A stretch of DNA of 64,000 nucleotides from an uncultured Oscillospiraceae bacterium. GTDB lineage: Bacteria; Bacillota; Clostridia; Christensenellales; CAG-138. Positions 1 to 64,000 of this stretch are shown piece by piece. The notes beneath the pieces are model-generated. The model did no database searches and was not told the origin of the DNA. It worked only from the letters and a program-made list of their open reading frames with translations. The DNA lies in NCBI GenBank assembly GCA_964476505.1, contig CAYZAW010000001.1, positions 58,814 to 122,813 of the forward strand. The letters run 5' to 3'. The translations under genes and the position numbers were made by a program. The stretch's first letter is position 1; the number at the start of each line of letters is the position of its first letter.

Positions 1-3000
1 CGGGGTTGATGAGGATTCCCGGGTCATTGTTGTCACGCGTGGCTTCAAACAGCTTGCAGAACCCGTCGTTGCGGTAGATCAGCCGGATACGCTCTCCCGC
101 TAGCTCGTAGGTGGCAATGCCGCCGGGAATGCTGTCTGTTAGAAGCTTCAGCTTGCTAAACGCATCTCTGTATTCCGTAATATCGCGCCCAATGCCGTAT
201 AAGCCGATCACACTGCCGTTGGATTCTCGCAGTAAATACTTGGAGGTGCTGGAATAGTGCGGAATACCGTCTGCAGAGGGGATGGATTCCACCATGTCCA
301 CGATGGATTTGCCGCTCTCCAGCAGTTGGGTATCGTCTCGCCGGAATTTCTCGGCGGTTTCCGACTCAAACACCTCGTAATCCGTTTTTCCAACGATATC
401 CTTCGGATCGTCGATCCCCGCCATATCCGCGAATGCGCGGCTTACGCAGATGTAGCGGAAGTTTTTATCCTTGGCAAAGGCAAGATCCGTTGTGGAGTCC
501 ATAATGGTGGAAAGCACCACGGGCAGCATTTGCTGGTACGACATTACCTCGTTGGAAATGGGCGTATAGGAGGCGTAAATGGCGTAAACGCCCTCCTCCT
601 TGGGAATGATTCGCCCTACCACATGGAAGGGCTTATAAACGCCCTTGCCGCAGAGGATGCGATAGTCGCAAACGGCATCGCGCTTCTGCCGGATGGCAGC
701 GTCGATCTCCTGCGTGATCACGATTCGGTCGTCCGGGTACACGGCAGAAAGAACGGAGGGGGACGTATAGTCCGCAGGCTCCCGTTCGATCAGCTCCCAA
801 TACCGCTTGTTGAAGTGGATCACAGACAGCTGTTCTCCGTCATACGCGTAAAGGGCAGCGCCGTGGGGCAGGTTATCCAACAGCTCCTTTTGCTGCTTTT
901 CCTCTTTGATCTGCTCGGAGGCATCCGTGAAGTAAAAATTCAAAAATGTATTGCCGAGGGCATCTTTCGAGCTTCGTCCGGATACCTTTGTCCAAATATA
1001 GCCGCCGTTTCCGCGCCTGATACGGTAGCGAGCGGTGATAGCGTCGTTGCTCTGCCGCAGTTGAGACAAAAAGCTTTTGGCAGCGGCGCTGTCTTCGGGA
1101 TGCACGTTTGCCAGCGCGTTGTTTTCGTATAACTCCGTTAAACGGATGTAGCTCATGCCGGTAAGCTTTACCAAGCTTTCGTTAAAGTACACCGGGGTTA
1201 CGGCACCGTCCGGGTGTATGCACAGCCTTGCAAAGCCGCCGGGCATATCCCGCATCATGCTGGCTAAATTTTCGTTGTCGCTGTTGATGCGCGCGGTAAG
1301 ATCGCGCCTAGTCAGCATCACGGCAATGTAATCCCCAAGCGCCGCAAGGCGGTTCACCTGCGTAAGCGGGCGGTGGGGGTCGTCCACACCGATCATTCCC
1401 ACCATCTTGCCGTCGCGGTTGAGCGGCACAGCAAACAGCGAGGTGATACCCTGTGCCAGCAGGCGTTCCTTTTCGTCCGCACGGGCATCGGAAAGCTTTG
1501 CTACGTCGTTGATGGCGTAATACCCGCGCGCCTGGAAGGCATGGAACCAGAATTCAAGTATGGAAAGCGGAATGCCCTGCAGGTTTTCCAGCTCGGCGCT
1601 AATGCCCGGTGCGCATACCTCATAGGTATTGTCGGTAACGCCGCGGTCAAAATCGAACTCAAAGATGTAGGAACGGATACCGCAAAAGTATTCCATGAGC
1701 TTACGCAGCGTGCCGTTGATGCCAACCGAGGTATCCGGCTGCGCCAGCAGCGCGTGCGCGGTTTCGTTGAGGAAGCGTAGCTGCTCGTCTGTATCCTTCA
1801 GCTCCTGCTCTGCATGCTTTTGCTCGGTGATATCCGTAAATATGCAAAGATGCACGTTTTGCTCGATGCCGGTAAAATGCGTGGAGGAAAGCCCAACACG
1901 CACCCAGCGAACAGAGCCGTCCTTCCGTACCAGCCGGTATTCCAGCTGTGCGGGCATGCGGGTCTGATAGGCGTGCACGATGTCTTCCTTCGCTTTTTTG
2001 CGGTCGTCCGGATGAACGGGCGCGTATTTGTCTGTGACCTCCGCCTCGTATTCCTCCCGGGTGTAGCCGTGGATGGCAAAGAATTGCTCGTTGGAGAACA
2101 ACAGCTGAATGCTGCCGTCTTGATCCAGCACGGTTGCGGTGATGCCGCAGCCTACGTCCGCCATGATGGCCTGCATTTGCTCCGCCGTTCTGCGTTCGCG
2201 CTGCTCCGCCTCTTTTTCCTCGGTGATATCCCGCAGGATGGAAAGCTGAACGGGCTCGCTGACCTCAGAGAGCTGACAGATGGAAATGGAGGAACGCAGG
2301 CGAAGCTTGCGGTGATCCCGGGTGACCGCATCGTATTCCACTACTCTTGTGGCTTTTGTATGATTGAGGCGTGCGGTTTCGTCCGCTACCCACGGGCGAT
2401 CCTTGGGGGATATGGTTTGGTAGGGGGAATGCACCTCTTCCTCAAACTGCTCCTTTGTGTAGCCCAGCATGGTATAGTAATGGTCGTTGGCAAACAGGTA
2501 TTGCGCTGCGCCGTCCTTTACCACAGCCGCGATGATGCCGATATCTACATTGTCCATAATGGTTTGCATCCGCGTTGCCGCTTGGCGCTCCGCCTGCTCT
2601 GCTATGCGCTGGGCGGTGATATTCTCGTTGGTGCAATACACAAGGTAGCGGTCTCCCGCCGAGGCGATGACCCGCATGGTGGAGCGCAGGTGTGTTTCCG
2701 CGGGGCAGCCCGGCAGATCACGGAAAATATATTCCTCGGTGACCTCGCTCTTTGCTGCGATGGATTCCTCTAATGCTGCGGTGATTCGCCGCAGCGTTTC
2801 CTCGTCAACATGCTCCGACCAGTTGAGCTTTAGCGCGTCCTCCACGGTGATGCCAACGCCGCCTATCATTTGAGCGTATTTTTCCGTGGCGCGAAGCAGT
2901 TCTATCTTTCCGTTATGGTATTCGTAAATGCATGCACCGCCAACATAGCTGTTGAAAATAAGGGTATCCATGCTTTCCGGGTCCCAGAAAGCGTTGTTAT

Positions 3001-3562
3001 CCAAATTCTCCACCGTTTCCAGCGCAAGCAGGTGTTCCTCCTTGCCCGCGCCTTTACAAAGCGCTTCATACTCCGCTACGGGCATGGGGCGCGCGTATAA
3101 ATAGCCCTGTATGTAATCGCAGCCGATGGAGCGCAGGAAATCCGCCTGCTCTGTCGTTTCCACACCCTCTGCGATCACAGACATATCCAGCCACTTTGCC
3201 ATCCGCACGATGGATTCCACGATGTTGCCGCCCCGCTGGGTGTTGGTGGTGCTCTCCAAGAATTTCATGTCCAGCTTGATGACCTGCGCCGGAACATCCT
3301 TTAATGTGTTGAGCGACGAGTATCCGCTGCCGAAATCGTCTATCTCCACGGTAAAGCCTGCTTTTAAAAGCTGCTTGACCACGGCAATGATCTGCTCGGC
3401 AGACTTGCTGAAGGCGGATTCCGTGATCTCCAAGCGCAGCAGATCCACAGGCAGCCGGTAGGTTTTTACCAGCCCCGTGATCACATCCACGATATCATCC
3501 CTGAAAATATCGTAGCGGGAGATATTCACCGATACCGGAAGCGGGTTTCGCTCTTCGTCGAT
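1..3562 (-). CDS. Continuation of the 3563..4699 reading frame: rest of an EAL phosphodiesterase domain, then a long PAS/GAF/PAS sensor array. The 3' end lies outside the window.
   Basis: Hand translation of the minus strand in the frame of codon 3562-3560 stays open down to position 2. The ORF track shows no closed minus ORF in that frame. Translation gives IDEERNPLPVSVNISRYD, LEITESAF, EIDDFGSGYSSLNTL and GCDYIQGYLYARPMP (EAL motifs), then PAS-like blocks and a GAF-like block (LFAVPLNRDGKMVGMIGVDDPHRP). No ATG with an RBS follows the upstream TAG. Confidence 0.8.
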   Translation of the reverse strand, partial: MDEERNPLPVSVNISRYDIFRDDIVDVITGLVKTYRLPVDLLRLEITESAFSKSAEQIIAVVKQLLKAGFTVEIDDFGSGYSSLNTLKDVPAQVIKLDMKFLESTTNTQRGGNIVESIVRMAKWLDMSVIAEGVETTEQADFLRSIGCDYIQGYLYARPMPVAEYEALCKGAGKEEHLLALETVENLDNNAFWDPESMDTLIFNSYVGGACIYEYHNGKIELLRATEKYAQMIGGVGITVEDALKLNWSEHVDEETLRRITAALEESIAAKSEVTEEYIFRDLPGCPAETHLRSTMRVIASAGDRYLVYCTNENITAQRIAEQAERQAATRMQTIMDNVDIGIIAAVVKDGAAQYLFANDHYYTMLGYTKEQFEEEVHSPYQTISPKDRPWVADETARLNHTKATRVVEYDAVTRDHRKLRLRSSISICQLSEVSEPVQLSILRDITEEKEAEQRERRTAEQMQAIMADVGCGITATVLDQDGSIQLLFSNEQFFAIHGYTREEYEAEVTDKYAPVHPDDRKKAKEDIVHAYQTRMPAQLEYRLVRKDGSVRWVRVGLSSTHFTGIEQNVHLCIFTDITEQKHAEQELKDTDEQLRFLNETAHALLAQPDTSVGINGTLRKLMEYFCGIRSYIFEFDFDRGVTDNTYEVCAPGISAELENLQGIPLSILEFWFHAFQARGYYAINDVAKLSDARADEKERLLAQGITSLFAVPLNRDGKMVGMIGVDDPHRPLTQVNRLAALGDYIAVMLTRRDLTARINSDNENLASMMRDMPGGFARLCIHPDGAVTPVYFNESLVKLTGMSYIRLTELYENNALANVHPEDSAAAKSFLSQLRQSNDAITARYRIRRGNGGYIWTKVSGRSSKDALGNTFLNFYFTDASEQIKEEKQQKELLDNLPHGAALYAYDGEQLSVIHFNKRYWELIEREPADYTSPSVLSAVYPDDRIVITQEIDAAIRQKRDAVCDYRILCGKGVYKPFHVVGRIIPKEEGVYAIYASYTPISNEVMSYQQMLPVVLSTIMDSTTDLAFAKDKNFRYICVSRAFADMAGIDDPKDIVGKTDYEVFESETAEKFRRDDTQLLESGKSIVDMVESIPSADGIPHYSSTSKYLLRESNGSVIGLYGIGRDITEYRDAFSKLKLLTDSIPGGIATYELAGERIRLIYRNDGFCKLFEATRDNNDPGILINP

Positions 3563-4699
3563 CTAGCGCCTTAAATATTGGCAGACTCGCTCCCAAATGC
3601 ATTTATCCAGCTCGTAAACAAAGCCGTTCTTCTCAAATATGGGGATGAACACGCCGGGCGGGATCAAGCCCTTTTCCGGGTGCCGCCAGCGGGCGAGCGC
3701 TTCCGCACCGATGAGTGCGCCCGTGGAGTGGTTGTATTGGGGCTGGAACCACGGCTCAAACTGACCGCCGGAGAGTGCCGATTCCATGTCTGTTACAACT
3801 TCCTGCTCCGAGATGAGGCGTTTGCGAAGAGATTCATCGTAGTTGGCGATCTGCTCATCGTACCGGCCCTTGATGGAATCCGCCGCAAGCATGGCTCTGT
3901 CGTACATGGCGCTGGGGGAAAGGGACAGGTCGTCTACCAGATACCGCCCGATGCTGAAGGTAACGGGGGAGACAAGCCCGTTTACGGTGCTTGCCTGTAT
4001 CCGCATGTTTTTTAAGACTTCTGCGTCCCGCAGCTTGGACGGGTACAGCACGGCAAAATCGTCCGCGGCAACCCGGCATACAATGCCGCCGTGTGCCTCA
4101 AAGCCCTCCCGGAACACATTGGCGATGTACTGTAATACCTCGTCGCCCTTTTTCGTGCCGTATTGATCGTTGATGACCTTGAAGCGGTCGATATCAAAGC
4201 AGGCCATGATGTAATAGCCGGGTGCTTGCGCCTGTACCATTTGCTGCGCCTTCTCAAAGAAGGTTTCCCGGCTGTAAAGCCCTGTGAGCTTGTCCCGCTG
4301 TAACGTATTGACCGTTGCGGCGGCTTCCCGAAGGGCAATGTTGTTTTTCAGGCAGTGGCGGATAACCTCCGGGTTATAGGGCTTCATGATGTAATCGTTT
4401 GCGCCAAGCGTGAGGCATTTGCTTCTGGCTTCTTCGTCCTCGTTGCCGGTGATCATGATAACGGGAATCTGCGATAGCAGCGGGTTCTCCCGAATCCGCT
4501 TCAATACCTCGTAGCCGTCCATTTCCGGCATTACGATGTCCAGCAGTACAGCGGAAACAGACGCGTAGTGATCGGCTAGCGATAAAAGCGCGTCTTTGCC
4601 GCAGGCAGCCTCCAAAACCGTATACTCGGGGGTGAGTGCGGCTTTTAAAAGCTTTCTGTTGGGCGAAATATCATCAACGATCAGCAGCGTTTTTTTCAT
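3563..4699 (-). CDS. Response-regulator receiver + degenerate GGDEF domain + first ~65 residues of an EAL domain, ending at an in-frame TAG
   Basis: ORF track 3563..4810. Start moved to ATG 4699 (MKKTLLIVDD), preceded by GAAAGG. REC motifs are present (LLDIVMPEMDGYE). The GGDEF position reads RVAADDFAVL, which is degenerate. The EAL start reads GAEALARWRHPEKGLIPPGVFIPIFEKNG. Stop is TAG at 3565-3563. Confidence 0.85.
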   Translation of the reverse strand: MKKTLLIVDDISPNRKLLKAALTPEYTVLEAACGKDALLSLADHYASVSAVLLDIVMPEMDGYEVLKRIRENPLLSQIPVIMITGNEDEEARSKCLTLGANDYIMKPYNPEVIRHCLKNNIALREAAATVNTLQRDKLTGLYSRETFFEKAQQMVQAQAPGYYIMACFDIDRFKVINDQYGTKKGDEVLQYIANVFREGFEAHGGIVCRVAADDFAVLYPSKLRDAEVLKNMRIQASTVNGLVSPVTFSIGRYLVDDLSLSPSAMYDRAMLAADSIKGRYDEQIANYDESLRKRLISEQEVVTDMESALSGGQFEPWFQPQYNHSTGALIGAEALARWRHPEKGLIPPGVFIPIFEKNGFVYELDKCIWERVCQYLRR

Positions 4700-4866
4700 A
4701 ACAGCTTGCCTTTCTGTTAAAATACATGTTTTGATGCGGCAACCCGCAAACGATTTCGCACGATAAACGAATACATCATATTCATACCACGAAAATGTGA
4801 AATTTAACATTATATAGAAAAATCTGCTGTATGCTGTAAAAGCGCGTCAACACAAGAGGATTCGTA

Positions 4867-4899
4867 GCAAAAAAGAAGGTGCGGGTTTGTACCGCACCT
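4867..4899 (-). terminator. Rho-independent terminator after the hybrid kinase gene
   Basis: Minus strand reads AGGTGCGG-tacaaac-CCGCACCT followed by TCTTTTTTG, about 40 nt after the stop at 4939. Confidence 0.7.
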
Positions 4900-4938
4900 A
4901 ACAAAAGCAGGCTGTTTGTCTTTACTGTGTTATGCTGT

Positions 4939-7900
4939 TTATTCGTCTTGCCGTGACAGCATATTCCGGTGCTTGTTGGCATACGCCTTGGTAAGCTCTA
5001 TGCCAAGCACATCCGGCTCAATGGGCTTGGAAACATGCGCGTTCATGCCGGAGGAGAGGGATTTTGTGATGTCCTCGCTAAAGGCGTTGGCGGTCAGCGC
5101 AACGATCTGCACGTTGTGCGCGTCCGGGTGGGAGGAGGCACGAATGAGGCGCGTGGCCTCATAACCGTCCATATTGGGCATTTGAATGTCCATAAGGATG
5201 ATGTCGTAATACCCCTTGGGAGAGGCAAGGAACATATCTAGCGCTATTTTACCGTCCTGCGCGCAATCGCAGGTAGCGCCGAATTTTACATGGATGATGT
5301 TTTCCGCTACCATGCGGTTCATGGCGTTGTCCTCCGCCAGAAGGATGCGCATATTTCTAAGATCGTGCGCTGAAGGCACGGATTCCGGCTGGGCGGTGTG
5401 CCCGCCGGAGAGCGTTGCGAACAGGTCGAACAGGGTGGATTGATACAGCGGCTTGGATAAAAACAGGTTAGCGCCCGCAGACTGAATGCTTTCGTCGGAC
5501 TGATAATGGTCGTAGGCGGACGTAACGATAATGTAGGGCTCGCTGCCCAGCATTTCCCGGATGCAGCGGGTGGTTTCCAAACCGTTCATGTTCGGCATTT
5601 TCCAGTCTACCAAGCACACGTTATAGGGATCATCCGTCTTGGCAGCGCGGTTTAGCTCCGTAAGCGCTGCTTCGCCGCTTTCCGCGCACAGGTGGCGCAC
5701 GCCGATGCGCCCCAGCGCGGCGGAAAGATACTCCCTGTCGGCAGCCTCGTCGTCCACGGCAAGAACGTGCAGGTTCTGCGCGCCCTCTAATATGCCGGTG
5801 ACGGCTTCCGCCTCACTTTTGATGAACGGCAGATCAACAATAAAGGTTGTGCCGTGCCCTTGACTGCTTTTTACGGTCACGACCCCGTCCATCATACTGA
5901 CCAAGCTGCCAACGATAGACAGCCCTAAGCCGTTTCCGCCGTATTTCTGCGCGGTCACGGCGTTTTCCTGTTCAAAGGGCTTGAACAGGCGCTCCTGCAT
6001 TTCGTCGCTCATGCCGCAGCCGGTGTCTACCACTTCAAAATGGATGATGACCTTGTCCTTATGCACCGACTGTTGGCTGATGCATAACCGGATAGAGCCC
6101 TGCTCGGTAAACTTGAGGGCGTTATTGAGCAGGTTGAGTAGGATCTGGTTGACCCGAAGCGAGTCGCCCATGAGCCATTCGTCAACGGAGGTCAAATAAA
6201 CGGTTTCGTAGGATAGCTGCTTTTGCCGGCATTGCTGCTCGTAAAGCTCGGTAATGTTTGTGATCAGGCGAATAAAATTGAAGGGCGCATGCGCCAGCTT
6301 CATTTTGCCGGATTCGATGGAGGACACATCCAGTACATCGTTGATAACGGACAGCAGCTGCTTTGCTGCGGTATTGCAATAGGCAAGGTAGGCCTCCGTT
6401 TGCGCGGCGTCCGAATCCTTCGCCAGCTCCATAAAGCCGATGATGGCGTTAAGCGGCGTGCGAAGCTCGTGGCTCACACGGGACAGGAATTGGGACTTTG
6501 CGCTGCTGGCCTGATTTGCGGCGGCAAGGGCTTCGGAAAGCGCCCTGCTCTTTTCTGCTTCCTCGCGGATCAGGTCGGTCACATCCTCGCGCATCATCAC
6601 AATGATCAAGCGCTGGGGATCGATATAATACTGGGTGATTCGCTTGTACCGCACCGTGCCGTCGGGCCGCCGCATGCGATAGGTGTACACGAACCGCCCG
6701 CCGTCCTTCAGGTGGGCATGTATGGTATCGATCAGCGAGTTTTGTATCGCCATTTCCCGATCCTCCGGGAACACGCAGTCGTTATACAAAGAGCGCGTAA
6801 CGGCATCCGCATCGTCTCCGAACTGCGGCGGCATGTGGTACAGGCCTGCCTTTTCCAACACGTCAAAATGCTTGGTTCTGCCGTCGATTCGCGCAACAAA
6901 GTCGTAATTGTCCGTTGCGATGCTGTGGTACATCAGCTCCTGCATCTTTTCCGCTTCAATATCGTACCAGTAGCTGAACAGCAGTATGTTTCCGCTGGCG
7001 GGGTCTCGAAGAAGCCGCAGCGAATTGCGTACCCATGTGACCATGCCGTTTGGCAGCATTCTGCGGTACTCCAGCTTGAATTCGCTTTCGCCGGCGGCAA
7101 AACGCGAAAGGAGCTTGGCAGAATCGTTTAGCGCAAGAAAGCGCGCCCGTTCGTCGTCGTCGATCAAAAGCGATGCGTTTGCCTGCCCGTAGGAGAATAC
7201 GGTTCGCTGGTCTTCCGGCACCACGGAGCCGTCCTGATAGCGGTAATCCAGCATTTCGCCGGTGGTAAGGTCGAAGGTTGCATGGGCAATGAGGTTATCC
7301 TCCGCCATGAAATCCCGCTCTTTTTGCAGCTCCCGTTCGTATTTTACAACGGCCTCCTGCCGCTGGGTCTCGTCGGTAGACATGCCAACAGCCCGGAAGG
7401 GCTTGCCGTTTTCGTCATAGGCGTTGGTGTAGCGGATATGCTCGTACCAGTAGCTCTTGCGGTCGGACGTTAGCACCTTGAATACGCCCTCGGCAAAGGG
7501 TTCGCCGGCAAACAGCTTGTTGTACATCTCTAAAAACGCCGCGGCACTGTCCGGGTGTACAAAACCGCTTTCTATCAGGCTTTCGGGCACGTTAGGCACC
7601 ACTTGCTGAAAGCCGTGCATTTGTGTGGAGTTTTGATATTGAATGATGCAGCGCCGCTTAAAGTCGTACTCCCAAATGCTGACGCTGGTGTTTTTCATAG
7701 CTACGTCAATGATCTGCTCGGCCTTTTTCAGCTCCGTCAGGTCGGTATAGGTGGCGTATACGGTGGCGGTGCCGTCTGCATGCGTAACTGCTTCCGCACG
7801 GATGTGCACCCACTTGAGCCCGCCGTCATCGGTCACGTAACGATACGTCATTTCCTGCTCGCCGCGTTCCTGCGCCATGCTAAGCAGCTTTTCCTGCACC

Positions 7901-8778
7901 ATGCCCCGGTCGTCCGGGTATACGCCTGCTAAAATATCCTGCTGCATGCGTTCCCGCAGGGTGCCGGCGTCCGTTTGGCAGATGGCCGCAAGGCCGCCGG
8001 AAAGATACTGGATGTCTAACCGCCCGTCCCTTGTAACGTCGCAGATGGCTAAGCCGCAGGCAAAATGCTCCACGGTTTCGGCAAGCTGCTTAAGCTGGGC
8101 GCGTTCACTGCGCACGCGCACATTTTGGAAGAACAGGAACGCCAAAACAAGGCATAGCATGTTGGCGGGGAAGATCATCAGCCAACCGGGGTTCAACAGC
8201 TGCACGGGAATGGCGATTCCCAGTATCAACGGCTGTAAAACAAGCACCGCCTTGGGGTAGTTTTCGGGAATGTGCTTTCGCCTAAACCATACCAAAAGCA
8301 GCATACCGATGGCATATAAATAATACAGCCCAACCATGCCTAGGAGAAACAGCGGTCCGCGCGTGTATTCAAAATTGGGGCCCAGCGAATAGAAAAACTC
8401 CGTCCATGGGTTAGAGAGCACCAGCAGCCCGTAAATACCGTACAGCACCCATATAGCTGTTGCGAGATGCCTGCGACCGTAGTCGTTGCCCTCGTACAGG
8501 ATGGTCAGCGCATACATAAACAGGGTTACGATCATCAGCTCCTGCGTGAGCAGGTAGAGCATCATGAACAGATGGTACAGGAAATGCGAGACCGGAAAAT
8601 CCATGGCAACGCTGGCGGCGATATCGATAAGCGTCATAATGATGCTGGCACGCAGGCACCAAACAAAGCTTTTGTTTCGTGCCGTGTACTGATCCTCGGG
8701 GAGCATGCGTACCGTGTAATAATACAACGCACACATTACAAGCAGCCCTACGATATCCGTATCGATATGCCAGAACAT
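4939..8778 (-). CDS. Hybrid sensor histidine kinase (polytopic membrane N-terminus, PAS repeats, HisKA, HATPase_c, two receiver domains)
   Basis: ORF track 4939..8823. Start moved to ATG 8778, 8 nt after GGAGGAA. Motifs: SHELRTPLNAIIGF (H-box), DTGCGM...GGNGLGLSIV (ATPase), VDDEAADRE...DWKMPNMNG and LAEDNAMNR...MDIQMPNMDG (two REC domains). Confidence 0.9.
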   Translation of the reverse strand: MFWHIDTDIVGLLVMCALYYYTVRMLPEDQYTARNKSFVWCLRASIIMTLIDIAASVAMDFPVSHFLYHLFMMLYLLTQELMIVTLFMYALTILYEGNDYGRRHLATAIWVLYGIYGLLVLSNPWTEFFYSLGPNFEYTRGPLFLLGMVGLYYLYAIGMLLLVWFRRKHIPENYPKAVLVLQPLILGIAIPVQLLNPGWLMIFPANMLCLVLAFLFFQNVRVRSERAQLKQLAETVEHFACGLAICDVTRDGRLDIQYLSGGLAAICQTDAGTLRERMQQDILAGVYPDDRGMVQEKLLSMAQERGEQEMTYRYVTDDGGLKWVHIRAEAVTHADGTATVYATYTDLTELKKAEQIIDVAMKNTSVSIWEYDFKRRCIIQYQNSTQMHGFQQVVPNVPESLIESGFVHPDSAAAFLEMYNKLFAGEPFAEGVFKVLTSDRKSYWYEHIRYTNAYDENGKPFRAVGMSTDETQRQEAVVKYERELQKERDFMAEDNLIAHATFDLTTGEMLDYRYQDGSVVPEDQRTVFSYGQANASLLIDDDERARFLALNDSAKLLSRFAAGESEFKLEYRRMLPNGMVTWVRNSLRLLRDPASGNILLFSYWYDIEAEKMQELMYHSIATDNYDFVARIDGRTKHFDVLEKAGLYHMPPQFGDDADAVTRSLYNDCVFPEDREMAIQNSLIDTIHAHLKDGGRFVYTYRMRRPDGTVRYKRITQYYIDPQRLIIVMMREDVTDLIREEAEKSRALSEALAAANQASSAKSQFLSRVSHELRTPLNAIIGFMELAKDSDAAQTEAYLAYCNTAAKQLLSVINDVLDVSSIESGKMKLAHAPFNFIRLITNITELYEQQCRQKQLSYETVYLTSVDEWLMGDSLRVNQILLNLLNNALKFTEQGSIRLCISQQSVHKDKVIIHFEVVDTGCGMSDEMQERLFKPFEQENAVTAQKYGGNGLGLSIVGSLVSMMDGVVTVKSSQGHGTTFIVDLPFIKSEAEAVTGILEGAQNLHVLAVDDEAADREYLSAALGRIGVRHLCAESGEAALTELNRAAKTDDPYNVCLVDWKMPNMNGLETTRCIREMLGSEPYIIVTSAYDHYQSDESIQSAGANLFLSKPLYQSTLFDLFATLSGGHTAQPESVPSAHDLRNMRILLAEDNAMNRMVAENIIHVKFGATCDCAQDGKIALDMFLASPKGYYDIILMDIQMPNMDGYEATRLIRASSHPDAHNVQIVALTANAFSEDITKSLSSGMNAHVSKPIEPDVLGIELTKAYANKHRNMLSRQDE

Positions 8779-8934
8779 GATCCGTATTCCTCCAGTCGCG
8801 CGGTTGTTGTTTATCGAACGCAAAGAGCGTTGGTTTGGCTGTTTTTAAGAGATAAAACTTTAAACATGACAGTATTCCTTATAATAAGTATAAACTTTGT
8901 TATGCAAATCATAACAGCAAACAGGCGGTTCTTT

Positions 8935-8977
8935 CAAAAAACAGGGCTGCGGCAAACTGCCGCAGCCCTGTTTTTTT
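8935..8977. terminator. Bidirectional hairpin terminator (serves the DAACS transporter gene)
   Basis: AAAAAA-CAGGGCTGCGGCA-aac-TGCCGCAGCCCTG-TTTTTTT: a 13-bp perfect stem flanked by an A-run and a T-run. Confidence 0.8.
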
Positions 8978-8993
8978 GTATATCCGTACTGTT

Positions 8994-10241
8994 TTATAAT
9001 TTTGCCGCAGCCTTGCGCTCGGCCTTTTTGCGCTCCAGCTTGGAGATCCACATGGTGCAGGTAGCATCGCCGGTGATATTCAGCGTGGTACGGCCCATGT
9101 CGAAGATCTTGTCTACGCCTGCAATGATGGCGATACCTTCTACCGGCACGCCGATGGAGGTCAATACCATTGCCAGCATGATCATGCCTGCGCCGGAAAC
9201 GCCTGCGGTACCTACGGAAGCCAGCGTGGCGGTAAGCACTACCATTGCCATATCACCAAGTGTTAAGGTAATGCCGTAGCAGGACGCGATGAACACGGTG
9301 GCTACTGCCTGATAGATGGCGGTACCGTCCATGTTGATGGTAGCGCCAAGGGGCAGCACGAAGGAGCTGATCTCAGGCTCCGCGCCCATCTTGTTGCAGC
9401 ATTCGATGTTGAGGGGCAGCGTTGCGTTGGAGGAGGTGGTGGTAAATGCGCAGATCATAGCCGGAGCAATGCCCTTGAAGAATGCTATGGGGCTCATATT
9501 GCTCAGGAAGCGCACGCTTAAACCATACACCAGTATAATGTGCACCAAATAACCCAAGTACGCCACGCCGATAACGATCGCCAGCGTACCCACGATGCTT
9601 GGCCCGTTTACGGCCACCACGTTTGCCATGAGGCAGAACACGCCGATGGGGGTGATCTTGATGATCATCATCATGATCTTCATGACTACGGCATTCATGT
9701 TGTTAACGATGGAACCGATCTTATCGCCCTTTTCACCGGCAGCCAAGATGCCCGCGCCAAAGAGAATGGCGATCACGATAACGGGAAGCATGTCGGCACT
9801 GACCATGGGCTTAAAGAGATTGTCCGGGAAGATGTTCACGATCACCTGCATCACAGAGGGGGATTCCTTGGCCTCATACTCCAGCGTGGAAAGGTCGGTG
9901 CTGGGAAGCGTTGGGAACGCGCCCTTGAACAGGTTCGCGAAGATCAAGCCGATCACAACAGCCAGCGCGGTGGTGATCATGTAATACACGAATGTTTTTA
10001 CACCCACGCTGCCAACGCGCTTTAAGTCCTTTAGCGAGATAACGCCGTCGCAGATAGAGAAGAGAACGACCGGTACGACAAGGAACTTCAAAAGATTGAT
10101 GTAAATAGTGCCGATGGGCTTGAGATAGTCCGTGGTAAACTCCGGGGCGTTGATAAAGCACAAGCCCGCTAAGATACCAAGGAACATGCCAATGAAGATC
10201 CATGCTGGCAGGGACAGTTTCCTTTTCTGCTTCGTTTCCAC
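8994..10241 (-). CDS. Dicarboxylate/amino acid:cation symporter (DAACS family, GltP/SstT-like)
   Basis: 415-aa polytopic ORF with family motifs TTTSSNATLP and GATINMDGTAIYQ. GTG start 6 nt after AGGAGG. Confidence 0.9.
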   Translation of the reverse strand: METKQKRKLSLPAWIFIGMFLGILAGLCFINAPEFTTDYLKPIGTIYINLLKFLVVPVVLFSICDGVISLKDLKRVGSVGVKTFVYYMITTALAVVIGLIFANLFKGAFPTLPSTDLSTLEYEAKESPSVMQVIVNIFPDNLFKPMVSADMLPVIVIAILFGAGILAAGEKGDKIGSIVNNMNAVVMKIMMMIIKITPIGVFCLMANVVAVNGPSIVGTLAIVIGVAYLGYLVHIILVYGLSVRFLSNMSPIAFFKGIAPAMICAFTTTSSNATLPLNIECCNKMGAEPEISSFVLPLGATINMDGTAIYQAVATVFIASCYGITLTLGDMAMVVLTATLASVGTAGVSGAGMIMLAMVLTSIGVPVEGIAIIAGVDKIFDMGRTTLNITGDATCTMWISKLERKKAERKAAAKL

Positions 10242-10574
10242 AATATGCCTCCTAAAAAATAGAATGATTCATGAGACGGTCAGCCCCACGTTTATACGGA
10301 AGAAGCTGCCCCACCTGCACTATTGCAAAAACAGGCGGCGGCGAACCTCCAACCGACGAAGAGAGAATGCGGTTATCCAAGGGTGTACCGATCCGTTGCG
10401 GGAATGCGAATGAATGTGTTAACCAAGGACAGTTATAATATGCATGAAGTCTCAATGCTTATATTTGAATCACAAGTATAGAATTCAATAAAACGGAGCA
10501 AAAGGCAAGTTAAGAAGAGGTTAAGAAAGCGATAAGACGATATAAAGCAGTCGCAAAAGCGCCATAAATAGGGC

Positions 10575-10610
10575 AAAAAAGACGCATGCCGTCATAGGGA
10601 GGCACGCGCC
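10575..10610 (-). terminator. Rho-independent terminator after the lipoprotein gene
   Basis: Minus-strand RNA GGCGCGUGCC-ucccuaugac-GGCAUGCGUC (10 bp including 2 G-U pairs) followed by UUUUUUG. Confidence 0.6.
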
Positions 10611-10646
10611 TTTTTCAATCATATATTATTAGTGACGGCCGGGGAC

Positions 10647-11621
10647 TTATCCGGCGTACGGAACCACTTCGAAAAACTCGCTTTCGTTTATGCCGTCGAT
10701 CAGCCAGCCCCAGTTTTCCGTATCCCGCACAACGGCAATGCGGCCTTCTCGCCCGTCCTCAGTAACGAACCCAACGTAGGTTTCCAAGTCCGTTTGTGTA
10801 GTAGCCAACTTTACGCCCTTCTCCAAGGTGGAGGGGGCGCTTTCTCCGTCAAAGGTAACGGGCAGCTCCCGGGTGGTGATCAACGTGCAGTACCCCCAGT
10901 ATTCCGGGTCGAGCATGGAGGTGTCCCGCGTCCAAACGCTGCCGGGAACGCGCTCCAGTGCGAAGGCGGTTTCGCTTAGCCTATAAGGGATCTTTGCACC
11001 CCATGTGCCAAGGATATCTACGGTGGCCTCCACAGTGATCACACCGTTATCGATATCCATTACAACGCCGGAGCAGGAAAGCGGCAGCCAGTCACCGCTT
11101 TCTTCATCGTCATACGGGGATTCCGCCAGCATCAGCTCGCCGTTTGCATAACGCATCAGCCAAGTGGCGTAATCGCAGGATTCCATATCGCCGGAAACCA
11201 ACAGCTCCATCACGCCGTCGTTGTCAACATCGCAGGCAAAGCCGGTAAGGCCGTACACGATGTCCACCGCAAGGCTGGCGGGCTCGCCGCTTGCAGGCGT
11301 TACCGTGACCTGGCGCTTTTCCAAGAGGTAATCCGCTTCGGGAATCACGGTTACGATGATCGTTTCTGTTGCGCCGTCGCCGTCCAAGTCGCACTCCAGG
11401 GGCGTTTCCTCGTTAAATGTTAGATATTTGGTAGCATTGGGCGCATCCGGCGTGGCGGGGGGCTCCGCTACGGGGGCGGGCGTGTCGCTTACGGCAGGGC
11501 TTGCAGGCTGCTCGCTTGCGGCTTGCGGGGTGTTTTCCACGGCGGCAGGCTGTGTATTGGCACAGGCTGCAAGCGACAGCATAAGCGCTGCGCAAAGAAG
11601 TATAGCAATGGTCTTCTTCAT
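10647..11621 (-). CDS. Hypothetical lipoprotein with FG-GAP/VCBS-like Asp-rich motifs
   Basis: ORF track 10647..11678. Start moved to ATG 11621 (MKKTIAILLCAALMLSLAAC, a lipobox) after GAAAGGA. Contains CDLDGDGATE and CDVDNDGVMELLVSGD motifs and an Ala/Pro-rich linker. Confidence 0.7.
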   Translation of the reverse strand: MKKTIAILLCAALMLSLAACANTQPAAVENTPQAASEQPASPAVSDTPAPVAEPPATPDAPNATKYLTFNEETPLECDLDGDGATETIIVTVIPEADYLLEKRQVTVTPASGEPASLAVDIVYGLTGFACDVDNDGVMELLVSGDMESCDYATWLMRYANGELMLAESPYDDEESGDWLPLSCSGVVMDIDNGVITVEATVDILGTWGAKIPYRLSETAFALERVPGSVWTRDTSMLDPEYWGYCTLITTRELPVTFDGESAPSTLEKGVKLATTQTDLETYVGFVTEDGREGRIAVVRDTENWGWLIDGINESEFFEVVPYAG

Positions 11622-11879
11622 TGATTTCAGTCCTTTCATGCGGGCAGGCTGTATACACAGCACCGCATTGTTTTTCATACATGATTATAACGCATGGACG
11701 GCGCTGTTAGTTGCAAATTGATTATGAATTTTCCTTGAAACGCTTTTAAAGAATGACCGTGGAAATACTGGGCGGTTTTAGGTACAATAGTAGCGGCGCG
11801 AGGCATATAGCAAACGGACGCTGCGATCAACAGTCGATAAGAAAAAAACACGAAGCCGTATATAGGGAAGGAGAACCGC

Positions 11880-12368
11880 ATGGAGCAAACACTGGTTGTA
11901 ACCAGCCCGGCCTTTTTACCGGACGGAAAAATGCCAAAGCAAAACACGGGCTTTGGCGAGGACGCATCTCCCGCACTGCATATCGAGGGTATGCCGAAAA
12001 ACACCGTATCGCTTGCGATCACGCTGGACGATTTAGACATTCCCTTTCTTCGCGCGTATAACCATTGGGCCATCTGGAACATTCCGGCTATGGCGGATAT
12101 CCCGGCGGGCATTCCGGCGGGGGAGAAGGTGTTAGAGCTTAACGGCGCGGTGCAGGGCATGGCGTACGGAAAGCATCGCTACCGGGGGCCAAAACAGCCG
12201 CCGTTTATTAAAAATCGGCATCGGTACAGGTTTACGGTGTATGCGCTGGATACCGCGCTGTCTCTTTCAGCCGCAGAAAAAAAGCCCGCGCTTTTGCGGG
12301 CAATGAAAGGCCATGTGTTGGCAAGCGGCAGTATACTTGGCACCTACCGGCGGGGCGAAGAGGACTGA
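11880..12368 (+). CDS. YbhB/YbcL family (PEBP, Raf kinase inhibitor-like) protein
   Basis: 162 aa. Family hallmarks HWAIWNIPA and GKHRYRGPKQPP...HRYRFTVYALD. Confidence 0.85.
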   Translation: MEQTLVVTSPAFLPDGKMPKQNTGFGEDASPALHIEGMPKNTVSLAITLDDLDIPFLRAYNHWAIWNIPAMADIPAGIPAGEKVLELNGAVQGMAYGKHRYRGPKQPPFIKNRHRYRFTVYALDTALSLSAAEKKPALLRAMKGHVLASGSILGTYRRGEED

Positions 12369-12381
12369 CAAACGGCTTTGC

Positions 12382-13470
12382 TTATCCCCACAGGATGCGA
12401 TTTTTGCCCTGCGCTTTTGCGCGATACAGCACAGAGTCTGCTTTTTGTATCCATTCTTTTGCGGAAACGTTGCCCTCCCGGGTCACAAAGCCGCCGCTGA
12501 ATGTAATTTGCAGGGAAGGCGCAAAGGAATACCGGCATTCGGAAAACGCTTCCCGCAGACGCTCGCAAAGCATATACGCGCTCTCCTTATCCATTTCCTC
12601 CAACACGAGTACGAGCTCCTCACCGCCGTAGCGGTAGGCGTTCACATGATCGCTTGCCCGAAGCTGCTTGATGCAGGTGGCAAGCTGCACAAGCACTTCG
12701 TCACCGGCGGCATGCCCAAAGGTATCGTTGATCTGCTTAAAATCATCCAGATCCAGCATCAACAAATGCTTGGACTTGGCATGCGAGCTGCCTTCAATGA
12801 TTTTGGGAAGCTGCTGGTTCAATGCCCGCCGGTTGCGGATGCCCATGAGCGGGTCAAGATTGCTTTCCTCGATCAACTGCTTTTGCTGGGTATTGCTTTT
12901 TAAAATGTATTGAATTTGTTCTGCCACGTAACGAATCAGCAGTGCCGCGGCGATATAGGAAATGCAGATCACCAGCGCTGCAAGCAGTATATCCGTTAAA
13001 AGCTGCGGGTCGCCCTTTCTAAGCTCAATAGACGCCTGCCTTGCCGCCAGCCCCAGCGAGCACAGGGAGGCAATGCTGATGCCAAGGGTAAGAGCCTTGT
13101 CTGCAAACAGGATGCTCACAAAAATCGCCACCGTGGGCAGCATCAGAAGCGGCCCGTAAACATAGTGGATCACCTGCGTATTGGCGCACAGAAAGTAGAT
13201 CAATAAGCACGCGCAGGTGTTTTTAAAGCGATTGGAAAGCCGGGCCGAATTCAGCACCCAAACCGTTGCCAGAATAACGATGATGTTTAATGATGAAGGA
13301 ATATAAATAAACCGCGCACGATAAAGGGGCAGCGGTAAAAACAGCGTGTTGTGCGCGGAATCGTACAGGTAGATGGCGATTTCGGTCACGGTGCCGATGG
13401 CGGCAAGCAATATACAGATGCGTAGCAGCTCGATGCGCCATTTTTTGTTGAGCGTTTCCTGAAAATCCAT
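12382..13470 (-). CDS. Membrane-anchored diguanylate cyclase (GGDEF domain)
   Basis: ORF track 12382..13662. Start moved to ATG 13470 after AAGGAG. About 190 aa of TM helices, then RNRRALNQQL...LDLDDFKQINDTFGHAAGDEVL...YRYGGEELVLVL. The motif is GGEEL, with RASD upstream. Confidence 0.85.
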   Translation of the reverse strand: MDFQETLNKKWRIELLRICILLAAIGTVTEIAIYLYDSAHNTLFLPLPLYRARFIYIPSSLNIIVILATVWVLNSARLSNRFKNTCACLLIYFLCANTQVIHYVYGPLLMLPTVAIFVSILFADKALTLGISIASLCSLGLAARQASIELRKGDPQLLTDILLAALVICISYIAAALLIRYVAEQIQYILKSNTQQKQLIEESNLDPLMGIRNRRALNQQLPKIIEGSSHAKSKHLLMLDLDDFKQINDTFGHAAGDEVLVQLATCIKQLRASDHVNAYRYGGEELVLVLEEMDKESAYMLCERLREAFSECRYSFAPSLQITFSGGFVTREGNVSAKEWIQKADSVLYRAKAQGKNRILWG

Positions 13471-14016
13471 GCATATCTCCTTTGGCCGGCAGCGGTCAAT
13501 ACCAAAATTATACTCTATATGTATCATATACCCGAAATGCACAATATGAAATAAAAATCGACGTTTTAAGAATAGGGGTTCTATTGCGGCAGGCGGCGTT
13601 TCGCAATAGAATAGCGGCAGAAGCCGGATGGGTGCGAAAATGATGCCGTGTGCCGGATACAAAAATAAAAAATCCCCGGCCCAAGCTTACCGGGAATTTT
13701 TCGCTCCGACGTGTTCGCCGGAAAGGGTGCACCCGCGTATTGCGGTACACGGGTACTTTTTCTGAGATGTGGGGAGTTCCCTCATAGGCGGGCCGGTTTC
13801 TCAAGCCGACCCTTTTGGAACGGAAGGATTCTCAACATCATGAGCATAGCACCCCCAAACGGGCAAAACAACCGGGTTTTGGGCATTTTGACGCTTTGTT
13901 CACGGGCAGGGCGAAAGTCTTATCAGTATCTTAACGAGACCTTTTGCATATTACTCTTTATAATATCTTTATAAGTTCTTCACGCTGTTGTGGAGCTTAT
14001 GTTGGGGGGCGCAACC

Positions 14017-15111
14017 ATGCAGAAAGGCAGATTAAAAGAGCGGCTGGGCAGTCTGTTTCCCTTAAGCCTGAGGGACACACTGTTCATGTTTTTTATTCTG
14101 ATCGTTGCGGGGGTGTTCTGCTTTGCGCTGCAGGGGCAGGACAGCGGCTATTCCTATGTATCCATGTTGTTTTTTCTTGCGGTGGTGCTCATCTCCCGCT
14201 TTACTAACGGCTATTTTTACGGCACAGCCGCCTCTATTTTGGGCATGTTCTGCGTGAATTACATGTTTACCTACCCGTACTTCGCATTCAACTTTTCCAT
14301 TGCCGGGTACCCGGTCACGTTTATCAGCATGCTGTGCGTGTCCATCATCACCAGTACTATGACCACCCGTATCAAGGAGCAGGAAAAGCTGCGGGCTGCC
14401 GCCGAGCAGGAGAAGCTAAGAAGCAACCTGCTTCGCGCCATCTCGCATGATTTGCGTACGCCGCTTACCTCCATTTTAGGGGCGGCAAGCACCCTCTTGG
14501 AAAACGACGGGCACATTGAAAACACGCAGCGCACGGAGCTTTTGCGCAATATCCAGCAGGAGGGGGAGTGGCTGATCCGCATGGTGGAGAACCTGCTTTC
14601 GGTCACACGCTTTCAGGGTGGCATCGCTTCCATCCATAAGCAGCCGGAGGCGGTGGAGGAGATCGTAGCGGCGGCGGTACAAAAATTCCGCAAGAATTAC
14701 GATGTGCTGCCCGTTACCGTTTCGGTGCCGGACACGCTGTTGGAAATTCCTATGGACCCGATTTTGATCGAGCAGGTACTGCTCAATCTTTTGGAAAATG
14801 CGGTGAAACACGCGAAGGACGCCACGCGTATCACATTATGCGTATATCGGGAGGAGCAAGCCGCCCGTTTTGAGGTGTGGGACGACGGCGCGGGCATTCC
14901 GGATGCCCAGCTTCGCACGTTGTTCAAGGGGTATTTGTATCGGGCGGAACAGGAGGCGGATGCCAACCGCAATATGGGGGTTGGGCTTTCCGTATGTACA
15001 GCCATCGTGCAAGCGCACGGCGGCACGCTGGAGGCGCAAAACGTCAGCGACGGCGTTGTGTTCCGTTTCTGGCTGCCTTTGGAAAGAAAGGAGGAGGAGC
15101 ATGCAATCTAA
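14017..15111 (+). CDS. Sensor histidine kinase, KdpD C-terminal-like (DUF4118 membrane domain + HisKA + HATPase_c), lacking the N-terminal KdpD/Usp sensor
   Basis: ORF track 13990..15111. ATG 14017 follows GGGGGG by 7 nt. Four-TM block, H-box SHDLRTPLTSILG, ATPase motifs NLLENAVKH and DDGAGIP...GVGLSV. Confidence 0.85.
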   Translation: MQKGRLKERLGSLFPLSLRDTLFMFFILIVAGVFCFALQGQDSGYSYVSMLFFLAVVLISRFTNGYFYGTAASILGMFCVNYMFTYPYFAFNFSIAGYPVTFISMLCVSIITSTMTTRIKEQEKLRAAAEQEKLRSNLLRAISHDLRTPLTSILGAASTLLENDGHIENTQRTELLRNIQQEGEWLIRMVENLLSVTRFQGGIASIHKQPEAVEEIVAAAVQKFRKNYDVLPVTVSVPDTLLEIPMDPILIEQVLLNLLENAVKHAKDATRITLCVYREEQAARFEVWDDGAGIPDAQLRTLFKGYLYRAEQEADANRNMGVGLSVCTAIVQAHGGTLEAQNVSDGVVFRFWLPLERKEEEHAI

Positions 15112-15796
15112 ACCGTGTATCCTCATTGTGGAGGACGAAGCCAGCATCAGTAATTTTATCAGTACAGCGCTATCTGCCAACGGTTATGCGCCGCTGATCG
15201 CCTGCAACGGGCAGGAGGCGCTTGCTATGGTGACCTCCCACTGCCCGGATGCCATTCTTCTCGATTTGGGGCTTCCGGACGTGGACGGGCAAAAGATATT
15301 GCGGATGGTACGGGAATGGTCGCCGGTGCCCATCATTGTGGTATCCGCGCGGGGGCATGAGCGAGACAAGGTGGAGGCGCTGGACTTGGGTGCGGACGAT
15401 TATATCACCAAGCCCTTCGGCATTTCAGAGCTGTTGGCACGGGTACGCACCGCGCTCAGGCACAGCCGTAGCAAGGATGAGCCCGTGCAGGACGATGTGT
15501 TTTGTGTGGGCGGCTTGACGATCGATTTTGATAGGCGTTACATCAAGGTGGACGGAAAAGCCGTGCATTTAACGCAGATCGAGTATAAGATCGTGGCGCT
15601 GCTGGCACGTTACGCAGGCCGGGTATTGACCCACGACTATATTTTAAAAAGCGTTTGGGGGCCGCTTGCCAACTGCGACAACCAAATCCTTCGGGTCAAC
15701 ATGGCAAACATCCGGCGCAAGCTGGAGCAAAACCCTGCCGAACCCAGATATATCCATACAGAGGTCGGCGTGGGCTACAGAATGATAGAAGAATAA
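15101..15796 (+). CDS. OmpR-family response regulator, KdpE-like
   Basis: In frame within ORF 14870..15796. ATG 15101 follows GGAGGAGGAG and overlaps the kinase stop by 11 nt. Receiver (ILIVEDEASI...LDLGLPDVDG) plus winged-helix output (HLTQIEYKIVALL...VGVGYRM). Confidence 0.9.
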   Translation: MQSKPCILIVEDEASISNFISTALSANGYAPLIACNGQEALAMVTSHCPDAILLDLGLPDVDGQKILRMVREWSPVPIIVVSARGHERDKVEALDLGADDYITKPFGISELLARVRTALRHSRSKDEPVQDDVFCVGGLTIDFDRRYIKVDGKAVHLTQIEYKIVALLARYAGRVLTHDYILKSVWGPLANCDNQILRVNMANIRRKLEQNPAEPRYIHTEVGVGYRMIEE

Positions 15797-15802
15797 TAGA
15801 GA

Positions 15803-15836
15803 CAAACAAAAAAGGCCTTTCGGCCTTTTTTGTTTG
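15803..15836. terminator. Bidirectional terminator between convergent genes
   Basis: CAAACAAAAAAGGCC-tttc-GGCCTTTTTTGTTTG, a perfect palindrome. Confidence 0.75.
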
Positions 15837-15866
15837 CTTCCGCCGCAACGGAATGGAATGTTTTGC

Positions 15867-17300
15867 TTAACCGAAGAAGTCCATCAGCTGGGAAACCAGC
15901 ACGATGATCATGATAACGGGTACGCAGAACTTGAAGCAGATCTCCCAGAACTTGTAGCCCTTGAGCTTGTGGCCCTCGGCGCTGCACTCCTCGGCGACTG
16001 CCTTGGTGCCAATGATCCAGCCAATGATAACGGACATCAGCGCCGCGCCCAGAGGCATGAAGATGCCTTCTGCGATCAGGTCGTACACATCCAGCCAGCA
16101 GTCGTTCCACATAGCGTAGCCGGGACCGCCAGCCTCAAGACCTAACAGCTCGAAGGGCGCCTTGATGGCTGCACCGCCGCTGCCAAGAGCGTCCAGCGCA
16201 ACGGGGATACCGACCACGAAGATGATCAACGCGTAGGTCACGGTGATCTTCTTGCGGTTGGGTTCCTGCCCCTTATCGATACGACGGTCGATGGCATAGG
16301 TGGTCACGACCTCCAACAGGGAGATGGAGGAAGTGATAGCCGCGATGAATACCAAGAAGTAGAACAGGAAGCCCATCAGATTGCCAACGAAGCCGCCCAT
16401 GTTGGTGAATACCTGCTGCATGGAAACGAACAGTAAGCCAGGGCCTGCCGCATAATCTACGCCGAACGCGGCGCAGGCGGGCAGAACCGCCATACCGGCC
16501 ATGATCGCCATAATGGTATCGGCTACGGGGATGATGATGGCGTTCTGTCCCAGATCTTCCTTCTTAGAGAGGTAGGAGCCGTAGGTGATCATGCAGCCCA
16601 TACCAAGAGACAGGGAGAAGAACATCTGTCCGGCTGCCGTACGCAAAACGTTGAAGAAGCCTACCTCGCTGTATGCTGCAAAGTTCGGCGCATACATGAA
16701 GGCGTAGCCCTCGCCGGCGCCAGGCTGCAGCGCAACGTAGACAATCACCACCAGCAAAATACCGGCAAGAGCGGGCATGGCGACCTTGGTGAATTTCTCG
16801 ATGCCGCCTTGGATACCGCCCATAACGATGATGATGTTGATCGCCATGAAAATGGCATACCACAGCATCATTCCGCCGTAATCATACAGCAAATAGCCAA
16901 AGAAGCCCGTGCCAGCACCGGCCCAGCCGTCCGCACCAAACATGGATACGAGGTATCCGAAGGTGTAGCGCAGCACCATGCCGCCAAGCACGCTGTAGAA
17001 AGCGAGAATCAGGAAGCCGGAGGCTACGCCCATGTACCCGATCCAAGTATATTTCTTGGAGAGCGCTACATAGGTGCCTACCGCGCCGCGACCGGTTTTA
17101 CGGCCAAGTGAAATTTCCCCAAGCATCGTGGCGAAGCCGACCAGAACAACCAAAATCAGATAAACCAGCAGAAACGCGAAGCCGCCGTTTTTACCCATTT
17201 TGTACGGGAACCCCCAGATGTTGCCAAGGCCTACGGCGGAACCGATCGCCGCCATCAGGAAACCGAAATTACTACCCCATTGTCCTCTCTTATCTTCCAT
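15867..17300 (-). CDS. Sodium-dependent transporter, neurotransmitter:sodium symporter (NSS/SNF) family
   Basis: ORF track 15867..17309. ATG 17300 lies 11 nt after AAGGAGGG. Signature WGSNFGFLMAAIGSAVGLGNIWGFPY. 12-TM profile. Confidence 0.9.
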   Translation of the reverse strand: MEDKRGQWGSNFGFLMAAIGSAVGLGNIWGFPYKMGKNGGFAFLLVYLILVVLVGFATMLGEISLGRKTGRGAVGTYVALSKKYTWIGYMGVASGFLILAFYSVLGGMVLRYTFGYLVSMFGADGWAGAGTGFFGYLLYDYGGMMLWYAIFMAINIIIVMGGIQGGIEKFTKVAMPALAGILLVVIVYVALQPGAGEGYAFMYAPNFAAYSEVGFFNVLRTAAGQMFFSLSLGMGCMITYGSYLSKKEDLGQNAIIIPVADTIMAIMAGMAVLPACAAFGVDYAAGPGLLFVSMQQVFTNMGGFVGNLMGFLFYFLVFIAAITSSISLLEVVTTYAIDRRIDKGQEPNRKKITVTYALIIFVVGIPVALDALGSGGAAIKAPFELLGLEAGGPGYAMWNDCWLDVYDLIAEGIFMPLGAALMSVIIGWIIGTKAVAEECSAEGHKLKGYKFWEICFKFCVPVIMIIVLVSQLMDFFG

Positions 17301-17344
17301 AATTGACAAAACCCTCCTTTTTTATATGCAACCCGTGCGAAAAA

Positions 17345-17400
17345 GGGAATAAAAAATAAACCGGCCGATGAACGTTCATTTTGCGGAATGAACCATCATC
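17345..17400 (-). terminator. Leader (attenuator-type) terminator upstream of the NSS transporter gene
   Basis: Minus strand GATGATGGTTCATT-ccgcaa-AATGAACGTTCATC (14-bp stem with a 2-nt mismatch), then ggccgg and TTTATTTTTTATT. It lies 45-100 nt upstream of ATG 17300. Confidence 0.55.
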
Positions 17401-17525
17401 CGCCATGTCGCACGGATATGCTTTCGTATTGTTGAACAGGCTTGGCGTATACAGCAACAGGTTGGCTGTATATATGCCGGATGAACCCTCCTTGTAAGCA
17501 ACGCTAAAATATATCAGATACTATA

Positions 17526-17554
17526 ATACTATCTACAACCCGGTTTCCTGTCAA
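17526..17554 (-). promoter_or_regulatory. Putative sigma-A promoter for the NSS transporter leader
   Basis: Minus strand TTGACA, 17 nt, TAGTAT. Confidence 0.4.
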
Positions 17555-17883
17555 ATGAACACAAACAGCTCAAAATACCGTTTTAAATTAAGGAAAACGC
17601 CCATTTTATCTGGAAAAAAGCGTTTTTTTAAAGCCTGTTTTACGTGTGTTAGCGTTTCGTTAAGAACAGCTTTTCCGCTGCTAAGGTTCTGTTAAAACTG
17701 GCTATATCGGCATTGCGTTATGCTATTCTATGCAGGGTCGTCATAGCGTATATGGCAACCGCTATTGTAAAAAGGATTTTCAAGAAACGGCAGCCTAAGC
17801 GGATTCTCGTGTGCCTGTATCGCAGCGCCTCCTTGGGGAGGGGGACGGGGGGAATCCAAACGGCTGGAAGGGGGGAACGAGGT

Positions 17884-18015
17884 ATGGAGATTTCCGGCTG
17901 GTTCGTAATGGCGTTGGGAATGACCACGGTATTCATCGGGCTGATCGCATTGCAGTTTATGACAAAGCTGATGAGCCTATGCTGTCGTCTGTTTGTTCGT
18001 AACCCAAAAGCTTAA
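17884..18015 (+). CDS. Small OadG-like (gamma/delta) subunit of a Na+-translocating decarboxylase
   Basis: The last 43 codons of ORF 17713..18015 starting at ATG 17884: MEISGWFVMALGMTTVFIGLIALQFMTKLMS. A single TM helix typical of OadG, directly upstream of the beta subunit. Confidence 0.55.
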   Translation: MEISGWFVMALGMTTVFIGLIALQFMTKLMSLCCRLFVRNPKA

Positions 18016-18035
18016 TCAAATAGGAGGTCAACACC

Positions 18036-19253
18036 TTGGAAGCAATTGTAGATTTCATTCAATCAACGGGTTTTTATTTATTGCTTGAGCAGCCAAAGTC
18101 GCTCATCATGATGGCGGTTGCATGCGTATTGCTGTATTTGGCGATCGTGAAAAAGTTTGAGCCGCTGCTGCTGCTGCCCATTGCCTTTGGTATGCTGTTA
18201 ACCAATCTGCCCGGCGCGGGTCTGTATCACGGGGATCTATTCGCAGGCGGGCATGTGCAGTGGAGCGCGTTTGTAGACGGAATCGCTATGCCAAACGGCA
18301 CCACGGAGGCACCGGGCTTAGTGGACATTCTGTATCTAGGCGTAAAGCTTGGCATTTACCCCTCGCTCATTTTCATGGGTGTAGGTGCTATGACGGATTT
18401 TGCGCCGCTTATCGCCAACCCCAAGAGCCTGCTTTTGGGCGCAGCCGCGCAGTTGGGCATATTCATCACGTTCTTGGGCGCGCTGGCGCTGACGAATGTA
18501 TTCCCCTCCTTGGAGTTCGGCGTGCGGGAAGCGTCCTCTATCGGCATTATCGGCGGGGCGGACGGCCCAACTGCCATTTATGTAACAACAAAGCTTGCGC
18601 CGCATCTGCTCGGGCCTATCGCGGTGGCAGCATACTCCTATATGGCGCTGGTGCCGGTCATTCAGCCACCCATCATGAAGGCGCTGACCACCTCGGAGGA
18701 GCGCAGCATCGTGATGGAGCAGCTTCGTCCGGTCTCCCCCAAGGAAAAGGTGCTGTTCCCCATCGTGGTCACCATTTTCGTATCGCTGCTTTTGCCCTCC
18801 GCCGCGCCACTTATCGGCTTCCTCATGCTGGGCAACCTGTTTAAGGAAAGCGGCGTGACCGAGCGCCTGTGCAAGACCGCGCAAAACGAGCTGATGAACA
18901 TCGTTACCATCTTCTTGGGCGTATCAGTTGGCGCAACAGCTACCGCAGACGCGTTTTTGAACCTGCAAACGCTGATGATACTGGCGCTGGGTGTTATCGC
19001 GTTCTCCGGCGGTACTGCGGGCGGCGTGCTGTTGGCTAAGCTGATGAACCTGTTTGTGAAAAAGAAGATCAATCCTTTGATCGGTTCCGCAGGCGTTTCC
19101 GCCGTGCCTATGGCGGCGCGTGTTTCGCAGGTGGTGGGGCAGAAGGAACGCCCCGGCAACTTCCTGTTGATGCATGCCATGGGTCCCAACGTGGCAGGGG
19201 TCATCGGCTCCGCGATCGCGGCAGGCGTATTCCTTGCACTGTTTATGCAGTAG
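18036..19253 (+). CDS. Sodium ion-translocating decarboxylase beta subunit (OadB/GcdB/MmdB family)
   Basis: 405-aa polytopic ORF. TTG start 8 nt after AGGAGG. The N-terminus ([13 protein letters not shown]...[24 protein letters not shown]) and overall sequence are typical of the family. Confidence 0.9.
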
Positions 19254-19307
19254 GTAAAGGCCGCATCACTTCCGGCGCGAAGAGCGCGGCAAATGAAAAA
19301 TAATGGA

Positions 19308-19339
19308 TAGTGCCGTTTCACATCATCGTGAAGCGGCAC
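19308..19339 (+). terminator. Hairpin downstream of the decarboxylase beta gene (possible terminator, weak T-run)
   Basis: AGTGCCGTTTCAC-atcatc-GTGAAGCGGCACT (13 bp, one G-U pair) followed by ATATTCATTTCT. Confidence 0.4.
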
Positions 19340-19488
19340 TATATTCATTTCTCCCTGCTTTTTGGGCGGGCAGAATGCGGAGAGCAAAAAGCGCGCTGCT
19401 TCGGCAAAATCAGACGGTGCGTACTGCAATTTCATAATAAGTATGATATAATACGGTATATTTCACATCAAACAAGGGAGGAATGGGC

Positions 19489-19908
19489 ATGGAGGAGCAA
19501 AAAGCAAACCCCAACGAGATCGTTTGGAAAGACAGAAAACGCATTATATTCGGCCTGCCGTGGACGTTTACCCGCTATTCTCTCACACAGGAAAAGCTGC
19601 TGGTGGATACCGGGTTCTTCAATCGCAAGGAAGACGAGGTACGGCTGTACCGCATACTGGATATTAGCCTAAAACGCCCGCTTTCCCAGCGCATATGGGG
19701 CTTGGGCACGGTGCATCTTTGCACGGCGGACAAGTCTACGCCGGATTTTGATATCAAGCGTATCAAGAACTCCCGTGACTTTAAAAACATGCTCTCGGAC
19801 ATGGTAGAGCGCGAGCGCAACGAGCGGCGCATCAGCGGTCGGGAGTATATGGGCATTGGCAGCATGGATGGCGATATGGACATGGATATGGACGATATGC
19901 ATCTGTAA
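19489..19908 (+). CDS. Bacterial PH-domain (bPH_2/YdbS-like) protein with an acidic Met/Asp-rich tail
   Basis: ORF track 19483..19908. The second ATG (19489) has better spacing to GGGAGGA. Contains FTRYSLTQEKLLVDTGFFNRKEDEVRLYRILDISL. Tail reads GSMDGDMDMDMDDMHL. Confidence 0.7.
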   Translation: MEEQKANPNEIVWKDRKRIIFGLPWTFTRYSLTQEKLLVDTGFFNRKEDEVRLYRILDISLKRPLSQRIWGLGTVHLCTADKSTPDFDIKRIKNSRDFKNMLSDMVERERNERRISGREYMGIGSMDGDMDMDMDDMHL

Positions 19909-19920
19909 AAGCAAATAAAC

Positions 19921-19954
19921 AAAACCCCGCACCCTTCATAGGATGCGGGGTTTT
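19921..19954. terminator. Bidirectional terminator between convergent genes
   Basis: AAAACCCCGCA-cccttcatagga-TGCGGGGTTTT. Confidence 0.75.
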
Positions 19955-19968
19955 CTGTTATACAACAA

Positions 19969-21024
19969 TCAATACACAAAGCACATGGCTAAAATGGAGA
20001 GAACCGCCGTAACACCCCAAAGCACTTTGTTATACCGGTAAATACGCCCGGCACCAAAGGACTCGAAGGGGAATACGGGGATGATCATAAAGATCAAGAG
20101 GACATATCCCAGCTTTGCGACCGCATCAAAATAGATGCTTTGATCGGCAGGCAGCAGCGGCAGCAGTAAAAAGATCACCCATTTCACCAGCTCCGGTATC
20201 GCCATCCTGCGTTTCAGCTTCGGCGTTTTTTCGTATACGTTGGGATACCAGTTGGCGTTCATAGGGAAGATGTTATTAAACAAGCCCATCCAAACCGCTA
20301 ACCCACCGCCGCCGTGATTGAGCCGGAAGTGGCAGGATTTTTGAAACACCACGGCAGCCGCCAGCCTTGGCAGCAAAAACAGCCCAAACACCGTGACGAA
20401 CGCCAGCAGGTTAGAAAGCAGATACGAAGAGCCCTTTCCAAGCGCCAGGAGAAAAAGAGGGAAGGCAAGCAATATATTCACGATGAAATAGGTAATAGCT
20501 TGCGTAAGCGTTCCGGTGGGCTTTGCTGCCACCGGCTCCTTAACGGCTAGGTAAAAGTCCATGCCAACGCCCAGCAGCAAGGGCGTGGTAAAACACTGTA
20601 CCGCCGTGGCGATGCAGCCGATTCGTTTACAGGCCTCGGTGATGCTGACCCGCTGAAAGCCGTTATCCATACAGGGCTTCCATGAACCGATGTTATCATC
20701 CTTCACCAGCGCGGTAATGGCATCGCAGCCCTGCTCCCATAAAAAGCGGAACGTTTGCGTATACATCTGCTTTGCTACGCCGTTGCCGTGATATGCCGGA
20801 TCAACGAAGGCTTGCTCGATGTATGCCACCTTTTTATTGCCGGCATAGTTGAATTTGTACATCATACCGCCAACAAGCTGCCCGTCATACTCAGCCACCA
20901 TGGCGCGCTTGGGATGGTTGACAAACAGCGCCTCAAAACAGGGGAACGCCTTATGCGCAAGCTTTACCAGAGCCTTTTGTTCGCCGTCGCGCATTTCACG
21001 AACGATTAAATTTTGAATTTCCAA
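19969..21024 (-). CDS. GNAT-family N-acetyltransferase fused to a C-terminal polytopic membrane domain
   Basis: TTG start 6 nt after AGGAGG. The N-terminal ~140 aa carry the GNAT core (IEQAFVDPAYHGNGVAKQMY). The C-terminal ~200 aa form about 6 TM helices. Confidence 0.75.
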   Translation of the reverse strand: MEIQNLIVREMRDGEQKALVKLAHKAFPCFEALFVNHPKRAMVAEYDGQLVGGMMYKFNYAGNKKVAYIEQAFVDPAYHGNGVAKQMYTQTFRFLWEQGCDAITALVKDDNIGSWKPCMDNGFQRVSITEACKRIGCIATAVQCFTTPLLLGVGMDFYLAVKEPVAAKPTGTLTQAITYFIVNILLAFPLFLLALGKGSSYLLSNLLAFVTVFGLFLLPRLAAAVVFQKSCHFRLNHGGGGLAVWMGLFNNIFPMNANWYPNVYEKTPKLKRRMAIPELVKWVIFLLLPLLPADQSIYFDAVAKLGYVLLIFMIIPVFPFESFGAGRIYRYNKVLWGVTAVLSILAMCFVY

Positions 21025-21110
21025 CGGAACCTCCTGCGATCACATCAGTAATGATTGTATTATTTCATATATGGAGATTCATGACAACCGTCAAATTCGT
21101 CAATTATCGA

Positions 21111-22430
21111 TCATTTTCCACCATGCTGCCGCTTCCATTCCTTGATCTGTTCCAGTCGCTGCTTGTATTTTGCCTCCAAGCCCTCCTCGGTGGGGTGGTA
21201 ATACTCCCTATCCAACAGGGAATCCGGCAGGCATTGCATGTTGGTCAGCTTTTCTTTCGTGTCGTGCGCGTACTGATAGCCCTTGCCGTAATCGAGCTGC
21301 TCCATCAGGCGCGTGGGCGCGTTTCGTATCACCAGCGGCACAGGCTCCGCAAGCTGGGTCAGCGCATCCTTCTTGGCGTTTTCGTAGGCCATATATAAGG
21401 CGTTGGACTTAGGAGACATCGCCATATACACCACCGCATGCGTCAGGTGTACGGAACACTCCGGCATGCCGATGAAGTGACAGGCCTGATAGGCAGACAC
21501 CGCTACCTCTAGCGCCCGGGAGTCTGCAAGGCCAATGTCCTCGCTGGCAAAGCGAATCACGCGCCGGGCAACGTACAGCGGGTCTTCCCCGGCCTCCAGC
21601 ATCCGCGCCAGCCAGTATACGGCAGCGTCCGGGTCGGAATTGCGCATGGATTTGTGCAGGGCGGAGATCAGGTTGTAATGCTCTTCGCCGTTTTTATCGT
21701 ACAGGAGCGATTTTTTAGAAATGCATTGCTCCAGTGTTTCCGTGGATACGGTTACGGTATCGCCCGCAACATCTCCATTTAGGATGACCATTTCCAGCGT
21801 GGAAAGGGCAGAGCGCGCGTCACCGTTTGCAAAGTTTGCAATATGCTCCAGCATTTCCGGCTGCATGACGATGTGCTGGGAACCAAAGCCGCGCGGGTCT
21901 GTAAGCGCCCTTGTCATCAGCGATACCAAGTCCTCGGGTTTTAACGCTTGCAGTACGAACACCTTGCAGCGGGAAAGCAACGCGCCGTTTACCTCGAAGG
22001 ACGGGTTTTCCGTGGTCGCGCCGATCAAAATGATGCTGCCCTTTTCCACAAAGGGCAAAAATGCGTCCTGCTGGGCCTTGTTGAAACGGTGGATCTCGTC
22101 TACGAACACGATGGTGCGTTCACCGCACAAACGGTTGTTTTCCGCCTGCTGCATCACGGTGCGAATCTCCTTGATGCCGCTGGTAACGGCGGAAAAATCA
22201 ATGAATACGGACTGGGTGTGGTTGGCAATGATCCGCGCCAAGGTGGTTTTTCCTACACCCGGCGGGCCCCAGAATATCATGGAGGAAATGTTGTCGCTTT
22301 CGATCAGGCGGCGAAGCACCTTGCCTTCCCCAAGCAAATGCTGCTGCCCAACAAATTCCTCCATACGCTGGGGGCGAAGCCGCGCTGCCAGGGGCTGGGT
22401 GCTTTCGGTATTGAAAAGCGACTGTTGCAT
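21111..22430 (-). CDS. rarA: Replication-associated recombination protein A (AAA+ ATPase)
   Basis: ORF track 21111..22493. ATG 22430 follows GGAGGGAG. Walker A GPPGVGKTT, FVDEIHRFNK, and the MgsA C-terminal region YQYAHD. Confidence 0.92.
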   Translation of the reverse strand: MQQSLFNTESTQPLAARLRPQRMEEFVGQQHLLGEGKVLRRLIESDNISSMIFWGPPGVGKTTLARIIANHTQSVFIDFSAVTSGIKEIRTVMQQAENNRLCGERTIVFVDEIHRFNKAQQDAFLPFVEKGSIILIGATTENPSFEVNGALLSRCKVFVLQALKPEDLVSLMTRALTDPRGFGSQHIVMQPEMLEHIANFANGDARSALSTLEMVILNGDVAGDTVTVSTETLEQCISKKSLLYDKNGEEHYNLISALHKSMRNSDPDAAVYWLARMLEAGEDPLYVARRVIRFASEDIGLADSRALEVAVSAYQACHFIGMPECSVHLTHAVVYMAMSPKSNALYMAYENAKKDALTQLAEPVPLVIRNAPTRLMEQLDYGKGYQYAHDTKEKLTNMQCLPDSLLDREYYHPTEEGLEAKYKQRLEQIKEWKRQHGGK

Positions 22431-22498
22431 GGTACTCCCTCCTGTCTGCATCCTATTATAGGTTGCAACGCTTCCCCCTGCAAGCGCTTCCAACGTTC

Positions 22499-22535
22499 CA
22501 AAAACGCAGGGGCGGATGACAACATCCGCCCGCTT
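22499..22535 (-). terminator. Rho-independent terminator after the merR-family gene
   Basis: Minus strand GGGCGGATG-ttgt-CATCCGCCC followed by ctgcGTTTTT. Confidence 0.6.
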
Positions 22536-22572
22536 TGTAAGAAAGCATTGTTATAAAAAGGAAACGCGCCCG

Positions 22573-22947
22573 TTACTTTAATTTCTCCTCGCATTTGAGC
22601 ATGCGTTCCTCATAGCCGTCCAGCTTCCAATCCAGCTTGGCTAAAACGGCGTTCATTTCGTTGATGCGCGCAACGATCTGCTCCCGCTGCTCCAACAGCA
22701 GTTTTTTCCGGGCGGGGATGGTTTCCTTGCCCATGCGGAACAGCCGCACATACTCGATGAGCGTTTCCACAGACACCCCTGCCGAGCGCATACATTTGAT
22801 GTATTCCACCCAGCGGCAGTCCTCCTCGGTGTAATCCCGGATGCCGCCTGTGGTACGGCCTACCTGCGGCAGCAGCCCGATGCGCTCGTAATACCGAAGG
22901 GTATCCGGCGTTAATTCGTATTTCTTCGCAACCTCTGCAATCGTCAT
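22573..22947 (-). CDS. MerR-family transcriptional regulator
   Basis: 124 aa. The N-terminal HTH is MTIAEVAKKYELTPDTLRYYERIGLL, followed by a coiled-coil C-terminus. Confidence 0.9.
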   Translation of the reverse strand: MTIAEVAKKYELTPDTLRYYERIGLLPQVGRTTGGIRDYTEEDCRWVEYIKCMRSAGVSVETLIEYVRLFRMGKETIPARKKLLLEQREQIVARINEMNAVLAKLDWKLDGYEERMLKCEEKLK

Positions 22948-22992
22948 GGCTCTCTTTCCACCTTGCTTATTTTAGTAAAACACGCGGTATGC

Positions 22993-24138
22993 TTAATATC
23001 CAAACAATTCCTTTGCCCGCTGCATGTTTTCCCGGATGGGCACGCCAAAGGGGCAGCGGCCTTCGCACGCGCCGCAGGCGATGCAGTCTCCTGCATGCTG
23101 CGAAAGTGCCTTGTAATGCTCCCGCACGGTTTCGGGCACGGCAGCCTGCGCATGCGCCAAGTTGAGGAATTTTGTGACCTCCGCAACGCTGATTCCCATG
23201 GGGCAGGGGGCGCAGTGACCGCAGTACATGCAATGCCCCGCCCAGCTGATGCGCGGGAAGGTTTGAAACACCCTTGCATAATCCCGTTCCTCTGCCGAGG
23301 CGGTTTCATAGGCGAGGGCGGCTTGCAGCTGCTCAACGCTGTGTGCGCCGGTCATCACGGCGGCGACCGCCGGGCGGGTGAGCGCATAATGCAGGCATTG
23401 GCAAACGGAAAGGGCGCTCCCGGCGGGGGAGTGCTCGGATAACAGGTCGCCGCCGCCAAAGGCCTTCATAACGGTAATGCCAACGCCCTTGCGCTGGCAG
23501 GCCTCGTACAGCGCCTCCCGCATGGGGTCTAGGTTAACAAGCGGTTTTTGATAGCTTTCCGGCTGAAACAGCGGGTCGATGTTTTCATCCCCGGGCAGCA
23601 GATCGTAACAGGGGTTCACGGAGAACATCAATACCTGAATCAATCCGCTTTCCACCGCTTCCAACGCGGCAATGGGGTTATGGCTGCTTAAGCCGATGCA
23701 CTTGATCTTGCCCGCCTGCAGTAAGGACTGGGCATAGCGCATCACATCCCCGTTTGCAACCTCCCGCCAAGTATCCACGGAGTCTATATAATGAATTATG
23801 CCGATGTCGATGTAGTCTGTTTCCAAGCGGCGCAGCTGGTCTTCAAAGGAAGATTGCACCTCATTTAGCTTGCGGGTCGCGCGGTACTGCCCGTTTTCCC
23901 AGAGGGTGCACAGGTGTGCCTGCAATACAAAGCTTTCCCGCCGTCCGCGAAGCGCCTGCCCAACGCGGGAACGCATGTCCGGGTCGGGGCTGTACAGATC
24001 CATGCAGTTGACCCCGTTTTGTATGGCAAGGTCAAACATCTGCTGGGTAAACGCCATATCTTTTCCGATAAATCCTTCGCAGCCAAGGCCGATCTCGCTG
24101 ACCTTGATGCCGGTATTGCCAAGTGCGCGATATTGCAT
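22993..24138 (-). CDS. Aldo/keto reductase with a C-terminal 4Fe-4S cluster-binding extension
   Basis: ORF track 22993..24186. ATG 24138 follows AGGAGG. AKR N-terminus MQYRALGNTGIKVSEIGLGCEGF. The C-terminus carries CMYCGHCAPCPMG and CIACGACEGRCP cysteine motifs. Confidence 0.88.
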   Translation of the reverse strand: MQYRALGNTGIKVSEIGLGCEGFIGKDMAFTQQMFDLAIQNGVNCMDLYSPDPDMRSRVGQALRGRRESFVLQAHLCTLWENGQYRATRKLNEVQSSFEDQLRRLETDYIDIGIIHYIDSVDTWREVANGDVMRYAQSLLQAGKIKCIGLSSHNPIAALEAVESGLIQVLMFSVNPCYDLLPGDENIDPLFQPESYQKPLVNLDPMREALYEACQRKGVGITVMKAFGGGDLLSEHSPAGSALSVCQCLHYALTRPAVAAVMTGAHSVEQLQAALAYETASAEERDYARVFQTFPRISWAGHCMYCGHCAPCPMGISVAEVTKFLNLAHAQAAVPETVREHYKALSQHAGDCIACGACEGRCPFGVPIRENMQRAKELFGY

Positions 24139-24218
24139 ACTGACCTCCTGATGGTTGGTATGATTAGTGTATAACCTAGAGTTCACTCTAAGTCAAGAGG
24201 AAGTATAAATATATGTAT

Positions 24219-24461
24219 TTATTTGATCTCCTGTTCTAAATTATCAAACAGGGACGAATCAAAAAATGTCCGCACGCTGATGTCCAAACCGTCGCAGATT
24301 TTTTGAATGGACACGATACCGGGGTTCTTACTTTTCGTATTTAACATGCTGTATATGGTTGAGGGGGATACGCCGGACTGATTGGCAAGTGTGTTTACGG
24401 TGATTCCATGCTCTTTGCAAAGCTCGGCGATACGTTTTGCCACGGCTCCTTTTGCATTCAT
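24219..24461 (-). CDS. XRE-family HTH transcriptional regulator (80 aa)
   Basis: HTH_3 pattern: RIAELCKEHGITVNTLANQSGVSPSTIYSML. Paralogous to the adjacent gene. Confidence 0.85.
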   Translation of the reverse strand: MNAKGAVAKRIAELCKEHGITVNTLANQSGVSPSTIYSMLNTKSKNPGIVSIQKICDGLDISVRTFFDSSLFDNLEQEIK

Positions 24462-24486
24462 AAGGTTTCTCCTGACGATACGGCGA

Positions 24487-24729
24487 TTACTTTATTTTCT
24501 GCTCTAGGTTTTCAAAACGGGGGTCGGAAAAGAATTCCTTGATGCTGATTTCAAAGCCGTCGCAAAGCTTTTTAATAGTAACGGCTCCCGGGTTCATGGT
24601 TTCGCCGTTTAATATGCTTTTAATAGTAGACTGCGGAACGCCGGCAATGTAACTTAAACCGTTTGGAGTAATGCCTCGCTGGGCACACAATTCCCGTATG
24701 CGTAGTACAATGACTTCTCGAGTATCCAT
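24487..24729 (-). CDS. XRE-family HTH transcriptional regulator (80 aa), tandem paralogue
   Basis: ORF track 24487..24807. ATG 24729 follows GAAGGAGG. RIRELCAQRGITPNGLSYIAGVPQSTIKSIL. Same length and the same C-terminal F-x-NLEQ-x-IK motif as 24219..24461. Confidence 0.85.
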   Translation of the reverse strand: MDTREVIVLRIRELCAQRGITPNGLSYIAGVPQSTIKSILNGETMNPGAVTIKKLCDGFEISIKEFFSDPRFENLEQKIK

Positions 24730-24804
24730 ACGCGCCTCCTTCACTGGACGAAATATCACTAATCCAATGATAAGAAGCGTTGACGAAGGAAGTAGACGGT
24801 ATAC

Positions 24805-24836
24805 CACTAATTATAGAAAATGATGTATAATTAGTG
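24805..24836. promoter_or_regulatory. Perfect 11-bp inverted repeat (candidate operator) in the divergent promoter region
   Basis: CACTAATTATA-gaaaatgatg-TATAATTAGTG. Each arm contains a TATAAT hexamer that faces outwards on its own strand. Confidence 0.55.
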
Positions 24837-24861
24837 ATATAACACTATGCAGGAGGGTACT

Positions 24862-25122
24862 ATGGGCACTACAACAATAGTTTACGACGAATTGCAGGCA
24901 TTGGAACCGGCGGTGCTGCTTATGCTGGAAAAAACAGACCTGTACCAGAGGTTCATCCGTGAACGAAAAAAGCTGGAAAAACTGGCTTGGCAGGAAAGAG
25001 AAGCCACCGGGAAGATGAACAGCGCTTCTGTATTGATACAGAGTAAACGGGTAGATACCATTGGGGCGCAGGTGCTAAAGGAAATACAAAGCATACGGGT
25101 ATTAAGGCAGAAAACGGAATGA
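24862..25122 (+). CDS. Hypothetical small, probably helical protein
   Basis: ORF track 24847..25122. ATG 24862 lies 5 nt after AGGAGGG. No family recognised by eye. Confidence 0.5.
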   Translation: MGTTTIVYDELQALEPAVLLMLEKTDLYQRFIRERKKLEKLAWQEREATGKMNSASVLIQSKRVDTIGAQVLKEIQSIRVLRQKTE

Positions 25123-25173
25123 CCCGGAGCATGCACATAAACCCCGCCGCATATACTATTGCGGGGTGATTGT

Positions 25174-25644
25174 ATGACATGGAAAAAGATAAAGCCGTAT
25201 GTGGTGTTTGTTGGCATTACGCTGGCGGTGGGCGGGCTTTCGGCGCTGCTTTCCAATATGGGGATGGAGGCCTTTGACGCGGCGAACAAACCGCCGCTGA
25301 CCCCGCCGGACTGGCTGTTTCCCGTTGTGTGGACGATACTGTATGTGCTGATGGGCATAGGCGCGGCGCGGGTGTACAGAGAGCAGGATGCGGAAAGCCG
25401 CCGAGCGCTGTACCTCTACGGCGTGCAGCTGTTTGTGAACTTCTTTTGGAGCATTCTGTTTTTCAATTTGCAGGCGTATCTGGGAGCGTTTATTTGGCTG
25501 CTGCTGTTATGGGTGCTGATACTTTTAATGATTCGCGCATTTTACAATATCGATCGCGCGGCGGGGCTCATGCAGATTCCGTACCTGTTATGGGTCACCT
25601 TTGCCGGGTATTTGAATTTTGGGGTATGGTTATTGAATAGGTAA
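25174..25644 (+). CDS. tspO: TspO/MBR family tryptophan-rich sensory protein
   Basis: ORF track 25159..25644, start at ATG 25174. Five TM helices. Motifs KPPLTPPDWLFPVVWTILY and WSILFF. Confidence 0.9.
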   Translation: MTWKKIKPYVVFVGITLAVGGLSALLSNMGMEAFDAANKPPLTPPDWLFPVVWTILYVLMGIGAARVYREQDAESRRALYLYGVQLFVNFFWSILFFNLQAYLGAFIWLLLLWVLILLMIRAFYNIDRAAGLMQIPYLLWVTFAGYLNFGVWLLNR

Positions 25645-25698
25645 AATGCGTGGCATGGATACATTGTGGGTATAGATTCAGGCTTACTATTTGTTATT

Positions 25699-25753
25699 TT
25701 AGAGTTTTGGGTTCTTAGGGGCTTTTGCAAAAGCCCCTAAGCCGCCGGAGGCA
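25699..25753 (+). repeat. Dispersed hairpin element, copy 1 (solo)
   Basis: TTAGAGTTTT-ggg-tt-CTTAGGGGCTTTT-gc-AAAAGCCCCTAAG-CCGCCGGAGGCA. The same flanks and spacing occur at 48611..48666, and in reverse orientation at 47233..47282. Confidence 0.7.
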
Positions 25754-25778
25754 CTCTTGACCAGAAAAAGTGGCGTAA

Positions 25779-26933
<1,155 letters not shown>

Positions 26934-26962
26934 ATCCAAAACAGATATAAGCGTGGCTTAGT

Positions 26963-27004
26963 CAAAACACGATGCTGTTGATGAAACAAAATCGTGTTTT
27001 TTTA
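26963..27004 (+). terminator. Rho-independent terminator after mnmA
   Basis: CAAAACACGAT-(17-nt loop)-ATCGTGTTTTTTTT. Confidence 0.6.
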
Positions 27005-27140
27005 TTGAAGTACGTTGTAAGCGCGGCAAAACGTGGTAAAATAGCAAGGTGCAGAGCAGGAATAAACGCAAATTTCGTCCTGCCGCAGTATCGCAGTCAT
27101 ATATAACAGTTGTTTATCAATCTTGCAGGAGGTTTTTACA

Positions 27141-28328
27141 ATGGCAAAGAAAACGATCGAGGATATCAACGTAACCGGTAAAAAAGTACTAATGCGCGTG
27201 GACTTTAACGTACCGCTGGACGAGAACAAAAACGTTACCGACGATAAGCGTATCGTGGCGGCGCTGCCCTCTATCCAGTATTTGATCGAGCATGGCGCAA
27301 AGCTCATCCTCTGCTCTCACTTGGGCCGTCCCAAGGGAAAGGTAGACCCCGCGTTCTCTCTGGCACCTGTGGCGAAGCGGTTACAGGAAAAGCTGCCGGA
27401 TACCAAGGTGGTGTTTGCGGCGGATACCATTGGTGACTCCGCCAAGGCCGCTATCGCGGACATGCAAAACGGCGATATCGTGCTTCTGGAGAACGTTCGC
27501 TTCCATAAGGAAGAGACCGATAACGACCCGGAATTTGCCAAGAAGCTGGCCTCCCTTGCAGACATCTTCGTGTCCGATGCGTTTGGCACCGTACACCGCG
27601 CGCATGCCTCTACCGCAGGCGTAGCCCAGTACCTTCCCGCCGTTGCCGGCTTCCTCATCGGCAAAGAGCTTTCCGTGATGGGCGAAGCGCTTGAAAATCC
27701 CCAGCGTCCCTTCGTTGCCATCCTTGGCGGCGCAAAGGTAGCGGATAAGATCGGCGTGATCACCAACCTCTTAAACAAGTGCGACAGCCTCATCATCGGC
27801 GGCGGCATGGCATACACCTTCTTTAAGGCGCAGGGCTGGGAGATCGGCACCTCCCTTCTGGATGCGGACAGCATCGAGCTTGCCAAGAGCTTGATGGACG
27901 AAGCCAAGAAAAAGGGCGTAAAGCTGCTGTTGCCCGTGGATACCGTGGTGGCAAAGGAGTTTGCAGCAGAGTCCGAATATAAAACCGTAAAGAGCGATGC
28001 GATCCCCGCGGACTGGATGGGCATGGATATCGGCGCAGAAACCGTAAAGCTGTTCAGCGCGGAAATCGTAAAAGCCAAAACCGTTATTTGGAACGGGCCT
28101 ATGGGCGTGTTTGAGTTCCCGGCGTTTGCAGAAGGCACCAAGGCTATTGCGGCTGCCTGCGCAGAGTGCGAGGGTACCACCATCATCGGCGGCGGCGACT
28201 CCGCTTCTGCGGTAAAGAAGCTGGGCTATGCCTCCAAGATGACCCATATTTCCACCGGCGGCGGCGCGTCGCTGGAGTTCCTTGAGGGTAAGGTGCTGCC
28301 CGGTGTGGCCGCGCTGAACGATAAATAG
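27141..28328 (+). CDS. pgk: Phosphoglycerate kinase
   Basis: ORF track 27123..28328. ATG 27141 follows GCAGGAGG. Motifs RVDFNVPLD and FEAFAEGT-like [10 protein letters not shown], plus GGGDSA. Confidence 0.95.
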
Positions 28329-28349
28329 GTTTAGAGTAGGAGAAATACA

Positions 28350-29096
28350 ATGAGAAAACCGATTATTGCAGGCAACTGGAAAATGAACACCACTGTGGAC
28401 GATGCAAAAGAGTTGGTAAAGGCTTTGATTCCCTTGGTGAAGGATGCCAAGTGCGACGTAGTGGTATGCCCCCCGTTCATCAACATCTGCGCAGTCTCTA
28501 AGGAAATCAAGGGCACCAACATCAAGCTGGGCTGCCAGAACATCCATTGGGAAGAAAAGGGCGCGTTCACCGGCGAGATCTCTCCCGCCATGCTCAAGGC
28601 CTTCGGCGTGGAATATGCCATCATCGGCCATAGCGAGCGCCGCCAGTACTTTGGCGAAACCAACGAGGGCGTGAACAAGCGCGCGAAGGCCGCATTGGCC
28701 AACGACATCACCCCCATCGTGTGCGTAGGCGAAAGCCTCAGCCAGCGTGAAAACGGCGAAACGGACGCTTGGGTGTCCGAGCAGACCGTGGCCGCGTTTA
28801 AGGATATCGATGCAGCGGATGCCGTGAAGGTGGTCGTAGCGTATGAGCCCATTTGGGCCATCGGCACCGGCAAAACCGCCACCAAGGAGCAGGCAAACGA
28901 AACCATCGGCGTGATTCGCAAGGCCATCGCCGGCGTGTACGGCACGGACGTTGCCGAGAAGGTGCGCATCCAGTACGGCGGCAGCATGAACCCCAAGAAC
29001 GCTTCCGAGCTGATGGCTATGCCCGAGATCGACGGCGGCCTCATCGGCGGCGCGGCATTGAAGGCGGATGACTTCTCCAAGGTTGTCCATTTCTAA
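28350..29096 (+). CDS. tpiA: Triose-phosphate isomerase
   Basis: 248 aa. Motifs [16 protein letters not shown] and [11 protein letters not shown]. Confidence 0.95.
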
Positions 29097-29179
29097 AGCA
29101 GCAGAATGAACACATGAACAGGCCCGCCCGGAAGTGCAAAACACGAGTACGGGCGGGACTGCTATGTTTAGGAGGTCAA

Positions 29180-30727
29180 ATGAAACCGATCACGGCACTT
29201 ATCATATTGGATGGCTTTGGCTGCACGGCGAATACGGACGGCAACGCCATCAAGGCGGACGGCGCAAAGCACATCATGTCTCTTTGGAACAAGTATCCGC
29301 ATACGCAGATCGCCGCCAGCGGCATGGACGTGGGTCTTCCCACGGGGCAGATGGGCAATTCCGAGGTGGGGCATCTGAACATCGGCGCGGGGCGCATCGT
29401 GTATCAGGAGTTCACCCGCATCACCAAGTCCATCCACGACGGAGATTTCTTTACCGTTCCGGCGTTTAATGCCGCTATGGAAAACTGCAAAAAGCATGAT
29501 TCCGCCCTGCACCTGATGGGCTTATGCTCCGACGGCGGCGTACACAGCCACTTGGAGCATCTGTATGCACTGGTGAAGATGGCGCGGAATGCAGGCCTGA
29601 AAAAGGTGTTTATCCACTGCTTTATGGACGGGCGCGATGTTCCCCCCTCCAGCGGAAAGGGCTATATCGAGCAGGTGGAAGCAGAGCTCATTAAGATCGG
29701 CTGCGGTAGCATTGCAACCGTGATGGGCCGCTATTATGCCATGGATCGTGATAACCGCTTCGAGCGCGTGGAGCGTGCGTATGCCGCCATGACCTATGGC
29801 GAGGGCATTCCCGTATCCTCCGCTGTGGAAGCTATGGAAACAAGCTACGAAAAGGGCGAAACGGACGAGTTCGTGCAGCCCTCCGTTGTGATGCAAAACG
29901 GTAAGCCTACCGCTACCGTATCCGCAAACGACAGCGTCATTTTCTACAACTTCCGGCCTGACCGCGCACGCGAGATCACCCGCGCGTATATCTTTGAAGA
30001 CTTTGACGGCTTCCCGCGTAAAAATGGCTTCTTCCCGCTTAGCTATGTGTCCATGACCCAGTACGACAAAACCTTTGGGGACAGATTGCAGGTAGCCTTC
30101 AAGCCGGAGGGCTTGAACAATACGCTTGGCGAATACTTGGGCGCGCAGGGAAAGACCCAGCTTCGCATTGCGGAAACGGAGAAGTACGCGCATGTAACGT
30201 TCTTCTTCAACGGCGGTGTGGAAGCACCCAACACCGGGGAGGACAGGTGCTTGATTCCCTCTCCCAAGGTAGCAACCTACGACCTTAAGCCTGAAATGAG
30301 CGCGTACGAGGTGGCGGAGGAAGCGGTGCGCCGCATCAACAGCGGCTTATACGATGCCATGATATTGAACTTTGCCAACCCGGACATGGTAGGGCATACC
30401 GGCGTGATGGCGGCGGCAACGGCGGCGATCCATGCGGTGGACGCTTGCGTTGCCAAGGTGGTACAGGCCATCTTGGCTACCGGCGGACGCTGCATCATTA
30501 CGGCGGATCACGGCAATGCCGAGCAAATGATCGACGACGTGAACCATGTGCCCTTTACGGCGCATACCACCAACCCCGTGCCCTGCATATTGGTAGACCC
30601 CGCCCGCCAGAACGCGGCGCTTAGAAGCGGCGGCAGGCTGTCCGACCTTGCGCCTACGCTTTTAGAGCTGATGGGGCTGCCCGTACCGGCGGAAATGACC
30701 GGCAAAAGCCTCATCGAGCAGGCGTAA
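29180..30727 (+). CDS. gpmI: 2,3-bisphosphoglycerate-independent phosphoglycerate mutase
   Basis: ORF track 29114..30727. ATG 29180 follows GGAGG. Motifs LIILDGFG, NSEVGHLNIGAGR and ADHGNAE. Confidence 0.95.
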   Translation: MKPITALIILDGFGCTANTDGNAIKADGAKHIMSLWNKYPHTQIAASGMDVGLPTGQMGNSEVGHLNIGAGRIVYQEFTRITKSIHDGDFFTVPAFNAAMENCKKHDSALHLMGLCSDGGVHSHLEHLYALVKMARNAGLKKVFIHCFMDGRDVPPSSGKGYIEQVEAELIKIGCGSIATVMGRYYAMDRDNRFERVERAYAAMTYGEGIPVSSAVEAMETSYEKGETDEFVQPSVVMQNGKPTATVSANDSVIFYNFRPDRAREITRAYIFEDFDGFPRKNGFFPLSYVSMTQYDKTFGDRLQVAFKPEGLNNTLGEYLGAQGKTQLRIAETEKYAHVTFFFNGGVEAPNTGEDRCLIPSPKVATYDLKPEMSAYEVAEEAVRRINSGLYDAMILNFANPDMVGHTGVMAAATAAIHAVDACVAKVVQAILATGGRCIITADHGNAEQMIDDVNHVPFTAHTTNPVPCILVDPARQNAALRSGGRLSDLAPTLLELMGLPVPAEMTGKSLIEQA

Positions 30728-30836
30728 CAAGAAGAAAAAAGGCAAAATATGTACGCTAATGGGCTGTAAAGCGCTTGCTTTTGCCGCTTTGGTGTGATAA
30801 ACTAGCCAATGCAGTCATTGATGGAGGTATGTAATA

Positions 30837-31076
30837 ATGGAAGTGGCAAGAACGATCCTGACCATTATCCTTTTGATCGTATCCGTGCTATTGATCGTGG
30901 TGGTACTCATGCAATCGTCCAAGAGTTCCGGCCTCGGCTCCGCGTTCGGCGGAGATACACAGTCGATTAGCAACAAGGGTAAGGCGGCCTCTAAGGAAGC
31001 CAAGCTCCAAAAGCTTACCAAGATTTTAGCCATTGCTATGGGCGTACTTGCCCTTGCTATGGCGATCATCGGCTAA
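30837..31076 (+). CDS. secG: Preprotein translocase subunit SecG
   Basis: 79 aa with two TM helices. Motif VVVLMQSSKSSGLGSAFGG. Confidence 0.88.
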   Translation: MEVARTILTIILLIVSVLLIVVVLMQSSKSSGLGSAFGGDTQSISNKGKAASKEAKLQKLTKILAIAMGVLALAMAIIG

Positions 31077-31099
31077 GGTACGGAGAAACAGTCAAGCAT

Positions 31100-31133
31100 A
31101 CGGCACGCAAGCAACTGCGTGCCGTTTTGTTTT
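31100..31133 (+). terminator. Rho-independent terminator after secG
   Basis: ACGGCACGCA-agcaac-TGCGTGCCGT followed by TTTGTTTT. Confidence 0.8.
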
Positions 31134-31157
31134 ACAAATAAACGGGGAAGAATACTA

Positions 31158-31203
31158 TTGGGGCGCTGCCCCAAACCCCGCAGGGGATATTTCCCCAGAC
31201 CCC
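31158..31203. other. Cluster of C4/G4 tracts forming alternative mini-hairpins in the rnr upstream region
   Basis: TTGGGGC-gct-GCCCCAA, CCCC-gca-GGGG and GGGG-atattt-CCCC, plus a further CCCC. The plus strand carries four C4 tracts with spacers of 3, 13 and 3 nt. Confidence 0.5.
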
Positions 31204-31313
31204 ATTTACCGCTGGAAATATTCGGCGGAGGAACGGTTTCAAGGGGTACGGGACAACATCCCCATCGTATTACTGCAAAACAGTCCGATAGGACTATGAA
31301 ACTAGGAGATTAA

Positions 31314-33422
31314 ATGAACAAACAAGAACTACAGGATGAAATACTTCGGCTTATCACCGAAGCGGACAAGCCGCTGGGCTTGGATACGCTGCAAGGCAGC
31401 TTACAGGAGGAAAAAGGGCTGGACGCAGCGCTCAAGGAACTGTTAAAGTGCGGCAGCATCATCGCTACCAGAAAGGGCAAATTCGCCATCCCCAGCCAGT
31501 GCGGCATGCATTTTGGACGAGTGCAGGGGCATGCCAGAGGCTTTGGCTTCTTCATTCCCCAAGAGGGCGGGCCGGATGCCTTTATTCCCGCCGACGCTAT
31601 CCACGGCGCTATGAACGGAGACAAGGTTTGGGTGCGCTATACCGAGCAGAAAAGCCGCAACGGCTCCCCCGAATGCGAGGTCATGACCATTGCGGACAGG
31701 GCATATACGGAGATCGTTGGCACCTACGAATTGGATGAAAAAAGCGGCGGCTATGTGGTGCCGGACGATAATAAGATTCCGCAGGACGCTATGATTCAGC
31801 GGGATAAAAGCTGCAAAGCAAAGTCCGGTGACAAGGTAGCGGCAAAGATACTGCGCTATCCGGACGGCAGACGGCCTATGGTGGCTGCCATCGTGGATGT
31901 GCTGGGGAACAAGGACGATGCGGATACGGAGCTTCGCTCCATCATGCGCCAATACGGCTTATCAGAGCAATTCCCCAAGGCGGTGCTGACGGCTGCAAAC
32001 CGTGTACCGCAAACGGTGTCGTCAGACGAGAGTATTACCCGGGAAATCCTGCGCGATCGCATGATCGTGACCATCGACGGCGCGGACGCCAAGGACTTTG
32101 ACGATGCGGTAAGCTGTGAACGCCTTAAAAACGGTAACTGGTACTTGGGCGTGCATATTGCGGACGTTTCTGCCTATGTGCCGGAGGATTCCGCGCTGGA
32201 TCGCGAGGCGTATCAGCGGGGCACCTCCGTGTATCTTTCCGGCAAGGTGCTGCCCATGCTGCCCGAGGCGCTCTCTAACGGCATCTGCTCTTTAAACGAG
32301 GGGGTAGACCGGCTCACGCTGTCCTGCTTTATGGAGATCGACACCACCGGCCGCGTGGTGCGACACAAGCTTTCGCAAACGCTGATTCGTTCCCGCCACC
32401 GGCTGGTATATGAGGACGTAACAAAGCTGCTGGCGGGCGACGGTGCAATGGAGCAGAAATATGCGGACGCATCCCCCATGCTGCATGAGCTGGAACGCTT
32501 GGCGGCAGTGCTGCAGCAAAAGCGCGTGCAGCGCGGCAGCATCGATTTTGACTTGGCGGAAGCGGATATAAAATTAGACGCGAAGGGCCGGGTGCTTTCC
32601 ATCGATAAAGCGGAGCGGGGCGTTGCCAATCATGTGATCGAGGAATGCATGCTCATTGCCAACGAAACAGTTGCAAAGTATATGCAGGAGCTGCATACGC
32701 CTATCCTCTACCGCGTACACGAAGCGCCGGGAAAGGAAAAACTGACCGAGCTGAACGCCTTTTTAGGCACCTTAGGCTACGGATTAAAGAACATGAAGGA
32801 CATCCAGCCAAGAGCGCTTCAGCGCGTGCTGGATGCGGCCAAGGGTAGCAAGGAGGAGAACATCGTAAACAAGGTGGTGCTGCGCTCCATGCAAAAGGCG
32901 CGGTACTGCGAAACCTGCTTGGGGCACTTTGGCTTGGCGGCAAAGCAGTATTGCCACTTTACCTCGCCCATCCGCCGCTATCCGGATCTTTTGGTGCACC
33001 GGGCGTTAAAGGAAGTACTGTGCGGCACCATGACGGAAAAACGCAAGGCAAAGCTGGCTGCAAAGCTTCCCGAGGCGGCGGAGCAAACGAGCGCCCGGGA
33101 ACGGGTGGCCGTGGAAGCGGAGCGCGCTGTGGAGGATTACCGCAAGTGCGCCTATATGAAGGAGCATATCGGCGAAGAATTCATGGGCGTGATCTCGGGG
33201 GTCACCTCCTTCGGTTTTTTCGTCGAGCTGGAAAATACGGTGGAAGGGCTTGTCAAAAACGCACTGCTGGACGATGATGCATACGAATACGACGAGAAAA
33301 ACTACCGTATCAAGGGCCGGAACCGCGACAGGCAGTACCGGCTCGGCGATACCGTTCGCGTACGGGCAGACCGCGCGGACACTGAAACGCGGAACATAGA
33401 TTTTGCACTGTTGAGGGGCTAA
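31314..33422 (+). CDS. rnr: Ribonuclease R
   Basis: 702 aa. RNB catalytic region (DGADAKDFDDAV, HFGLA...YCHFTSPIRRYPDLLVHR) and a C-terminal S1 domain (GVISGVTSFGFFVEL). Confidence 0.95.
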   Translation: MNKQELQDEILRLITEADKPLGLDTLQGSLQEEKGLDAALKELLKCGSIIATRKGKFAIPSQCGMHFGRVQGHARGFGFFIPQEGGPDAFIPADAIHGAMNGDKVWVRYTEQKSRNGSPECEVMTIADRAYTEIVGTYELDEKSGGYVVPDDNKIPQDAMIQRDKSCKAKSGDKVAAKILRYPDGRRPMVAAIVDVLGNKDDADTELRSIMRQYGLSEQFPKAVLTAANRVPQTVSSDESITREILRDRMIVTIDGADAKDFDDAVSCERLKNGNWYLGVHIADVSAYVPEDSALDREAYQRGTSVYLSGKVLPMLPEALSNGICSLNEGVDRLTLSCFMEIDTTGRVVRHKLSQTLIRSRHRLVYEDVTKLLAGDGAMEQKYADASPMLHELERLAAVLQQKRVQRGSIDFDLAEADIKLDAKGRVLSIDKAERGVANHVIEECMLIANETVAKYMQELHTPILYRVHEAPGKEKLTELNAFLGTLGYGLKNMKDIQPRALQRVLDAAKGSKEENIVNKVVLRSMQKARYCETCLGHFGLAAKQYCHFTSPIRRYPDLLVHRALKEVLCGTMTEKRKAKLAAKLPEAAEQTSARERVAVEAERAVEDYRKCAYMKEHIGEEFMGVISGVTSFGFFVELENTVEGLVKNALLDDDAYEYDEKNYRIKGRNRDRQYRLGDTVRVRADRADTETRNIDFALLRG

Positions 33423-33442
33423 AAACCATTTGGGGGTAGGGG

Positions 33443-34324
33443 ATGCGAACGCTGTCGCTGACTGTTTGCGCCGCGCAAGACGGACGCTCGGTAAAAAGCC
33501 TGATGGAGCAGGAATGGAAATGCTCCAGCCGCTTGACGGCAAAGCTGAGAAGGCGGGATACGGGTATTTTATTGAACGGCTCTAAGGTATATACCACCGC
33601 CCGCGTGCAAACGGGAGACGTACTGACAATTGAGATCGGGGACGAACAGCCCGTGCAGCGGGTGGAGCCTATCCCCGTGCCCATGGATGTGGTGTGGGAG
33701 GATGCGGACATACTGGTGCTGAATAAGCCTGCGGGCATGGTGGTGCATCCCTGCTTGGACATTGGCGCGGTGTCCGTGGAGCATGCGCTTTCCTACTACC
33801 TGCCTCCGGAGGACGGCATCCATCCGGTAAGCAGGCTGGACAGAGGCACCACCGGCTTGATGACTATTGCAAAAAACGGCTACATGCACGATAGGCTAAG
33901 AAATCTCTTGCACACGCCGGATTTCTATCGGGAATACATTGGCATTGCAGAGGGAATCGTAACTCCGGCGGCAGGGCATATCACGCTGCCTATCGGTTAT
34001 GCCGAGGGCAGCAATTACCAGCGGGCAGTGCGGGAGGACGGCATGCCCGCGCATACGGAGTATGAAACGCTTACGACTGTGAACGGCCTCTCCGTACTGC
34101 GGTTGATTCCTCACACGGGGCGCAACCATCAGCTGCGGCTGCATCTGTCCGCCATCGGCTACCCGCTGGTGGGGGACTGGCTGTACGGCACAGAGGACAA
34201 AAGCCGCATTGGCCGGCCTGCGCTGCATTCCTGCCGCTTGGTGCTGCGGCACCCGCTAACGGGAGAACGGCTGGCATTGGAATGCCCCATGCCGAAGGAT
34301 ATGCAAAGGCTTATCGAAAAGTAA
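33443..34324 (+). CDS. RluA-family RNA pseudouridine synthase
   Basis: 293 aa. S4-like N-terminus. LNKPAGMVVHP, and the catalytic region HPVSRLDRGTTGLM. Confidence 0.9.
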   Translation: MRTLSLTVCAAQDGRSVKSLMEQEWKCSSRLTAKLRRRDTGILLNGSKVYTTARVQTGDVLTIEIGDEQPVQRVEPIPVPMDVVWEDADILVLNKPAGMVVHPCLDIGAVSVEHALSYYLPPEDGIHPVSRLDRGTTGLMTIAKNGYMHDRLRNLLHTPDFYREYIGIAEGIVTPAAGHITLPIGYAEGSNYQRAVREDGMPAHTEYETLTTVNGLSVLRLIPHTGRNHQLRLHLSAIGYPLVGDWLYGTEDKSRIGRPALHSCRLVLRHPLTGERLALECPMPKDMQRLIEK

Positions 34325-34354
34325 AACCGCCGCGAAGTTTTTCGCGGCGGTTTT
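34323..34354. terminator. Bidirectional terminator between convergent genes
   Basis: AAAACCGCCGCGAA-gttt-TTCGCGGCGGTTTT. Confidence 0.8.
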
Positions 34355-34373
34355 TGCTTGCAGCACAATAATC

Positions 34374-35477
34374 TTACTTGATTGCCATATAAGGAATCCG
34401 CACGGAATATCCGTCGGCATATAATTCGTATTCGGTGCCGTTTAGCCAGTCCTCGCCCATGGCGGCGTTTAAGGCAAGGCGCAATGCCGTATCGCCAACA
34501 GCGGTATGATCTAGAAGCACTGTGCCGTCCATGGCATGGGCTTGGATGGCGGCGATGGCTTCTTCCGTGCCGCCAGCTCCTATGACCGCAATGTGCGGGG
34601 AATCCTCGCCTAGGTTATAACCCGCGTGTTGCAGGGCTTTTGCCGCGCCCAGCGCCATGGCATCGCTGTTGGCAAACACCACCTCAATATTGCCGCCATA
34701 CTCCTCGTTTACAAGGGCGGCGTTCATGCAGTTTTCCGCGACTGCCGCGTTCCAGTTGCAGGTATAGGTAGAACCTAATTTTTGTAAGTTTACCCCGGCA
34801 AAAATTGCGGCCTCTACAGAATAGTGCGTTAGCGCAATGGCGTCCGCATCATGTGAAACGCCCATGAGCATGATGTATTGCAGCGCACCGTCGCCGTTGC
34901 GGTCGATGGAGGGGCGAAGGTCAAGTAAGGTTTTTAACAACCGCCCCTGCTGCTCTCCCGCGTCTTGCGGAAGCCCGCCAACAAATATGGCGTTGTCCTC
35001 CTGCATAAAGGTTTCGTACAGGGCAACGATAGGCTCCTTTTCCATAAAGAGCAGGGGAACGCCGCTGCTTTTAGAGAGCGCCGCATAATCGCTGGCGGCG
35101 TTCGCGTCGCACAGCGTCATAATAACGGCGGCAGGCTTGGCGGCAATAAGCGTTTGCGCCTGCTGCATCTGTGCCGCAGGATCGTCCGCGGCGTTGCGTT
35201 CATCCAGCCGGACGATGATACTAAGCTGCGAAGAAAGCTCGTCTGCCGCTGCCTGTATGGCCTGCCGTGCCTGCGCATAGGCGGGTTCGCCGGCGTTGGC
35301 TGCCAGTATCACGATGGAATACGTTGGCGGTGCCGGTGTGGGCGTAGGCGTGATCACAGGCGTGGGAACAGGGGTAGGATCGGGCGTAGGCGTTGCGGCC
35401 TGCGGTATCATTTCGCAGGCGGTCAACAGCAGGATACATACCAAACAGCTAACAGCCGCAAACAGTTTCTTTTTCAT
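34374..35477 (-). CDS. Lipoprotein with a periplasmic-binding-protein (PBP1, sugar-binding-like) domain. No adjacent ABC permease or ATPase.
   Basis: ORF track 34374..35492. ATG 35477 follows GGAGGAA. Lipobox LLLTAC. Pro/Thr linker TPTPDPTPVPTPVITPTPTPAPP. The rest looks MglB/RbsB-like. Confidence 0.75.
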   Translation of the reverse strand: MKKKLFAAVSCLVCILLLTACEMIPQAATPTPDPTPVPTPVITPTPTPAPPTYSIVILAANAGEPAYAQARQAIQAAADELSSQLSIIVRLDERNAADDPAAQMQQAQTLIAAKPAAVIMTLCDANAASDYAALSKSSGVPLLFMEKEPIVALYETFMQEDNAIFVGGLPQDAGEQQGRLLKTLLDLRPSIDRNGDGALQYIMLMGVSHDADAIALTHYSVEAAIFAGVNLQKLGSTYTCNWNAAVAENCMNAALVNEEYGGNIEVVFANSDAMALGAAKALQHAGYNLGEDSPHIAVIGAGGTEEAIAAIQAHAMDGTVLLDHTAVGDTALRLALNAAMGEDWLNGTEYELYADGYSVRIPYMAIK

Positions 35478-35571
35478 GGGCGTTTCCTCCAAGGGCTAAA
35501 CATAGTGTAATCATGCATCATGGCTCCGGTTCTGCAGCCCTCCGTTTTATGTCGTGGGCGGGAAATACAGC

Positions 35572-36018
35572 TTAATTATCATATTGCAGCAGTATATCGG
35601 TCACCTTGCCGGTATTGTCCGTTACGCGAAAGCCCAAGAGAAACCGCATGGCGGCAATCTCCTCCTTGGTTTTCCCGGCGGTATCGAACACATAGCTACC
35701 CTCCACGTCGATAGACGGGTTGAATTCATCGTTTAACTGCGAGGTGTGCGGGCCGTCCGTGAGAATTAGGCTTTCGTACGCCGGGTCGATGATCGGCGTT
35801 TGGGAAACCACACTTTTTACGGACTCCCCGGTGCCGCGGATCTCGAAGGTGTAGGACAATACGGTTTTATCCAAATTTGTTTCGTCCGTGGTGGTAAGCG
35901 AGGTGGAGCCGGTAAGGGCGAATTCCGCATCCCCCTCGGGAGCTTCCGGCGCAGCACAGCCAAACAGCAGCATAACAAGCAATAAGGTAACGCCAAGCGC
36001 GGCGATCGTTTTTCGCAT
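35572..36018 (-). CDS. Hypothetical small lipoprotein
   Basis: 148 aa. MRKTIAALGVTLLLVMLLFGCAAPE (signal peptide plus lipobox). AGGAGG upstream. Confidence 0.65.
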   Translation of the reverse strand: MRKTIAALGVTLLLVMLLFGCAAPEAPEGDAEFALTGSTSLTTTDETNLDKTVLSYTFEIRGTGESVKSVVSQTPIIDPAYESLILTDGPHTSQLNDEFNPSIDVEGSYVFDTAGKTKEEIAAMRFLLGFRVTDNTGKVTDILLQYDN

Positions 36019-36171
36019 AGGGCAAGAACCTCCTGTGGCGAATAAGCCATCTAAAATAATAGAATAGCAGAAAAAGCCCGGAGGGGCAACTGAAAAGGCG
36101 CGCTGGGACAGAGATTTGCAGGTGCATCTCGTTCCCTGTATGCGCTGCTTACTTGGGCTCTGCCCTTCGAG

Positions 36172-36338
36172 CCCTCATTTGATATACAAGCCCGCAAGGA
36201 TAACAGGGCTCCTTCGCTTATCCGCCCGCCGCTTGTCTTTCAGACTGCGCGTCTATGGGCGGCTGCGCTCCGCGGGGCGCTGAAAACGCCGCACTGTGGC
36301 GTTTTCTTCCCTGCGGGAACCGCGCCCTTCGAGCCCTC
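36172..36338. repeat. Direct repeats in the tRNA-Val flank: GCCCTTCGAGCCCTC twice, plus a 14-nt copy of the tRNA 3' segment
   Basis: GCCCTTCGAGCCCTC occurs at 36172-36186 and 36324-36338. GGATAACAGGGCTC at 36198-36211 is identical to 36391-36404 inside the tRNA gene. Confidence 0.7.
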
Positions 36339-36355
36339 TCATTATATGCACCAAT

Positions 36356-36382
36356 AAAAAAAGAGCCGATGGCTCTTTTTTT
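36356..36382. terminator. Hairpin terminator immediately 3' of tRNA-Val
   Basis: AAAAAAAGAGCC-gat-GGCTCTTTTTTT. Confidence 0.8.
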
Positions 36383-36384
36383 AT

Positions 36385-36461
36385 TGGTGGGGATAACAGG
36401 GCTCGAACCTGTGACCTCCTCGATGTGAACGAGGCGCTCTAACCAGCTGGGCTACATCCCC
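36385..36461 (-). tRNA. tRNA-Val (anticodon CAC), CCA encoded
   Basis: The minus strand GGGGATGTAGCCCAGCTGGTTAGAGCGCCTCGTTCACATCGAGGAGGTCACAGGTTCGAGCCCTGTTATCCCCACCA folds by hand into a cloverleaf. Anticodon loop is TTCACAT and T-loop is TTCGAGC. Confidence 0.9.
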
Positions 36462-36628
36462 GTAGCATGTAATATCATAACGCATGAAACGCGTCTTTGC
36501 AAGTGTTTTTTGCTTCAATCCAAAGGCGGATTTCATCGAACAATTTACCGGTTTTTTTCCATAATGCATGATCCCTCGGCGGCACCAAATCCTTTGCCGC
36601 CGCATAGCATAGCAGGGGAGGGTGCAGC

Positions 36629-37294
36629 ATGGAAAAACGACCGGCGCGTTCTGTTATCAAAAGAAAGGCGGTCACAGCAGTACTGCTTTTACTTGCCATC
36701 ACGCTGTTTCTGTTTTACATTGTAGAGCGCAAGCTGCAGCCCGCGCTTCGGGCGGTGGCGGATATCCGCGTGCAGTCCATCGTATCCAGCGCTATGTACG
36801 CTGCCATACAAGACACCGTGGCGAAAAACACGGAGCCTTTGATCGATACCATGCAGACCGTTGATCAGGTGTTTTATGTACAGACCGATACTGCGGCGCT
36901 GAACCGCTTTTCCACTGCCTGCGCGGCGGCGGCTGACCGCAGCGTTGCAGGCTTGGGCAAGCAGGGCGTTACCATCCCTTGGGGCAACGTTAGCGGCGTG
37001 TCCTTCTTGGCGGGCTTTGGGCCGGATATCACCCTGCATTTTGCGCCGGAAGGCAACATTACCGTGTACTATTTTAGCGAGTTTTACAGCGCCGGTATCA
37101 ATCAGACCCTGCACCGCATCATACTGCATTTGCAGGCGGATGTGGTGATGGTGCTGCCCGGCAGCACGGAGCTTACCACCGTCACGGCGGAGGCCGTTGT
37201 GGCGGAGCATATCATTGTTGGCAAGGTGCCGGAGGCGTATACGGACGTTTCCAATGAGGAAGACCTGTTGAACTTGGTGCCCGAGGCGGATTAA
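36629..37294 (+). CDS. yunB: Sporulation protein YunB
   Basis: 221 aa with an N-terminal TM helix. Resembles YunB by recall (IVERKLQPAL...IRVQSIVSSAM...VYYFSEFYSAGINQT). Confidence 0.8.
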   Translation: MEKRPARSVIKRKAVTAVLLLLAITLFLFYIVERKLQPALRAVADIRVQSIVSSAMYAAIQDTVAKNTEPLIDTMQTVDQVFYVQTDTAALNRFSTACAAAADRSVAGLGKQGVTIPWGNVSGVSFLAGFGPDITLHFAPEGNITVYYFSEFYSAGINQTLHRIILHLQADVVMVLPGSTELTTVTAEAVVAEHIIVGKVPEAYTDVSNEEDLLNLVPEAD

Positions 37295-38166
37295 CCGCGC
37301 TTTCTCGTTAGCAGCGGCAGCGCCACGCCAAACAGAACGATCAATATGCCAAGTATTTGCGGCCACTCCAGCGCGTCGCCTAGTAAGATCACCCCTAACA
37401 GCGTGGCGATCACAGGCTCGGCAGTGGCGGTGATGCTGGCAATGCCGCCGTCCAGCCCCGTATCCAGTCCTTTTAAATAGAAGGTATAGGCAAGCACGCT
37501 TCCAAATACCGCCAGACCTGCATATCCGAACCAGAGCTCTGCGGAGGGAACGGCAATGCCCCACGGCGGGCGCAGAAACAAAAACAGCAGCGACCCCAGC
37601 ATGATCATCAGCCCCGCATTGGTACGCGCATCGTGTAGCTGCTTTGCCTTGCGCCCCAGCACGGTCACGGTGGAATAGGCCAAGCCGGAGGCGAGGCCGA
37701 TCAACACGCCCGGCAGGTTCACGGATTGAAGGTTGTACCCGCCCACCACAAAAAAGCAGCCGAGGAAGGTACAGCAAAGCGCCGCTAGCTTTACGGGCGT
37801 AATGGGCTCCTTGTAAAATATGCGGGAGAGTATCACCACGAAGGACGGGCCTGTGTACAGCAGCATGGCGGCCATGGCGGTGCTGAGCCGCTGTACGGCC
37901 ATCATGTATAATAAGAACGTGCCGCCAACGCCTGTTAAGCCGTACAGCAGGTAAAACGGCAGCTCACGAAGCTTTACGGTTTTAAAGGTGCCGTCAATCA
38001 AAAACCAAATAAAAAACACGCCGGCAGCCAAATACGCCCGCATGGCGGCGGCAGTAACGGGGTCCGAGCCCAAGCCGTATACATAGCGGGAAAACATAGG
38101 CAGCGTGCCCCATAGCGCCGCGCCCAGCAGTACATATAACGTACCGGTTTTTGCATTCTTGCTCAT
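37291..38166 (-). CDS. EamA/DMT-family transporter
   Basis: ORF track 37291..38235. Ten-TM profile with two EamA-like halves. The start is uncertain: ATG 38166 was chosen, with alternatives at 38217 and 38235. Confidence 0.8.
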   Translation of the reverse strand: MSKNAKTGTLYVLLGAALWGTLPMFSRYVYGLGSDPVTAAAMRAYLAAGVFFIWFLIDGTFKTVKLRELPFYLLYGLTGVGGTFLLYMMAVQRLSTAMAAMLLYTGPSFVVILSRIFYKEPITPVKLAALCCTFLGCFFVVGGYNLQSVNLPGVLIGLASGLAYSTVTVLGRKAKQLHDARTNAGLMIMLGSLLFLFLRPPWGIAVPSAELWFGYAGLAVFGSVLAYTFYLKGLDTGLDGGIASITATAEPVIATLLGVILLGDALEWPQILGILIVLFGVALPLLTRKRG

Positions 38167-38289
38167 GTGGTAGATAGTATCATAAGCAAAAACAAGATGC
38201 AATGCAAAAACCGCCATAAAAAGCGTATACCCCAATCGCGGCAGAGCAGTTATAATATAGAAGAAACAGTATACACGCGGAGGTTAACC

Positions 38290-39291
38290 GTGGCAAAGGG
38301 AAAAAGAAAAACCGCTCAGCGCACGCGCGGGTTGATCGCGCTTGTTTTGGTGCTTCTGTTTGGGCTGGCGGTGTATTTGATACTGCGCATGGACGCGCCG
38401 GAACAGCAAGCCCCCGTGGCGGCGGAAGGTACGCCGGTACATACGGCATTGCCAGAGGATACATCGCCTGCGGCAACGCCCACGCCTGCCGCGGAGACTC
38501 CCGAGCTGAACAAAGCTCCGCTCACTGTGACCGTGCTGGACGTTGGGCAGGCGGATTGCATGCTGCTGCAATCTCCCAACGGTAAAACCATGCTCATCGA
38601 CGCGGGAGACAGCGAGAGCTTTTGGCATATGGAGGACGTTTTTAAGGCGGCGGGGATCGACCGGCTGGATGTTGTGGTATCTACCCACCCGCATACGGAT
38701 CACATCGGCAGTATGCGGGAGGTCATCCAAAACTACGAGATCGGTACGTTTTACATGACGGACCAAACCTCCACCACCTCCACCTATAAAAACATGGTGA
38801 AGGCGCTGCAAACGCAGGGGGTCACGGTCAAGCAGGCCGCGGCGGATCTGGAGCCTGTGATCGATTGGGATGCGGACGTTGAGGTGCGAATTTTGTCGCC
38901 CATTACGGCCTATTTTTATGACGACCTGAACGATTCCAGCGTGGTGCTGCGGGTCAAGTACGGGGATACCGCCATGCTCGTTACAGGCGACGCAGGCGCG
39001 TATGCGGAGAACATCATGCTGGCAGAGTGGCCTAAGCGGTATTTACAGGCGGATGTACTTAAGTTGGGGCATCACGGCTCCTATACCTCCACGGGAAAAC
39101 ACTTCCTTGCGGCGGTAGATCCAACCGTTGCGGTTGCGTCTCTTGGGAAAAACAACGATTACGGTTATCCGCACCGGGAAACGGTTTCCATATTGGCACA
39201 GTCCGGCATTACCATGTACCGAACAGATGAGGATGGCGACGTAACATTTACGTTAAACGGAAAGCAAGTAAGCATTGCAACGGAAAAATAA
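38290..39291 (+). CDS. Membrane-anchored MBL-fold metallo-hydrolase (ComEC C-terminal-like)
   Basis: In frame within ORF 38167..39291. GTG 38290 follows GGAGG. One TM helix, an Ala/Pro/Thr linker, then VLDVGQADCMLL...STHPHTDHIGS...LKLGHHGS. Confidence 0.8.
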   Translation: MAKGKRKTAQRTRGLIALVLVLLFGLAVYLILRMDAPEQQAPVAAEGTPVHTALPEDTSPAATPTPAAETPELNKAPLTVTVLDVGQADCMLLQSPNGKTMLIDAGDSESFWHMEDVFKAAGIDRLDVVVSTHPHTDHIGSMREVIQNYEIGTFYMTDQTSTTSTYKNMVKALQTQGVTVKQAAADLEPVIDWDADVEVRILSPITAYFYDDLNDSSVVLRVKYGDTAMLVTGDAGAYAENIMLAEWPKRYLQADVLKLGHHGSYTSTGKHFLAAVDPTVAVASLGKNNDYGYPHRETVSILAQSGITMYRTDEDGDVTFTLNGKQVSIATEK

Positions 39292-39350
39292 ATATGCTCT
39301 TTTACGACTCCTGTGGAAAGGGGCAAGGAATAGCAGGGCAATGATACAAG

Positions 39351-39382
39351 AAAAGCGCCGCATCGTTTGATGCGGCGCTTGT
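39351..39382. terminator. Bidirectional terminator between convergent genes
   Basis: AAGCGCCGCATC-gttt-GATGCGGCGCTT. Confidence 0.75.
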
Positions 39383-39394
39383 GCGATTATTGGG

Positions 39395-41887
39395 TTACTC
39401 GGCGGCGGGCTCTTCTGCCTTTGCCTTTTTCTTAGCGGGAGCCTTCTTCTTGGGGGCTTCCTCTACGGGCGCTTCAGCAGCTTCCGCAGCTTCTACGGCA
39501 GCTTCCGCGACCTTCTTCTTGGCGGGAGCCTTCTTCTTGGGGGCTTCCTCCACGGCGGCGGGGGCTTCTTCCTCTAACTGCAGGCCTTGGAACAGGTCTG
39601 CCAGGCTGGTGGTGGCGGACTGTACCGGGGGCAGCTGATAATCTCCATCCTCGCTGTTGCGGCGGGGACGACGCTCACGCTGCTCGGTGCGGTCGCTCTG
39701 CGGCGCACGCTCTGCACGGGGGGCGCGGGGCTCGCTGGAAGCGGGCTGCTCGGAACGCTGCTGGCGCTGCTGGGCTTCTGCGGCGCGCTGCTCGGCACGC
39801 TCTGCAAACTGACGGTCGCGCTCGGCCTTCTCGGCTGCAATCTTCTCGGCAAGCTCCGGGTTCTCCTCAAGGATAACGTCCTTGCGGGAGAGGCTGATGC
39901 GCTTGGCTTCCGGATTAACATCCAGAACCTTGCAGCGTACGGTATCGCCAACGTTGATTTCATCTTCTACCTTGGCAATGCGCTGTACGCTTACCTGAGA
40001 GATGTGAATCAAACCGTCGATGGTGGGCTCAAGCGCTACGAATGCGCCGAAGGGAACGATGCGAACTACCTTGCCCTCTACGGTGCTGCCGATGGGGTAT
40101 TTCTCGGCGGCCATGGTCCAGGGCTTGGGCTGGAGCTGCTTGTACCCCAAGGATACGCGCTGCTTCTCGGTATCTACATTCAAAACCAGAACCTCGATCT
40201 CCTGCCCGATCTTTAATACATCAGAGGGATGCTTTACCCGGCCCCATGCAACATCCGTTACATGAACGAGGCCGTCGATGCCGCCGATGTCTACGAAAGC
40301 GCCAAAGTCCGTTAAGCGGCGTACAACGCCCTGCATTTTGGAACCGACTTCAAGCGTTTTCCATTTTTCTGCTTTCTCGGCTTCCATCTCAGCCAGAAGT
40401 ACGTTCTTCTGAGAGGCGACGATGCGCTTGCGCTGACGGTCGACCTCGATGATGGAAAGGCGCATGGGCTTGCCGATAAACTCATTCAGGTTTTCCACAT
40501 ACTTGGTGGAAACGTGAGAGGCGGGCACGAATGCGCGTACGCCGTTGATGGAGGCGATGATGCCGCCCTTGATAACTTCCTTACCCTCGGCCTCGAACAC
40601 CTTGCCCTCTAGGTTATCGTCTGCCATCAGCTCGTCCCAAAGCTTGCGGCCTTCCACGCTCTTGCGGGAAAGAAGCACATTGCCTTCGCCGTCGTTGACC
40701 TTCAGGACTTCCACTTCGATGGAGTCTCCAACCTTAACAACATCCGCGGGATTCACGTCCGGATCGGATGAAAACTCATTCTTGGGAATGAAACCGTCCG
40801 ATTTGTAGCCGATGTTCACGCTGACCTCGCCGTCAACGATCTGCACAACAGAGCCGGTGATGATCTGCCCGTTGTGGATACGCTTCATGGTCTTTTCAAA
40901 GGCCTCGGCGAAGCTGTCGGTGTCCAGCACAGCATCGGTGGGCTCTCCGGCGGCGGCTTTCTCGCCCTCCGCAGGTTCGGCTATGATGGCCTCTGCCTCG
41001 GGGGCATCCATTTTCGCCTGATTGGCTTCCACCTCAGTGGATTCAGCCGTCGTCTTCTCGAGTTCGCTCATTACAGTAAAAACCTCCCTAATCATCCAAT
41101 CTGGTGCCGAAGCACCCGCAACAATACCTATTATATCATTGCTTTGGTAATTTTCAAGTACAATTTGCCCCGTATTCTCGATGAAATCGGTGTTTTTGCA
41201 GTGCCGGGAGCACAGCTCGGCTAATTTTTGCGTATTGGCGCTGTTACGACCGCCTATCACCAGCATTTTGGTGCATTCTGCCGATAGCTCCTCCGCTTCC
41301 TTCTGGCGCTGGGTGGTGGTGTCACAAATGGTGTCGAAAACGGTAAGCGTTTGGCAGCGGGGGCGAAGGGCGTTTGCAATCGCCTCAAACTGATTTCGGG
41401 GCAGCGTTGTTTGGGAAACCAGCACCGCGTCGTGCAAAGATAATTCGTTGCATGCGTCGGGAGAAAGCAGCACATGCACATCGTTTCCTGCCCAGCCGCG
41501 AATGCCGATCACCTCCGGATGCGCCGCTTTTCCCGCGATGCATACGGTTTTTCCTTCGGCTGCTGCCTGCTCTGCAATGCGGTGGATCTTCTTTACATAC
41601 GGGCAGGTGGCGTCGATCACGGTAAGACCCCGGTCGCGGCAAGCCTCGTACACGGCCTTTGGCGCGCCGTGGGAGCGGATGATCACCGTGCCGCCCGCGG
41701 GCACGTTATCTACGGCTTCCACCGGCAGCACGCCCTTTTGCTTGAGCCTTTCAATTACATCCGCATTATGCGTCAGTTCTCCCAGCGTGTATACTGGGGC
41801 ATGCTGTAAGGCAGCGTCCTCCGCCAGCTTTACCGCGCGGCGGATGCCAAAGCAAAAGCCGATGTTCTTTGCCAGCTTTACGATCAT
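39395..41887 (-). CDS. ispH: Bifunctional 4-hydroxy-3-methylbut-2-enyl diphosphate reductase (IspH) / ribosomal protein S1 fusion with a Lys/Ala/Glu-rich tail
   Basis: 830 aa. N-terminal LytB (GFCFGIRRAV...SHGAPK...CPYV), then four S1 repeats (GSVVQIV..., GKVFEAEG..., GVVRRLTDFGAFVDI..., GKVVRIVPFGAFVAL). The ATG overlaps the plsC stop (ATGA). Confidence 0.92.
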   Translation of the reverse strand: MIVKLAKNIGFCFGIRRAVKLAEDAALQHAPVYTLGELTHNADVIERLKQKGVLPVEAVDNVPAGGTVIIRSHGAPKAVYEACRDRGLTVIDATCPYVKKIHRIAEQAAAEGKTVCIAGKAAHPEVIGIRGWAGNDVHVLLSPDACNELSLHDAVLVSQTTLPRNQFEAIANALRPRCQTLTVFDTICDTTTQRQKEAEELSAECTKMLVIGGRNSANTQKLAELCSRHCKNTDFIENTGQIVLENYQSNDIIGIVAGASAPDWMIREVFTVMSELEKTTAESTEVEANQAKMDAPEAEAIIAEPAEGEKAAAGEPTDAVLDTDSFAEAFEKTMKRIHNGQIITGSVVQIVDGEVSVNIGYKSDGFIPKNEFSSDPDVNPADVVKVGDSIEVEVLKVNDGEGNVLLSRKSVEGRKLWDELMADDNLEGKVFEAEGKEVIKGGIIASINGVRAFVPASHVSTKYVENLNEFIGKPMRLSIIEVDRQRKRIVASQKNVLLAEMEAEKAEKWKTLEVGSKMQGVVRRLTDFGAFVDIGGIDGLVHVTDVAWGRVKHPSDVLKIGQEIEVLVLNVDTEKQRVSLGYKQLQPKPWTMAAEKYPIGSTVEGKVVRIVPFGAFVALEPTIDGLIHISQVSVQRIAKVEDEINVGDTVRCKVLDVNPEAKRISLSRKDVILEENPELAEKIAAEKAERDRQFAERAEQRAAEAQQRQQRSEQPASSEPRAPRAERAPQSDRTEQRERRPRRNSEDGDYQLPPVQSATTSLADLFQGLQLEEEAPAAVEEAPKKKAPAKKKVAEAAVEAAEAAEAPVEEAPKKKAPAKKKAKAEEPAAE
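39435..39550. repeat. 29-nt exact direct repeat, 87 nt apart, inside the tail-coding region
   Basis: GCGGGAGCCTTCTTCTTGGGGGCTTCCTC occurs at 39435-39463 and 39522-39550, encoding EEAPKKKAPAKKK twice. Confidence 0.8.
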
Positions 41888-42477
41888 TTTTCCATCAGCT
41901 CCGTTTTTAACGCCCGGATGCTGTCGCTGATCTCATCGGTAACAACGTCCACCAACTGCGATTTCCCGGTGACCGCCACCAGCTCGCCCACGTTGATGGG
42001 CGCACCAACGATCGCCCGGAAGCGCAGCTTCCGGTAGCTGTCCGGCTTGATGTACATGGGGATGATGGGGGCGTTGGAGCGAATCGCCAAAAACGCCGCG
42101 CCCTTTTCCAGTTCGTCCAGATCATTCGTTACTGCGCGCTTTCCCTCGGGGAATATGCCAAATACATGCCCCCGCTCCAGTACCCGCAGGGCAGTTTTCA
42201 TGGAGACCATATCCGCTTCCTTGCGGTTGACCGGAAATACGAACAGGGCCTTTAACAAAAAGCCCAGCAGCTTGTTTTTAAACAGGCTGGATTTTGCCAT
42301 AAAATGGATAATGCGCGGGGAGATCATGGCAAGACAGATGGGGTCGCCCATGGCGATATGGTTGCATACGAATATCGCCTTGCCCTGCACCCGCATGTTT
42401 TCCCGCCCGTATACCACAGGCCGGAAGATCAGCCAGAAAAACGGGAATACGAGGATGCGAAACAGGATATACAGCAT
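41884..42477 (-). CDS. plsC: 1-acyl-sn-glycerol-3-phosphate acyltransferase
   Basis: 197 aa. The HX4D motif is CNHIAMGDP, and FPEGKR is present. Confidence 0.9.
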   Translation of the reverse strand: MLYILFRILVFPFFWLIFRPVVYGRENMRVQGKAIFVCNHIAMGDPICLAMISPRIIHFMAKSSLFKNKLLGFLLKALFVFPVNRKEADMVSMKTALRVLERGHVFGIFPEGKRAVTNDLDELEKGAAFLAIRSNAPIIPMYIKPDSYRKLRFRAIVGAPINVGELVAVTGKSQLVDVVTDEISDSIRALKTELMEK

Positions 42478-42490
42478 TTTGCGCCCTCCT

Positions 42491-43159
42491 TTACCGTTGG
42501 ATATGATTGAGCACGGTTTGAATGACCGCGTTGATATCCATATGCGTGGTGTCTATCAATATTGCGTCCGGCGTTTGTACCAGCGGCGCGAATTCGCGGC
42601 TGCTGTCTGTGTGATCCCGGGCGATGATAGCCGCCTCCAGCTCCTCCAAGGTGCCGCCGTCCTGCCCCTTTTGCTGCAATTCCAGCATCCGGCGCTTTGC
42701 ACGCTCCCGGGGCTCGGCGGTAATAAAAAACTTATAGGGCGCGCTTGGCAGCACGTAACTGCCGATCTCCCGCCCGTCCATCACCACCGGCTGGCTGCTT
42801 GCGATCTCCCGCTGCAAAGCCGCCATTTTCTCCCGCATGGGGCGGTGTACGCTGATGTCCGATGCGCCCTTGCTGATCTCCTGTGTGCGGATGAGGTCGG
42901 TCACGTCCTCGCCGTTGAGTATAGTGCGCTGTGCGCCGTTCTCGTAACGGACGGTAACCGCTATTGCCGGAAGAAGCGGCAATACCTGCTCCATGCAGGT
43001 AGGGTCAACGCCTTGCCGAAAGGCATACAGCGCCGCCGCCCGGTACATGGCACCCGTATCCAGATACAAGATATCCAGCGCGCGGGCTACCGCTTTTGCG
43101 GCTGTGCTTTTTCCCGCACCTGCGGGGCCGTCGATGGCGATCTGTAAAGGCTTTGTCAT
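42491..43159 (-). CDS. cmk: (d)CMP kinase
   Basis: 222 aa. IAIDGPAGAGKST and LDTGAMYR. Confidence 0.93.
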   Translation of the reverse strand: MTKPLQIAIDGPAGAGKSTAAKAVARALDILYLDTGAMYRAAALYAFRQGVDPTCMEQVLPLLPAIAVTVRYENGAQRTILNGEDVTDLIRTQEISKGASDISVHRPMREKMAALQREIASSQPVVMDGREIGSYVLPSAPYKFFITAEPRERAKRRMLELQQKGQDGGTLEELEAAIIARDHTDSSREFAPLVQTPDAILIDTTHMDINAVIQTVLNHIQR

Positions 43160-44386
43160 CTAAACGGTCTCTCCTTTCAGCTGCCCGGCCAAACATCCGG
43201 TGCACCATGCGATCTGTAAATTAAAGCCGCCGGTATACGCGTCCACATCCAAAAGCTCTCCGCCGACATACAGCCCCGGCACCAGCTTGGATTCCAAGGT
43301 GGAGGGGGAGATCTCCTTCACGGATACGCCGCCGCGGGTAATGATGGCCTCGTTTAGCGGGCGCGCGCATTTAACGGTGAGCGGCAGTGCCTTTAGGGTT
43401 TCTAAAAGCGCCCGGCGGGCAGGCTTTGTCAGCTCCCCGGCAGGCATGTCGCCGTTGATATTGCAGCAGGCAAACACCACCGGCAGCAGCTTATGCGGCA
43501 GAAGTCCCGAAAAGGTGTTTTGCATGTTTTTTTGCCGCCCCGCTTCGATATCCCTAAGAAGCCTTGCATCCAGCAGTTCATAGGATAAGCCTGGCTTCAG
43601 GTCGATCAAAAGCTTCGCGCCCACGGGCTCCTTGAAGCGGGAGCTTGCGGAAAGCACCAGCGGGCCGGAAACGCCAAAGTGCGTAAACAACAGCTCGCCC
43701 AATTCTGAAAACACCTTTTTACCCTGCTCCATGGCGGTAAGCGTAACGTTTTTTAGGGTAAGGCCGGTCAGGGCGTACGGCCAGCTTTCCTCTGTTTCCA
43801 GCGGGATGAGCGCCGGGCGAGGGGGAATAACGGTATGCCCAAGCGCGGTTAAAAACCGATAGCCGTCTCCCGTTGCGCCGGTGCTTTGGTAGCTGTTGCC
43901 GCCTGTTGCCAAAATGACCGCGTCGGCGGCGAGCACCGTGCCGTTACTTAGCGTTACGCCGGTGATGCGGTTGTCACGGGCGTTGAGCTGCGCTACCTTT
44001 GTTTGCAGCTTGACCGCAACGCCCGCCGCTTTTAGCGCCCGCTCCAATGCGCGGATGATATCGCTGCTGTGGTCGGATACGGGAAATACCCGGTCGCCCC
44101 GTTCCACCTTGAGGGGCACTCCCAAGCGCTCAAACAGCGCCATGACCTCCTCCGAGGGCAGCGCCGCATAGGCGCTGTATAAGAACCGGGCGTTGTTGGG
44201 GATGTTGTTAAAAAACGCGTCCCGGCCGCCAGCGTTGGTTACGTTGCAGCGGCCCTTGCCCGTTATAAACAGTTTTTTGCCAAGCTTTTCGTTCTGCTCC
44301 AAGAGCGTAACGGTATGCCCGTGCTCCTTGGCGGTCAGTGCCGATAGCATGCCACAGGGGCCGCCGCCTATTACGATCACTTGCAT
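43160..44386 (-). CDS. NAD(P)/FAD-dependent oxidoreductase, HI0933/BaiN-like flavoprotein
   Basis: ORF track 43160..44410. ATG 44386 follows GGAGGAG. VIVIGGGPCG dinucleotide fold, GKGRCNVTN and TRGGVS. Confidence 0.85.
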   Translation of the reverse strand: MQVIVIGGGPCGMLSALTAKEHGHTVTLLEQNEKLGKKLFITGKGRCNVTNAGGRDAFFNNIPNNARFLYSAYAALPSEEVMALFERLGVPLKVERGDRVFPVSDHSSDIIRALERALKAAGVAVKLQTKVAQLNARDNRITGVTLSNGTVLAADAVILATGGNSYQSTGATGDGYRFLTALGHTVIPPRPALIPLETEESWPYALTGLTLKNVTLTAMEQGKKVFSELGELLFTHFGVSGPLVLSASSRFKEPVGAKLLIDLKPGLSYELLDARLLRDIEAGRQKNMQNTFSGLLPHKLLPVVFACCNINGDMPAGELTKPARRALLETLKALPLTVKCARPLNEAIITRGGVSVKEISPSTLESKLVPGLYVGGELLDVDAYTGGFNLQIAWCTGCLAGQLKGETV

Positions 44387-45003
44387 CTTAGCTCCTCCGG
44401 TAAGTGGCAAACATCGTTCAAAACAACCATTTTACATTCTCCGGGATGGCAGTCCAGCTCCGAATACGCCGCGTTGTCCAGCCGGATGCTGTGAAAGCGG
44501 GCAAGCGGCAGGCCGATCAATTCCGCCACCATCACCCGCGCGGGGATGGAGTGGCACACCACCAGCACCGTGTCGTTTTGCCCGGGGTGCTTTTGCTGAA
44601 CGTCTTCCAGAAAATCCACGCAGCGCAGGCGTACCTGCTCAATGGTTTCCGCATGAGGCGGCACACAGCGGCTGGGGTCATGCTTCCATTGTTCCCATAA
44701 TGCGGGATAAAGCACGGCAAGCTCCGAAAATGCATGCCCTTCCCATTCGCCAAAGTCTCGCTCGATCAAGCGCTCGTCCGGCGTTACCGGCAGCTGCAAA
44801 AGCGCCCCCGCAGGCGCTGCCGTTTGCATGGCGCGGGAAAGCGGGCTGGCATATATGGCGCAAACGGGAAGCGCTGCCACGCGCTTTCCAAAACACTGCG
44901 CTTGCCTTAAACCGGTTTCGTCCAAGGGGATATCCGTGCGGCCTTGGGTACGGGTCTGTGCGTTCCATTCCGTGCGCCCGTGGCGGGTAATGATCAGCTT
45001 CAT
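44377..45003 (-). CDS. Histidine phosphatase family protein (phosphoglycerate mutase-like)
   Basis: 208 aa. MKLIITRHGRTEWN (RHG motif) and a later CHS. Confidence 0.85.
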   Translation of the reverse strand: MKLIITRHGRTEWNAQTRTQGRTDIPLDETGLRQAQCFGKRVAALPVCAIYASPLSRAMQTAAPAGALLQLPVTPDERLIERDFGEWEGHAFSELAVLYPALWEQWKHDPSRCVPPHAETIEQVRLRCVDFLEDVQQKHPGQNDTVLVVCHSIPARVMVAELIGLPLARFHSIRLDNAAYSELDCHPGECKMVVLNDVCHLPEELRCK

Positions 45004-45875
45004 TGAGGCTTGTCCTCGCTGTGCCGCGTTACATATACGTTATGCTGCCCCCAAAGCTGCTCTAACTGGGAGAAGTTGTTCATGAGATCGTCTTTACGTG
45101 ACATGCCCGCCGCAACGATAATAGCGTTGATGAGTGACAGCGGCGCAACCAGAGAGTCCGCAAAGGAGGCCATATCGCTATGCGCCGTAAGGCAATAGGT
45201 GGCAAGCGGCGCTAGCGGCGAGGCAGGGGAGTCCGTGATGGCAACGGTGGTAGCGCCCCGGCTGCTTGCAAAATGCATGGCTTCTACCGTGCGGGAGGAG
45301 TAGCGGGGGAAGCTGATGCCCAGGCACACGTCATCCTGATCGATATGGATCATCTGCTCGAATGCGTCACTGATGGTAGCCGTGACCGGCAGCACCGCTT
45401 CGCGCACGTACCCTAGATAATACGCCAAAAACTCCGCCAGCGGCGTGGCGCTTCGCATACCAACGATGTATACGCGCTTTGCCTTTAGCAGTGCTTCCAT
45501 GGCTCCGTTGAAGGCAACGTTGTCTACCGTGTCTATCGTGGCGCGAAGATTGTTCATATCCGCCTTCAATACGGAGCGCAGCACATCGTTTGGCGCAATG
45601 TCTGAAGTGAGCTGGATGCGCTGCATGGAGGTGAGGCGGGTCCTGATCAGCTCCTGCAAAGCGCGCTGCAGGGCAGGATACCCGTCGTACCCCACCACAT
45701 AGGCAAAACGCACCACCGTGGATTCGGAAACGCCCACCATACGGCCCATTTTGGAGGCGGTGATGAACGCTGCCCGGTCGTAATTGTTCAGGATATAGCT
45801 TGCGATCTGCTTTTGCCCCTTGCTGAGCTTGGGAAACTGCTGCTGCAGCCGTACCAACAGGTCATTCTGTTCCAT
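45000..45875 (-). CDS. MurR/RpiR-family transcriptional regulator (HTH + SIS domain)
   Basis: 291 aa. N-terminal HTH_6 (LSKGQKQIASYILNN...ITASKMGRMVGVSESTVVRFA) and a SIS region (VYIVGMRSA). Confidence 0.88.
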   Translation of the reverse strand: MEQNDLLVRLQQQFPKLSKGQKQIASYILNNYDRAAFITASKMGRMVGVSESTVVRFAYVVGYDGYPALQRALQELIRTRLTSMQRIQLTSDIAPNDVLRSVLKADMNNLRATIDTVDNVAFNGAMEALLKAKRVYIVGMRSATPLAEFLAYYLGYVREAVLPVTATISDAFEQMIHIDQDDVCLGISFPRYSSRTVEAMHFASSRGATTVAITDSPASPLAPLATYCLTAHSDMASFADSLVAPLSLINAIIVAAGMSRKDDLMNNFSQLEQLWGQHNVYVTRHSEDKPQ

Positions 45876-45887
45876 TTGCGCTCTCCT

Positions 45888-46658
45888 TTAATCGTTAAGG
45901 CGAAAACCGGATATATCCATCGCCTGCATCGTTTGGTAATCCGCAATATCAAAATGGATGGGCGTAACGGTAACATACCCCTTGTTGCACCAGCAGGCGT
46001 CCTTATCCGCATCTGGGTCGGGAATCTTCATATCGCTGCTGGGGGCAAAGAAGTAACGGTTGCCCCGGGGGTCGGTCACGTCTAAATACTCGTCAAAATA
46101 GCATTGCTTGTGCAGCCCGCACAGCTTTGCGCCCTTGATCTTACTAGCGGGAATGTCCGGCGCATTTACGTTCAACAGGGAGTTTTCCGGAAGCGGATGC
46201 TCCTGGATATACCTTGCCGCCCAAACGGCAGCCTGTGCCGCGGCGGAAAAATCCTTGGGGTTGGCGGAATTGCAGCTGGCGGCGATGGCGGGCTTGCCCA
46301 TGAGCGCCCCTTCCATAGCCGCGCCCACCGTGCCGGAATACAGCACGTCGCTTCCCAGATTGCCGCCGTGGTTGATGCCGGTGATCACCATGTCCGCATC
46401 GGGCACAAGAGATACGCAGCCAAGTTTAACGCAGTCCGCCGGGGTACCGGAAACGGAAAAGGCGGGAATGTCCTCCAAGCCGGGGATGGTTACCTCTGCC
46501 ACATGCAGGGGGCCGCTAAAGGTAAAGGAGTGGGAGGCGGCGCTGCGCTGCCGGTCCGGTGCACAAATGGCGATATCATAAAACGGCTTTAGCGCACTTG
46601 CCAGTTCGTGAATGCCCTGTGCCCAAACGCCGTCATCATTGGAAAGTAAAATCTTCAT
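45888..46658 (-). CDS. surE: 5'/3'-nucleotidase SurE
   Basis: ORF track 45888..46829. ATG 46658 follows GGAGGA. MKILLSNDDGVWAQGI and GINHGGNLG. Confidence 0.92.
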   Translation of the reverse strand: MKILLSNDDGVWAQGIHELASALKPFYDIAICAPDRQRSAASHSFTFSGPLHVAEVTIPGLEDIPAFSVSGTPADCVKLGCVSLVPDADMVITGINHGGNLGSDVLYSGTVGAAMEGALMGKPAIAASCNSANPKDFSAAAQAAVWAARYIQEHPLPENSLLNVNAPDIPASKIKGAKLCGLHKQCYFDEYLDVTDPRGNRYFFAPSSDMKIPDPDADKDACWCNKGYVTVTPIHFDIADYQTMQAMDISGFRLND

Positions 46659-46855
46659 GTATCCTCCAAATTCGCATGTTTGCCATGCATGGTTATATTT
46701 ATTCATTATAACAAGAGGGGATGCCCCTTTCAACGGAATTCTTATGAAATGATGAAATTCTTGCATGGCGCTCCTGCATTTATGCGGCTTGACAGGAGAA
46801 ATGCGCCATGGTAGCTTAAAGGTACACATCAGAAGATAATGAAGGGGGCTTTTCT

Positions 46856-47230
46856 ATGAAAACCATTGTATCCGCAACCAATGCGCCCGCCGCTCTCGGC
46901 CCGTACAGCCATGCCGTGGAAGCCAACGGCTTTGTATTTACCTCTGGGCAGCTGGGTATCGATCCCGCCACCGGCAAGCTGCCGGCAAGCGTGGAGGAAC
47001 AAACCAAGCAAGCGCTTGCAAATTTAAAAAACGTGCTGGAGGCTGCGGGCACATCAGCCGCTAACGTGCTGAAAACCACCGTGTTCGTGCAGGACTTGGG
47101 GGATTTTGCCGCCGTTAACGCCATTTACGGCGAGTTCTTCGGCAAGGACTTTCCCGCGCGCTCCTGCGTACAGGTTGCCAAGCTCCCCGCAGGCGGGTTG
47201 GTGGAGATCGAGTGCGTGGCGTGTAAGTAG
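46856..47230 (+). CDS. ridA: RidA family reactive-intermediate deaminase (YjgF/UK114)
   Basis: 124 aa. APAALGPYSHAV...FTSGQLG...PARSCVQVAKLP...VEIECVA. Confidence 0.92.
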   Translation: MKTIVSATNAPAALGPYSHAVEANGFVFTSGQLGIDPATGKLPASVEEQTKQALANLKNVLEAAGTSAANVLKTTVFVQDLGDFAAVNAIYGEFFGKDFPARSCVQVAKLPAGGLVEIECVACK

Positions 47231-47232
47231 AT

Positions 47233-47282
47233 TGCCTCCGGCGGCAAGGAACCTTTTGTAGTAGGTTTCTTGACCTCTAAAC
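47233..47282 (-). repeat. Dispersed hairpin element, copy 3 (reverse orientation)
   Basis: Plus strand TGCCTCCGGCGG-CAAGGAACC-ttttgtagta-GGTTTCTTG-acCTCTAAA. Its reverse complement is TTTAGAG...ACAAAAGG-ttccttg-CCGCCGGAGGCA. It starts 2 nt after the ridA stop. Confidence 0.7.
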
Positions 47283-47292
47283 TTTAAAAACA

Positions 47293-47330
47293 AGCAGGAG
47301 CCGTAACAAGTATGGCTCCTGCTTTTATAT
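47293..47330 (+). terminator. Rho-independent terminator downstream of ridA
   Basis: AGCAGGAGCC-gtaacaagtat-GGCTCCTGCT followed by TTTATAT. Confidence 0.7.
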
Positions 47331-47456
47331 AGTAGCTTTGCCTTTGTCCAAGGCGGAAGCCCGCATTGTTTACAAAACACCGCTATTTCTCTATTGCGCC
47401 AGATGGTATGATTTTCCTAGTACTTACTCCCGCACAGGAAAATACGGAGGGATTTC

Positions 47457-48569
47457 ATGCGAAAAGAACGCTTACTGCTGCTATTGCTTGCCATATGGCT
47501 GCTTACCGCCTGCACCGCGCCCGTGGCGGAGCCGGAAGCTACGCCCGAGGCGGCGGCAGATGCGCCTGCGGTCACGGCGGAGCCAACCATGATACCAAGT
47601 CCCACCCTGACCCCTGCACCAATAGAGGAGCTGCCGCCGGAAAACGAACGGCAGTATTACAACTCCGGCTACCCCGCCAGATCACTAAACGGCGGGAGCT
47701 ATACGGCGGACGATTTGAAGCTGTTGGCATTGCGGCTGCGGGAAAAGGATTGGGAGCGGTTATCCGAGGTATTGGAGGTGTTCGGCACGCGGATGGATAC
47801 CTTTGCGCCGGGAGCCGATATCCTTTGGAGCGAGGTATTGGCAAACAGCTATGATACGGAGGGGTATGATGTCACCTTTCCCATAGCGGATGAGGACAGC
47901 GGCATCGTGTATATCCGGCTTCACCCCGCCAGCGTCCGGGAAGGCTGGGAATACCTGATCGTGTTTGAACGGAAGACAGCAGGGCGGGGGAGTGGCCTTT
48001 CTTCCTTGGCGGAGAAGGGGGAAACACTTTATGCGCCACGCTGCGTGATAAGCTATTATGCGGACTATTACGATTCGGACGGAGACTATATCCTGCGCTT
48101 TGTGAAGCTGGGCAGCCAGACCTATGCCATTTGGAATGGGCTGGTGGGTCACGGAACCGGCTATGAGGCGTTTGGGCGGAAATGGTTTTCGCTTATTAAC
48201 GGGCAGGATGTGTTCGCCTATGATAAGTGGGGTGGGGAAAGTACATCAAGAAACGGTGGATGGGTCACGGAAAACTGGGATAACCATGTATCATACGAGG
48301 CGGTACCGATAGGCGACGCCGGGGATTTTTACTTGGAGGCCACGGCAAAGCGGGAGTTTTCTGTTGAGGATACCGTGCAACCGGAATCCTATACCTGCCG
48401 CTACCGGGTATATTACAGCGCTGAAAAGTGGGCGTTTTATACCGCTATCGATGCGCTTTTGCCTCTTTATGAGCAGGCGAAAACAAGCAATGAACCCTAT
48501 GTAGCGCAATGGGCGGAAGGAAGGATCGCAGATATCAACGAAGCCCGCGCGGTGGTAAAAGCAGGTTAA
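47457..48569 (+). CDS. Hypothetical lipoprotein
   Basis: 370 aa. MRKERLLLLLLAIWLLTAC lipobox, Ala/Pro/Glu-rich linker. No family recognised. Confidence 0.7.
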   Translation: MRKERLLLLLLAIWLLTACTAPVAEPEATPEAAADAPAVTAEPTMIPSPTLTPAPIEELPPENERQYYNSGYPARSLNGGSYTADDLKLLALRLREKDWERLSEVLEVFGTRMDTFAPGADILWSEVLANSYDTEGYDVTFPIADEDSGIVYIRLHPASVREGWEYLIVFERKTAGRGSGLSSLAEKGETLYAPRCVISYYADYYDSDGDYILRFVKLGSQTYAIWNGLVGHGTGYEAFGRKWFSLINGQDVFAYDKWGGESTSRNGGWVTENWDNHVSYEAVPIGDAGDFYLEATAKREFSVEDTVQPESYTCRYRVYYSAEKWAFYTAIDALLPLYEQAKTSNEPYVAQWAEGRIADINEARAVVKAG

Positions 48570-48610
48570 TAATCACAAGCCCATGTTGGGCATTTATGGT
48601 AAGTATTATA

Positions 48611-48666
48611 TTAGAGTTTTAGGCGGTTCAAACCCTTTTACAAAAGGGTTTGAACCGCCGGAGGCA
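48611..48666 (+). repeat. Dispersed hairpin element, copy 2 (overlaps the rluD 3' end)
   Basis: TTAGAGTTTT-a-GGCGGTTCAAACCCTTTT-ac-AAAAGGGTTTGAACCGCC-GGAGGCA. An 18-bp perfect stem. The rluD stop codon (48640-48638) sits in the loop. Confidence 0.75.
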
Positions 48667-49621
48667 AAAACGCCTCCCCATCCCAGCCCGCTTTTTTCAG
48701 CGCGGCAAGAAAGTATTCCGGAACAGGTGCAAAAAACACCATATCCTCTCCGGTGCGCGGGTGCGTCAATTGCAGGCGGTACGCGTGAAGCGCCTGCCCC
48801 GATAGCCCCAGCCGGGGCTTTTTTTGTCCGTAAACGGTATCTCCCGCTACGGGGTGCTTGCTATATGCCATGTGTACGCGAATCTGGTGGGTGCGGCCTG
48901 TTTCCAGCCGCGCTTCGATCAACGTATAGTCTCCCAACCGTAAAAGCACGGTAAAGTGCGTGACTGCCTCCCGCCCATTAGGTACCACCGCCATGCGCTT
49001 GCGGTCAACGGGGTGGCGGCCGATAGGCGCGTCGATCGTGCCGCTGTCTTCCTTGATGTTCCCCTCCACAAGGGCAAGGTAACTGCGCCTTGCGGTGTGT
49101 GCCTTGATCTGCGCCGCAAGGGAGGCGTGTGCCATGTCGTTTTTTGCTACTACGATGAGGCCGCTTGTTAGTTTATCGATTCTGTGTACGATGCCGGGGC
49201 GCTTGACCCCGCCAATGCCGGAAAGGTCGTGCACATGATACAAAAGCGCGTTTACCAGCGTACCGCTTTCGTTGCCGGGGGCGGGGTGTACCACCATGCC
49301 CTGCGCCTTGTTGATCACGATCATATCGCTATCCTCGTATACCACACAAAGCGGGATGTTTTCGGCAACAAGCGCCAGATCCTCCGGCGGGGGCACCAGC
49401 AGCCGCACTTCGTCGCCCTGCTTAAGCTTGCGGTTGGCCTTGGCGGGCGCGTTGTTTACCGTAGCGTCGCCGTTTTCGATCAGCTTTTGCGCCTGCGCCC
49501 GGCTCAACTCTGCCGCACAGGAAAGAAACACGTCAAAGCGCACCCCTGCTTCTGTAACGGAAAACAGGCGCTCCTCCGCGTCCTCCAGTTCTTCCTCTGG
49601 CAGGCGTTCGCAATCGGTCAC
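48638..49621 (-). CDS. rluD: 23S rRNA pseudouridine synthase, RluD subfamily
   Basis: The lower part of the 520-aa ORF 48638..50200. GTG 49621 overlaps the lspA stop (GTGA). S4 domain (RFDVFLS...SRAQAQKLIENG), then INKAQGMVVHP and HRIDKLTSGLIVVAK. Confidence 0.88.
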   Translation of the reverse strand: MTDCERLPEEELEDAEERLFSVTEAGVRFDVFLSCAAELSRAQAQKLIENGDATVNNAPAKANRKLKQGDEVRLLVPPPEDLALVAENIPLCVVYEDSDMIVINKAQGMVVHPAPGNESGTLVNALLYHVHDLSGIGGVKRPGIVHRIDKLTSGLIVVAKNDMAHASLAAQIKAHTARRSYLALVEGNIKEDSGTIDAPIGRHPVDRKRMAVVPNGREAVTHFTVLLRLGDYTLIEARLETGRTHQIRVHMAYSKHPVAGDTVYGQKKPRLGLSGQALHAYRLQLTHPRTGEDMVFFAPVPEYFLAALKKAGWDGEAFLPPAVQTLL

Positions 49622-50151
49622 TTTTCTTCTTCTCCGTTGGCGCTTTTCGGTTGCTTCGGTTTTTTTGTGGTTTTTTCGTCCAGTAAGTCCATCAGCGCCC
49701 GGCCTTTTTTTGTAAACAGCAGGTCGATCGCCAATAAGCCTGCGCCGATGCAAACGGCGGTGTCCGCCACGTTGAACACGGCAAAATCGATCAGGCAAAA
49801 GTCCAGCATGTCCCGCACATAGCCTAAAAACAGCCGGTCTATGAGGTTGTTTCCTACCGCGCCCGCAACGATTAGCGCAACGCTGAAGCGAAACAGCGGG
49901 TGCAGATAGCTCCGCTTTTTGATGCAAAGCCAGATGGCGGCAATGAACACGCATAACGTAACGCCCACAAACAGCCAGCGCGCCCCGGACAGCACGGAAA
50001 ACGCCGCGCCCGTATTGTGTGCGCTGGTAAAGTGGAACACGCCCTCCCATAGCGGATAAGAGGTGCCAAGCGGCGTTAGGTACAGGTCGGTCAGGTACTT
50101 CGTGAGCTGATCCAGCCCAATGACCACGGCGAAGGTGATGAGTTCCAGCAT
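49618..50151 (-). CDS. lspA: Signal peptidase II (lipoprotein signal peptidase)
   Basis: 177 aa. IGLDQLTK, NTGAAFS and FNVADTAVCIG. Confidence 0.92.
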   Translation of the reverse strand: MLELITFAVVIGLDQLTKYLTDLYLTPLGTSYPLWEGVFHFTSAHNTGAAFSVLSGARWLFVGVTLCVFIAAIWLCIKKRSYLHPLFRFSVALIVAGAVGNNLIDRLFLGYVRDMLDFCLIDFAVFNVADTAVCIGAGLLAIDLLFTKKGRALMDLLDEKTTKKPKQPKSANGEEEK

Positions 50152-50169
50152 AATACCCCCAAAATGCGG

Positions 50170-51858
50170 TTAGTTTGTTATCCCGGTATGGATGTACCAT
50201 TTTTCAACGGTACGGAAAATGTCGGTATCGCGCACATCGGATATCCCCTGTATTTCCGCAGCGTATACGATGCTCGTCATGCGAAAGTACAGCATAATGA
50301 ACGGCAGGTCGTTTACAAACTGCTGTTGCACTGCCGCGTGCGCTTCCTTGAGCGTGGCTTCGTCGGCGGCAGTTTGAGCCTTTTGCAGCAGCGTGTTCAT
50401 GTCGCTGTTGGCGTAATGCCCGTAATTACGCTCCCCGCCTGCCGAAAGGTAGGCTGTAAGCTGGCCGCTTCTTGGCAGGTTGAAGCCAGCCAAGGCCAAG
50501 TCGAAATCTCCGCCGGAAAGCTTGGTGATAAACGGGCTTTCCGGGTCGCCCACCGTCAGCTTTTCCGATTCGATCTCGATGGTAACGCCAACGCTCAACA
50601 GTTGGTTGGCGATCATCTGCGCCGCGCTTTTGCGGTAAGTGCTTTCCGTGCTGTCGTTTACCAGCAGCCGGAAGGTCAGTATCCTTCCGGGATTGTTCAC
50701 GCTTTCCAACAGCCCGTCCCCGTTCGAATCCGCATACCCGGCCTCTGCAAACAGAGACGCTGCCATGGCGGGATCGTAATCGTAAATTTTAGAGGTAGGG
50801 TCATACAAAAACGAATCCGGCGGCACAGGCACGTCCGTAATGCTGGCGCGGTTCATGTACACGTTGGATACGATGGAGCCGCGGTCTATGGCGTAGGCTA
50901 GGGCCTTTCTGAGAGAGGCATTTCGAAGCTGGCTGTTGTTTTGATTGATCAGCAGCATTTCCGCGTCCTGCGATAGTACATCCAGCACGTTTGTTACGTC
51001 CGTCTCCCGGTATTTGCCCGCCGAGGCGGTATCGGTGGGAACCACGTTGAGCTGCCCGGCCTCGTAGGAGCTGAGCGCTACCGAATTGCTTTCGCGGGAC
51101 AGGCAGCGGATGGTGGTGATGTATGGGCTTTGCTTCCACCAGCCTGCGTTGGCTTCCAGTATGATGGAGGACGCGCCGGCGCTCGTCACCTTGTAAGGGC
51201 CTGTGCCGTTCATGGCGAGGTCGCCGTTGCCGGCGGCGCACATCACGGGAAACAGCAGCCCGTACAGCGAGGTAAGCCCCGGCTGATACATGGTGATCTG
51301 CACAGTAAGGTCGTCCACCTTCGTGGCGGTCTCCACGCAGGCGTTGGTGAGGTTATAATATGACTCCGCACCGAGGGCTTTGATCTGGCTGATGGTATAC
51401 AGCACGTCCTCGGCGGTAAGCATTGCGTCCCCGCTATGCCATTTTACGCCGCTTCTAAGGGTAAGCGTCCATACCCTGCCGCTTTCGTCGCAGCTCCATT
51501 TTTCAGCCAGCGCGGGGGTCAGGGCGTTTGCCGTATCGCAGCGCAAAAGCGGCTCGTATACCAGCGAGTACATATTGCGCATTTCTTCTGTGTTCATGGA
51601 TAGCGGCGAGGTCACGGCGCCGCCTTCGCTTTGCAGCGGGTTGCGGGGGATGGGGATTTGAATTTCGCCGCCAACCGCAGGCACGGGCGTTGGCGCGGCG
51701 GTGGGCAATAGCTGCTCAGGCGTGGCGGTGGCAGCGGGGTCTTCCGGCTTGCCGCAGGCGGAAAGGGAAAGCGTGAGCAAAAGAACCGCCGCCAGTATTC
51801 CGGCGCGGATGCGAAGCGTTGTTTGTTTTTCGCGTTGCGCTTTAAAAAGCGTCCGCAT
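50170..51858 (-). CDS. ABC transporter substrate-binding lipoprotein, family 5 (peptide/nickel, OppA-like). No adjacent permease genes.
   Basis: ORF track 50170..51921. Lipobox LTLSLSACG. The family-5 SBP length and motifs were judged by recall. The start is uncertain: 51858 was chosen, with alternatives at 51879, 51903 and 51921. Confidence 0.8.
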   Translation of the reverse strand: MRTLFKAQREKQTTLRIRAGILAAVLLLTLSLSACGKPEDPAATATPEQLLPTAAPTPVPAVGGEIQIPIPRNPLQSEGGAVTSPLSMNTEEMRNMYSLVYEPLLRCDTANALTPALAEKWSCDESGRVWTLTLRSGVKWHSGDAMLTAEDVLYTISQIKALGAESYYNLTNACVETATKVDDLTVQITMYQPGLTSLYGLLFPVMCAAGNGDLAMNGTGPYKVTSAGASSIILEANAGWWKQSPYITTIRCLSRESNSVALSSYEAGQLNVVPTDTASAGKYRETDVTNVLDVLSQDAEMLLINQNNSQLRNASLRKALAYAIDRGSIVSNVYMNRASITDVPVPPDSFLYDPTSKIYDYDPAMAASLFAEAGYADSNGDGLLESVNNPGRILTFRLLVNDSTESTYRKSAAQMIANQLLSVGVTIEIESEKLTVGDPESPFITKLSGGDFDLALAGFNLPRSGQLTAYLSAGGERNYGHYANSDMNTLLQKAQTAADEATLKEAHAAVQQQFVNDLPFIMLYFRMTSIVYAAEIQGISDVRDTDIFRTVEKWYIHTGITN

Positions 51859-52438
51859 ACAGGGTTTTAAATTTTTCATAAGCGCGTTGTACTTTTTCCA
51901 CATATCGTTCTGTTTCCGCAAAGGGAATGTTTACAAGCTGCCCGTCCTTGGTATAGTCGGGCGTATCGAGCCAGTCGTCCACATTGCCCTGCCCGGCGTT
52001 GTAGGCGGCAATGTACTTTACCCGGTCGGCCTGATACCGGTCGGACAAGAACCGCAGGTACCAGCAGCCCAAGCGAATGTTGATTTCCGGCTGGTACAGC
52101 TGTTCGGTTTGATAATTCGCAAGCGACAGCTTTTCCGCGATCCACTCGCCGGTGTCCGGCATTACCTGCATCAGGCCGATGGCCCCCGCGCCGCTGACGG
52201 CGTTGGGGTTGCTGCCGCTTTCGCAGTGCACCACGGCGGCAACAAGATACGGGTCAAGCTCGAATTCGCTTGCGGAAGCCTCGATCTGCTCCGGATATAC
52301 CAAGGGATAGGTGCGTTTTTCAAGCTCCTCCAGCACCACCGGGATAGCAAGCACCAGCACCGCCGCCAGCAACAGGATAAACAAAACCAGCAGCACCCGG
52401 CTTGCCCGCAGCTTTCGTTTTTGTATACGCTGGGTCAC
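51842..52438 (-). CDS. Lytic transglycosylase (SLT domain) with an N-terminal membrane anchor
   Basis: 198 aa. AVVHCESGSNPNAVSGAGAIGLMQVMP and AYNAGQGNV. Confidence 0.88.
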   Translation of the reverse strand: MTQRIQKRKLRASRVLLVLFILLLAAVLVLAIPVVLEELEKRTYPLVYPEQIEASASEFELDPYLVAAVVHCESGSNPNAVSGAGAIGLMQVMPDTGEWIAEKLSLANYQTEQLYQPEINIRLGCWYLRFLSDRYQADRVKYIAAYNAGQGNVDDWLDTPDYTKDGQLVNIPFAETERYVEKVQRAYEKFKTLYADAF

Positions 52439-53049
52439 GGCTGCCTCTTGCGCGCGCGCAGATACAGCGCATCCACCTGCGCATACAGGGCGGGAATGTT
52501 GCCGTCGTTATGGATGATGTCCGTAGCCAGCTGAATCTTGTCGCAGTCCGGCATCTGGCTGGCAATGCGGGCTCTTGCGGCAGCCTCCGGGCAGCGGTCT
52601 CGGGCAAGGATGCGGGCTAGGCGCGTCTCCTCCTGCGCCACCACCAGCCATACCTCATCCATCATTTCGTGCATGCCGGTCTCTAACAGCAGCGGCACGT
52701 CAAACACCACCAATACGCCGGGGTGTGCGTTTTGCACCGCCAGCTCCTCCAAGAACATCCGTTCCATGATCAGCGGGTGCAGTATGGCGTTCAAGTCTCG
52801 CCTTGCGATAGCGTCCGCAAAGGTGATGTCTGCCAGCTTCCGGCGATCCAGTTCGCCGTCCGCGCGGATGATGACGCTTCCAAAACGCTTTTCCAGCGCG
52901 GCAAGGCCGGGGGAGGCCGGTTCTACCACGATGCGGGAGGCGGCATCCGCGTCCAGCACCGATGCGCCAAGGGCTGTCAATCTGTCGGATACGGTTGTTT
53001 TTCCCGCGCCGATGCCGCCGGTGAGGCCAATTCTTCTATGCATTCTCAT
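52435..53049 (-). CDS. coaE: Dephospho-CoA kinase
   Basis: ORF track 52435..53070. IGLTGGIGAGKTT. The start is uncertain (ATGs at 53043, 53049 and 53055, next to the polA stop). Confidence 0.88.
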   Translation of the reverse strand: MRMHRRIGLTGGIGAGKTTVSDRLTALGASVLDADAASRIVVEPASPGLAALEKRFGSVIIRADGELDRRKLADITFADAIARRDLNAILHPLIMERMFLEELAVQNAHPGVLVVFDVPLLLETGMHEMMDEVWLVVAQEETRLARILARDRCPEAAARARIASQMPDCDKIQLATDIIHNDGNIPALYAQVDALYLRARKRQP

Positions 53050-53051
53050 AC

Positions 53052-55622
53052 TCATTTTGTTTCGTACCAATTCTGTCCGCTTTTTACTTCCGCCACCAGC
53101 GGCACGGATAAGGGCATTGCGCCTTCCATGCAGCGGGAAAGCAGATTTCGCACCGCTTGTTCCTCGGCAGCCGGCGTATCCACGATCAATTCGTCGTGCA
53201 CCTGCAGCACCAGCTTTGCTTGCAGCCCCTCGTCCTTTAGGGCTTGGGCAACCTTTACCATGGCAAGCTTGATGATGTCTGCCGCCGTGCCCTGTATGGG
53301 CATGTTCATGGCAACGCGCTCCCCAAAGCCGCGGGTGTTGAAGTTGCTGCTTTTAAGCTCCGGCAGGTCTCTTCGCCTGCCGCAAAGGGTGGCGGCGTAG
53401 CCTTGGGCTTTGCCGGTTTCCACGCTTTTATCCAGATAGGCCTTTACGCCGGGATAGCGCTCAAAATACCGGGCGATGTAGTCCTTGGCCTGCGTACGGC
53501 TGATACCTAGATTTTTTGCCAAGCCGAAGTCGCTGATGCCGTACACGATGCCGAAGTTGACCGCCTTGGCGGCGCTTCGCTGCTCGCCGGTCACGTCTGC
53601 GGGGGGAACGCCAAACACCTCTGCGGCGGTGCGCGTGTGGATGTCTCCACCGCTTAAAAACGCCTGCTTCATGGTTTCGTCTCCGCTGATGTGCGCCAAG
53701 AGCCTAAGCTCGATTTGCGAATAGTCCGCCCCAACCAGCACATTTCCCGGGGATGCGATAAACGCGCGGCGAATTTCACGCCCTTGTTGGGTACGCACGG
53801 GGATGTTCTGCAAATTCGGCTCCGTGCTGGAAATACGTCCCGTGGCGGTCACGGTTTGGTTCAAACTGGTTCGTACGCGCCCGGTCGATTTGTCCTGCGC
53901 GTTTAAAAGGCCGTCCACAAAGGTGCCGGTAAGCTTTGTTAAAAAGCGGTATTCCAGTATCATCGGCACGGCGGGATGCAGGTGGGTTAGCTTTTCCAGT
54001 GCATCTGCATCGGTGGAATAGCCGGTCTTTGTTTTGCGCCCGGCGGGAAGCCCCAGCTTTTCGAACAGGATGGTTCCTAATTGCTTGGGGGAGAGGATGT
54101 TGAACTGTTCCCCGCAAAGCTCGTATATCTGTTCTGCAAGAGAATCGCTTCTTTTGCGAAAGTCCTGCCCCAGCTTTTTTAATATCGCCGCGTCCACCAA
54201 GAAGCCCTCGCATTCCATTTGGAACAGTACGAACGCCAAGGGCATTTCCATGTCTGTAAAGAGGGCTTCCATGCCCTTGTCCCGCAGTTCCTGCTCCATG
54301 GGAGCCGCTAAGCGGTACAGTGCGGCGGCTGCAGGGATATCCCCCATGCGCCGCTCGGCAATCACGTCCGCCGGGGTCTTGGCGGGGCGGATGGCGTTGA
54401 TGAGATAATCTGCGATCATCACGTCAAAGCAGGGGGTAATCAGGCGGATGTTTGCGTTTTTCAACACATGCATCCAGCGCTTGGCATCAAACAGTACCTT
54501 GGTGACAGACTTGCTTTCAAACACGGGTGCAAGTGTTTGCAATACGCCAATCGCGTCCAGCCCCGGCTCCAACAGCGTGCCGGAAAGCCGCGCGTCATAC
54601 ACGGCGGCACCATCAAAGCAAAGCTGCAAACAGGTATCGTCCAGCGTAAGGGCAACGGTTTTTGCGCTTTGTATGCCGGGAATGAGCGCTTGCAGCGCCT
54701 CAAGCGTGGTTACGGAAATAAGCTCCGTGGGTGCTGCCGGTACGGCGGGAGCGGCGGGTGTGCTGCCGGATTGGGGCAGGCGGCCTGCAATGGCTTTAAG
54801 CTCCAGATCGTACAGCATGGGCAGCGCCTCCTGCATGGCGGCGGGCACATAGGCGCAGTCCGAAAGGCGCATCGTAAGCGGCGCGTCGGTACGGATGGTG
54901 CCAAGCCAGTAGGAAAGCTCCGCAAGCTGTGTGTTTGCGGCGATTTTTTCGCCAAGCTTGCCCTTGATCTCTCCCGCGTGCGCCAGAACGTTATCGATGG
55001 TTTGATACTCCGCCAACAGCTTAAGAGCGGTTTTTTCACCCACGCCGGGGATGCCGGGGATGTTATCGGAGGAGTCTCCCATCAAGCCCTTCAAATCCCG
55101 CATGCGATCCGGCGCAAGACCGTAATCCTCCAGCAAGGCGGCTTCGTCATACTCCTTTGTTTCGCTGATGCCCTTTTTTGTTAGCAGTACATGGGTATGC
55201 GGGGAAATCAGCTGCAATGCGTCCCGGTCGCCGGTAACAAGAAGGGCGTTCACGTCCGCTTCCGCGCAGATGCGGGAAAACGTGCCCAAGATATCGTCTG
55301 CCTCAAAATGCTCGCAGGTGCAAACGGGAATGCCCATTTGCTTTAAAAGGGTTTGCAGCATGGGAAACTGCGGACGAAGATCCTCCGGCGTTTCCCGCCT
55401 GCCAGCCTTATATTCCGTGTATTTTTCGTGGCGAAAGGTAGGCCCGTGCAGGTCGAATGCCACCACAAGATAATCCGGGTCGCGTTTTACGAGCGTTAAA
55501 AGCATGGCTAAAAAGCCGTGCAGTGCGCCTGTTGGCGTGCCGGATTTGGTGGTCATGTTGGGTAGCGCGTAATACGCCCGGTGCATCAGGCTGTTTCCGT
55601 CGATGGCGATCAGTGTTTTCAT
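53052..55622 (-). CDS. polA: DNA polymerase I
   Basis: 856 aa. 5'-3' exonuclease N-terminus (IDGNSLMHRAYYA), and polymerase motifs DYSQIELRLLAH, RRAAKAVNFGIVYG-like, and QVHDELIV. Confidence 0.95.
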   Translation of the reverse strand: MKTLIAIDGNSLMHRAYYALPNMTTKSGTPTGALHGFLAMLLTLVKRDPDYLVVAFDLHGPTFRHEKYTEYKAGRRETPEDLRPQFPMLQTLLKQMGIPVCTCEHFEADDILGTFSRICAEADVNALLVTGDRDALQLISPHTHVLLTKKGISETKEYDEAALLEDYGLAPDRMRDLKGLMGDSSDNIPGIPGVGEKTALKLLAEYQTIDNVLAHAGEIKGKLGEKIAANTQLAELSYWLGTIRTDAPLTMRLSDCAYVPAAMQEALPMLYDLELKAIAGRLPQSGSTPAAPAVPAAPTELISVTTLEALQALIPGIQSAKTVALTLDDTCLQLCFDGAAVYDARLSGTLLEPGLDAIGVLQTLAPVFESKSVTKVLFDAKRWMHVLKNANIRLITPCFDVMIADYLINAIRPAKTPADVIAERRMGDIPAAAALYRLAAPMEQELRDKGMEALFTDMEMPLAFVLFQMECEGFLVDAAILKKLGQDFRKRSDSLAEQIYELCGEQFNILSPKQLGTILFEKLGLPAGRKTKTGYSTDADALEKLTHLHPAVPMILEYRFLTKLTGTFVDGLLNAQDKSTGRVRTSLNQTVTATGRISSTEPNLQNIPVRTQQGREIRRAFIASPGNVLVGADYSQIELRLLAHISGDETMKQAFLSGGDIHTRTAAEVFGVPPADVTGEQRSAAKAVNFGIVYGISDFGLAKNLGISRTQAKDYIARYFERYPGVKAYLDKSVETGKAQGYAATLCGRRRDLPELKSSNFNTRGFGERVAMNMPIQGTAADIIKLAMVKVAQALKDEGLQAKLVLQVHDELIVDTPAAEEQAVRNLLSRCMEGAMPLSVPLVAEVKSGQNWYETK

Positions 55623-55628
55623 GTTACC

Positions 55629-56951
55629 TCATTCCACAACCGCATATACGATAGGCGGTTTATTGCCAACGGGTGCGCCGGGGGCTACGGCAATACCGGT
55701 GTACAGCGCTTCCATCGCCTCCTGCACGCGGGTCTCGTCGTTTACATACAGCGTGCACAGGGGCTCGCCCTCGGTGACCGTATCCATCAGGCGCTTATGC
55801 ATCACAAGCCCTACTGCGGGGTCGATGGGGTCGCTCTTTTCCGCACGGCCTGCGCCAAGCATCTGCGCCGTCAAGCCGATGCAGCTGGCGTTCATTTCGC
55901 GAATGTAACCGCTTTGCTTGGCGGGTACATCGATGTGCTTTGTTACCCGGCACAGCTCGTCGATGCGCTCCACACACAGATACGATGCGTCTCCGCCCTG
56001 TGCTGCGATCATTTCCTGCAATATTTTGAGCCCCGCGCCGCTTCGGATGGCTTGGGTCAGCAGCGCTGCCGCCTGCTCCTTGCTTTTTACAACATCCCCC
56101 AGCAACAGCATTTGGGACGCTAAGAGCATGCAAACCTCGTATAGGGGATCAGTTTCGGGCAGCTTTCCTGAAAGCAGCTCCACGGCCTCCTTGACCTCGA
56201 GGGCGTTGCCAACGTTCATGCCCAGCGGTTGGTTCATATCCGTAATGATCGCCATAACGCGCCGGTTCAAGCCATGCCCAAGCTCCACCATGGTCTGTGC
56301 AAGCTCGCGGGCTTCGTTTACCGTAGACATAAATGCGCCGGTGCCTACCTTTACGTCCAGCACGATGGCATCCGCGCCTGCGGCAAGCTTTTTGCTCATA
56401 ATGGAGGAGGCGATGAGCGGCAGGCTTTTTACCGTGGCGGTCACGTCCCGAAGGGCATACAGCTTTTTATCTGCCGGCACCAAATTGCCGCTTTGCCCCA
56501 CAACGGCTAAGCCATGGCGCTTTACGATATCGATAAATTCTTCCCGGCTCTGCTCTACGCAAACGCCCGGTATACTTTCCAGCTTATCTAGCGTGCCGCC
56601 GGTATGCCCCAAGCCCCGCCCGGACATTTTAGCGACCACGCCTCCGCAGGCTGCAACCAATGGCGCGATCACAAGCGTTGTGGTATCCCCCACGCCGCCG
56701 GTGGAGTGTTTGTCTACCTTGACGCCGGGAATCTCGGATAGGTCAACGATATCCCCGGAGTGCATCATGGCTAGCGTCAGCGTGGCGGTCTCCCGTTTGT
56801 CCATGCCCTGAAAGCAGACCGCCATCAAAAAGGCGGATATCTGATAATCGGGGATATCGCCCTTTACATAGCCGTTGATGAGGAAATGGATCTCTTCGTC
56901 CGAGAGGGGCAATCCGTCTCGCTTTTTTTGAATGATGTCAACGGTTCTCAT
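55629..56951 (-). CDS. pdp: Pyrimidine-nucleoside (thymidine) phosphorylase
   Basis: 440 aa. IIQKKRDG, VDKHSTGGVGD and SGRGLGHTGGT. Confidence 0.92.
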   Translation of the reverse strand: MRTVDIIQKKRDGLPLSDEEIHFLINGYVKGDIPDYQISAFLMAVCFQGMDKRETATLTLAMMHSGDIVDLSEIPGVKVDKHSTGGVGDTTTLVIAPLVAACGGVVAKMSGRGLGHTGGTLDKLESIPGVCVEQSREEFIDIVKRHGLAVVGQSGNLVPADKKLYALRDVTATVKSLPLIASSIMSKKLAAGADAIVLDVKVGTGAFMSTVNEARELAQTMVELGHGLNRRVMAIITDMNQPLGMNVGNALEVKEAVELLSGKLPETDPLYEVCMLLASQMLLLGDVVKSKEQAAALLTQAIRSGAGLKILQEMIAAQGGDASYLCVERIDELCRVTKHIDVPAKQSGYIREMNASCIGLTAQMLGAGRAEKSDPIDPAVGLVMHKRLMDTVTEGEPLCTLYVNDETRVQEAMEALYTGIAVAPGAPVGNKPPIVYAVVE

Positions 56952-56964
56952 GCTGTTACACCTC

Positions 56965-59004
56965 TTATTGCTGTGCTTGCGGTTCTAAAACGCCCGCTTC
57001 GCCGCCCTCTGCGTTTGTTGGCGCGGCGGCTTCCTTGGCTTCTTTTTTCATGGTGGCTACGATGTCTAATAAATACGTTGCGCGAAAGCGTGTGCGCCCC
57101 AAGTCGTCCGTATCGTACCGGCACAGGTAAAACACGCCGTTTTCTCCGGCACAGAACAAGTCCGGCGCACAAAGGTCGATCAGCTTTGTGCTGGCCTTGG
57201 TGGCAACGTTGTATTCCCAAAGGGTATAGGGGTAAGGGTCTTCCTCCGTTACCGGCGCTTCCTCTGTTGCGGGCGCTTCCTCCGGCTCCGCCGCAGGATC
57301 GTCCGAGGCGGCATCGTCGGTTGCGTCAGCGGGTGCGTCGCCCTCGTCTCCGGATGTGTTTTCCTCCGTTTGCCCGCCGGTGACCCGGCTTTCGATGTAA
57401 TACAGCTTTGTGCAGTCCTGTGACCACAGTACGTCGTAGGGGTAGAATTCCGAGGTCACAGTGCTTCTCTCGCCCGTTGCAAGCTCCAATAGGTCCAAGG
57501 AATAGGCGGAGCCTGCGGTCTGCCCGCTTTCTGCCGAGGTGATGATGGCCATGTACCGGTCGTCATGGGAAACGAAGAAGGCGCTACCATTGGTAAAGGG
57601 CTTTCGTACGCCGCCCTCCGGCTTGATGCGGTAAATGGAGGAGCCCTCCTCCAAGGAGGAAACGGCAAAGTACAGCTCCCCGTCGTAATAGCCGATGGAG
57701 CCTTCCTCCACGGTATTGCGGTCGATCAGGCTGTGGCGCTTTTGCTCGTCGGGTATGGAATAATCGAACTGATGCAGCTGTATGGAGCCGGAGCCGGACA
57801 CCGCGTAGATCATATTGCCAAGGCTGTTCCAGATAAACACGCTGGTGCTGGTGCCAAAGCCCATTTCGGACAGGTCGTTCAACAGCTCGTAGGTATCCGT
57901 ATCGAACACATACAGGTGGGTGTTGCCGGAGGCATTTTCCAGCACCGCCAGCTTGCGCCCGTCGGGAGAATAGCAGGCCTGCTCGATGGCGGCAAACTCA
58001 AAGGCAGTTAATAACTGCTTGCCTGCGGCGTTTACCTGCCAAATCTGCTGATAGCCCTCTCCATCGTCCGCATCCAGCATTTTGCTGTATAAGAAGCCGC
58101 CGTCCGGCGTGTCGCAAAGGTACAGCCCGTCGGGCGCCATCACCGGCAGCAGCACCTCGTTGCCGTTCAGGCGGGCGGCGGGGGTGCTTTCGGTTTCCAA
58201 ATAATCCAAGGAACTGTCGTAAGCGGGGCGCGCCCCTGCGGGAAGCTCTACCACCTGCCACAGCTCCGGAAGAAGCGAGGGGTACTCAGAAATGCCAAGC
58301 GCCCGGAAGGCCTCGGCTTCCTCAGCCGTTTGAAAGGCGCGAGAAATAAGAAGCGGCTGCGTTCCGTTTGCCGGAAGGGTGGGGGAAATATCAAACTCCC
58401 GGGAGAACAGGCCGTTTGTGTATTCCTGATAGGCATTGCAGGTCACATGGTAATAGGTTGCCTCCTCCAAGGGTTGGGGGCGAAGGGTCACGGTTAACGT
58501 ATCCCCGTCCTCGGCAACGGTGAAAAGCGCCGGTTGATCGAGCTGGAAATAGATGCTGGTGCGTTGGTCGCCGAATATGCTTTGGCGGAAGTCGTCTTTA
58601 ACGAGCGTACTGTCGTAAGATAGGCCGTGCGAATAATCCCAATGCGCCAAAAGCGCAAACTCCACCACCAAGCGGTGGGGGTTTTCGAGAAGATACACCG
58701 TATAGGCGGGCACGCCGCAGCCGGGCGCTTCTTCCGTGCCGCCGGACATGCGGCTGCCGGTTACGAAAGAAAACGTGAGCGCGGTTTCCTCGGCCTCGCC
58801 GGATAATGCGGGAACATCCGTAACGGACAGGCTTTTTGCGTTAATGTCTCCAACGTCGGCCCCGCCCGAGATCCACTCCCCGGCGGTGTGATAACCCTCG
58901 GGCAGCGTGGGCGCGGCGACCTCCGCCTGTTTGCATCCGGCGGTAAGGAGCAAAGCAAAGCATAATATAATAAGTAAGCAGCGTTTGCCGGCTGTTTTTC
59001 TCAT
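56965..59004 (-). CDS. Hypothetical lipoprotein with a TolB-like beta-propeller region and an acidic low-complexity insert
   Basis: ORF track 56965..59037. ATG 59004 (MRKTAGKRCLLIILCFALLLTAGC). Propeller-like repeats (SPDGRKLAVLENASGNTHLYVFD, SHDDRYMAIITS). Asp/Glu/Ala/Pro-rich segment near the C-terminus. Confidence 0.7.
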   Translation of the reverse strand: MRKTAGKRCLLIILCFALLLTAGCKQAEVAAPTLPEGYHTAGEWISGGADVGDINAKSLSVTDVPALSGEAEETALTFSFVTGSRMSGGTEEAPGCGVPAYTVYLLENPHRLVVEFALLAHWDYSHGLSYDSTLVKDDFRQSIFGDQRTSIYFQLDQPALFTVAEDGDTLTVTLRPQPLEEATYYHVTCNAYQEYTNGLFSREFDISPTLPANGTQPLLISRAFQTAEEAEAFRALGISEYPSLLPELWQVVELPAGARPAYDSSLDYLETESTPAARLNGNEVLLPVMAPDGLYLCDTPDGGFLYSKMLDADDGEGYQQIWQVNAAGKQLLTAFEFAAIEQACYSPDGRKLAVLENASGNTHLYVFDTDTYELLNDLSEMGFGTSTSVFIWNSLGNMIYAVSGSGSIQLHQFDYSIPDEQKRHSLIDRNTVEEGSIGYYDGELYFAVSSLEEGSSIYRIKPEGGVRKPFTNGSAFFVSHDDRYMAIITSAESGQTAGSAYSLDLLELATGERSTVTSEFYPYDVLWSQDCTKLYYIESRVTGGQTEENTSGDEGDAPADATDDAASDDPAAEPEEAPATEEAPVTEEDPYPYTLWEYNVATKASTKLIDLCAPDLFCAGENGVFYLCRYDTDDLGRTRFRATYLLDIVATMKKEAKEAAAPTNAEGGEAGVLEPQAQQ

Positions 59005-59137
59005 GTTGCGCGTACCTCGTACTAAAGTAAATAGCATACCATTTCATAGTATATCACAAAATCCGTTTTCGTGGCGGGAATTGTTTGCTGTTGCAGGAAT
59101 TCCCTTTGATTTTCAAATTATCGTCACAAATCCCCTC

Positions 59138-59166
59138 TTGCATCCCTATAGCGAAGCGCATATACT
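59138..59166 (+). promoter_or_regulatory. Putative sigma-A promoter of the ctsR operon
   Basis: TTGCAT, 17 nt, TATACT. Confidence 0.55.
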
Positions 59167-59175
59167 AAGGCCATA

Positions 59176-59192
59176 GGTCAAAGAAAGTCAAA
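59176..59192 (+). promoter_or_regulatory. CtsR operator (heptad direct repeat)
   Basis: GGTCAAA-gaa-AGTCAAA matches the published CtsR box (A/GGTCAAA-NAN-A/GGTCAAA). It lies 9 nt downstream of the -10 and 32 nt upstream of ctsR. Confidence 0.8.
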
Positions 59193-59223
59193 GACCAAAA
59201 ACGGAAGGGAGGGCGACGGAACA

Positions 59224-59685
59224 ATGTCGGTATTGTCAGACAGCATCGAGCTGTTCATCAAGGAGATGATGGGGCAGTCGGACGAGGTATCGCTTCAGCG
59301 AAACGAGCTGGCGCAGCACTTCTCCTGTGCGCCCTCGCAGATCAACTATGTGCTTTCTACCCGCTTTGACGTGGATCACGGGTATGTGATCGTATCCCGC
59401 AGGGGCGGCGGCGGCTGCATCCGGGTGATGCGGGTGGATCTGGAGGACAACGACCTGCTGTACGAGCTGGTGAAGAACCGCATTGGCGGCAGCATTACAA
59501 AACGCGAGGCGCTTGCCATCATCAGCCGCTTGGAGGCGGACGAAACGGTAACAAGCCGTGAGGCGGCGCTGATGCAAGCGGCGGTGTCCGGCTGTGCGCT
59601 TCCTACGGAGGAGCTTTCGGCGGCAGCCCGGGCGAATGTGTTAAAAACGATGTTATTGGCGTTATTGAACGGCAATCGGAGGTGA
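59224..59685 (+). CDS. ctsR: Class III stress gene repressor CtsR
   Basis: 153 aa. SDSIELFIKEMM...LQRNELAQHFSCAPSQINYVLSTRF...GYVIVSRRGGGGCIRV. Confidence 0.93.
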   Translation: MSVLSDSIELFIKEMMGQSDEVSLQRNELAQHFSCAPSQINYVLSTRFDVDHGYVIVSRRGGGGCIRVMRVDLEDNDLLYELVKNRIGGSITKREALAIISRLEADETVTSREAALMQAAVSGCALPTEELSAAARANVLKTMLLALLNGNRR

Positions 59686-59690
59686 ACGAT

Positions 59691-60119
59691 ATGTTATGTG
59701 AAATTTGCAAAACCAATCCGGCAACGATGCACAGCGTTACCATCATCAACGGGGAGCGGGAGGAGCATGCTTTTTGCGCGGAGTGCGCCGCAAAGCTGCA
59801 AGACCGCTTCGCGGATAATGGCAACTGGGACTTTATGGAGGAATTCTTCCCTTCGATGGTGAATATGCTGTTCGATTTTTACGATATGCCCCCCATGTAT
59901 GCGCTGGCAGGCGCAAGGGGAGGCTATGCACTGGGCGAGGAAACGCCGGAGCGTTATGAAAAACGGCGGGAATTAAGCCCGGCAGAAAAGCGGCAGCAGG
60001 CACTGGAGGCGCTTCGGGAGCAGTTGGCAGCGGCCGTGCATGAGGAGCGCTATGAGGACGCGGCAAAGCTCAGGGATGAAATCAGCAAAATGACCGCAAA
60101 GGCAGGTGACGGAAAATGA
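59691..60119 (+). CDS. UvrB/UvrC-motif protein, McsA-like (single CxxC...CxxC zinc ribbon + UVR domain)
   Basis: ORF track 59682..60119. ATG 59691 lies 8 nt after GGAGG. MLCEICKTNPA...FCAECAAKL, and a C-terminal EERYEDAAKLRDEI. Confidence 0.8.
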   Translation: MLCEICKTNPATMHSVTIINGEREEHAFCAECAAKLQDRFADNGNWDFMEEFFPSMVNMLFDFYDMPPMYALAGARGGYALGEETPERYEKRRELSPAEKRQQALEALREQLAAAVHEERYEDAAKLRDEISKMTAKAGDGK

Positions 60120-62560
60120 ACATTTTTGAACGATATACGGAGGGCGCAAAACGCGCCGTGGCCTTGGCGCAGGAAAGCGCCAGAGAATTAGGGCACGACT
60201 ATGTTGGCACGGAGCATCTGTTATTGGGCTTGATGCAGGTGGAGGACGGCGCGGCGTTTCGGGCGCTGACCGCCGAGGGCGTGGAGCTCTCTGCCGTGGT
60301 GCGGCAGATCGAGCGGCTGGTAGGCCGCGGGGATTACCGCTTTACGGACAGCTTTGGCTATACCCCCCGCACCAAAAAGGTGCTGGAGCTGAGCCTGTAC
60401 GAGGCAAAGACCATCGGCAACAGCTACATTGGCACCGAGCATCTTCTCTTGGCGCTTATTCGGGAGCAGGAAAGCGTTGCCGCCCGCGTATTGCAGGACT
60501 TGGGGATAGACCTTGCGGCGCTTCGCGCCAAGGTGACCAAAAGCATGAAGGGCGACGGCAGCGTGAACGCCACGGGCGGCGGGCAGGATACGCCAACGCT
60601 GGATCAGTACGGCAAGGACTTAACAAAAATGGCGCAGGACGGCGAGCTTGACCCGGTGATCGGCAGAAGCGAGGAGATCGCGCGGATCATCCAGATACTA
60701 TCCCGCCGCACCAAGAACAACCCGGTATTGATCGGCGATCCGGGCGTTGGCAAATCCGCCATCATCGAGGGCTTGGCGCAGCGCATCGTAGCGGGAGACA
60801 TCCCAGAAACGCTTCGAGGCAAGCGGGTGGTCACGCTCGATCTTTCTGGCATGCTGGCAGGCACCAAATACCGGGGGGATTTTGAAGAGCGCATCAAGGC
60901 TGCGCTGGACGAATTGAAGGCGGCTGGCAATACCGTTTTGTTTATTGACGAGCTGCATACCATCGTGGGCGCGGGCGCAACCACCGAGGGCTCCATGGAC
61001 GCTTCCAATATTTTAAAGCCCGCGCTGGCAAGAGGCGAAATTCAGGTGGTGGGCGCTACCACCATCGACGAGTACCGTAAGTACATCGAAAAGGACGCGG
61101 CGCTGGAGCGCCGGTTCCAGCCGGTAACGGTTGGGGAGCCTACCATTGAGGAAGCCAAGCAGATACTGTTTGGCCTGCGCGACCGGTACGAGGCGCACCA
61201 CAAGGCGCGTATTACGGACGAAGCCATCAACGCCGCCGTGGAGCTTTCTGATCGGTACATTTCCGACCGATACCTGCCGGACAAGGCCATCGACCTGATG
61301 GACGAGGCTGCCAGCAAGGTGCGTTTATCCGCCTATGTATCCCCGCCGGACATGAAGGAGCTGGAAGGGAAGATCGAGGCAGCGCGCAAGGAGAAGGAAG
61401 AGGCCGTTACCAACCAGAATTACGAGCGCGCGGCACTGGTGCGAGACGAGGAGCAGAAGCTCCGCAAGGAAATGGAGACCCGCCGCAGCGAATGGGAAAA
61501 CGGGCGTAAAAACAACGAGTGCGTGGTCACCGAGGAGGATGTTGCCTCCGTGGTCGGTTCGTGGACAGGCATTCCCGTGAGCAAGCTGACCCAAAGCGAA
61601 AGCGAAAAGCTGCTGCACATGGAGGACACGCTGCACAACCGCGTGATCGGGCAGGAAGAGGCGGTTTCCGCCGTATCCCGTGCCATAAGACGCGCAAGGG
61701 CGGGCTTGAAAGACCCCAAGCGGCCGATCGGCTCTTACATTTTCCTTGGCCCCACGGGCGTTGGCAAAACGGAGCTGACCCGGGCGCTGGCGGAAGCCAT
61801 GTTCGGAGACGAGAACGCCATGATCCGGCTGGATATGTCCGAATACATGGAAATGCACTCCGTTGCCAAGCTGACAGGCGCCCCTCCGGGGTATGTGGGC
61901 TACGACGAGGGCGGGCAATTAACGGAAAAGGTGCGTAAGAAGCCCTATGCCGTGATATTGTTCGACGAAATCGAAAAAGCCCACCCGGATGTGTTCAACG
62001 TTTTGCTGCAAATTCTGGAGGACGGCAGATTAACGGACAGCAAGGGCAGAATGGTAGACTTTAAAAACACCATCCTCATCATGACCTCCAACGTGGGCGC
62101 AAGCCAGCTTTCCAAGCAGAAAACCATGGGCTTTGGCGCGGAGGACGGGCAGGAAAGAACCCTTTCCTACGAGCGCATGAAGGAAACCATGATGGGCGAG
62201 CTGAAAAAGACCTTCCGTCCGGAGTTTTTGAACCGTGTGGACGAGATCATCCTGTTCCATACGCTGGAAAAGGAGCAGACGCAGGCCATCGTGAAGCTGA
62301 TGCTGGCCAGTGTTGTAAAGCGGCTGTCCGAGCGGGGCATCGAGCTTAGCGTATCCCCCGAGGCGGAGCTGTTTCTGGCGGACGCGGGCTTTGACCCCAC
62401 CTACGGCGCAAGGCCCTTGCGCCGGGCTATCCAGCACCAGGTGGAGGATACGCTCTCCGAGGAGATATTGGCAGGTCGCATTTCCCTGGGCGACCGTGTG
62501 GAAGCCACCGTGGAAAACGGCAAGCTGAAATTCGTCGCCACGAACAAACAACCCTTATAA
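60116..62560 (+). CDS. clpC: ATP-dependent Clp protease ATP-binding subunit ClpC
   Basis: 814 aa. Clp_N repeats. Walker A motifs GDPGVGKSA and GPTGVGKTE. UVR-like linker (YERAALVRDEE). The ATG overlaps the upstream stop (ATGA). Confidence 0.95.
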   Translation: MNIFERYTEGAKRAVALAQESARELGHDYVGTEHLLLGLMQVEDGAAFRALTAEGVELSAVVRQIERLVGRGDYRFTDSFGYTPRTKKVLELSLYEAKTIGNSYIGTEHLLLALIREQESVAARVLQDLGIDLAALRAKVTKSMKGDGSVNATGGGQDTPTLDQYGKDLTKMAQDGELDPVIGRSEEIARIIQILSRRTKNNPVLIGDPGVGKSAIIEGLAQRIVAGDIPETLRGKRVVTLDLSGMLAGTKYRGDFEERIKAALDELKAAGNTVLFIDELHTIVGAGATTEGSMDASNILKPALARGEIQVVGATTIDEYRKYIEKDAALERRFQPVTVGEPTIEEAKQILFGLRDRYEAHHKARITDEAINAAVELSDRYISDRYLPDKAIDLMDEAASKVRLSAYVSPPDMKELEGKIEAARKEKEEAVTNQNYERAALVRDEEQKLRKEMETRRSEWENGRKNNECVVTEEDVASVVGSWTGIPVSKLTQSESEKLLHMEDTLHNRVIGQEEAVSAVSRAIRRARAGLKDPKRPIGSYIFLGPTGVGKTELTRALAEAMFGDENAMIRLDMSEYMEMHSVAKLTGAPPGYVGYDEGGQLTEKVRKKPYAVILFDEIEKAHPDVFNVLLQILEDGRLTDSKGRMVDFKNTILIMTSNVGASQLSKQKTMGFGAEDGQERTLSYERMKETMMGELKKTFRPEFLNRVDEIILFHTLEKEQTQAIVKLMLASVVKRLSERGIELSVSPEAELFLADAGFDPTYGARPLRRAIQHQVEDTLSEEILAGRISLGDRVEATVENGKLKFVATNKQPL

Positions 62561-62577
62561 CGAAAAAACGCATGAAA

Positions 62578-62612
62578 GCATCCTTTCGCGGCAAGCGGAG
62601 GGATGCTTTTTT
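62578..62612 (+). terminator. Rho-independent terminator after clpC
   Basis: GCATCCTTTCGC-ggcaa-GCGGAGGGATGC (12 bp including 2 G-U pairs) followed by TTTTTT. Confidence 0.8.
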
Positions 62613-62663
62613 CATATTATAAATCATTTTTGCGCACACTAGCAAAAAACGCGAGGTGGTTTT

Positions 62664-62831
62664 ATGGTAAAACGGCAGATCATACTGGGCTTATTGATGC
62701 TTGCGCTGGCAATCGCCATTGTTTGCGGCATACTGTATCTAACGGGCGGTAAAAACAAAAACGCCTTCAAGGGCGCACAGCTGGTAACGGCGAGGGAGGC
62801 ATGCTATGGATCAACTGTGTACCCTGCATAA
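62664..62831 (+). CDS. Hypothetical small membrane protein (55 aa, below the ORF-track cutoff)
   Basis: Hand-translated: MVKRQIILGLLMLALAIAIVCGILYLTGGKNKNAFKGAQLVTAREACYGSTVYPA. The ATG lies 4-5 nt after GAGGTGG. Confidence 0.45.
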   Translation: MVKRQIILGLLMLALAIAIVCGILYLTGGKNKNAFKGAQLVTAREACYGSTVYPA

Positions 62832-62964
62832 CGCCATTCCGCAGGCGGACTGCGTATCAAATGCAGGCTGCGGTGTGCCGGGAGAGCGTGAAACACGCTT
62901 CCGCACGTATACGGAAAAGCAGCGACTGAGTCATAAGGAGGATGCGCAAAATGTCAAAGAATAG
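62806..62964 (+). CDS. Hypothetical small Cys-containing protein (52 aa) overlapping both neighbours
   Basis: Hand-translated: MDQLCTLHNAIPQADCVSNAGCGVPGERETRFRTYTEKQRLSHKEDAQNVKE. The ATG lies 6 nt after GGGAGG. It overlaps 62664..62831 by 26 nt and spoVAC by 14 nt. Confidence 0.3.
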   Translation: MDQLCTLHNAIPQADCVSNAGCGVPGERETRFRTYTEKQRLSHKEDAQNVKE

Positions 62965-63421
62965 CAAAAACCAACCGCCAACCAAGCCCCGGGAGGAATA
63001 TCAGCAGCTGGTAAACGAGCGTGCGCCCAAAAGTCAAACGTTCAAAATGTGCATTCGCGCCTTTTGGGTGGGCGGGCTCATCTGCTGCATCGGTCAGCTG
63101 GTGCACGACTGCGGGCGTATGTGGTTTCCGCTGTCCGAGGAGGATCTATCCTCCTTTACCGCCATCGTAATGGTATTTTTAGGCGCAACGCTAACGGGGC
63201 TAGGCGTGTACGATAAAATAGGCAGCTACGCCGGAGCGGGCTCGGTGGTGCCCATTACCGGCTTTGCCAATTCCGTGGTGGCGCCAGCCATCGAGCACAA
63301 AAGCGAAGGGCTGATACTGGGTACGGCGGCAAAGCTGTTTTCCATTGCCGGGCCGGTGCTGGTGTACGGAATCAGCGCGTCCATCATTGTTGGGCTGTTG
63401 AGCCTGCTGCTTCCGTCATAA
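62951..63421 (+). CDS. spoVAC: Stage V sporulation protein AC
   Basis: ORF track 62942..63421. ATG 62951 lies 10 nt after AAGGAGG. FWVGGLICCIGQ...GAGSVVPITGFANSVVAPAIEHKSEGLILG. Confidence 0.88.
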   Translation: MSKNSKNQPPTKPREEYQQLVNERAPKSQTFKMCIRAFWVGGLICCIGQLVHDCGRMWFPLSEEDLSSFTAIVMVFLGATLTGLGVYDKIGSYAGAGSVVPITGFANSVVAPAIEHKSEGLILGTAAKLFSIAGPVLVYGISASIIVGLLSLLLPS

Positions 63422-63425
63422 GGGA

Positions 63426-63456
63426 ATCAAAAAACGGCTTGCGCCGTTTTTTTGAT
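63426..63456. terminator. Bidirectional terminator between convergent genes
   Basis: ATCAAAAAACGGC-ttgc-GCCGTTTTTTTGAT. Confidence 0.75.
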
Positions 63457-63465
63457 TCGCATAGA

Positions 63466-64000
63466 TCAGGACATTTTGACAATGCGGTAATACACCTTTG
63501 CCGTTAACCGGTAGATCACAAAATACATCAGCGCAAATACGATCAGCACGCCGCCGATGCAGGTAAGCACCAGCATGTAATCGTTCAGCCGGAACACCAT
63601 CAGCATTCTGGAGATGATACGGGAGGCAAACAGCATATGCAGTATGGTGATGCCAAGAGGGATAAAGAACACCCACAGCACTTGCCGGTTGATGGTTTTT
63701 TTTACTAGCGTATCGTCCATGCCAACCTGCTGCAATATCACGAACCGCTCCCTGTCCTCGCGCCCCTCGGTGATCTGCTTAAAGTAGATCAACAGAACCG
63801 TAACGGCTAAAAACAGCAGGCCGAAGAACACGCCTAAGAACAGCAGCCCGCCGTACAGCCCGTAGCCCTCCTGCCGGGCGGTAAAGATATCGCTGACCAT
63901 CACGTTGGGTATCTGCGTAAAATGATCGCCGTATGCATTGCGAATGCTGTCCACAAAGGCAAGGCAGTTTTCCTCGTCGCCTGTAACATCAAAGCGGTAG
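63466..64000 (-). CDS. ABC transporter permease, FtsX-like (BceB-type) C-terminal part. The 5' end lies outside the window.
   Basis: ORF track 63466..63954. The frame stays open to 64000 (YRFDVTGDEENCLAFVDSIRNAYG...). Four TM helices with the FtsX C-terminal pattern. Confidence 0.8.
   Translation of the reverse strand, partial: YRFDVTGDEENCLAFVDSIRNAYGDHFTQIPNVMVSDIFTARQEGYGLYGGLLFLGVFFGLLFLAVTVLLIYFKQITEGREDRERFVILQQVGMDDTLVKKTINRQVLWVFFIPLGITILHMLFASRIISRMLMVFRLNDYMLVLTCIGGVLIVFALMYFVIYRLTAKVYYRIVKMS

Follow-up and report, generated by a model that had tools for sequence, protein, structure and literature searches.

An in-frame amber codon inside the EAL domain of a c-di-GMP phosphodiesterase gene from an uncultured Clostridia bacterium is very probably an ordinary nonsense mutation

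The locus analyzed here belongs to a 64-kb stretch of DNA (the window) and raises the question of why a long minus-strand frame, coding for REC, GGDEF, and the beginning of an EAL domain, ends at a TAG codon within this last domain and then continues open in the same frame. The preliminary description of the locus placed the stop at positions 3565-3563, with 1,187 more open codons up to the window edge, and considered a recent nonsense mutation, a sequencing or assembly error, amber suppression or read-through, and a phase-variable switch as candidate causes. Its account of the frame is reproduced here by two routes. When the minus strand is translated from position 4699 to position 1, 378 sense codons precede a stop, after which 1,187 codons stay open up to the window edge, and an independent frame scan finds the TAG at 3563-3565 with 427 and 1,187 open codons on either side, the codons around the stop being TTA AGG CGC TAG ATC GAC GAA. 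The ATG at 4699 is the true start, with AGAAAGG before it, and the ATG at 4810 given by a mechanical ORF list has no such site. Judged against a homologue of 1,637 residues (P0128), about 80 codons of the interrupted gene fall beyond the window. Chance falls far short of explaining 1,187 open codons that also hold strong domain matches. The features of the locus are collected in Table 1.

Table 1. Features of the interrupted gene and of its upstream neighborhood, in window coordinates; residues refer to the conceptual read-through protein.
Feature	Position	Strand	Residues	Remarks
C-terminal sensor region	2..3085	-		same frame, open to window edge; four or more PAS-type modules, plus weak GAF match
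Remainder of EAL domain	3086..3562	-	380-538	catalytic signatures intact
In-frame TAG	3563..3565	-	379	at conserved tryptophan position, between EAL-motif strand and VNIS (Asn) strand of EAL barrel
Upstream segment of 378 codons, terminated at TAG	3566..4699	-		REC, degenerate GGDEF, and first 74 EAL-domain residues, including EAL motif
EAL motif	3703-3695	-	333-335	upstream of TAG
Degenerate GGDEF (PF00990)	4297-3887	-	135-271	Pfam 71.6 bits
REC domain (PF00072)	4684-4352	-	6-116	Pfam 89.1 bits
Shine-Dalgarno-like AGAAAGG	4709..4715	-		9 nt upstream of ATG 4699
Intrinsic-terminator-like hairpin and T-run	4877..4899	-		end of upstream hybrid histidine kinase gene
Hybrid histidine kinase, upstream neighbor	4939..8778	-		PAS-HisKA-HATPase-REC-REC, 1,279 residues

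When the read-through protein is scanned against Pfam with an X at the stop, a single EAL match (PF00563) is obtained for residues 305-538, covering positions 4-236 of the 236 of the profile with 225.8 bits (cutoff 31.3), and this match spans the stop in one stretch. Relatives in the PDB reach scores down to E = 2e-55. All the catalytic signatures of an EAL enzyme are present (EAL at 333, VNIS at 391, EITE at 423, DDFGSGYSS at 453, the lysine of VIKLD at 473, EGVE at 509, and QGY at 529), yet the TAG leaves some of them upstream and the others downstream, and the single uninterrupted frame that an active enzyme needs is broken at codon 379, inside the domain. The receiver domain retains its acidic pocket and phospho-acceptor (DD 9-10, D54 in LLDIVMPEMDG, and K105 in IMKP). 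In place of an intact GG(D/E)EF motif, residues 211-215 (window 4069-4055) spell AADDF, a degeneration already noticed in the preliminary description, and the same position is degenerate in 205 of about 210 homologues examined. Downstream of the EAL domain, several PAS and GAF matches follow. In the earlier reading, the truncated product would have neither cyclase nor phosphodiesterase activity; neither product holds a complete catalytic domain.

The terminator-like hairpin and T-run end the upstream kinase gene, so the interrupted gene starts its own transcription unit or leader. The hybrid histidine kinase itself is a possible phosphodonor for the REC domain.

A comparison with homologous proteins indicates what the TAG replaced. 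The column of the stop holds tryptophan in 98 of 120 homologues in one comparison and in 170 of 199 in another, in P0128 and other top matches, and also in two EAL proteins of solved structure (PDB codes: 8arv_A and 4rni_A). P0128, an EAL domain-containing protein of 1,637 residues from a Eubacteriales metagenome-assembled genome (GCA_028699375.1, JAQVUR010000081.1), is the closest of the colinear homologues; it has the same domain order as the read-through protein and is colinear with it over residues 1-1556 with 65% identity (...LRRWIDEKRNPLPVSVNISRYD; ...QQLRRWIDEKRNPLPVSVNISRYD). It differs in being uninterrupted, with tryptophan at the TAG column. The upstream neighbor of P0128 does not match the hybrid kinase of the window, leaving synteny and strict orthology without support. 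The homologues listed are all single uninterrupted proteins with REC, GGDEF, EAL, and PAS matches, and none of about 330 examined is split at this position. Because most homologues, P0128, and the two EAL structures carry tryptophan there, the lesion is best read as one G>A transition, TGG to TAG, at an ancestral tryptophan codon. The EAL match continuous across the stop, the uninterrupted homologues with tryptophan, and the lack of a credible restart bear out the view of a single-codon interruption and not a gene boundary.

The reading of this codon as a mutation rests on homologues of at most 68% identity. A sense (TGG) allele of the lineage was found in none of the collections searched. Protein-database queries with the N-terminal 835 residues, the C-terminal 1,176 residues, and 325 residues centered on the stop gave no protein of more than 81% identity and retrieved no downstream product of the lineage; in the database of 5.8 billion proteins, nothing above this value spans the site. 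At the DNA level, the exact sequence flanking the stop, with the stop itself left free as NNN, had no match in genome_contigs or in metagenome_contigs, and a codon-degenerate pattern with free third positions had none in metagenome_contigs. Also, a protein-seeded scan of genome_contigs returned only distant relatives of at most 37% identity, its output being swamped by the generic REC motif MPEMDGYE.

Based on these data, the interrupted gene is very probably an ordinary and real nonsense pseudogene or loss-of-function allele of a c-di-GMP phosphodiesterase gene of about 1,640 residues with REC, degenerate GGDEF, EAL, and PAS-GAF modules, carried by an uncultured spore-forming Clostridia ('Eubacteriales') bacterium of anaerobic digesters. 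The stop is one substitution away from a conserved sense codon, is reproducible in five independent assemblies, and is followed by no restart, which favors the nonsense mutation among the causes first considered. In this scenario, a single G>A transition would have changed the conserved tryptophan codon at residue 379 into amber, and translation would end there, giving a 378-residue REC/degenerate-GGDEF fragment in which no more than the first quarter of the EAL barrel is present. What remains of the EAL domain, together with the sensor modules, would stay untranslated, save for background near-cognate read-through. Moreover, the mutation is probably recent because the 1,187 downstream codons hold no second lesion and all the EAL catalytic motifs are intact. 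What counts against a simple pseudogene is that a TAG allele in several projects, with an undamaged downstream frame, would also be expected of an interrupted gene that is tolerated or maintained.

The gene resembles ordinary bacterial 'internal stop' pseudogenes. As in these, it belongs to a large paralogous family, and a single premature stop, one mutational step from a conserved sense codon, falls within a conserved domain and has no compensating restart. Unlike ordinary nonsense pseudogenes, no second lesion is found here, and several environmental samples show this allele alone; for this reason, the allele would be either young or tolerated. The event is most likely an ordinary one and not recoding.

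A different scenario is a functional amber read-through or suppression, in which UAG-379 would be decoded by a suppressor tRNA, as pyrrolysine, or by efficient near-cognate pairing, and the full-length phosphodiesterase would be made, perhaps conditionally. The 1,187-codon open frame with its intact catalytic motifs and the persistence of the allele across several natural samples are consistent with it. Also, no stop is rarer in the window than TAG, which ends about two to three of some 45 credible genes, and the stop at codon 379 is followed by an A; for termination, the resulting TAGA context is not the strongest. However, the ancestral residue is a plain tryptophan, not a position known for pyrrolysine, and the uninterrupted homologues show no TAG at the same position. 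TAG is not avoided as an ordinary stop either, since it ends an HI0933-like gene (43160-44410), with an RBS and the ATG of cmk coming directly after it, and an OAD beta subunit gene (18036-19253). Because these two genes have full-length Pfam domain matches and end in TAG, this codon is a working terminator in this genome. Moreover, the only tRNA in the 64 kb is Val-CAC; tRNA detection and a Pfam scan of 40 ORFs found neither tRNA(CUA) (pylT) nor pylSBCD within the window. The RNA spanning the stop and the region downstream of it folds in an unremarkable way (z = -1.5), and the whole window, scanned against Rfam, yielded only the tRNA and no element at the stop. Amber suppression, raised at the outset as a candidate cause, gains no support from these data, and functional read-through is judged unlikely to a high degree. 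A second in-frame TAG junction, at 43160-43162, was considered as a sign of genome-wide recoding and rejected, being the genuine boundary between the HI0933-like flavoprotein gene and cmk, with an RBS.

A comparison with the pyrrolysine-recoded methylamine methyltransferase genes (mtmB, mtbB, and mttB) leads in the same direction. What is shared is merely an in-frame TAG, a long ORF, and an anaerobic Firmicute; the protein family is another one, the homologues carry tryptophan, TAG is a true terminator nearby, and, unlike in pyrrolysine systems, no pylT or pylSBCD is seen in the window.

A functional split gene would also keep the downstream part in use, the 378-residue fragment acting apart from, or reassembling with, a C-terminal protein (partial EAL and PAS/GAF) that has its own initiation. 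In line with this, the automatic gene caller puts a start at GTG 3529, 12 codons past the stop, on the Logan contigs, and the 1,187-codon downstream frame is open with intact catalytic motifs. Nonetheless, GTG 3529 and all the other in-frame starts within 300 codons lack a credible Shine-Dalgarno site: over the next 300 codons, no match of at least 5 nt precedes an in-frame ATG, GTG, or TTG, and the 4-nt matches are badly spaced or deep inside the domain. This extends to three start codons the initial observation that no ATG with an RBS follows the stop. Moreover, the cut inside the EAL barrel separates the EAL-motif glutamate (residue 333) from the other catalytic residues (391-531), so neither piece could fold as a complete domain, and consistently split orthologues, which would speak for a gene boundary, are absent from the roughly 330 homologues. 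Taken together, a split gene has a low probability, similar to that of read-through.

A sequencing or assembly artefact would be another explanation, as the source is a metagenome-assembled genome and a one-base error would suffice. However, the exact 378-residue product is found, in addition to the NCBI genome, on contigs of five Logan assemblies (SRR5891506, SRR5891507, SRR29243444, SRR8925827, and SRR8925783), and about 1.6 kb of DNA around the TAG is identical between these contigs and the window. The SRR5891506 and SRR5891507 contigs differ from the window elsewhere by 4 and 2 SNPs, respectively, and so are not the same assembly as the window. The allele occurs in at least three sequencing projects or accession series with slightly different genotypes, and the contigs are unbranched through the site in all five samples. 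One of these read sets, SRR8925827, is a full-scale biogas-plant digestate metagenome (PMC7842101). The TAG is real, and the sampled populations show no other allele. A sequencing or assembly error, also among the causes first listed, is refuted by the presence of the identical TAG with identical flanks in five independent assemblies, and an artefact is extremely improbable. Finally, a phase-variable or contingency switch toggling the gene on and off, suggested by nothing beyond a stop in a signalling gene, has a next to negligible probability and no support from the site, which shows no homopolymer, short tandem repeat, or inverted repeat (only a chance 12-mer 182 nt away), holds a base substitution, which is not a reversible high-frequency mechanism, and lies on unbranched contigs in every sample.

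Coming back to the nonsense pseudogene, the intact form of the gene may be compared with known enzymes. The REC-GGDEF-EAL domain order is the same as in phosphodiesterases with a degenerate GGDEF domain (among the solved relatives are MorA from P. aeruginosa, PDB codes: 4rni and 4rnh; RocR, PDB code: 3sy8; and PDB code: 8arv). A degenerate GGDEF signature is shared with most of the family, the homologues having xADNF or AADDF. In contrast with known EAL phosphodiesterases, the ORF is cut by a TAG at the conserved tryptophan between the EAL-motif and Asn strands. Moreover, the output domains are N-terminal here, with PAS/GAF modules occupying more than 1,000 residues after them, a layout that differs from that of the solved proteobacterial enzymes and is common to many uncharacterized Clostridia homologues.

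Perhaps wild populations in anaerobic digesters maintain the amber allele instead of letting it decay, either by adaptive loss of the phosphodiesterase or by low-level or conditional UAG read-through, although this has only a small chance of being correct. In the first case, a possible benefit would be, for example, raised c-di-GMP and aggregation in reactors. In the second, small amounts of the 1,640-residue sensor-phosphodiesterase could be metered out, the REC/degenerate-GGDEF fragment being the main product. If the allele were selectively maintained or read through, it would be a case of nonsense-gated signalling of modest interest, but the present data give no hint of this.

For the nonsense pseudogene, the implications are more modest. 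The locus would represent one inactivated paralogue among the many c-di-GMP paralogues of an uncultured digester Clostridia bacterium, and the finding matters little. In annotation, the proper label is internal-stop pseudogene, rather than two separate genes. As a point of method, an in-frame stop in a metagenome-assembled genome can be shown to be real through the exact truncated product in independent assemblies of public read sets, and the ancestral codon can then be deduced from the homologues.

The interrupted gene begins at ATG 4699, which is its true start (AGAAAGG is located 9 nt upstream); ATG 4810, the start in a mechanical ORF list, lacks such a site. In minus-strand translation, 378 sense codons ending in ...ELDKCIWERVCQYLRR precede the TAG at 3565-3563, after which the same frame resumes with IDEERNPLPVSVNISRYD... 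and stays open for 1,187 codons up to the window edge. With X placed at the stop, Pfam returns a single unbroken EAL match across it (residues 305-538, profile 4-236 of 236, 225.8 bits), and the GGDEF signature reads AADDF. Translation, the continuous match and the motif reading confirm all elements of the preliminary description, namely the in-frame amber and its open continuation, one EAL domain split by the stop, and a degenerate GGDEF motif. The EAL-motif glutamate (residue 333) lies on the N-terminal side of the stop and further catalytic signatures lie beyond it, and, judging from this arrangement, a complete EAL barrel cannot be reached from either side.

Features of the interrupted gene and of its neighbours
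Feature	Position	Strand	Remark
REC	residues 6-116	minus	Pfam; N-terminal of EAL
GGDEF	residues 135-271	minus	Pfam; N-terminal of EAL
Catalytic signatures beyond the stop	VNIS 391, EITE 423, DDFGSGYSS 453, K 473, EGVE 509, QGY 529		
Several PAS-type matches and a weak GAF match	C-terminal of EAL	minus	Pfam
Clear hairpin and T-run	4899-4877	minus	end of upstream hybrid histidine kinase gene
PAS-HisKA-HATPase-REC-REC hybrid kinase, 1,279 residues	4939-8778		directly upstream of interrupted gene
ORF, 343 residues	10647-11678		no significant Pfam match
GGDEF protein, 426 residues	12382-13662		mechanical ORF; 362 residues in Logan gene call
DUF4118 histidine kinase and OmpR-type regulator	13990-15796		
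YunB sporulation protein	36629-37294		
IspH (LytB)-ribosomal protein S1 fusion, 830 residues	39395-41887	minus	annotated by NCBI as bifunctional, MDD3920152.1
ORF, 370 residues	47457-48569		no significant Pfam match
ORF, 690 residues	56965-59037		no significant Pfam match; sub-threshold beta-propeller match only

The homologues indicate which residue the stop replaced. Tryptophan occupies the TAG column in 98 of the 120 best homologues aligned to the N-terminal 835 residues, in 170 of 199 once homologues of the C-terminal part are included, and also in the best two solved EAL structures (8arv_A and MorA, 4rni_A). The closest colinear homologue (P0128, 1,637 residues long and named "EAL domain-containing protein" in a second Eubacteriales MAG, GCA_028699375.1) shares 65% identity with the read-through protein over residues 1-1556 and reads ...CQQLRRWIDEKRNPLPVSVNISRYD around this column. 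Tryptophan has a single codon, TGG, and TGG to TAG is one G>A transition. Because no sense-codon allele or close sister strain was found in species-representative genomes or JGI metagenome contigs, we infer the mutation from homologues of at most 68% identity; the protein database holds no protein above 81% identity that spans the stop.

With tryptophan in the column, a single transition, the same stop in five assemblies and no restart, a plain nonsense mutation, one of the options first proposed, is very probably the correct account. The undamaged 1,187-codon downstream frame is consistent with a recent event, and taken alone it is also consistent with a tolerated or maintained allele. That selection maintains the amber allele, whether because losing the function is adaptive or because the nonsense codon gates the dose, is highly improbable.

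Functional read-through of codon 379 has little or no positive evidence. Within the window TAG is a genuine terminator: two genes with complete Pfam coverage end in it, one for the OAD beta subunit (18036-19253) and one for an HI0933-like flavoprotein (43160-44410), the latter followed directly by an RBS and the start codon of cmk. Of about 50 long ORFs, 33 end in TAA, 11 in TGA and 6 in TAG, several of these six being spurious antisense ORFs. The proposed search for a suppressor tRNA(CUA) or pyl genes yielded, in the 64-kb window, a Val-CAC tRNA only, with no further RNA elements (Rfam), and no pyl-like gene among 40 ORFs scanned against Pfam, all of them of the usual chromosomal kind (pgk, tpiA, gpmI, rnr, mnmA, polA, coaE, clpC, the YunB gene, two-component systems). 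A suppressor tRNA outside the window is formally still conceivable. RNA spanning the stop and the stretch beyond it also forms no more stable a structure than shuffled sequence (z = -1.5). A second in-frame TAG (43157-43162, minus strand), where the flavoprotein stop abuts the cmk ATG (TAGATG), was considered as an amber junction (416 + 222 codons) and rejected: given AAAGGAGAG upstream and complete Pfam domains that are separate on the two sides, one gene really ends here and another begins.

A functional split gene, with the downstream part started independently, likewise finds little or no positive support. Automatic callers choose GTG 3529 on Logan contigs (public read-set assemblies), but no credible Shine-Dalgarno site precedes this codon or any other in-frame ATG, GTG or TTG up to 300 codons past the stop, as had been claimed for ATG, and the listed homologues are all single uninterrupted proteins rather than consistently split. 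Protein-database searches did not retrieve the downstream product (at least 1,176 residues counted from GTG 3529; window 1-3529, minus strand); the same collection does include the 378-residue product and the 152-kb NCBI contig matching the window. The 378-residue product has no NCBI protein accession, which is uninformative on pseudogene annotation because the intact SDF and OAD-beta calls also lack one. Phase variation, another option raised at first, has little or no evidence in its favour, there being no simple-sequence or inverted repeats at the stop.

The remaining suggestion, a sequencing or assembly artefact, is excluded for practical purposes because five independently assembled read sets (SRR5891506, SRR5891507, SRR29243444, SRR8925783 and SRR8925827, the last a full-scale biogas plant digestate metagenome (PMC7842101)) encode the exact 378-residue product on DNA identical to the window over about 1.6 kb around the TAG, and the longer SRR5891506 and SRR5891507 contigs carry 4 and 2 substitutions elsewhere (at 15431, 12431, 8855 and 8854), so that they are not copies of the window's assembly. 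The only differences common to these two are the adjacent bases 8854-8855 (minus strand, CC in both contigs against TT in the window), just upstream of the called start of the hybrid kinase gene (8778). Neighbouring proteins also have exact matches (for example cmk, MDD3920150.1, and ispH-rpsA, MDD3920152.1) that locate the window on a contig of 152,001 bp in an NCBI "Eubacteriales bacterium" MAG. All four longer Logan contigs (L001-L004), from different samples, end at 3329, within the codons of the conserved EIDDFGSGYSSL motif, 234 nt past the TAG. These ends probably mark a de Bruijn branch from a k-mer common to EAL paralogues at other sites of the genome, the window holding no second copy of the sequence; alternatively, strain variation downstream of 3329 may cause them.

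Signalling genes are dense beside the interrupted gene (4939-8778, 12382-13662 and 13990-15796), and the IspH-S1 fusion and YunB are consistent with a spore-forming Clostridia host. The interrupted gene (2-4699, minus strand) and its database homologues (P0001-P0217) share an "output-first" layout, with REC, degenerate GGDEF and EAL N-terminal and 500-1,500 residues of PAS/GAF modules after EAL, some members (P0031, P0041, P0177 and P0191, for example) having HisKA/HATPase matches too. This layout is abundant in uncultured Clostridia and, as far as protein searches show, uncharacterised.

Under the nonsense mutation, translation would end at codon 379 and yield a REC/degenerate-GGDEF fragment with a 74-residue EAL stub, a 378-residue product predicted to have neither cyclase nor phosphodiesterase activity, while the sensor half would go untranslated save for background near-cognate read-through. 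Such an internal-stop pseudogene is of an ordinary kind, and its enzyme family is already known. Since the parent family is very large and paralogous in Clostridia, with thousands of matches in protein searches, loss of this gene would be easy to tolerate through redundancy.

Follow-up and report, generated by a model that had tools for sequence, protein, structure and literature searches.

Among the described systems, the closest to the repeat reported here are the REP, BIME and REPIN repeats of Proteobacteria, which are associated with RAYTs (IS200-like transposases of the Y1 type). These repeats are short and extragenic, form imperfect palindromes and carry a conserved single-stranded head beside the hairpin. 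They are non-coding, cause no target duplication, lie mostly in 3′ regions of convergent or tandem genes, and are found singly, as inverted doublets whose heads point outward, or as mosaics with other modules. The unit described below resembles them in these respects. However, its head is the 12-mer CCGCCGGAGGCA located 3′ of the stem, whereas the REP head is GTAG (GT[A/G]G) at the 5′ end of the palindrome, and a conserved GTAG was absent from our units. In addition, the same head was found here in several phyla and on plasmids, whereas a REP is typically confined to one lineage. A RAYT gene with these units on its flanks was not detected in the window or in 1.76 Mb of loci; the sole RAYT-like gene encountered (locus L219) was flanked by a different REP. 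Group 1 RAYTs extend to Clostridia, and no repeat matching this unit is given for them (PMC5581495).

MITEs such as Correia, ERIC/IRU, RUP and BOX are also small, non-autonomous, intergenic hairpin repeats, which are at times co-transcribed and may change the ends of genes. However, their termini match those of an autonomous IS and make target duplications, neither of which was seen here; no target-site duplication was present at two further loci (L030 and L042) either. Moreover, the copies within one genome can differ completely in the stem here, with the flanking boxes kept. The ends of IS200/IS605 elements and PATEs share with our unit a subterminal hairpin, a boundary about 10-12 nt 3′ of the stem foot, a T-rich 5′ side and the lack of a target duplication. 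In contrast to our units, their ends are not mutually inverted and both hairpins lie on one strand; furthermore, no tnpA or tnpB was associated with the units, and the Rfam models IS605-orfB and HEARO did not match them.

The pdif sites of Acinetobacter plasmids and the attC sites are likewise short recombination sites around single genes, and attC is conserved in structure and variable in sequence. However, neither the XerC/D-type 11-6-11 site of pdif nor the RYYYAAC/GTTRRRY boxes of attC were present here, and the TTAGAG box and the 12-mer of our unit are not complementary to each other. The attC arrays are direct, whereas the present copies are dispersed in both orientations with no integrase nearby.

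Several other identities were considered and rejected. A tRNA-derived origin (T-arm plus acceptor strand) was discarded on the range of stem lengths (8-23 bp) and on the only tRNA of the analysed stretch, which is unrelated. For a sigma-54 promoter, the GG-GC spacing in the beta-type hairpin was inconsistent between copies. A mobile Shine-Dalgarno donor would lie ahead of ORF starts, which was the case for only 6 of 79 copies, and the copies of the analysed stretch have no U-run after the hairpin on either strand, as opposed to an intrinsic terminator.

Structure of the repeat unit and its copies in the window

The unit is a non-coding stretch of ~54 nt, which consists of a 5′ box (T-run/TTAGAG, AGAG-type), a hairpin of 10-18 bp and the invariant 3′ 12-mer CCGCCGGAGGCA. 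The stem is variable in sequence, with its pairing and the CTTTT/AAAAG apex conserved. Exactly three copies are present in the window, i.e., the whole 64-kb stretch of DNA that was analysed. They are listed here with the scores of a covariance model that had these three copies among its building sequences:

25699-25753, + strand: copy C (solo), 71 bits
47232-47282, - strand: copy A, 59.2 bits
48611-48667, + strand: copy B, 70.3 bits

With filters off, the scan of the window returned these copies at 59-71 bits and nothing above 12.3 bits in the rest of it, except for opposite-strand readings of the same hairpins. Read on the minus strand, copy A consists of GTTTAGAG, GT, the stem arm CAAGAAACCT, the loop ACTACAAA, the stem arm AGGTTCCTTG and then CCGCCGGAGGCAA; its 12-mer occupies 47233-47244, its hairpin 47245-47272 and CTCTAA 47275-47280. 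Copy B is composed of TTAGAG, TTTTA, the stem arm GGCGGTTCAAACCCTTTT, AC, the stem arm AAAAGGGTTTGAACCGCC and GGAGGCAA, with the 12-mer at 48655-48666. In copy C, TTAGAG and TTTTGGGTT are followed by the stem arms CTTAGGGGCTTTTG and CAAAAGCCCCTAAG and then by CCGCCGGAGGCA. The hairpin abuts the 12-mer in every window copy. Folding as DNA gave -21.1 kcal/mol (z = -7.9) for copy B, -13.8 (z = -3.1) for copy C and -8.3 (z = -2.2) for copy A on the plus strand, where it has one G.T pair.

Copies A and B form an inverted pair, with the 12-mers outward and a spacing of 1.36 kb that includes a gene. The first-pass annotation had described a perfect 13-bp inverted pair with mirrored hairpins and TTAGAG motifs, and both the positions and the sequences proved to be correct (TTGCCTCCGGCGG at 47232-47244 and CCGCCGGAGGCAA at 48655-48667); the inverted arms extend to 37 nt at 76% complementarity. 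The third, solo copy that it had placed at 25699..25753 was recovered by the exact 12-mer, by a composite pattern and by the covariance model. This copy lies after the stop codon of tspO (25644) and before a terminator-like hairpin upstream of mnmA, and, relative to its upstream gene, it points the other way from A and B. All three copies have a stop codon on one side and a terminator on the other.

The exact 12-mer CCGCCGGAGGCA occurs at three sites in 64 kb, and allowing up to one mismatch gave 5 sites against 0.6 expected. A pattern search of the kind suggested in the first-pass annotation was run on the window as TTAGAG-N15-45-CCGGAGG and yielded three matches versus 0.06 expected, a number reached in 0 of 100 shuffles. 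Comparison of the flanks detected no target-site duplication around A, B, C or the A-B pair, as had been reported for the pair; its outer flanks (GTAAGTAGA on the left and AAAACGCCT on the right) share no direct repeat.

Stem covariation, boundary and orientation

Across 16 related units, which were picked for having a stem and whose covariation hence speaks for different stems in one frame, not for the existence of a stem, 97% of the cells pair and 8 of 13 pairs have changed on both sides; none of 500 shuffles matched this, and pairing collapsed when the registers of the alignment were slid. Stems occur far above chance: in about half of the 111 exact matches to CAAAAG-N8-12-mer, N8 was complementary to upstream sequence.

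The 12-mer forms the outer boundary of the unit. The flanks of the copies past GGCA are unrelated, the homology shared by two plasmid backbones ends at GGAGGCAT, and a UMGS726 contig breaks at the element. No strand bias was observed for the unit, with tandem-gene contexts split 16:16 between the two orientations and stem mismatches of the G.T and A.C kinds at 10:6. In other genomes, convergent contexts were found 18 times versus 6 divergent ones.

Organization of the ridA-rluD locus

The region around copies A and B contains the following features:

46856-47230, + strand: ridA (Ribonuc_L-PSP, PF01042), left flank, convergent with rluD
47285-47331, + strand: hairpin resembling an intrinsic terminator (GCAGGAGCC...GGCTCCTGC), preceded by an A-run and followed by a T-run
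47457-48569, + strand: lipoprotein ORF of 370 aa, with a signal peptide and an LTAC lipobox
48579-48591, no strand assigned: small GC hairpin GCCCA-TGT-TGGGC, T-rich on both sides, between the lipoprotein stop codon and copy B
48638-49621, - strand: rluD (S4 and PseudoU_synth_2, PF00849), convergent with ridA

Based on Pfam, the convergent core genes named in the first-pass annotation are indeed ridA and rluD. The 1.4-kb block between the repeats holds the terminator, the promoter-like stretch and the lipoprotein gene that it had listed, and additionally the small terminator-like hairpin at 48579-48591. The ridA stop codon is located at 47228-47230, and the tip of copy A starts 1 nt past it. 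The hairpin at 47285-47331, just past copy A inside the bracketed block, would most simply be the ridA terminator. The hairpin at 48579-48591 is a weak candidate for a bidirectional terminator common to the lipoprotein gene and rluD.

At the other end, the rluD ORF does not end before copy B and runs into it (...GEAF-LPPAVQTLL*), which is an addition to the first-pass annotation. Copy B encodes the last nine rluD codons (LPPAVQTLL) together with the stop codon (48638-48640), which lies in the hairpin loop. The homology of RluD with its relatives stops at ...GWDGEAF, exactly where the tip of the element starts. In the closest relative with conserved polA-coaE-SLT-SBP-lspA-rluD synteny, no element follows rluD; the nearest other RluD is only 76% identical.

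The lipoprotein was assigned to no Pfam family, in agreement with its earlier description as a protein of unknown family, and only 13 relatives were detectable among 1.84 billion representative proteins. Its predicted fold is beta-rich (pLDDT 81), with no PDB match. The only detectable homologues, at 35-37% identity, are found in unrelated contexts without the repeat element. The GC3 of the gene is 0.62 versus 0.67-0.71 in its neighbours, which gives a weak hint of foreign origin. The gene was found on 7 contigs, all of which represent the same locus and are at least 99.9% identical. Metagenome samples with this locus are SRR5891507, SRR8925738, SRR8925795, SRR8925783, SRR10769912 and SRR29243441.

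Origin of the copies

Based on the above results, we suggest that copies A and B are probably two separate insertions of a palindromic repeat of the REP/BIME kind, with copy C as a third. This had been the second option of the first-pass annotation (two independent insertions of a REP-like element), and it fits a dispersed, non-coding hairpin repeat with a solo copy and many relatives elsewhere. The copies would have arrived by insertion and lodged in 3′ untranslated regions, in the interval from the stop codon to the terminator. The insertion point of copy A would be 1 nt past the ridA stop codon, and that of copy B in the final codons of rluD, where copy B would now provide the C-terminal tail and the stop codon. 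The lipoprotein gene between them would be a resident of the locus that is rarely found elsewhere and has a promoter of its own. On this reading, A and B look like terminal inverted repeats because ridA and rluD converge and both 12-mers face the gene ends. Since the element has no coding capacity, it would have to be moved in trans, possibly by an enzyme that recognises the hairpin in single-stranded DNA and cleaves 12 nt 3′ of the stem foot, as expected from an HUH/Y1, RAYT-like geometry. It is also possible that the unit affects mRNA 3′ ends. An empty site was found for neither copy A nor copy B. A point against independent insertions is that two of the three window copies are adjacent with their tips outward, a coincidence of ~3% by a rough estimate if placement and orientation are random.

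The same adjacency speaks for A and B as the two termini of a single mobile unit (REPIN-like doublet or MITE pair) that captured the lipoprotein gene and moves it as cargo. Such a terminal-inverted-repeat cassette had been put forward in the first-pass annotation, and we consider it decidedly unlikely, although the perfect inverted termini of 13 bp, in which the conserved 12-mers face outward, and the near-orphan cargo gene with its slightly lower GC3 are consistent with it. A pair of copies can be a unit: short tips-outward doublets (150-420 bp) in Desulfoluna, Selenomonadaceae and Yoonia look like units and appear to act as such, and in a Limisphaerales MAG a 28-bp inverted repeat with the 12-mer surrounds one secreted-protein gene. 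However, the block lacks a target duplication and a transposase, no second copy of it was found (7 contigs, one locus), and the homologues of the cargo have no flanking elements. With the putative ridA terminator enclosed in the block and copy B extending into the rluD ORF, a 3′-end insertion accounts for either copy on its own; A and B have unrelated stems and hence did not arise by a recent duplication. In other genomes, 14 pairs of neighbouring copies with a distance of at least 500 nt were direct in 10 cases, tips-inward in 2 and tips-outward in 2. Gene-sized segments bracketed in the same way, for which the first-pass annotation had proposed to look, were thus no commoner than chance, and one of the two surrounds a core operon gene (a larE-like gene within a larC-larE-larB cluster).

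As an alternative to mobile DNA, the hairpin with the 12-mer might be a host site maintained at each locus by selection, for example an RNA structure of the 3′-UTR (an exonuclease block or a protein-binding structure) or a DNA site of a conserved protein. The 12-mer is invariant across phyla and the stems vary by compensatory substitutions, the three copies of the window each occupy the interval from a stop codon to a terminator, and the 12-mer contains a perfect GGAGG, which is at Shine-Dalgarno distance from a start codon in 6 of 79 copies. Furthermore, the element occupies one and the same position in the orthologous loci L220 and L227 (78.7% identity), where the 12-mers are identical and the stems wholly different, a pattern that fits host-level constraint as well as mobility. 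We nevertheless regard a host site as rather improbable, given the 16:16 orientation relative to transcription, the lack of a one-strand G.U bias and the copy density, which ranges widely among genomes, with 3 copies in 64 kb at one extreme and 6-7 in 8-15 kb at the other. In addition, one ORF has its end disrupted by a copy, modular mosaics with other modules and tandem degenerate 12-mers were seen in some loci, units with a sharp boundary occur on unrelated plasmid backbones, and Rfam families did not match them.

Phase variation often targets surface lipoproteins, and here inverted repeats enclose a surface-protein gene together with its promoter. An invertase that flips both between the repeats as a phase-variation switch is nonetheless highly improbable. 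A recombinase domain was absent from the window (Pfam), the region had one orientation in 7 of 7 independent assemblies, and solo copies and direct pairs predominate elsewhere; a flip would also shift the putative ridA terminator and alter the rluD stop codon.

Search for a mobilising enzyme and distribution of the repeat family

If the copies are separate REP/BIME-like insertions, the element would depend on an enzyme encoded elsewhere. The first-pass annotation had pointed to a RAYT- or IS200-like TnpA as the possible partner; no Y1/HUH gene was found in the window or beside the elements in 1.76 Mb of loci. Pfam detected no transposase or recombinase in any window ORF of at least 90 aa, and tblastn detected no Y1 transposase in the window; the queries were IS200 and YafM sequences and the L219 protein, and only L219 matched. 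No ORF-bearing element with these ends was present in about 240 loci, and clustering of the neighbouring proteins revealed no recurrent partner gene.

Units with the hairpin and the 12-mer are widely distributed. They were found in the Clostridia (Clostridiales UMGS726 and UBA8132) and in Selenomonadaceae (Negativicutes); among Alphaproteobacteria, in Sphingomonas, Sandaracinobacter (including the cultured S. neustonicus), Novosphingobium, Pseudogemmobacter and Yoonia; among Desulfobacterota, in Desulfoluna (including the cultured D. limicola), Desulfovibrionaceae and Maridesulfovibrio; and in MAGs of Aminicenantes, Limisphaerales (Verrucomicrobiota) and Dehalococcoidia (Chloroflexota). The unit is also present in 129 plasmids, including the IncP-6 plasmid Rms149, with resistance plasmids among the carriers; the module of an IncP-6 plasmid is ~125 nt long. 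The Sphingomonas 225-bp unit and the delta-type unit had no plasmid or phage match in annotated collections, and E. coli genomes yielded nothing useful.

A scan of the window and 18 element-bearing loci at the Rfam gathering thresholds returned tRNA and RNase P only, while E-value searches near copies A/B, the plasmid module and a Desulfoluna unit gave matches at chance level; the best Rfam match was the Pseudomonas sRNA P8, with 24.8 bits versus a gathering score of 60. In the full text of the open literature, the 10-12-mers matched eukaryotic primers by coincidence only. The repeat family is apparently undescribed so far.

The outcome at the ridA-rluD locus is ordinary, with small palindromic repeats in two neighbouring 3′ regions, one of which appears to have changed the final codons of rluD. 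The family is more unusual, as the identical 12-base end and the same hairpin frame occur in distant phyla and on clinically relevant resistance plasmids. We tentatively suggest, with low confidence, that the unit is the recognition end of a horizontally spreading system acting on folded single-stranded DNA, or a site of a conserved host factor, and that pairs of units could now and then bracket and move single genes such as the lipoprotein gene. Such a system would be modular, with an optional GCGAAGC mini-hairpin and tandem degenerate 12-mers, and would span Desulfobacterota, Clostridia, Negativicutes, Alpha- and Gammaproteobacteria (with IncP-6 and related resistance plasmids) and further phyla. 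Should the 12-mer end be read by a single enzyme family or a single conserved host factor, this would add a widespread and as yet unnamed agent to those that structure genomes. The recognition site is now defined by a pattern and a covariance model, which is enough for a partner search by phyletic association. Many metagenome contigs also carry the units, with counts that reach 7 or more in 14.6 kb.

Repeat Units in the Window

Re-reading of the window bore out the first-pass annotation, which had described an inverted pair of hairpin elements (A and B) and a third copy (C). All three share one common plan, namely a T-run/TTAGAG 5′ box, a hairpin with a variable stem and an invariant 3′ 12-mer (the tip). 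The copies and their surroundings are as follows (outer square brackets enclose hairpins):

25699-25753, + strand, copy C: TTAGAG-TTTTGGGTT-[CTTAGGGGCTTTTG CAAAAGCCCCTAAG]-CCGCCGGAGGCA; follows the tspO stop codon and precedes a terminator-like hairpin located upstream of mnmA; relative to its upstream gene, it is oriented opposite to A and B
end at 47230, ridA (PF01042); the tip of A begins 2 nt after it
47232-47282, - strand, copy A: GTTTAGAG-GT-[CAAGAAACCT ... AGGTTCCTTG]-CCGCCGGAGGCAA
47285-47331, strong terminator-like hairpin directly after A, flanked by an A-run and a T-run
47457-48569, lipoprotein ORF of 370 aa; lipoprotein signal present, no Pfam family assigned
48579-48591, small hairpin between the lipoprotein ORF and B
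48611-48667, + strand, copy B: TTAGAG-TTTTA-[GGCGGTTCAAACCCTTTT AC AAAAGGGTTTGAACCGCC]-GGAGGCAA
rluD (S4 and PseudoU_synth_2 domains), - strand; its reading frame enters B

By these placements, each of the three copies is located between a stop codon and a terminator. The 12-mers of A and B, an inverted pair spaced 1.36 kb apart, point outward. The exact 12-mer occurs three times in the window, as does the composite pattern (0.06 expected), and the remaining GCCGGAGGC sites are coding and have no hairpins. An unfiltered scan of the window with a covariance model from 16 related units returned A, B and C and nothing further above 12 bits. DNA folding is good on either strand, with about -21 kcal/mol for B (z about -8) and about -14 kcal/mol for C (z -3 to -4); for A, which has one G.T pair on the + strand, the value for that strand is -8.3 kcal/mol.

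Element B supplies the last nine codons of rluD (LPPAVQTLL) and its stop codon, which lies inside the hairpin loop. Ten aligned RluD proteins are conserved up to ...GWDG(E/T)xF and diverge in their tails, and the homology between the window and its closest relative ends exactly at the tip start, TTGCC. The window represents ordinary chromosomal sequence from a spore-forming clostridial bacterium (CtsR, ClpC, SpoVAC). It has 52 ORFs of 90 aa or more, and none of them encodes a transposase, integrase or recombinase domain. A response-regulator GGDEF-EAL ORF (3566-4810, - strand) stops after 77 of the 236 EAL profile positions, which may reflect truncation or a frameshift.

Structure of the Unit

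Based on a stem-anchored alignment, the 12-mer always stands directly at the stem foot and the 5′ side consists of a T-run followed by a purine-rich box, while the stem bodies vary freely. Among the 16 window-type units, 97% of cells are paired and 8 of 13 pairs differ on both sides; as these units were preselected for stems, the pairing shows different stems in one frame and not the existence of stems. The elements act as DNA-level repeats: the two orientations with respect to tandem genes stand at 16:16, gene contexts are convergent in 18 cases and divergent in 6, stem mismatches are G.T versus A.C at 10:6, and an ORF starts right after a copy in only 6 of 79 cases.

The family contains modular mosaics, in which hairpin and tip can be separated by one to three degenerate 12-mers in tandem (CCCTCGGAGAGG-CCCCCGGCAGGG-CCGYCGGAGGCA). 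At L195, one of the loci fetched from other genomes, metagenome contigs and plasmids (L-numbers), CCCTCGGAGAGG and CCCCCGGCAGGG follow the hairpin and precede the terminal CCGYCGGAGGCA (12069-12122 and 13035-13086). The 12-mer is a near-palindrome of CCTCCGGAGG. A mini-hairpin, GGCGAAGCC, is frequent about 11 nt upstream of units; it contains the very stable d(GCGAAGC) mini-hairpin and precedes many delta-type units (L155 at about 7250-7265, L156, L195, L203, L213 and others). Motifs related to it, GCGAAGCG, are present in Desulfoluna units and on the plasmids, in the region preceding the module described below. Six loci from JAEEG* contigs (L141, L171, L191, L212, L234, L238) hold tandem arrays with the 12-mer, built of units of 52-53 nt that each contain CAAAAGCRAYGCAGCCGCCGGAGGCATGCCGGGCTGACGGCATGCGG.

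Distribution of the Family

Pattern searches beyond the window brought up hairpin-bearing relatives in many genomes and metagenomes. TTAGAG-N15-45-12-mer was scanned across 185,579 species genomes. Many of the matches listed are chance occurrences in coding sequence, and in a subset the hairpin abuts the 12-mer and the unit is repeated within genomes. We estimate that far fewer than one repeat family would carry both motifs by chance.

Units among the matches listed in the species-genome scan
Sphingomonas, Sandaracinobacter: composite unit of about 235 bp ending ...TTAGAGGGT-GCAGGGAAATCATTTCCCTGC-12-mer
Novosphingobium; Pseudogemmobacter, Pseudotabrizicola; Desulfovibrionaceae, Maridesulfovibrio; UBA8132; Dehalococcoidia: hairpin + 12-mer unit
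Yoonia: unit of about 200 bp with inverted ends of 33 bp
Desulfoluna: two end types (here named alpha and beta), six copies in 8 kb
Aminicenantes MAG: alpha end as in Desulfoluna
Selenomonadaceae: doublet of 190 bp
Clostridiales UMGS726: nearest to the window; one contig breaks at the element

The Desulfoluna units are mostly intergenic tips-outward doublets of 150-420 bp. Two UMGS726 copies (L015 4913-4990, L073 55-160) share about 25 nt past the tip (A[T/A]ATG..AAAGAAC..AAA.CCATA), so the repeat there is longer than the core unit; both have a further common motif, TTGACAATCC..GGGTTTTTGACAG.

Metagenomes were also scanned for CAAAAG-N8-12-mer, with 104 loci recovered. The unconstrained N8 is complementary to upstream sequence in roughly half of the 111 matches to this pattern. 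An abundant metagenome type, AAAAGGTTTTGGGATT-CTTAAACCCTTTTG-CAAAAGGGTTTAAG-CCGCCGGAGGCA, is almost identical to copy C.

Past ...GGCA, the copies differ in sequence. The alpha end TTTGGCCCCCGGCAGGGCCGCCGGAGGCA was found as a 100% identical 30-mer in 129 PLSDB plasmids from Klebsiella, Aeromonas, Citrobacter, Enterobacter, Pseudomonas and other hosts, and the IncP-6 plasmid Rms149 has it in its backbone, beside a Tn3-family insertion. It closes a hairpin-rich module:

L129 3001-3030, L130 2905-3032, L131 (Rms149) 3501-3620: module of about 125 nt without annotation, ending GGCCCCCGGCAGGGCCGCCGGAGGCAT

The homology between the IncP-6 and rep_cluster_658 backbones stops exactly at the 12-mer, after GGAGGCAT, and in a sister plasmid the corresponding position is occupied by another hairpin module.

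Origin of the A/B Pair

We place the element among REP/BIME-type repeats as a new form whose terminal motif is unusually wide and invariant, and A, B and C are very likely copies of a dispersed REP-like family. The first-pass annotation had offered two readings of the A/B block: a terminal-inverted-repeat cassette with the lipoprotein gene as cargo, or two independent insertions of a REP-like element. We favour the latter. Single-unit insertions into two 3′ regions are the simplest explanation both for the terminator within the block and for B overlapping rluD. The full explanation, independent insertion included, seems to us probable.

The cargo reading draws on a Limisphaerales MAG (L042 770-1630), in which a perfect 28-bp inverted repeat that includes the 12-mer also flanks one secreted-protein gene. 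It is one of two further single genes seen between inverted units with outward 12-mers; the other is a larE-like gene between larC and larB, enclosed by a tips-outward pair at L195 (3625-4594), and this gene is a conserved operon member and not cargo. Of the neighbouring pairs separated by 500 nt or more in the fetched loci, 10 are direct, 2 tips-inward and 2 tips-outward, so the A/B geometry is about as frequent as by chance.

The gene itself is a near-orphan: a word-indexed search of 5.8 billion proteins returned only itself, and an exhaustive HMMER search gave 13 relatives with a top identity of 37%. Two homologues traced to contigs (P0002 and P0004) have unrelated neighbourhoods, with no 12-mer within 4 kb, which speaks against a cassette. 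The exact lipoprotein was found on seven contigs from seven samples in an identical arrangement and, at 99.9-100% DNA identity, without polymorphism. The contig of the next-nearest RluD (76% identical) retains the polA-coaE-SLT-SBP-lspA-rluD synteny; no element follows rluD there, and a different lipoprotein gene comes next in the same direction. In more distant relatives, other genes follow rluD. No target duplication was found around the block. On these results nothing links the gene to the repeats, and the cassette reading is unsupported, keeping a small probability.

At 0.62, the lipoprotein gene has a GC3 only slightly lower than its neighbours. The AlphaFold model of the protein, beta-rich and confident at pLDDT 81, matches no PDB fold at E < 1e-3. 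An additional C-terminal region is present in its longer homologues, of about 600 aa.

One pair of orthologous loci calls for caution. L220 (about 1750-1830) and L227 (reverse strand, about 580-700) are 78.7% identical over 2.4 kb, and each has a unit in the same place, 6-7 nt before the start codon of the same LysE-like gene. Their 12-mers and 5′ boxes are identical, and their stems are unrelated (14 bp vs. 21 bp). This pattern could reflect host-level constraint, with GGAGG as a ribosome-binding site, conversion between copies, or site preference.

Possible Mobilizing Enzyme

Four traits of the units recall REP sequences and IS200/IS605 right ends. They form a hairpin, their conserved flanks are single-stranded, the boundary lies 12 nt 3′ of the stem foot, and the target is not duplicated. 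HUH/Y1 enzymes use such geometry at these sequences. Given this likeness, a RAYT-like enzyme acting on single-stranded DNA would be the most likely mover; by analogy, an HUH-type mechanism is proposed tentatively, as a possibility on which we would not rely.

Clustering of all ORFs within 2.5 kb of elements revealed no recurrent neighbour gene, and no longer element was observed that combined an ORF with another copy of the same hairpin. A search for a Y1 (RAYT/IS200-like) transposase, carried out on 1.76 Mb of loci, gave no partner and one RAYT-like gene only:

L219 583-1038, - strand, and 1085-1400: RAYT-like Y1 transposase gene (PF01797, 2e-26) with flanking REP arrays

The arrays on its flanks consist of a different REP, GCCGGGGGC...GCCCCCGGCTAG, and a 12-mer unit lies 7 kb away on the contig. 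In its stem, the L219 REP is similar to the hairpin that terminates the alpha-type end.
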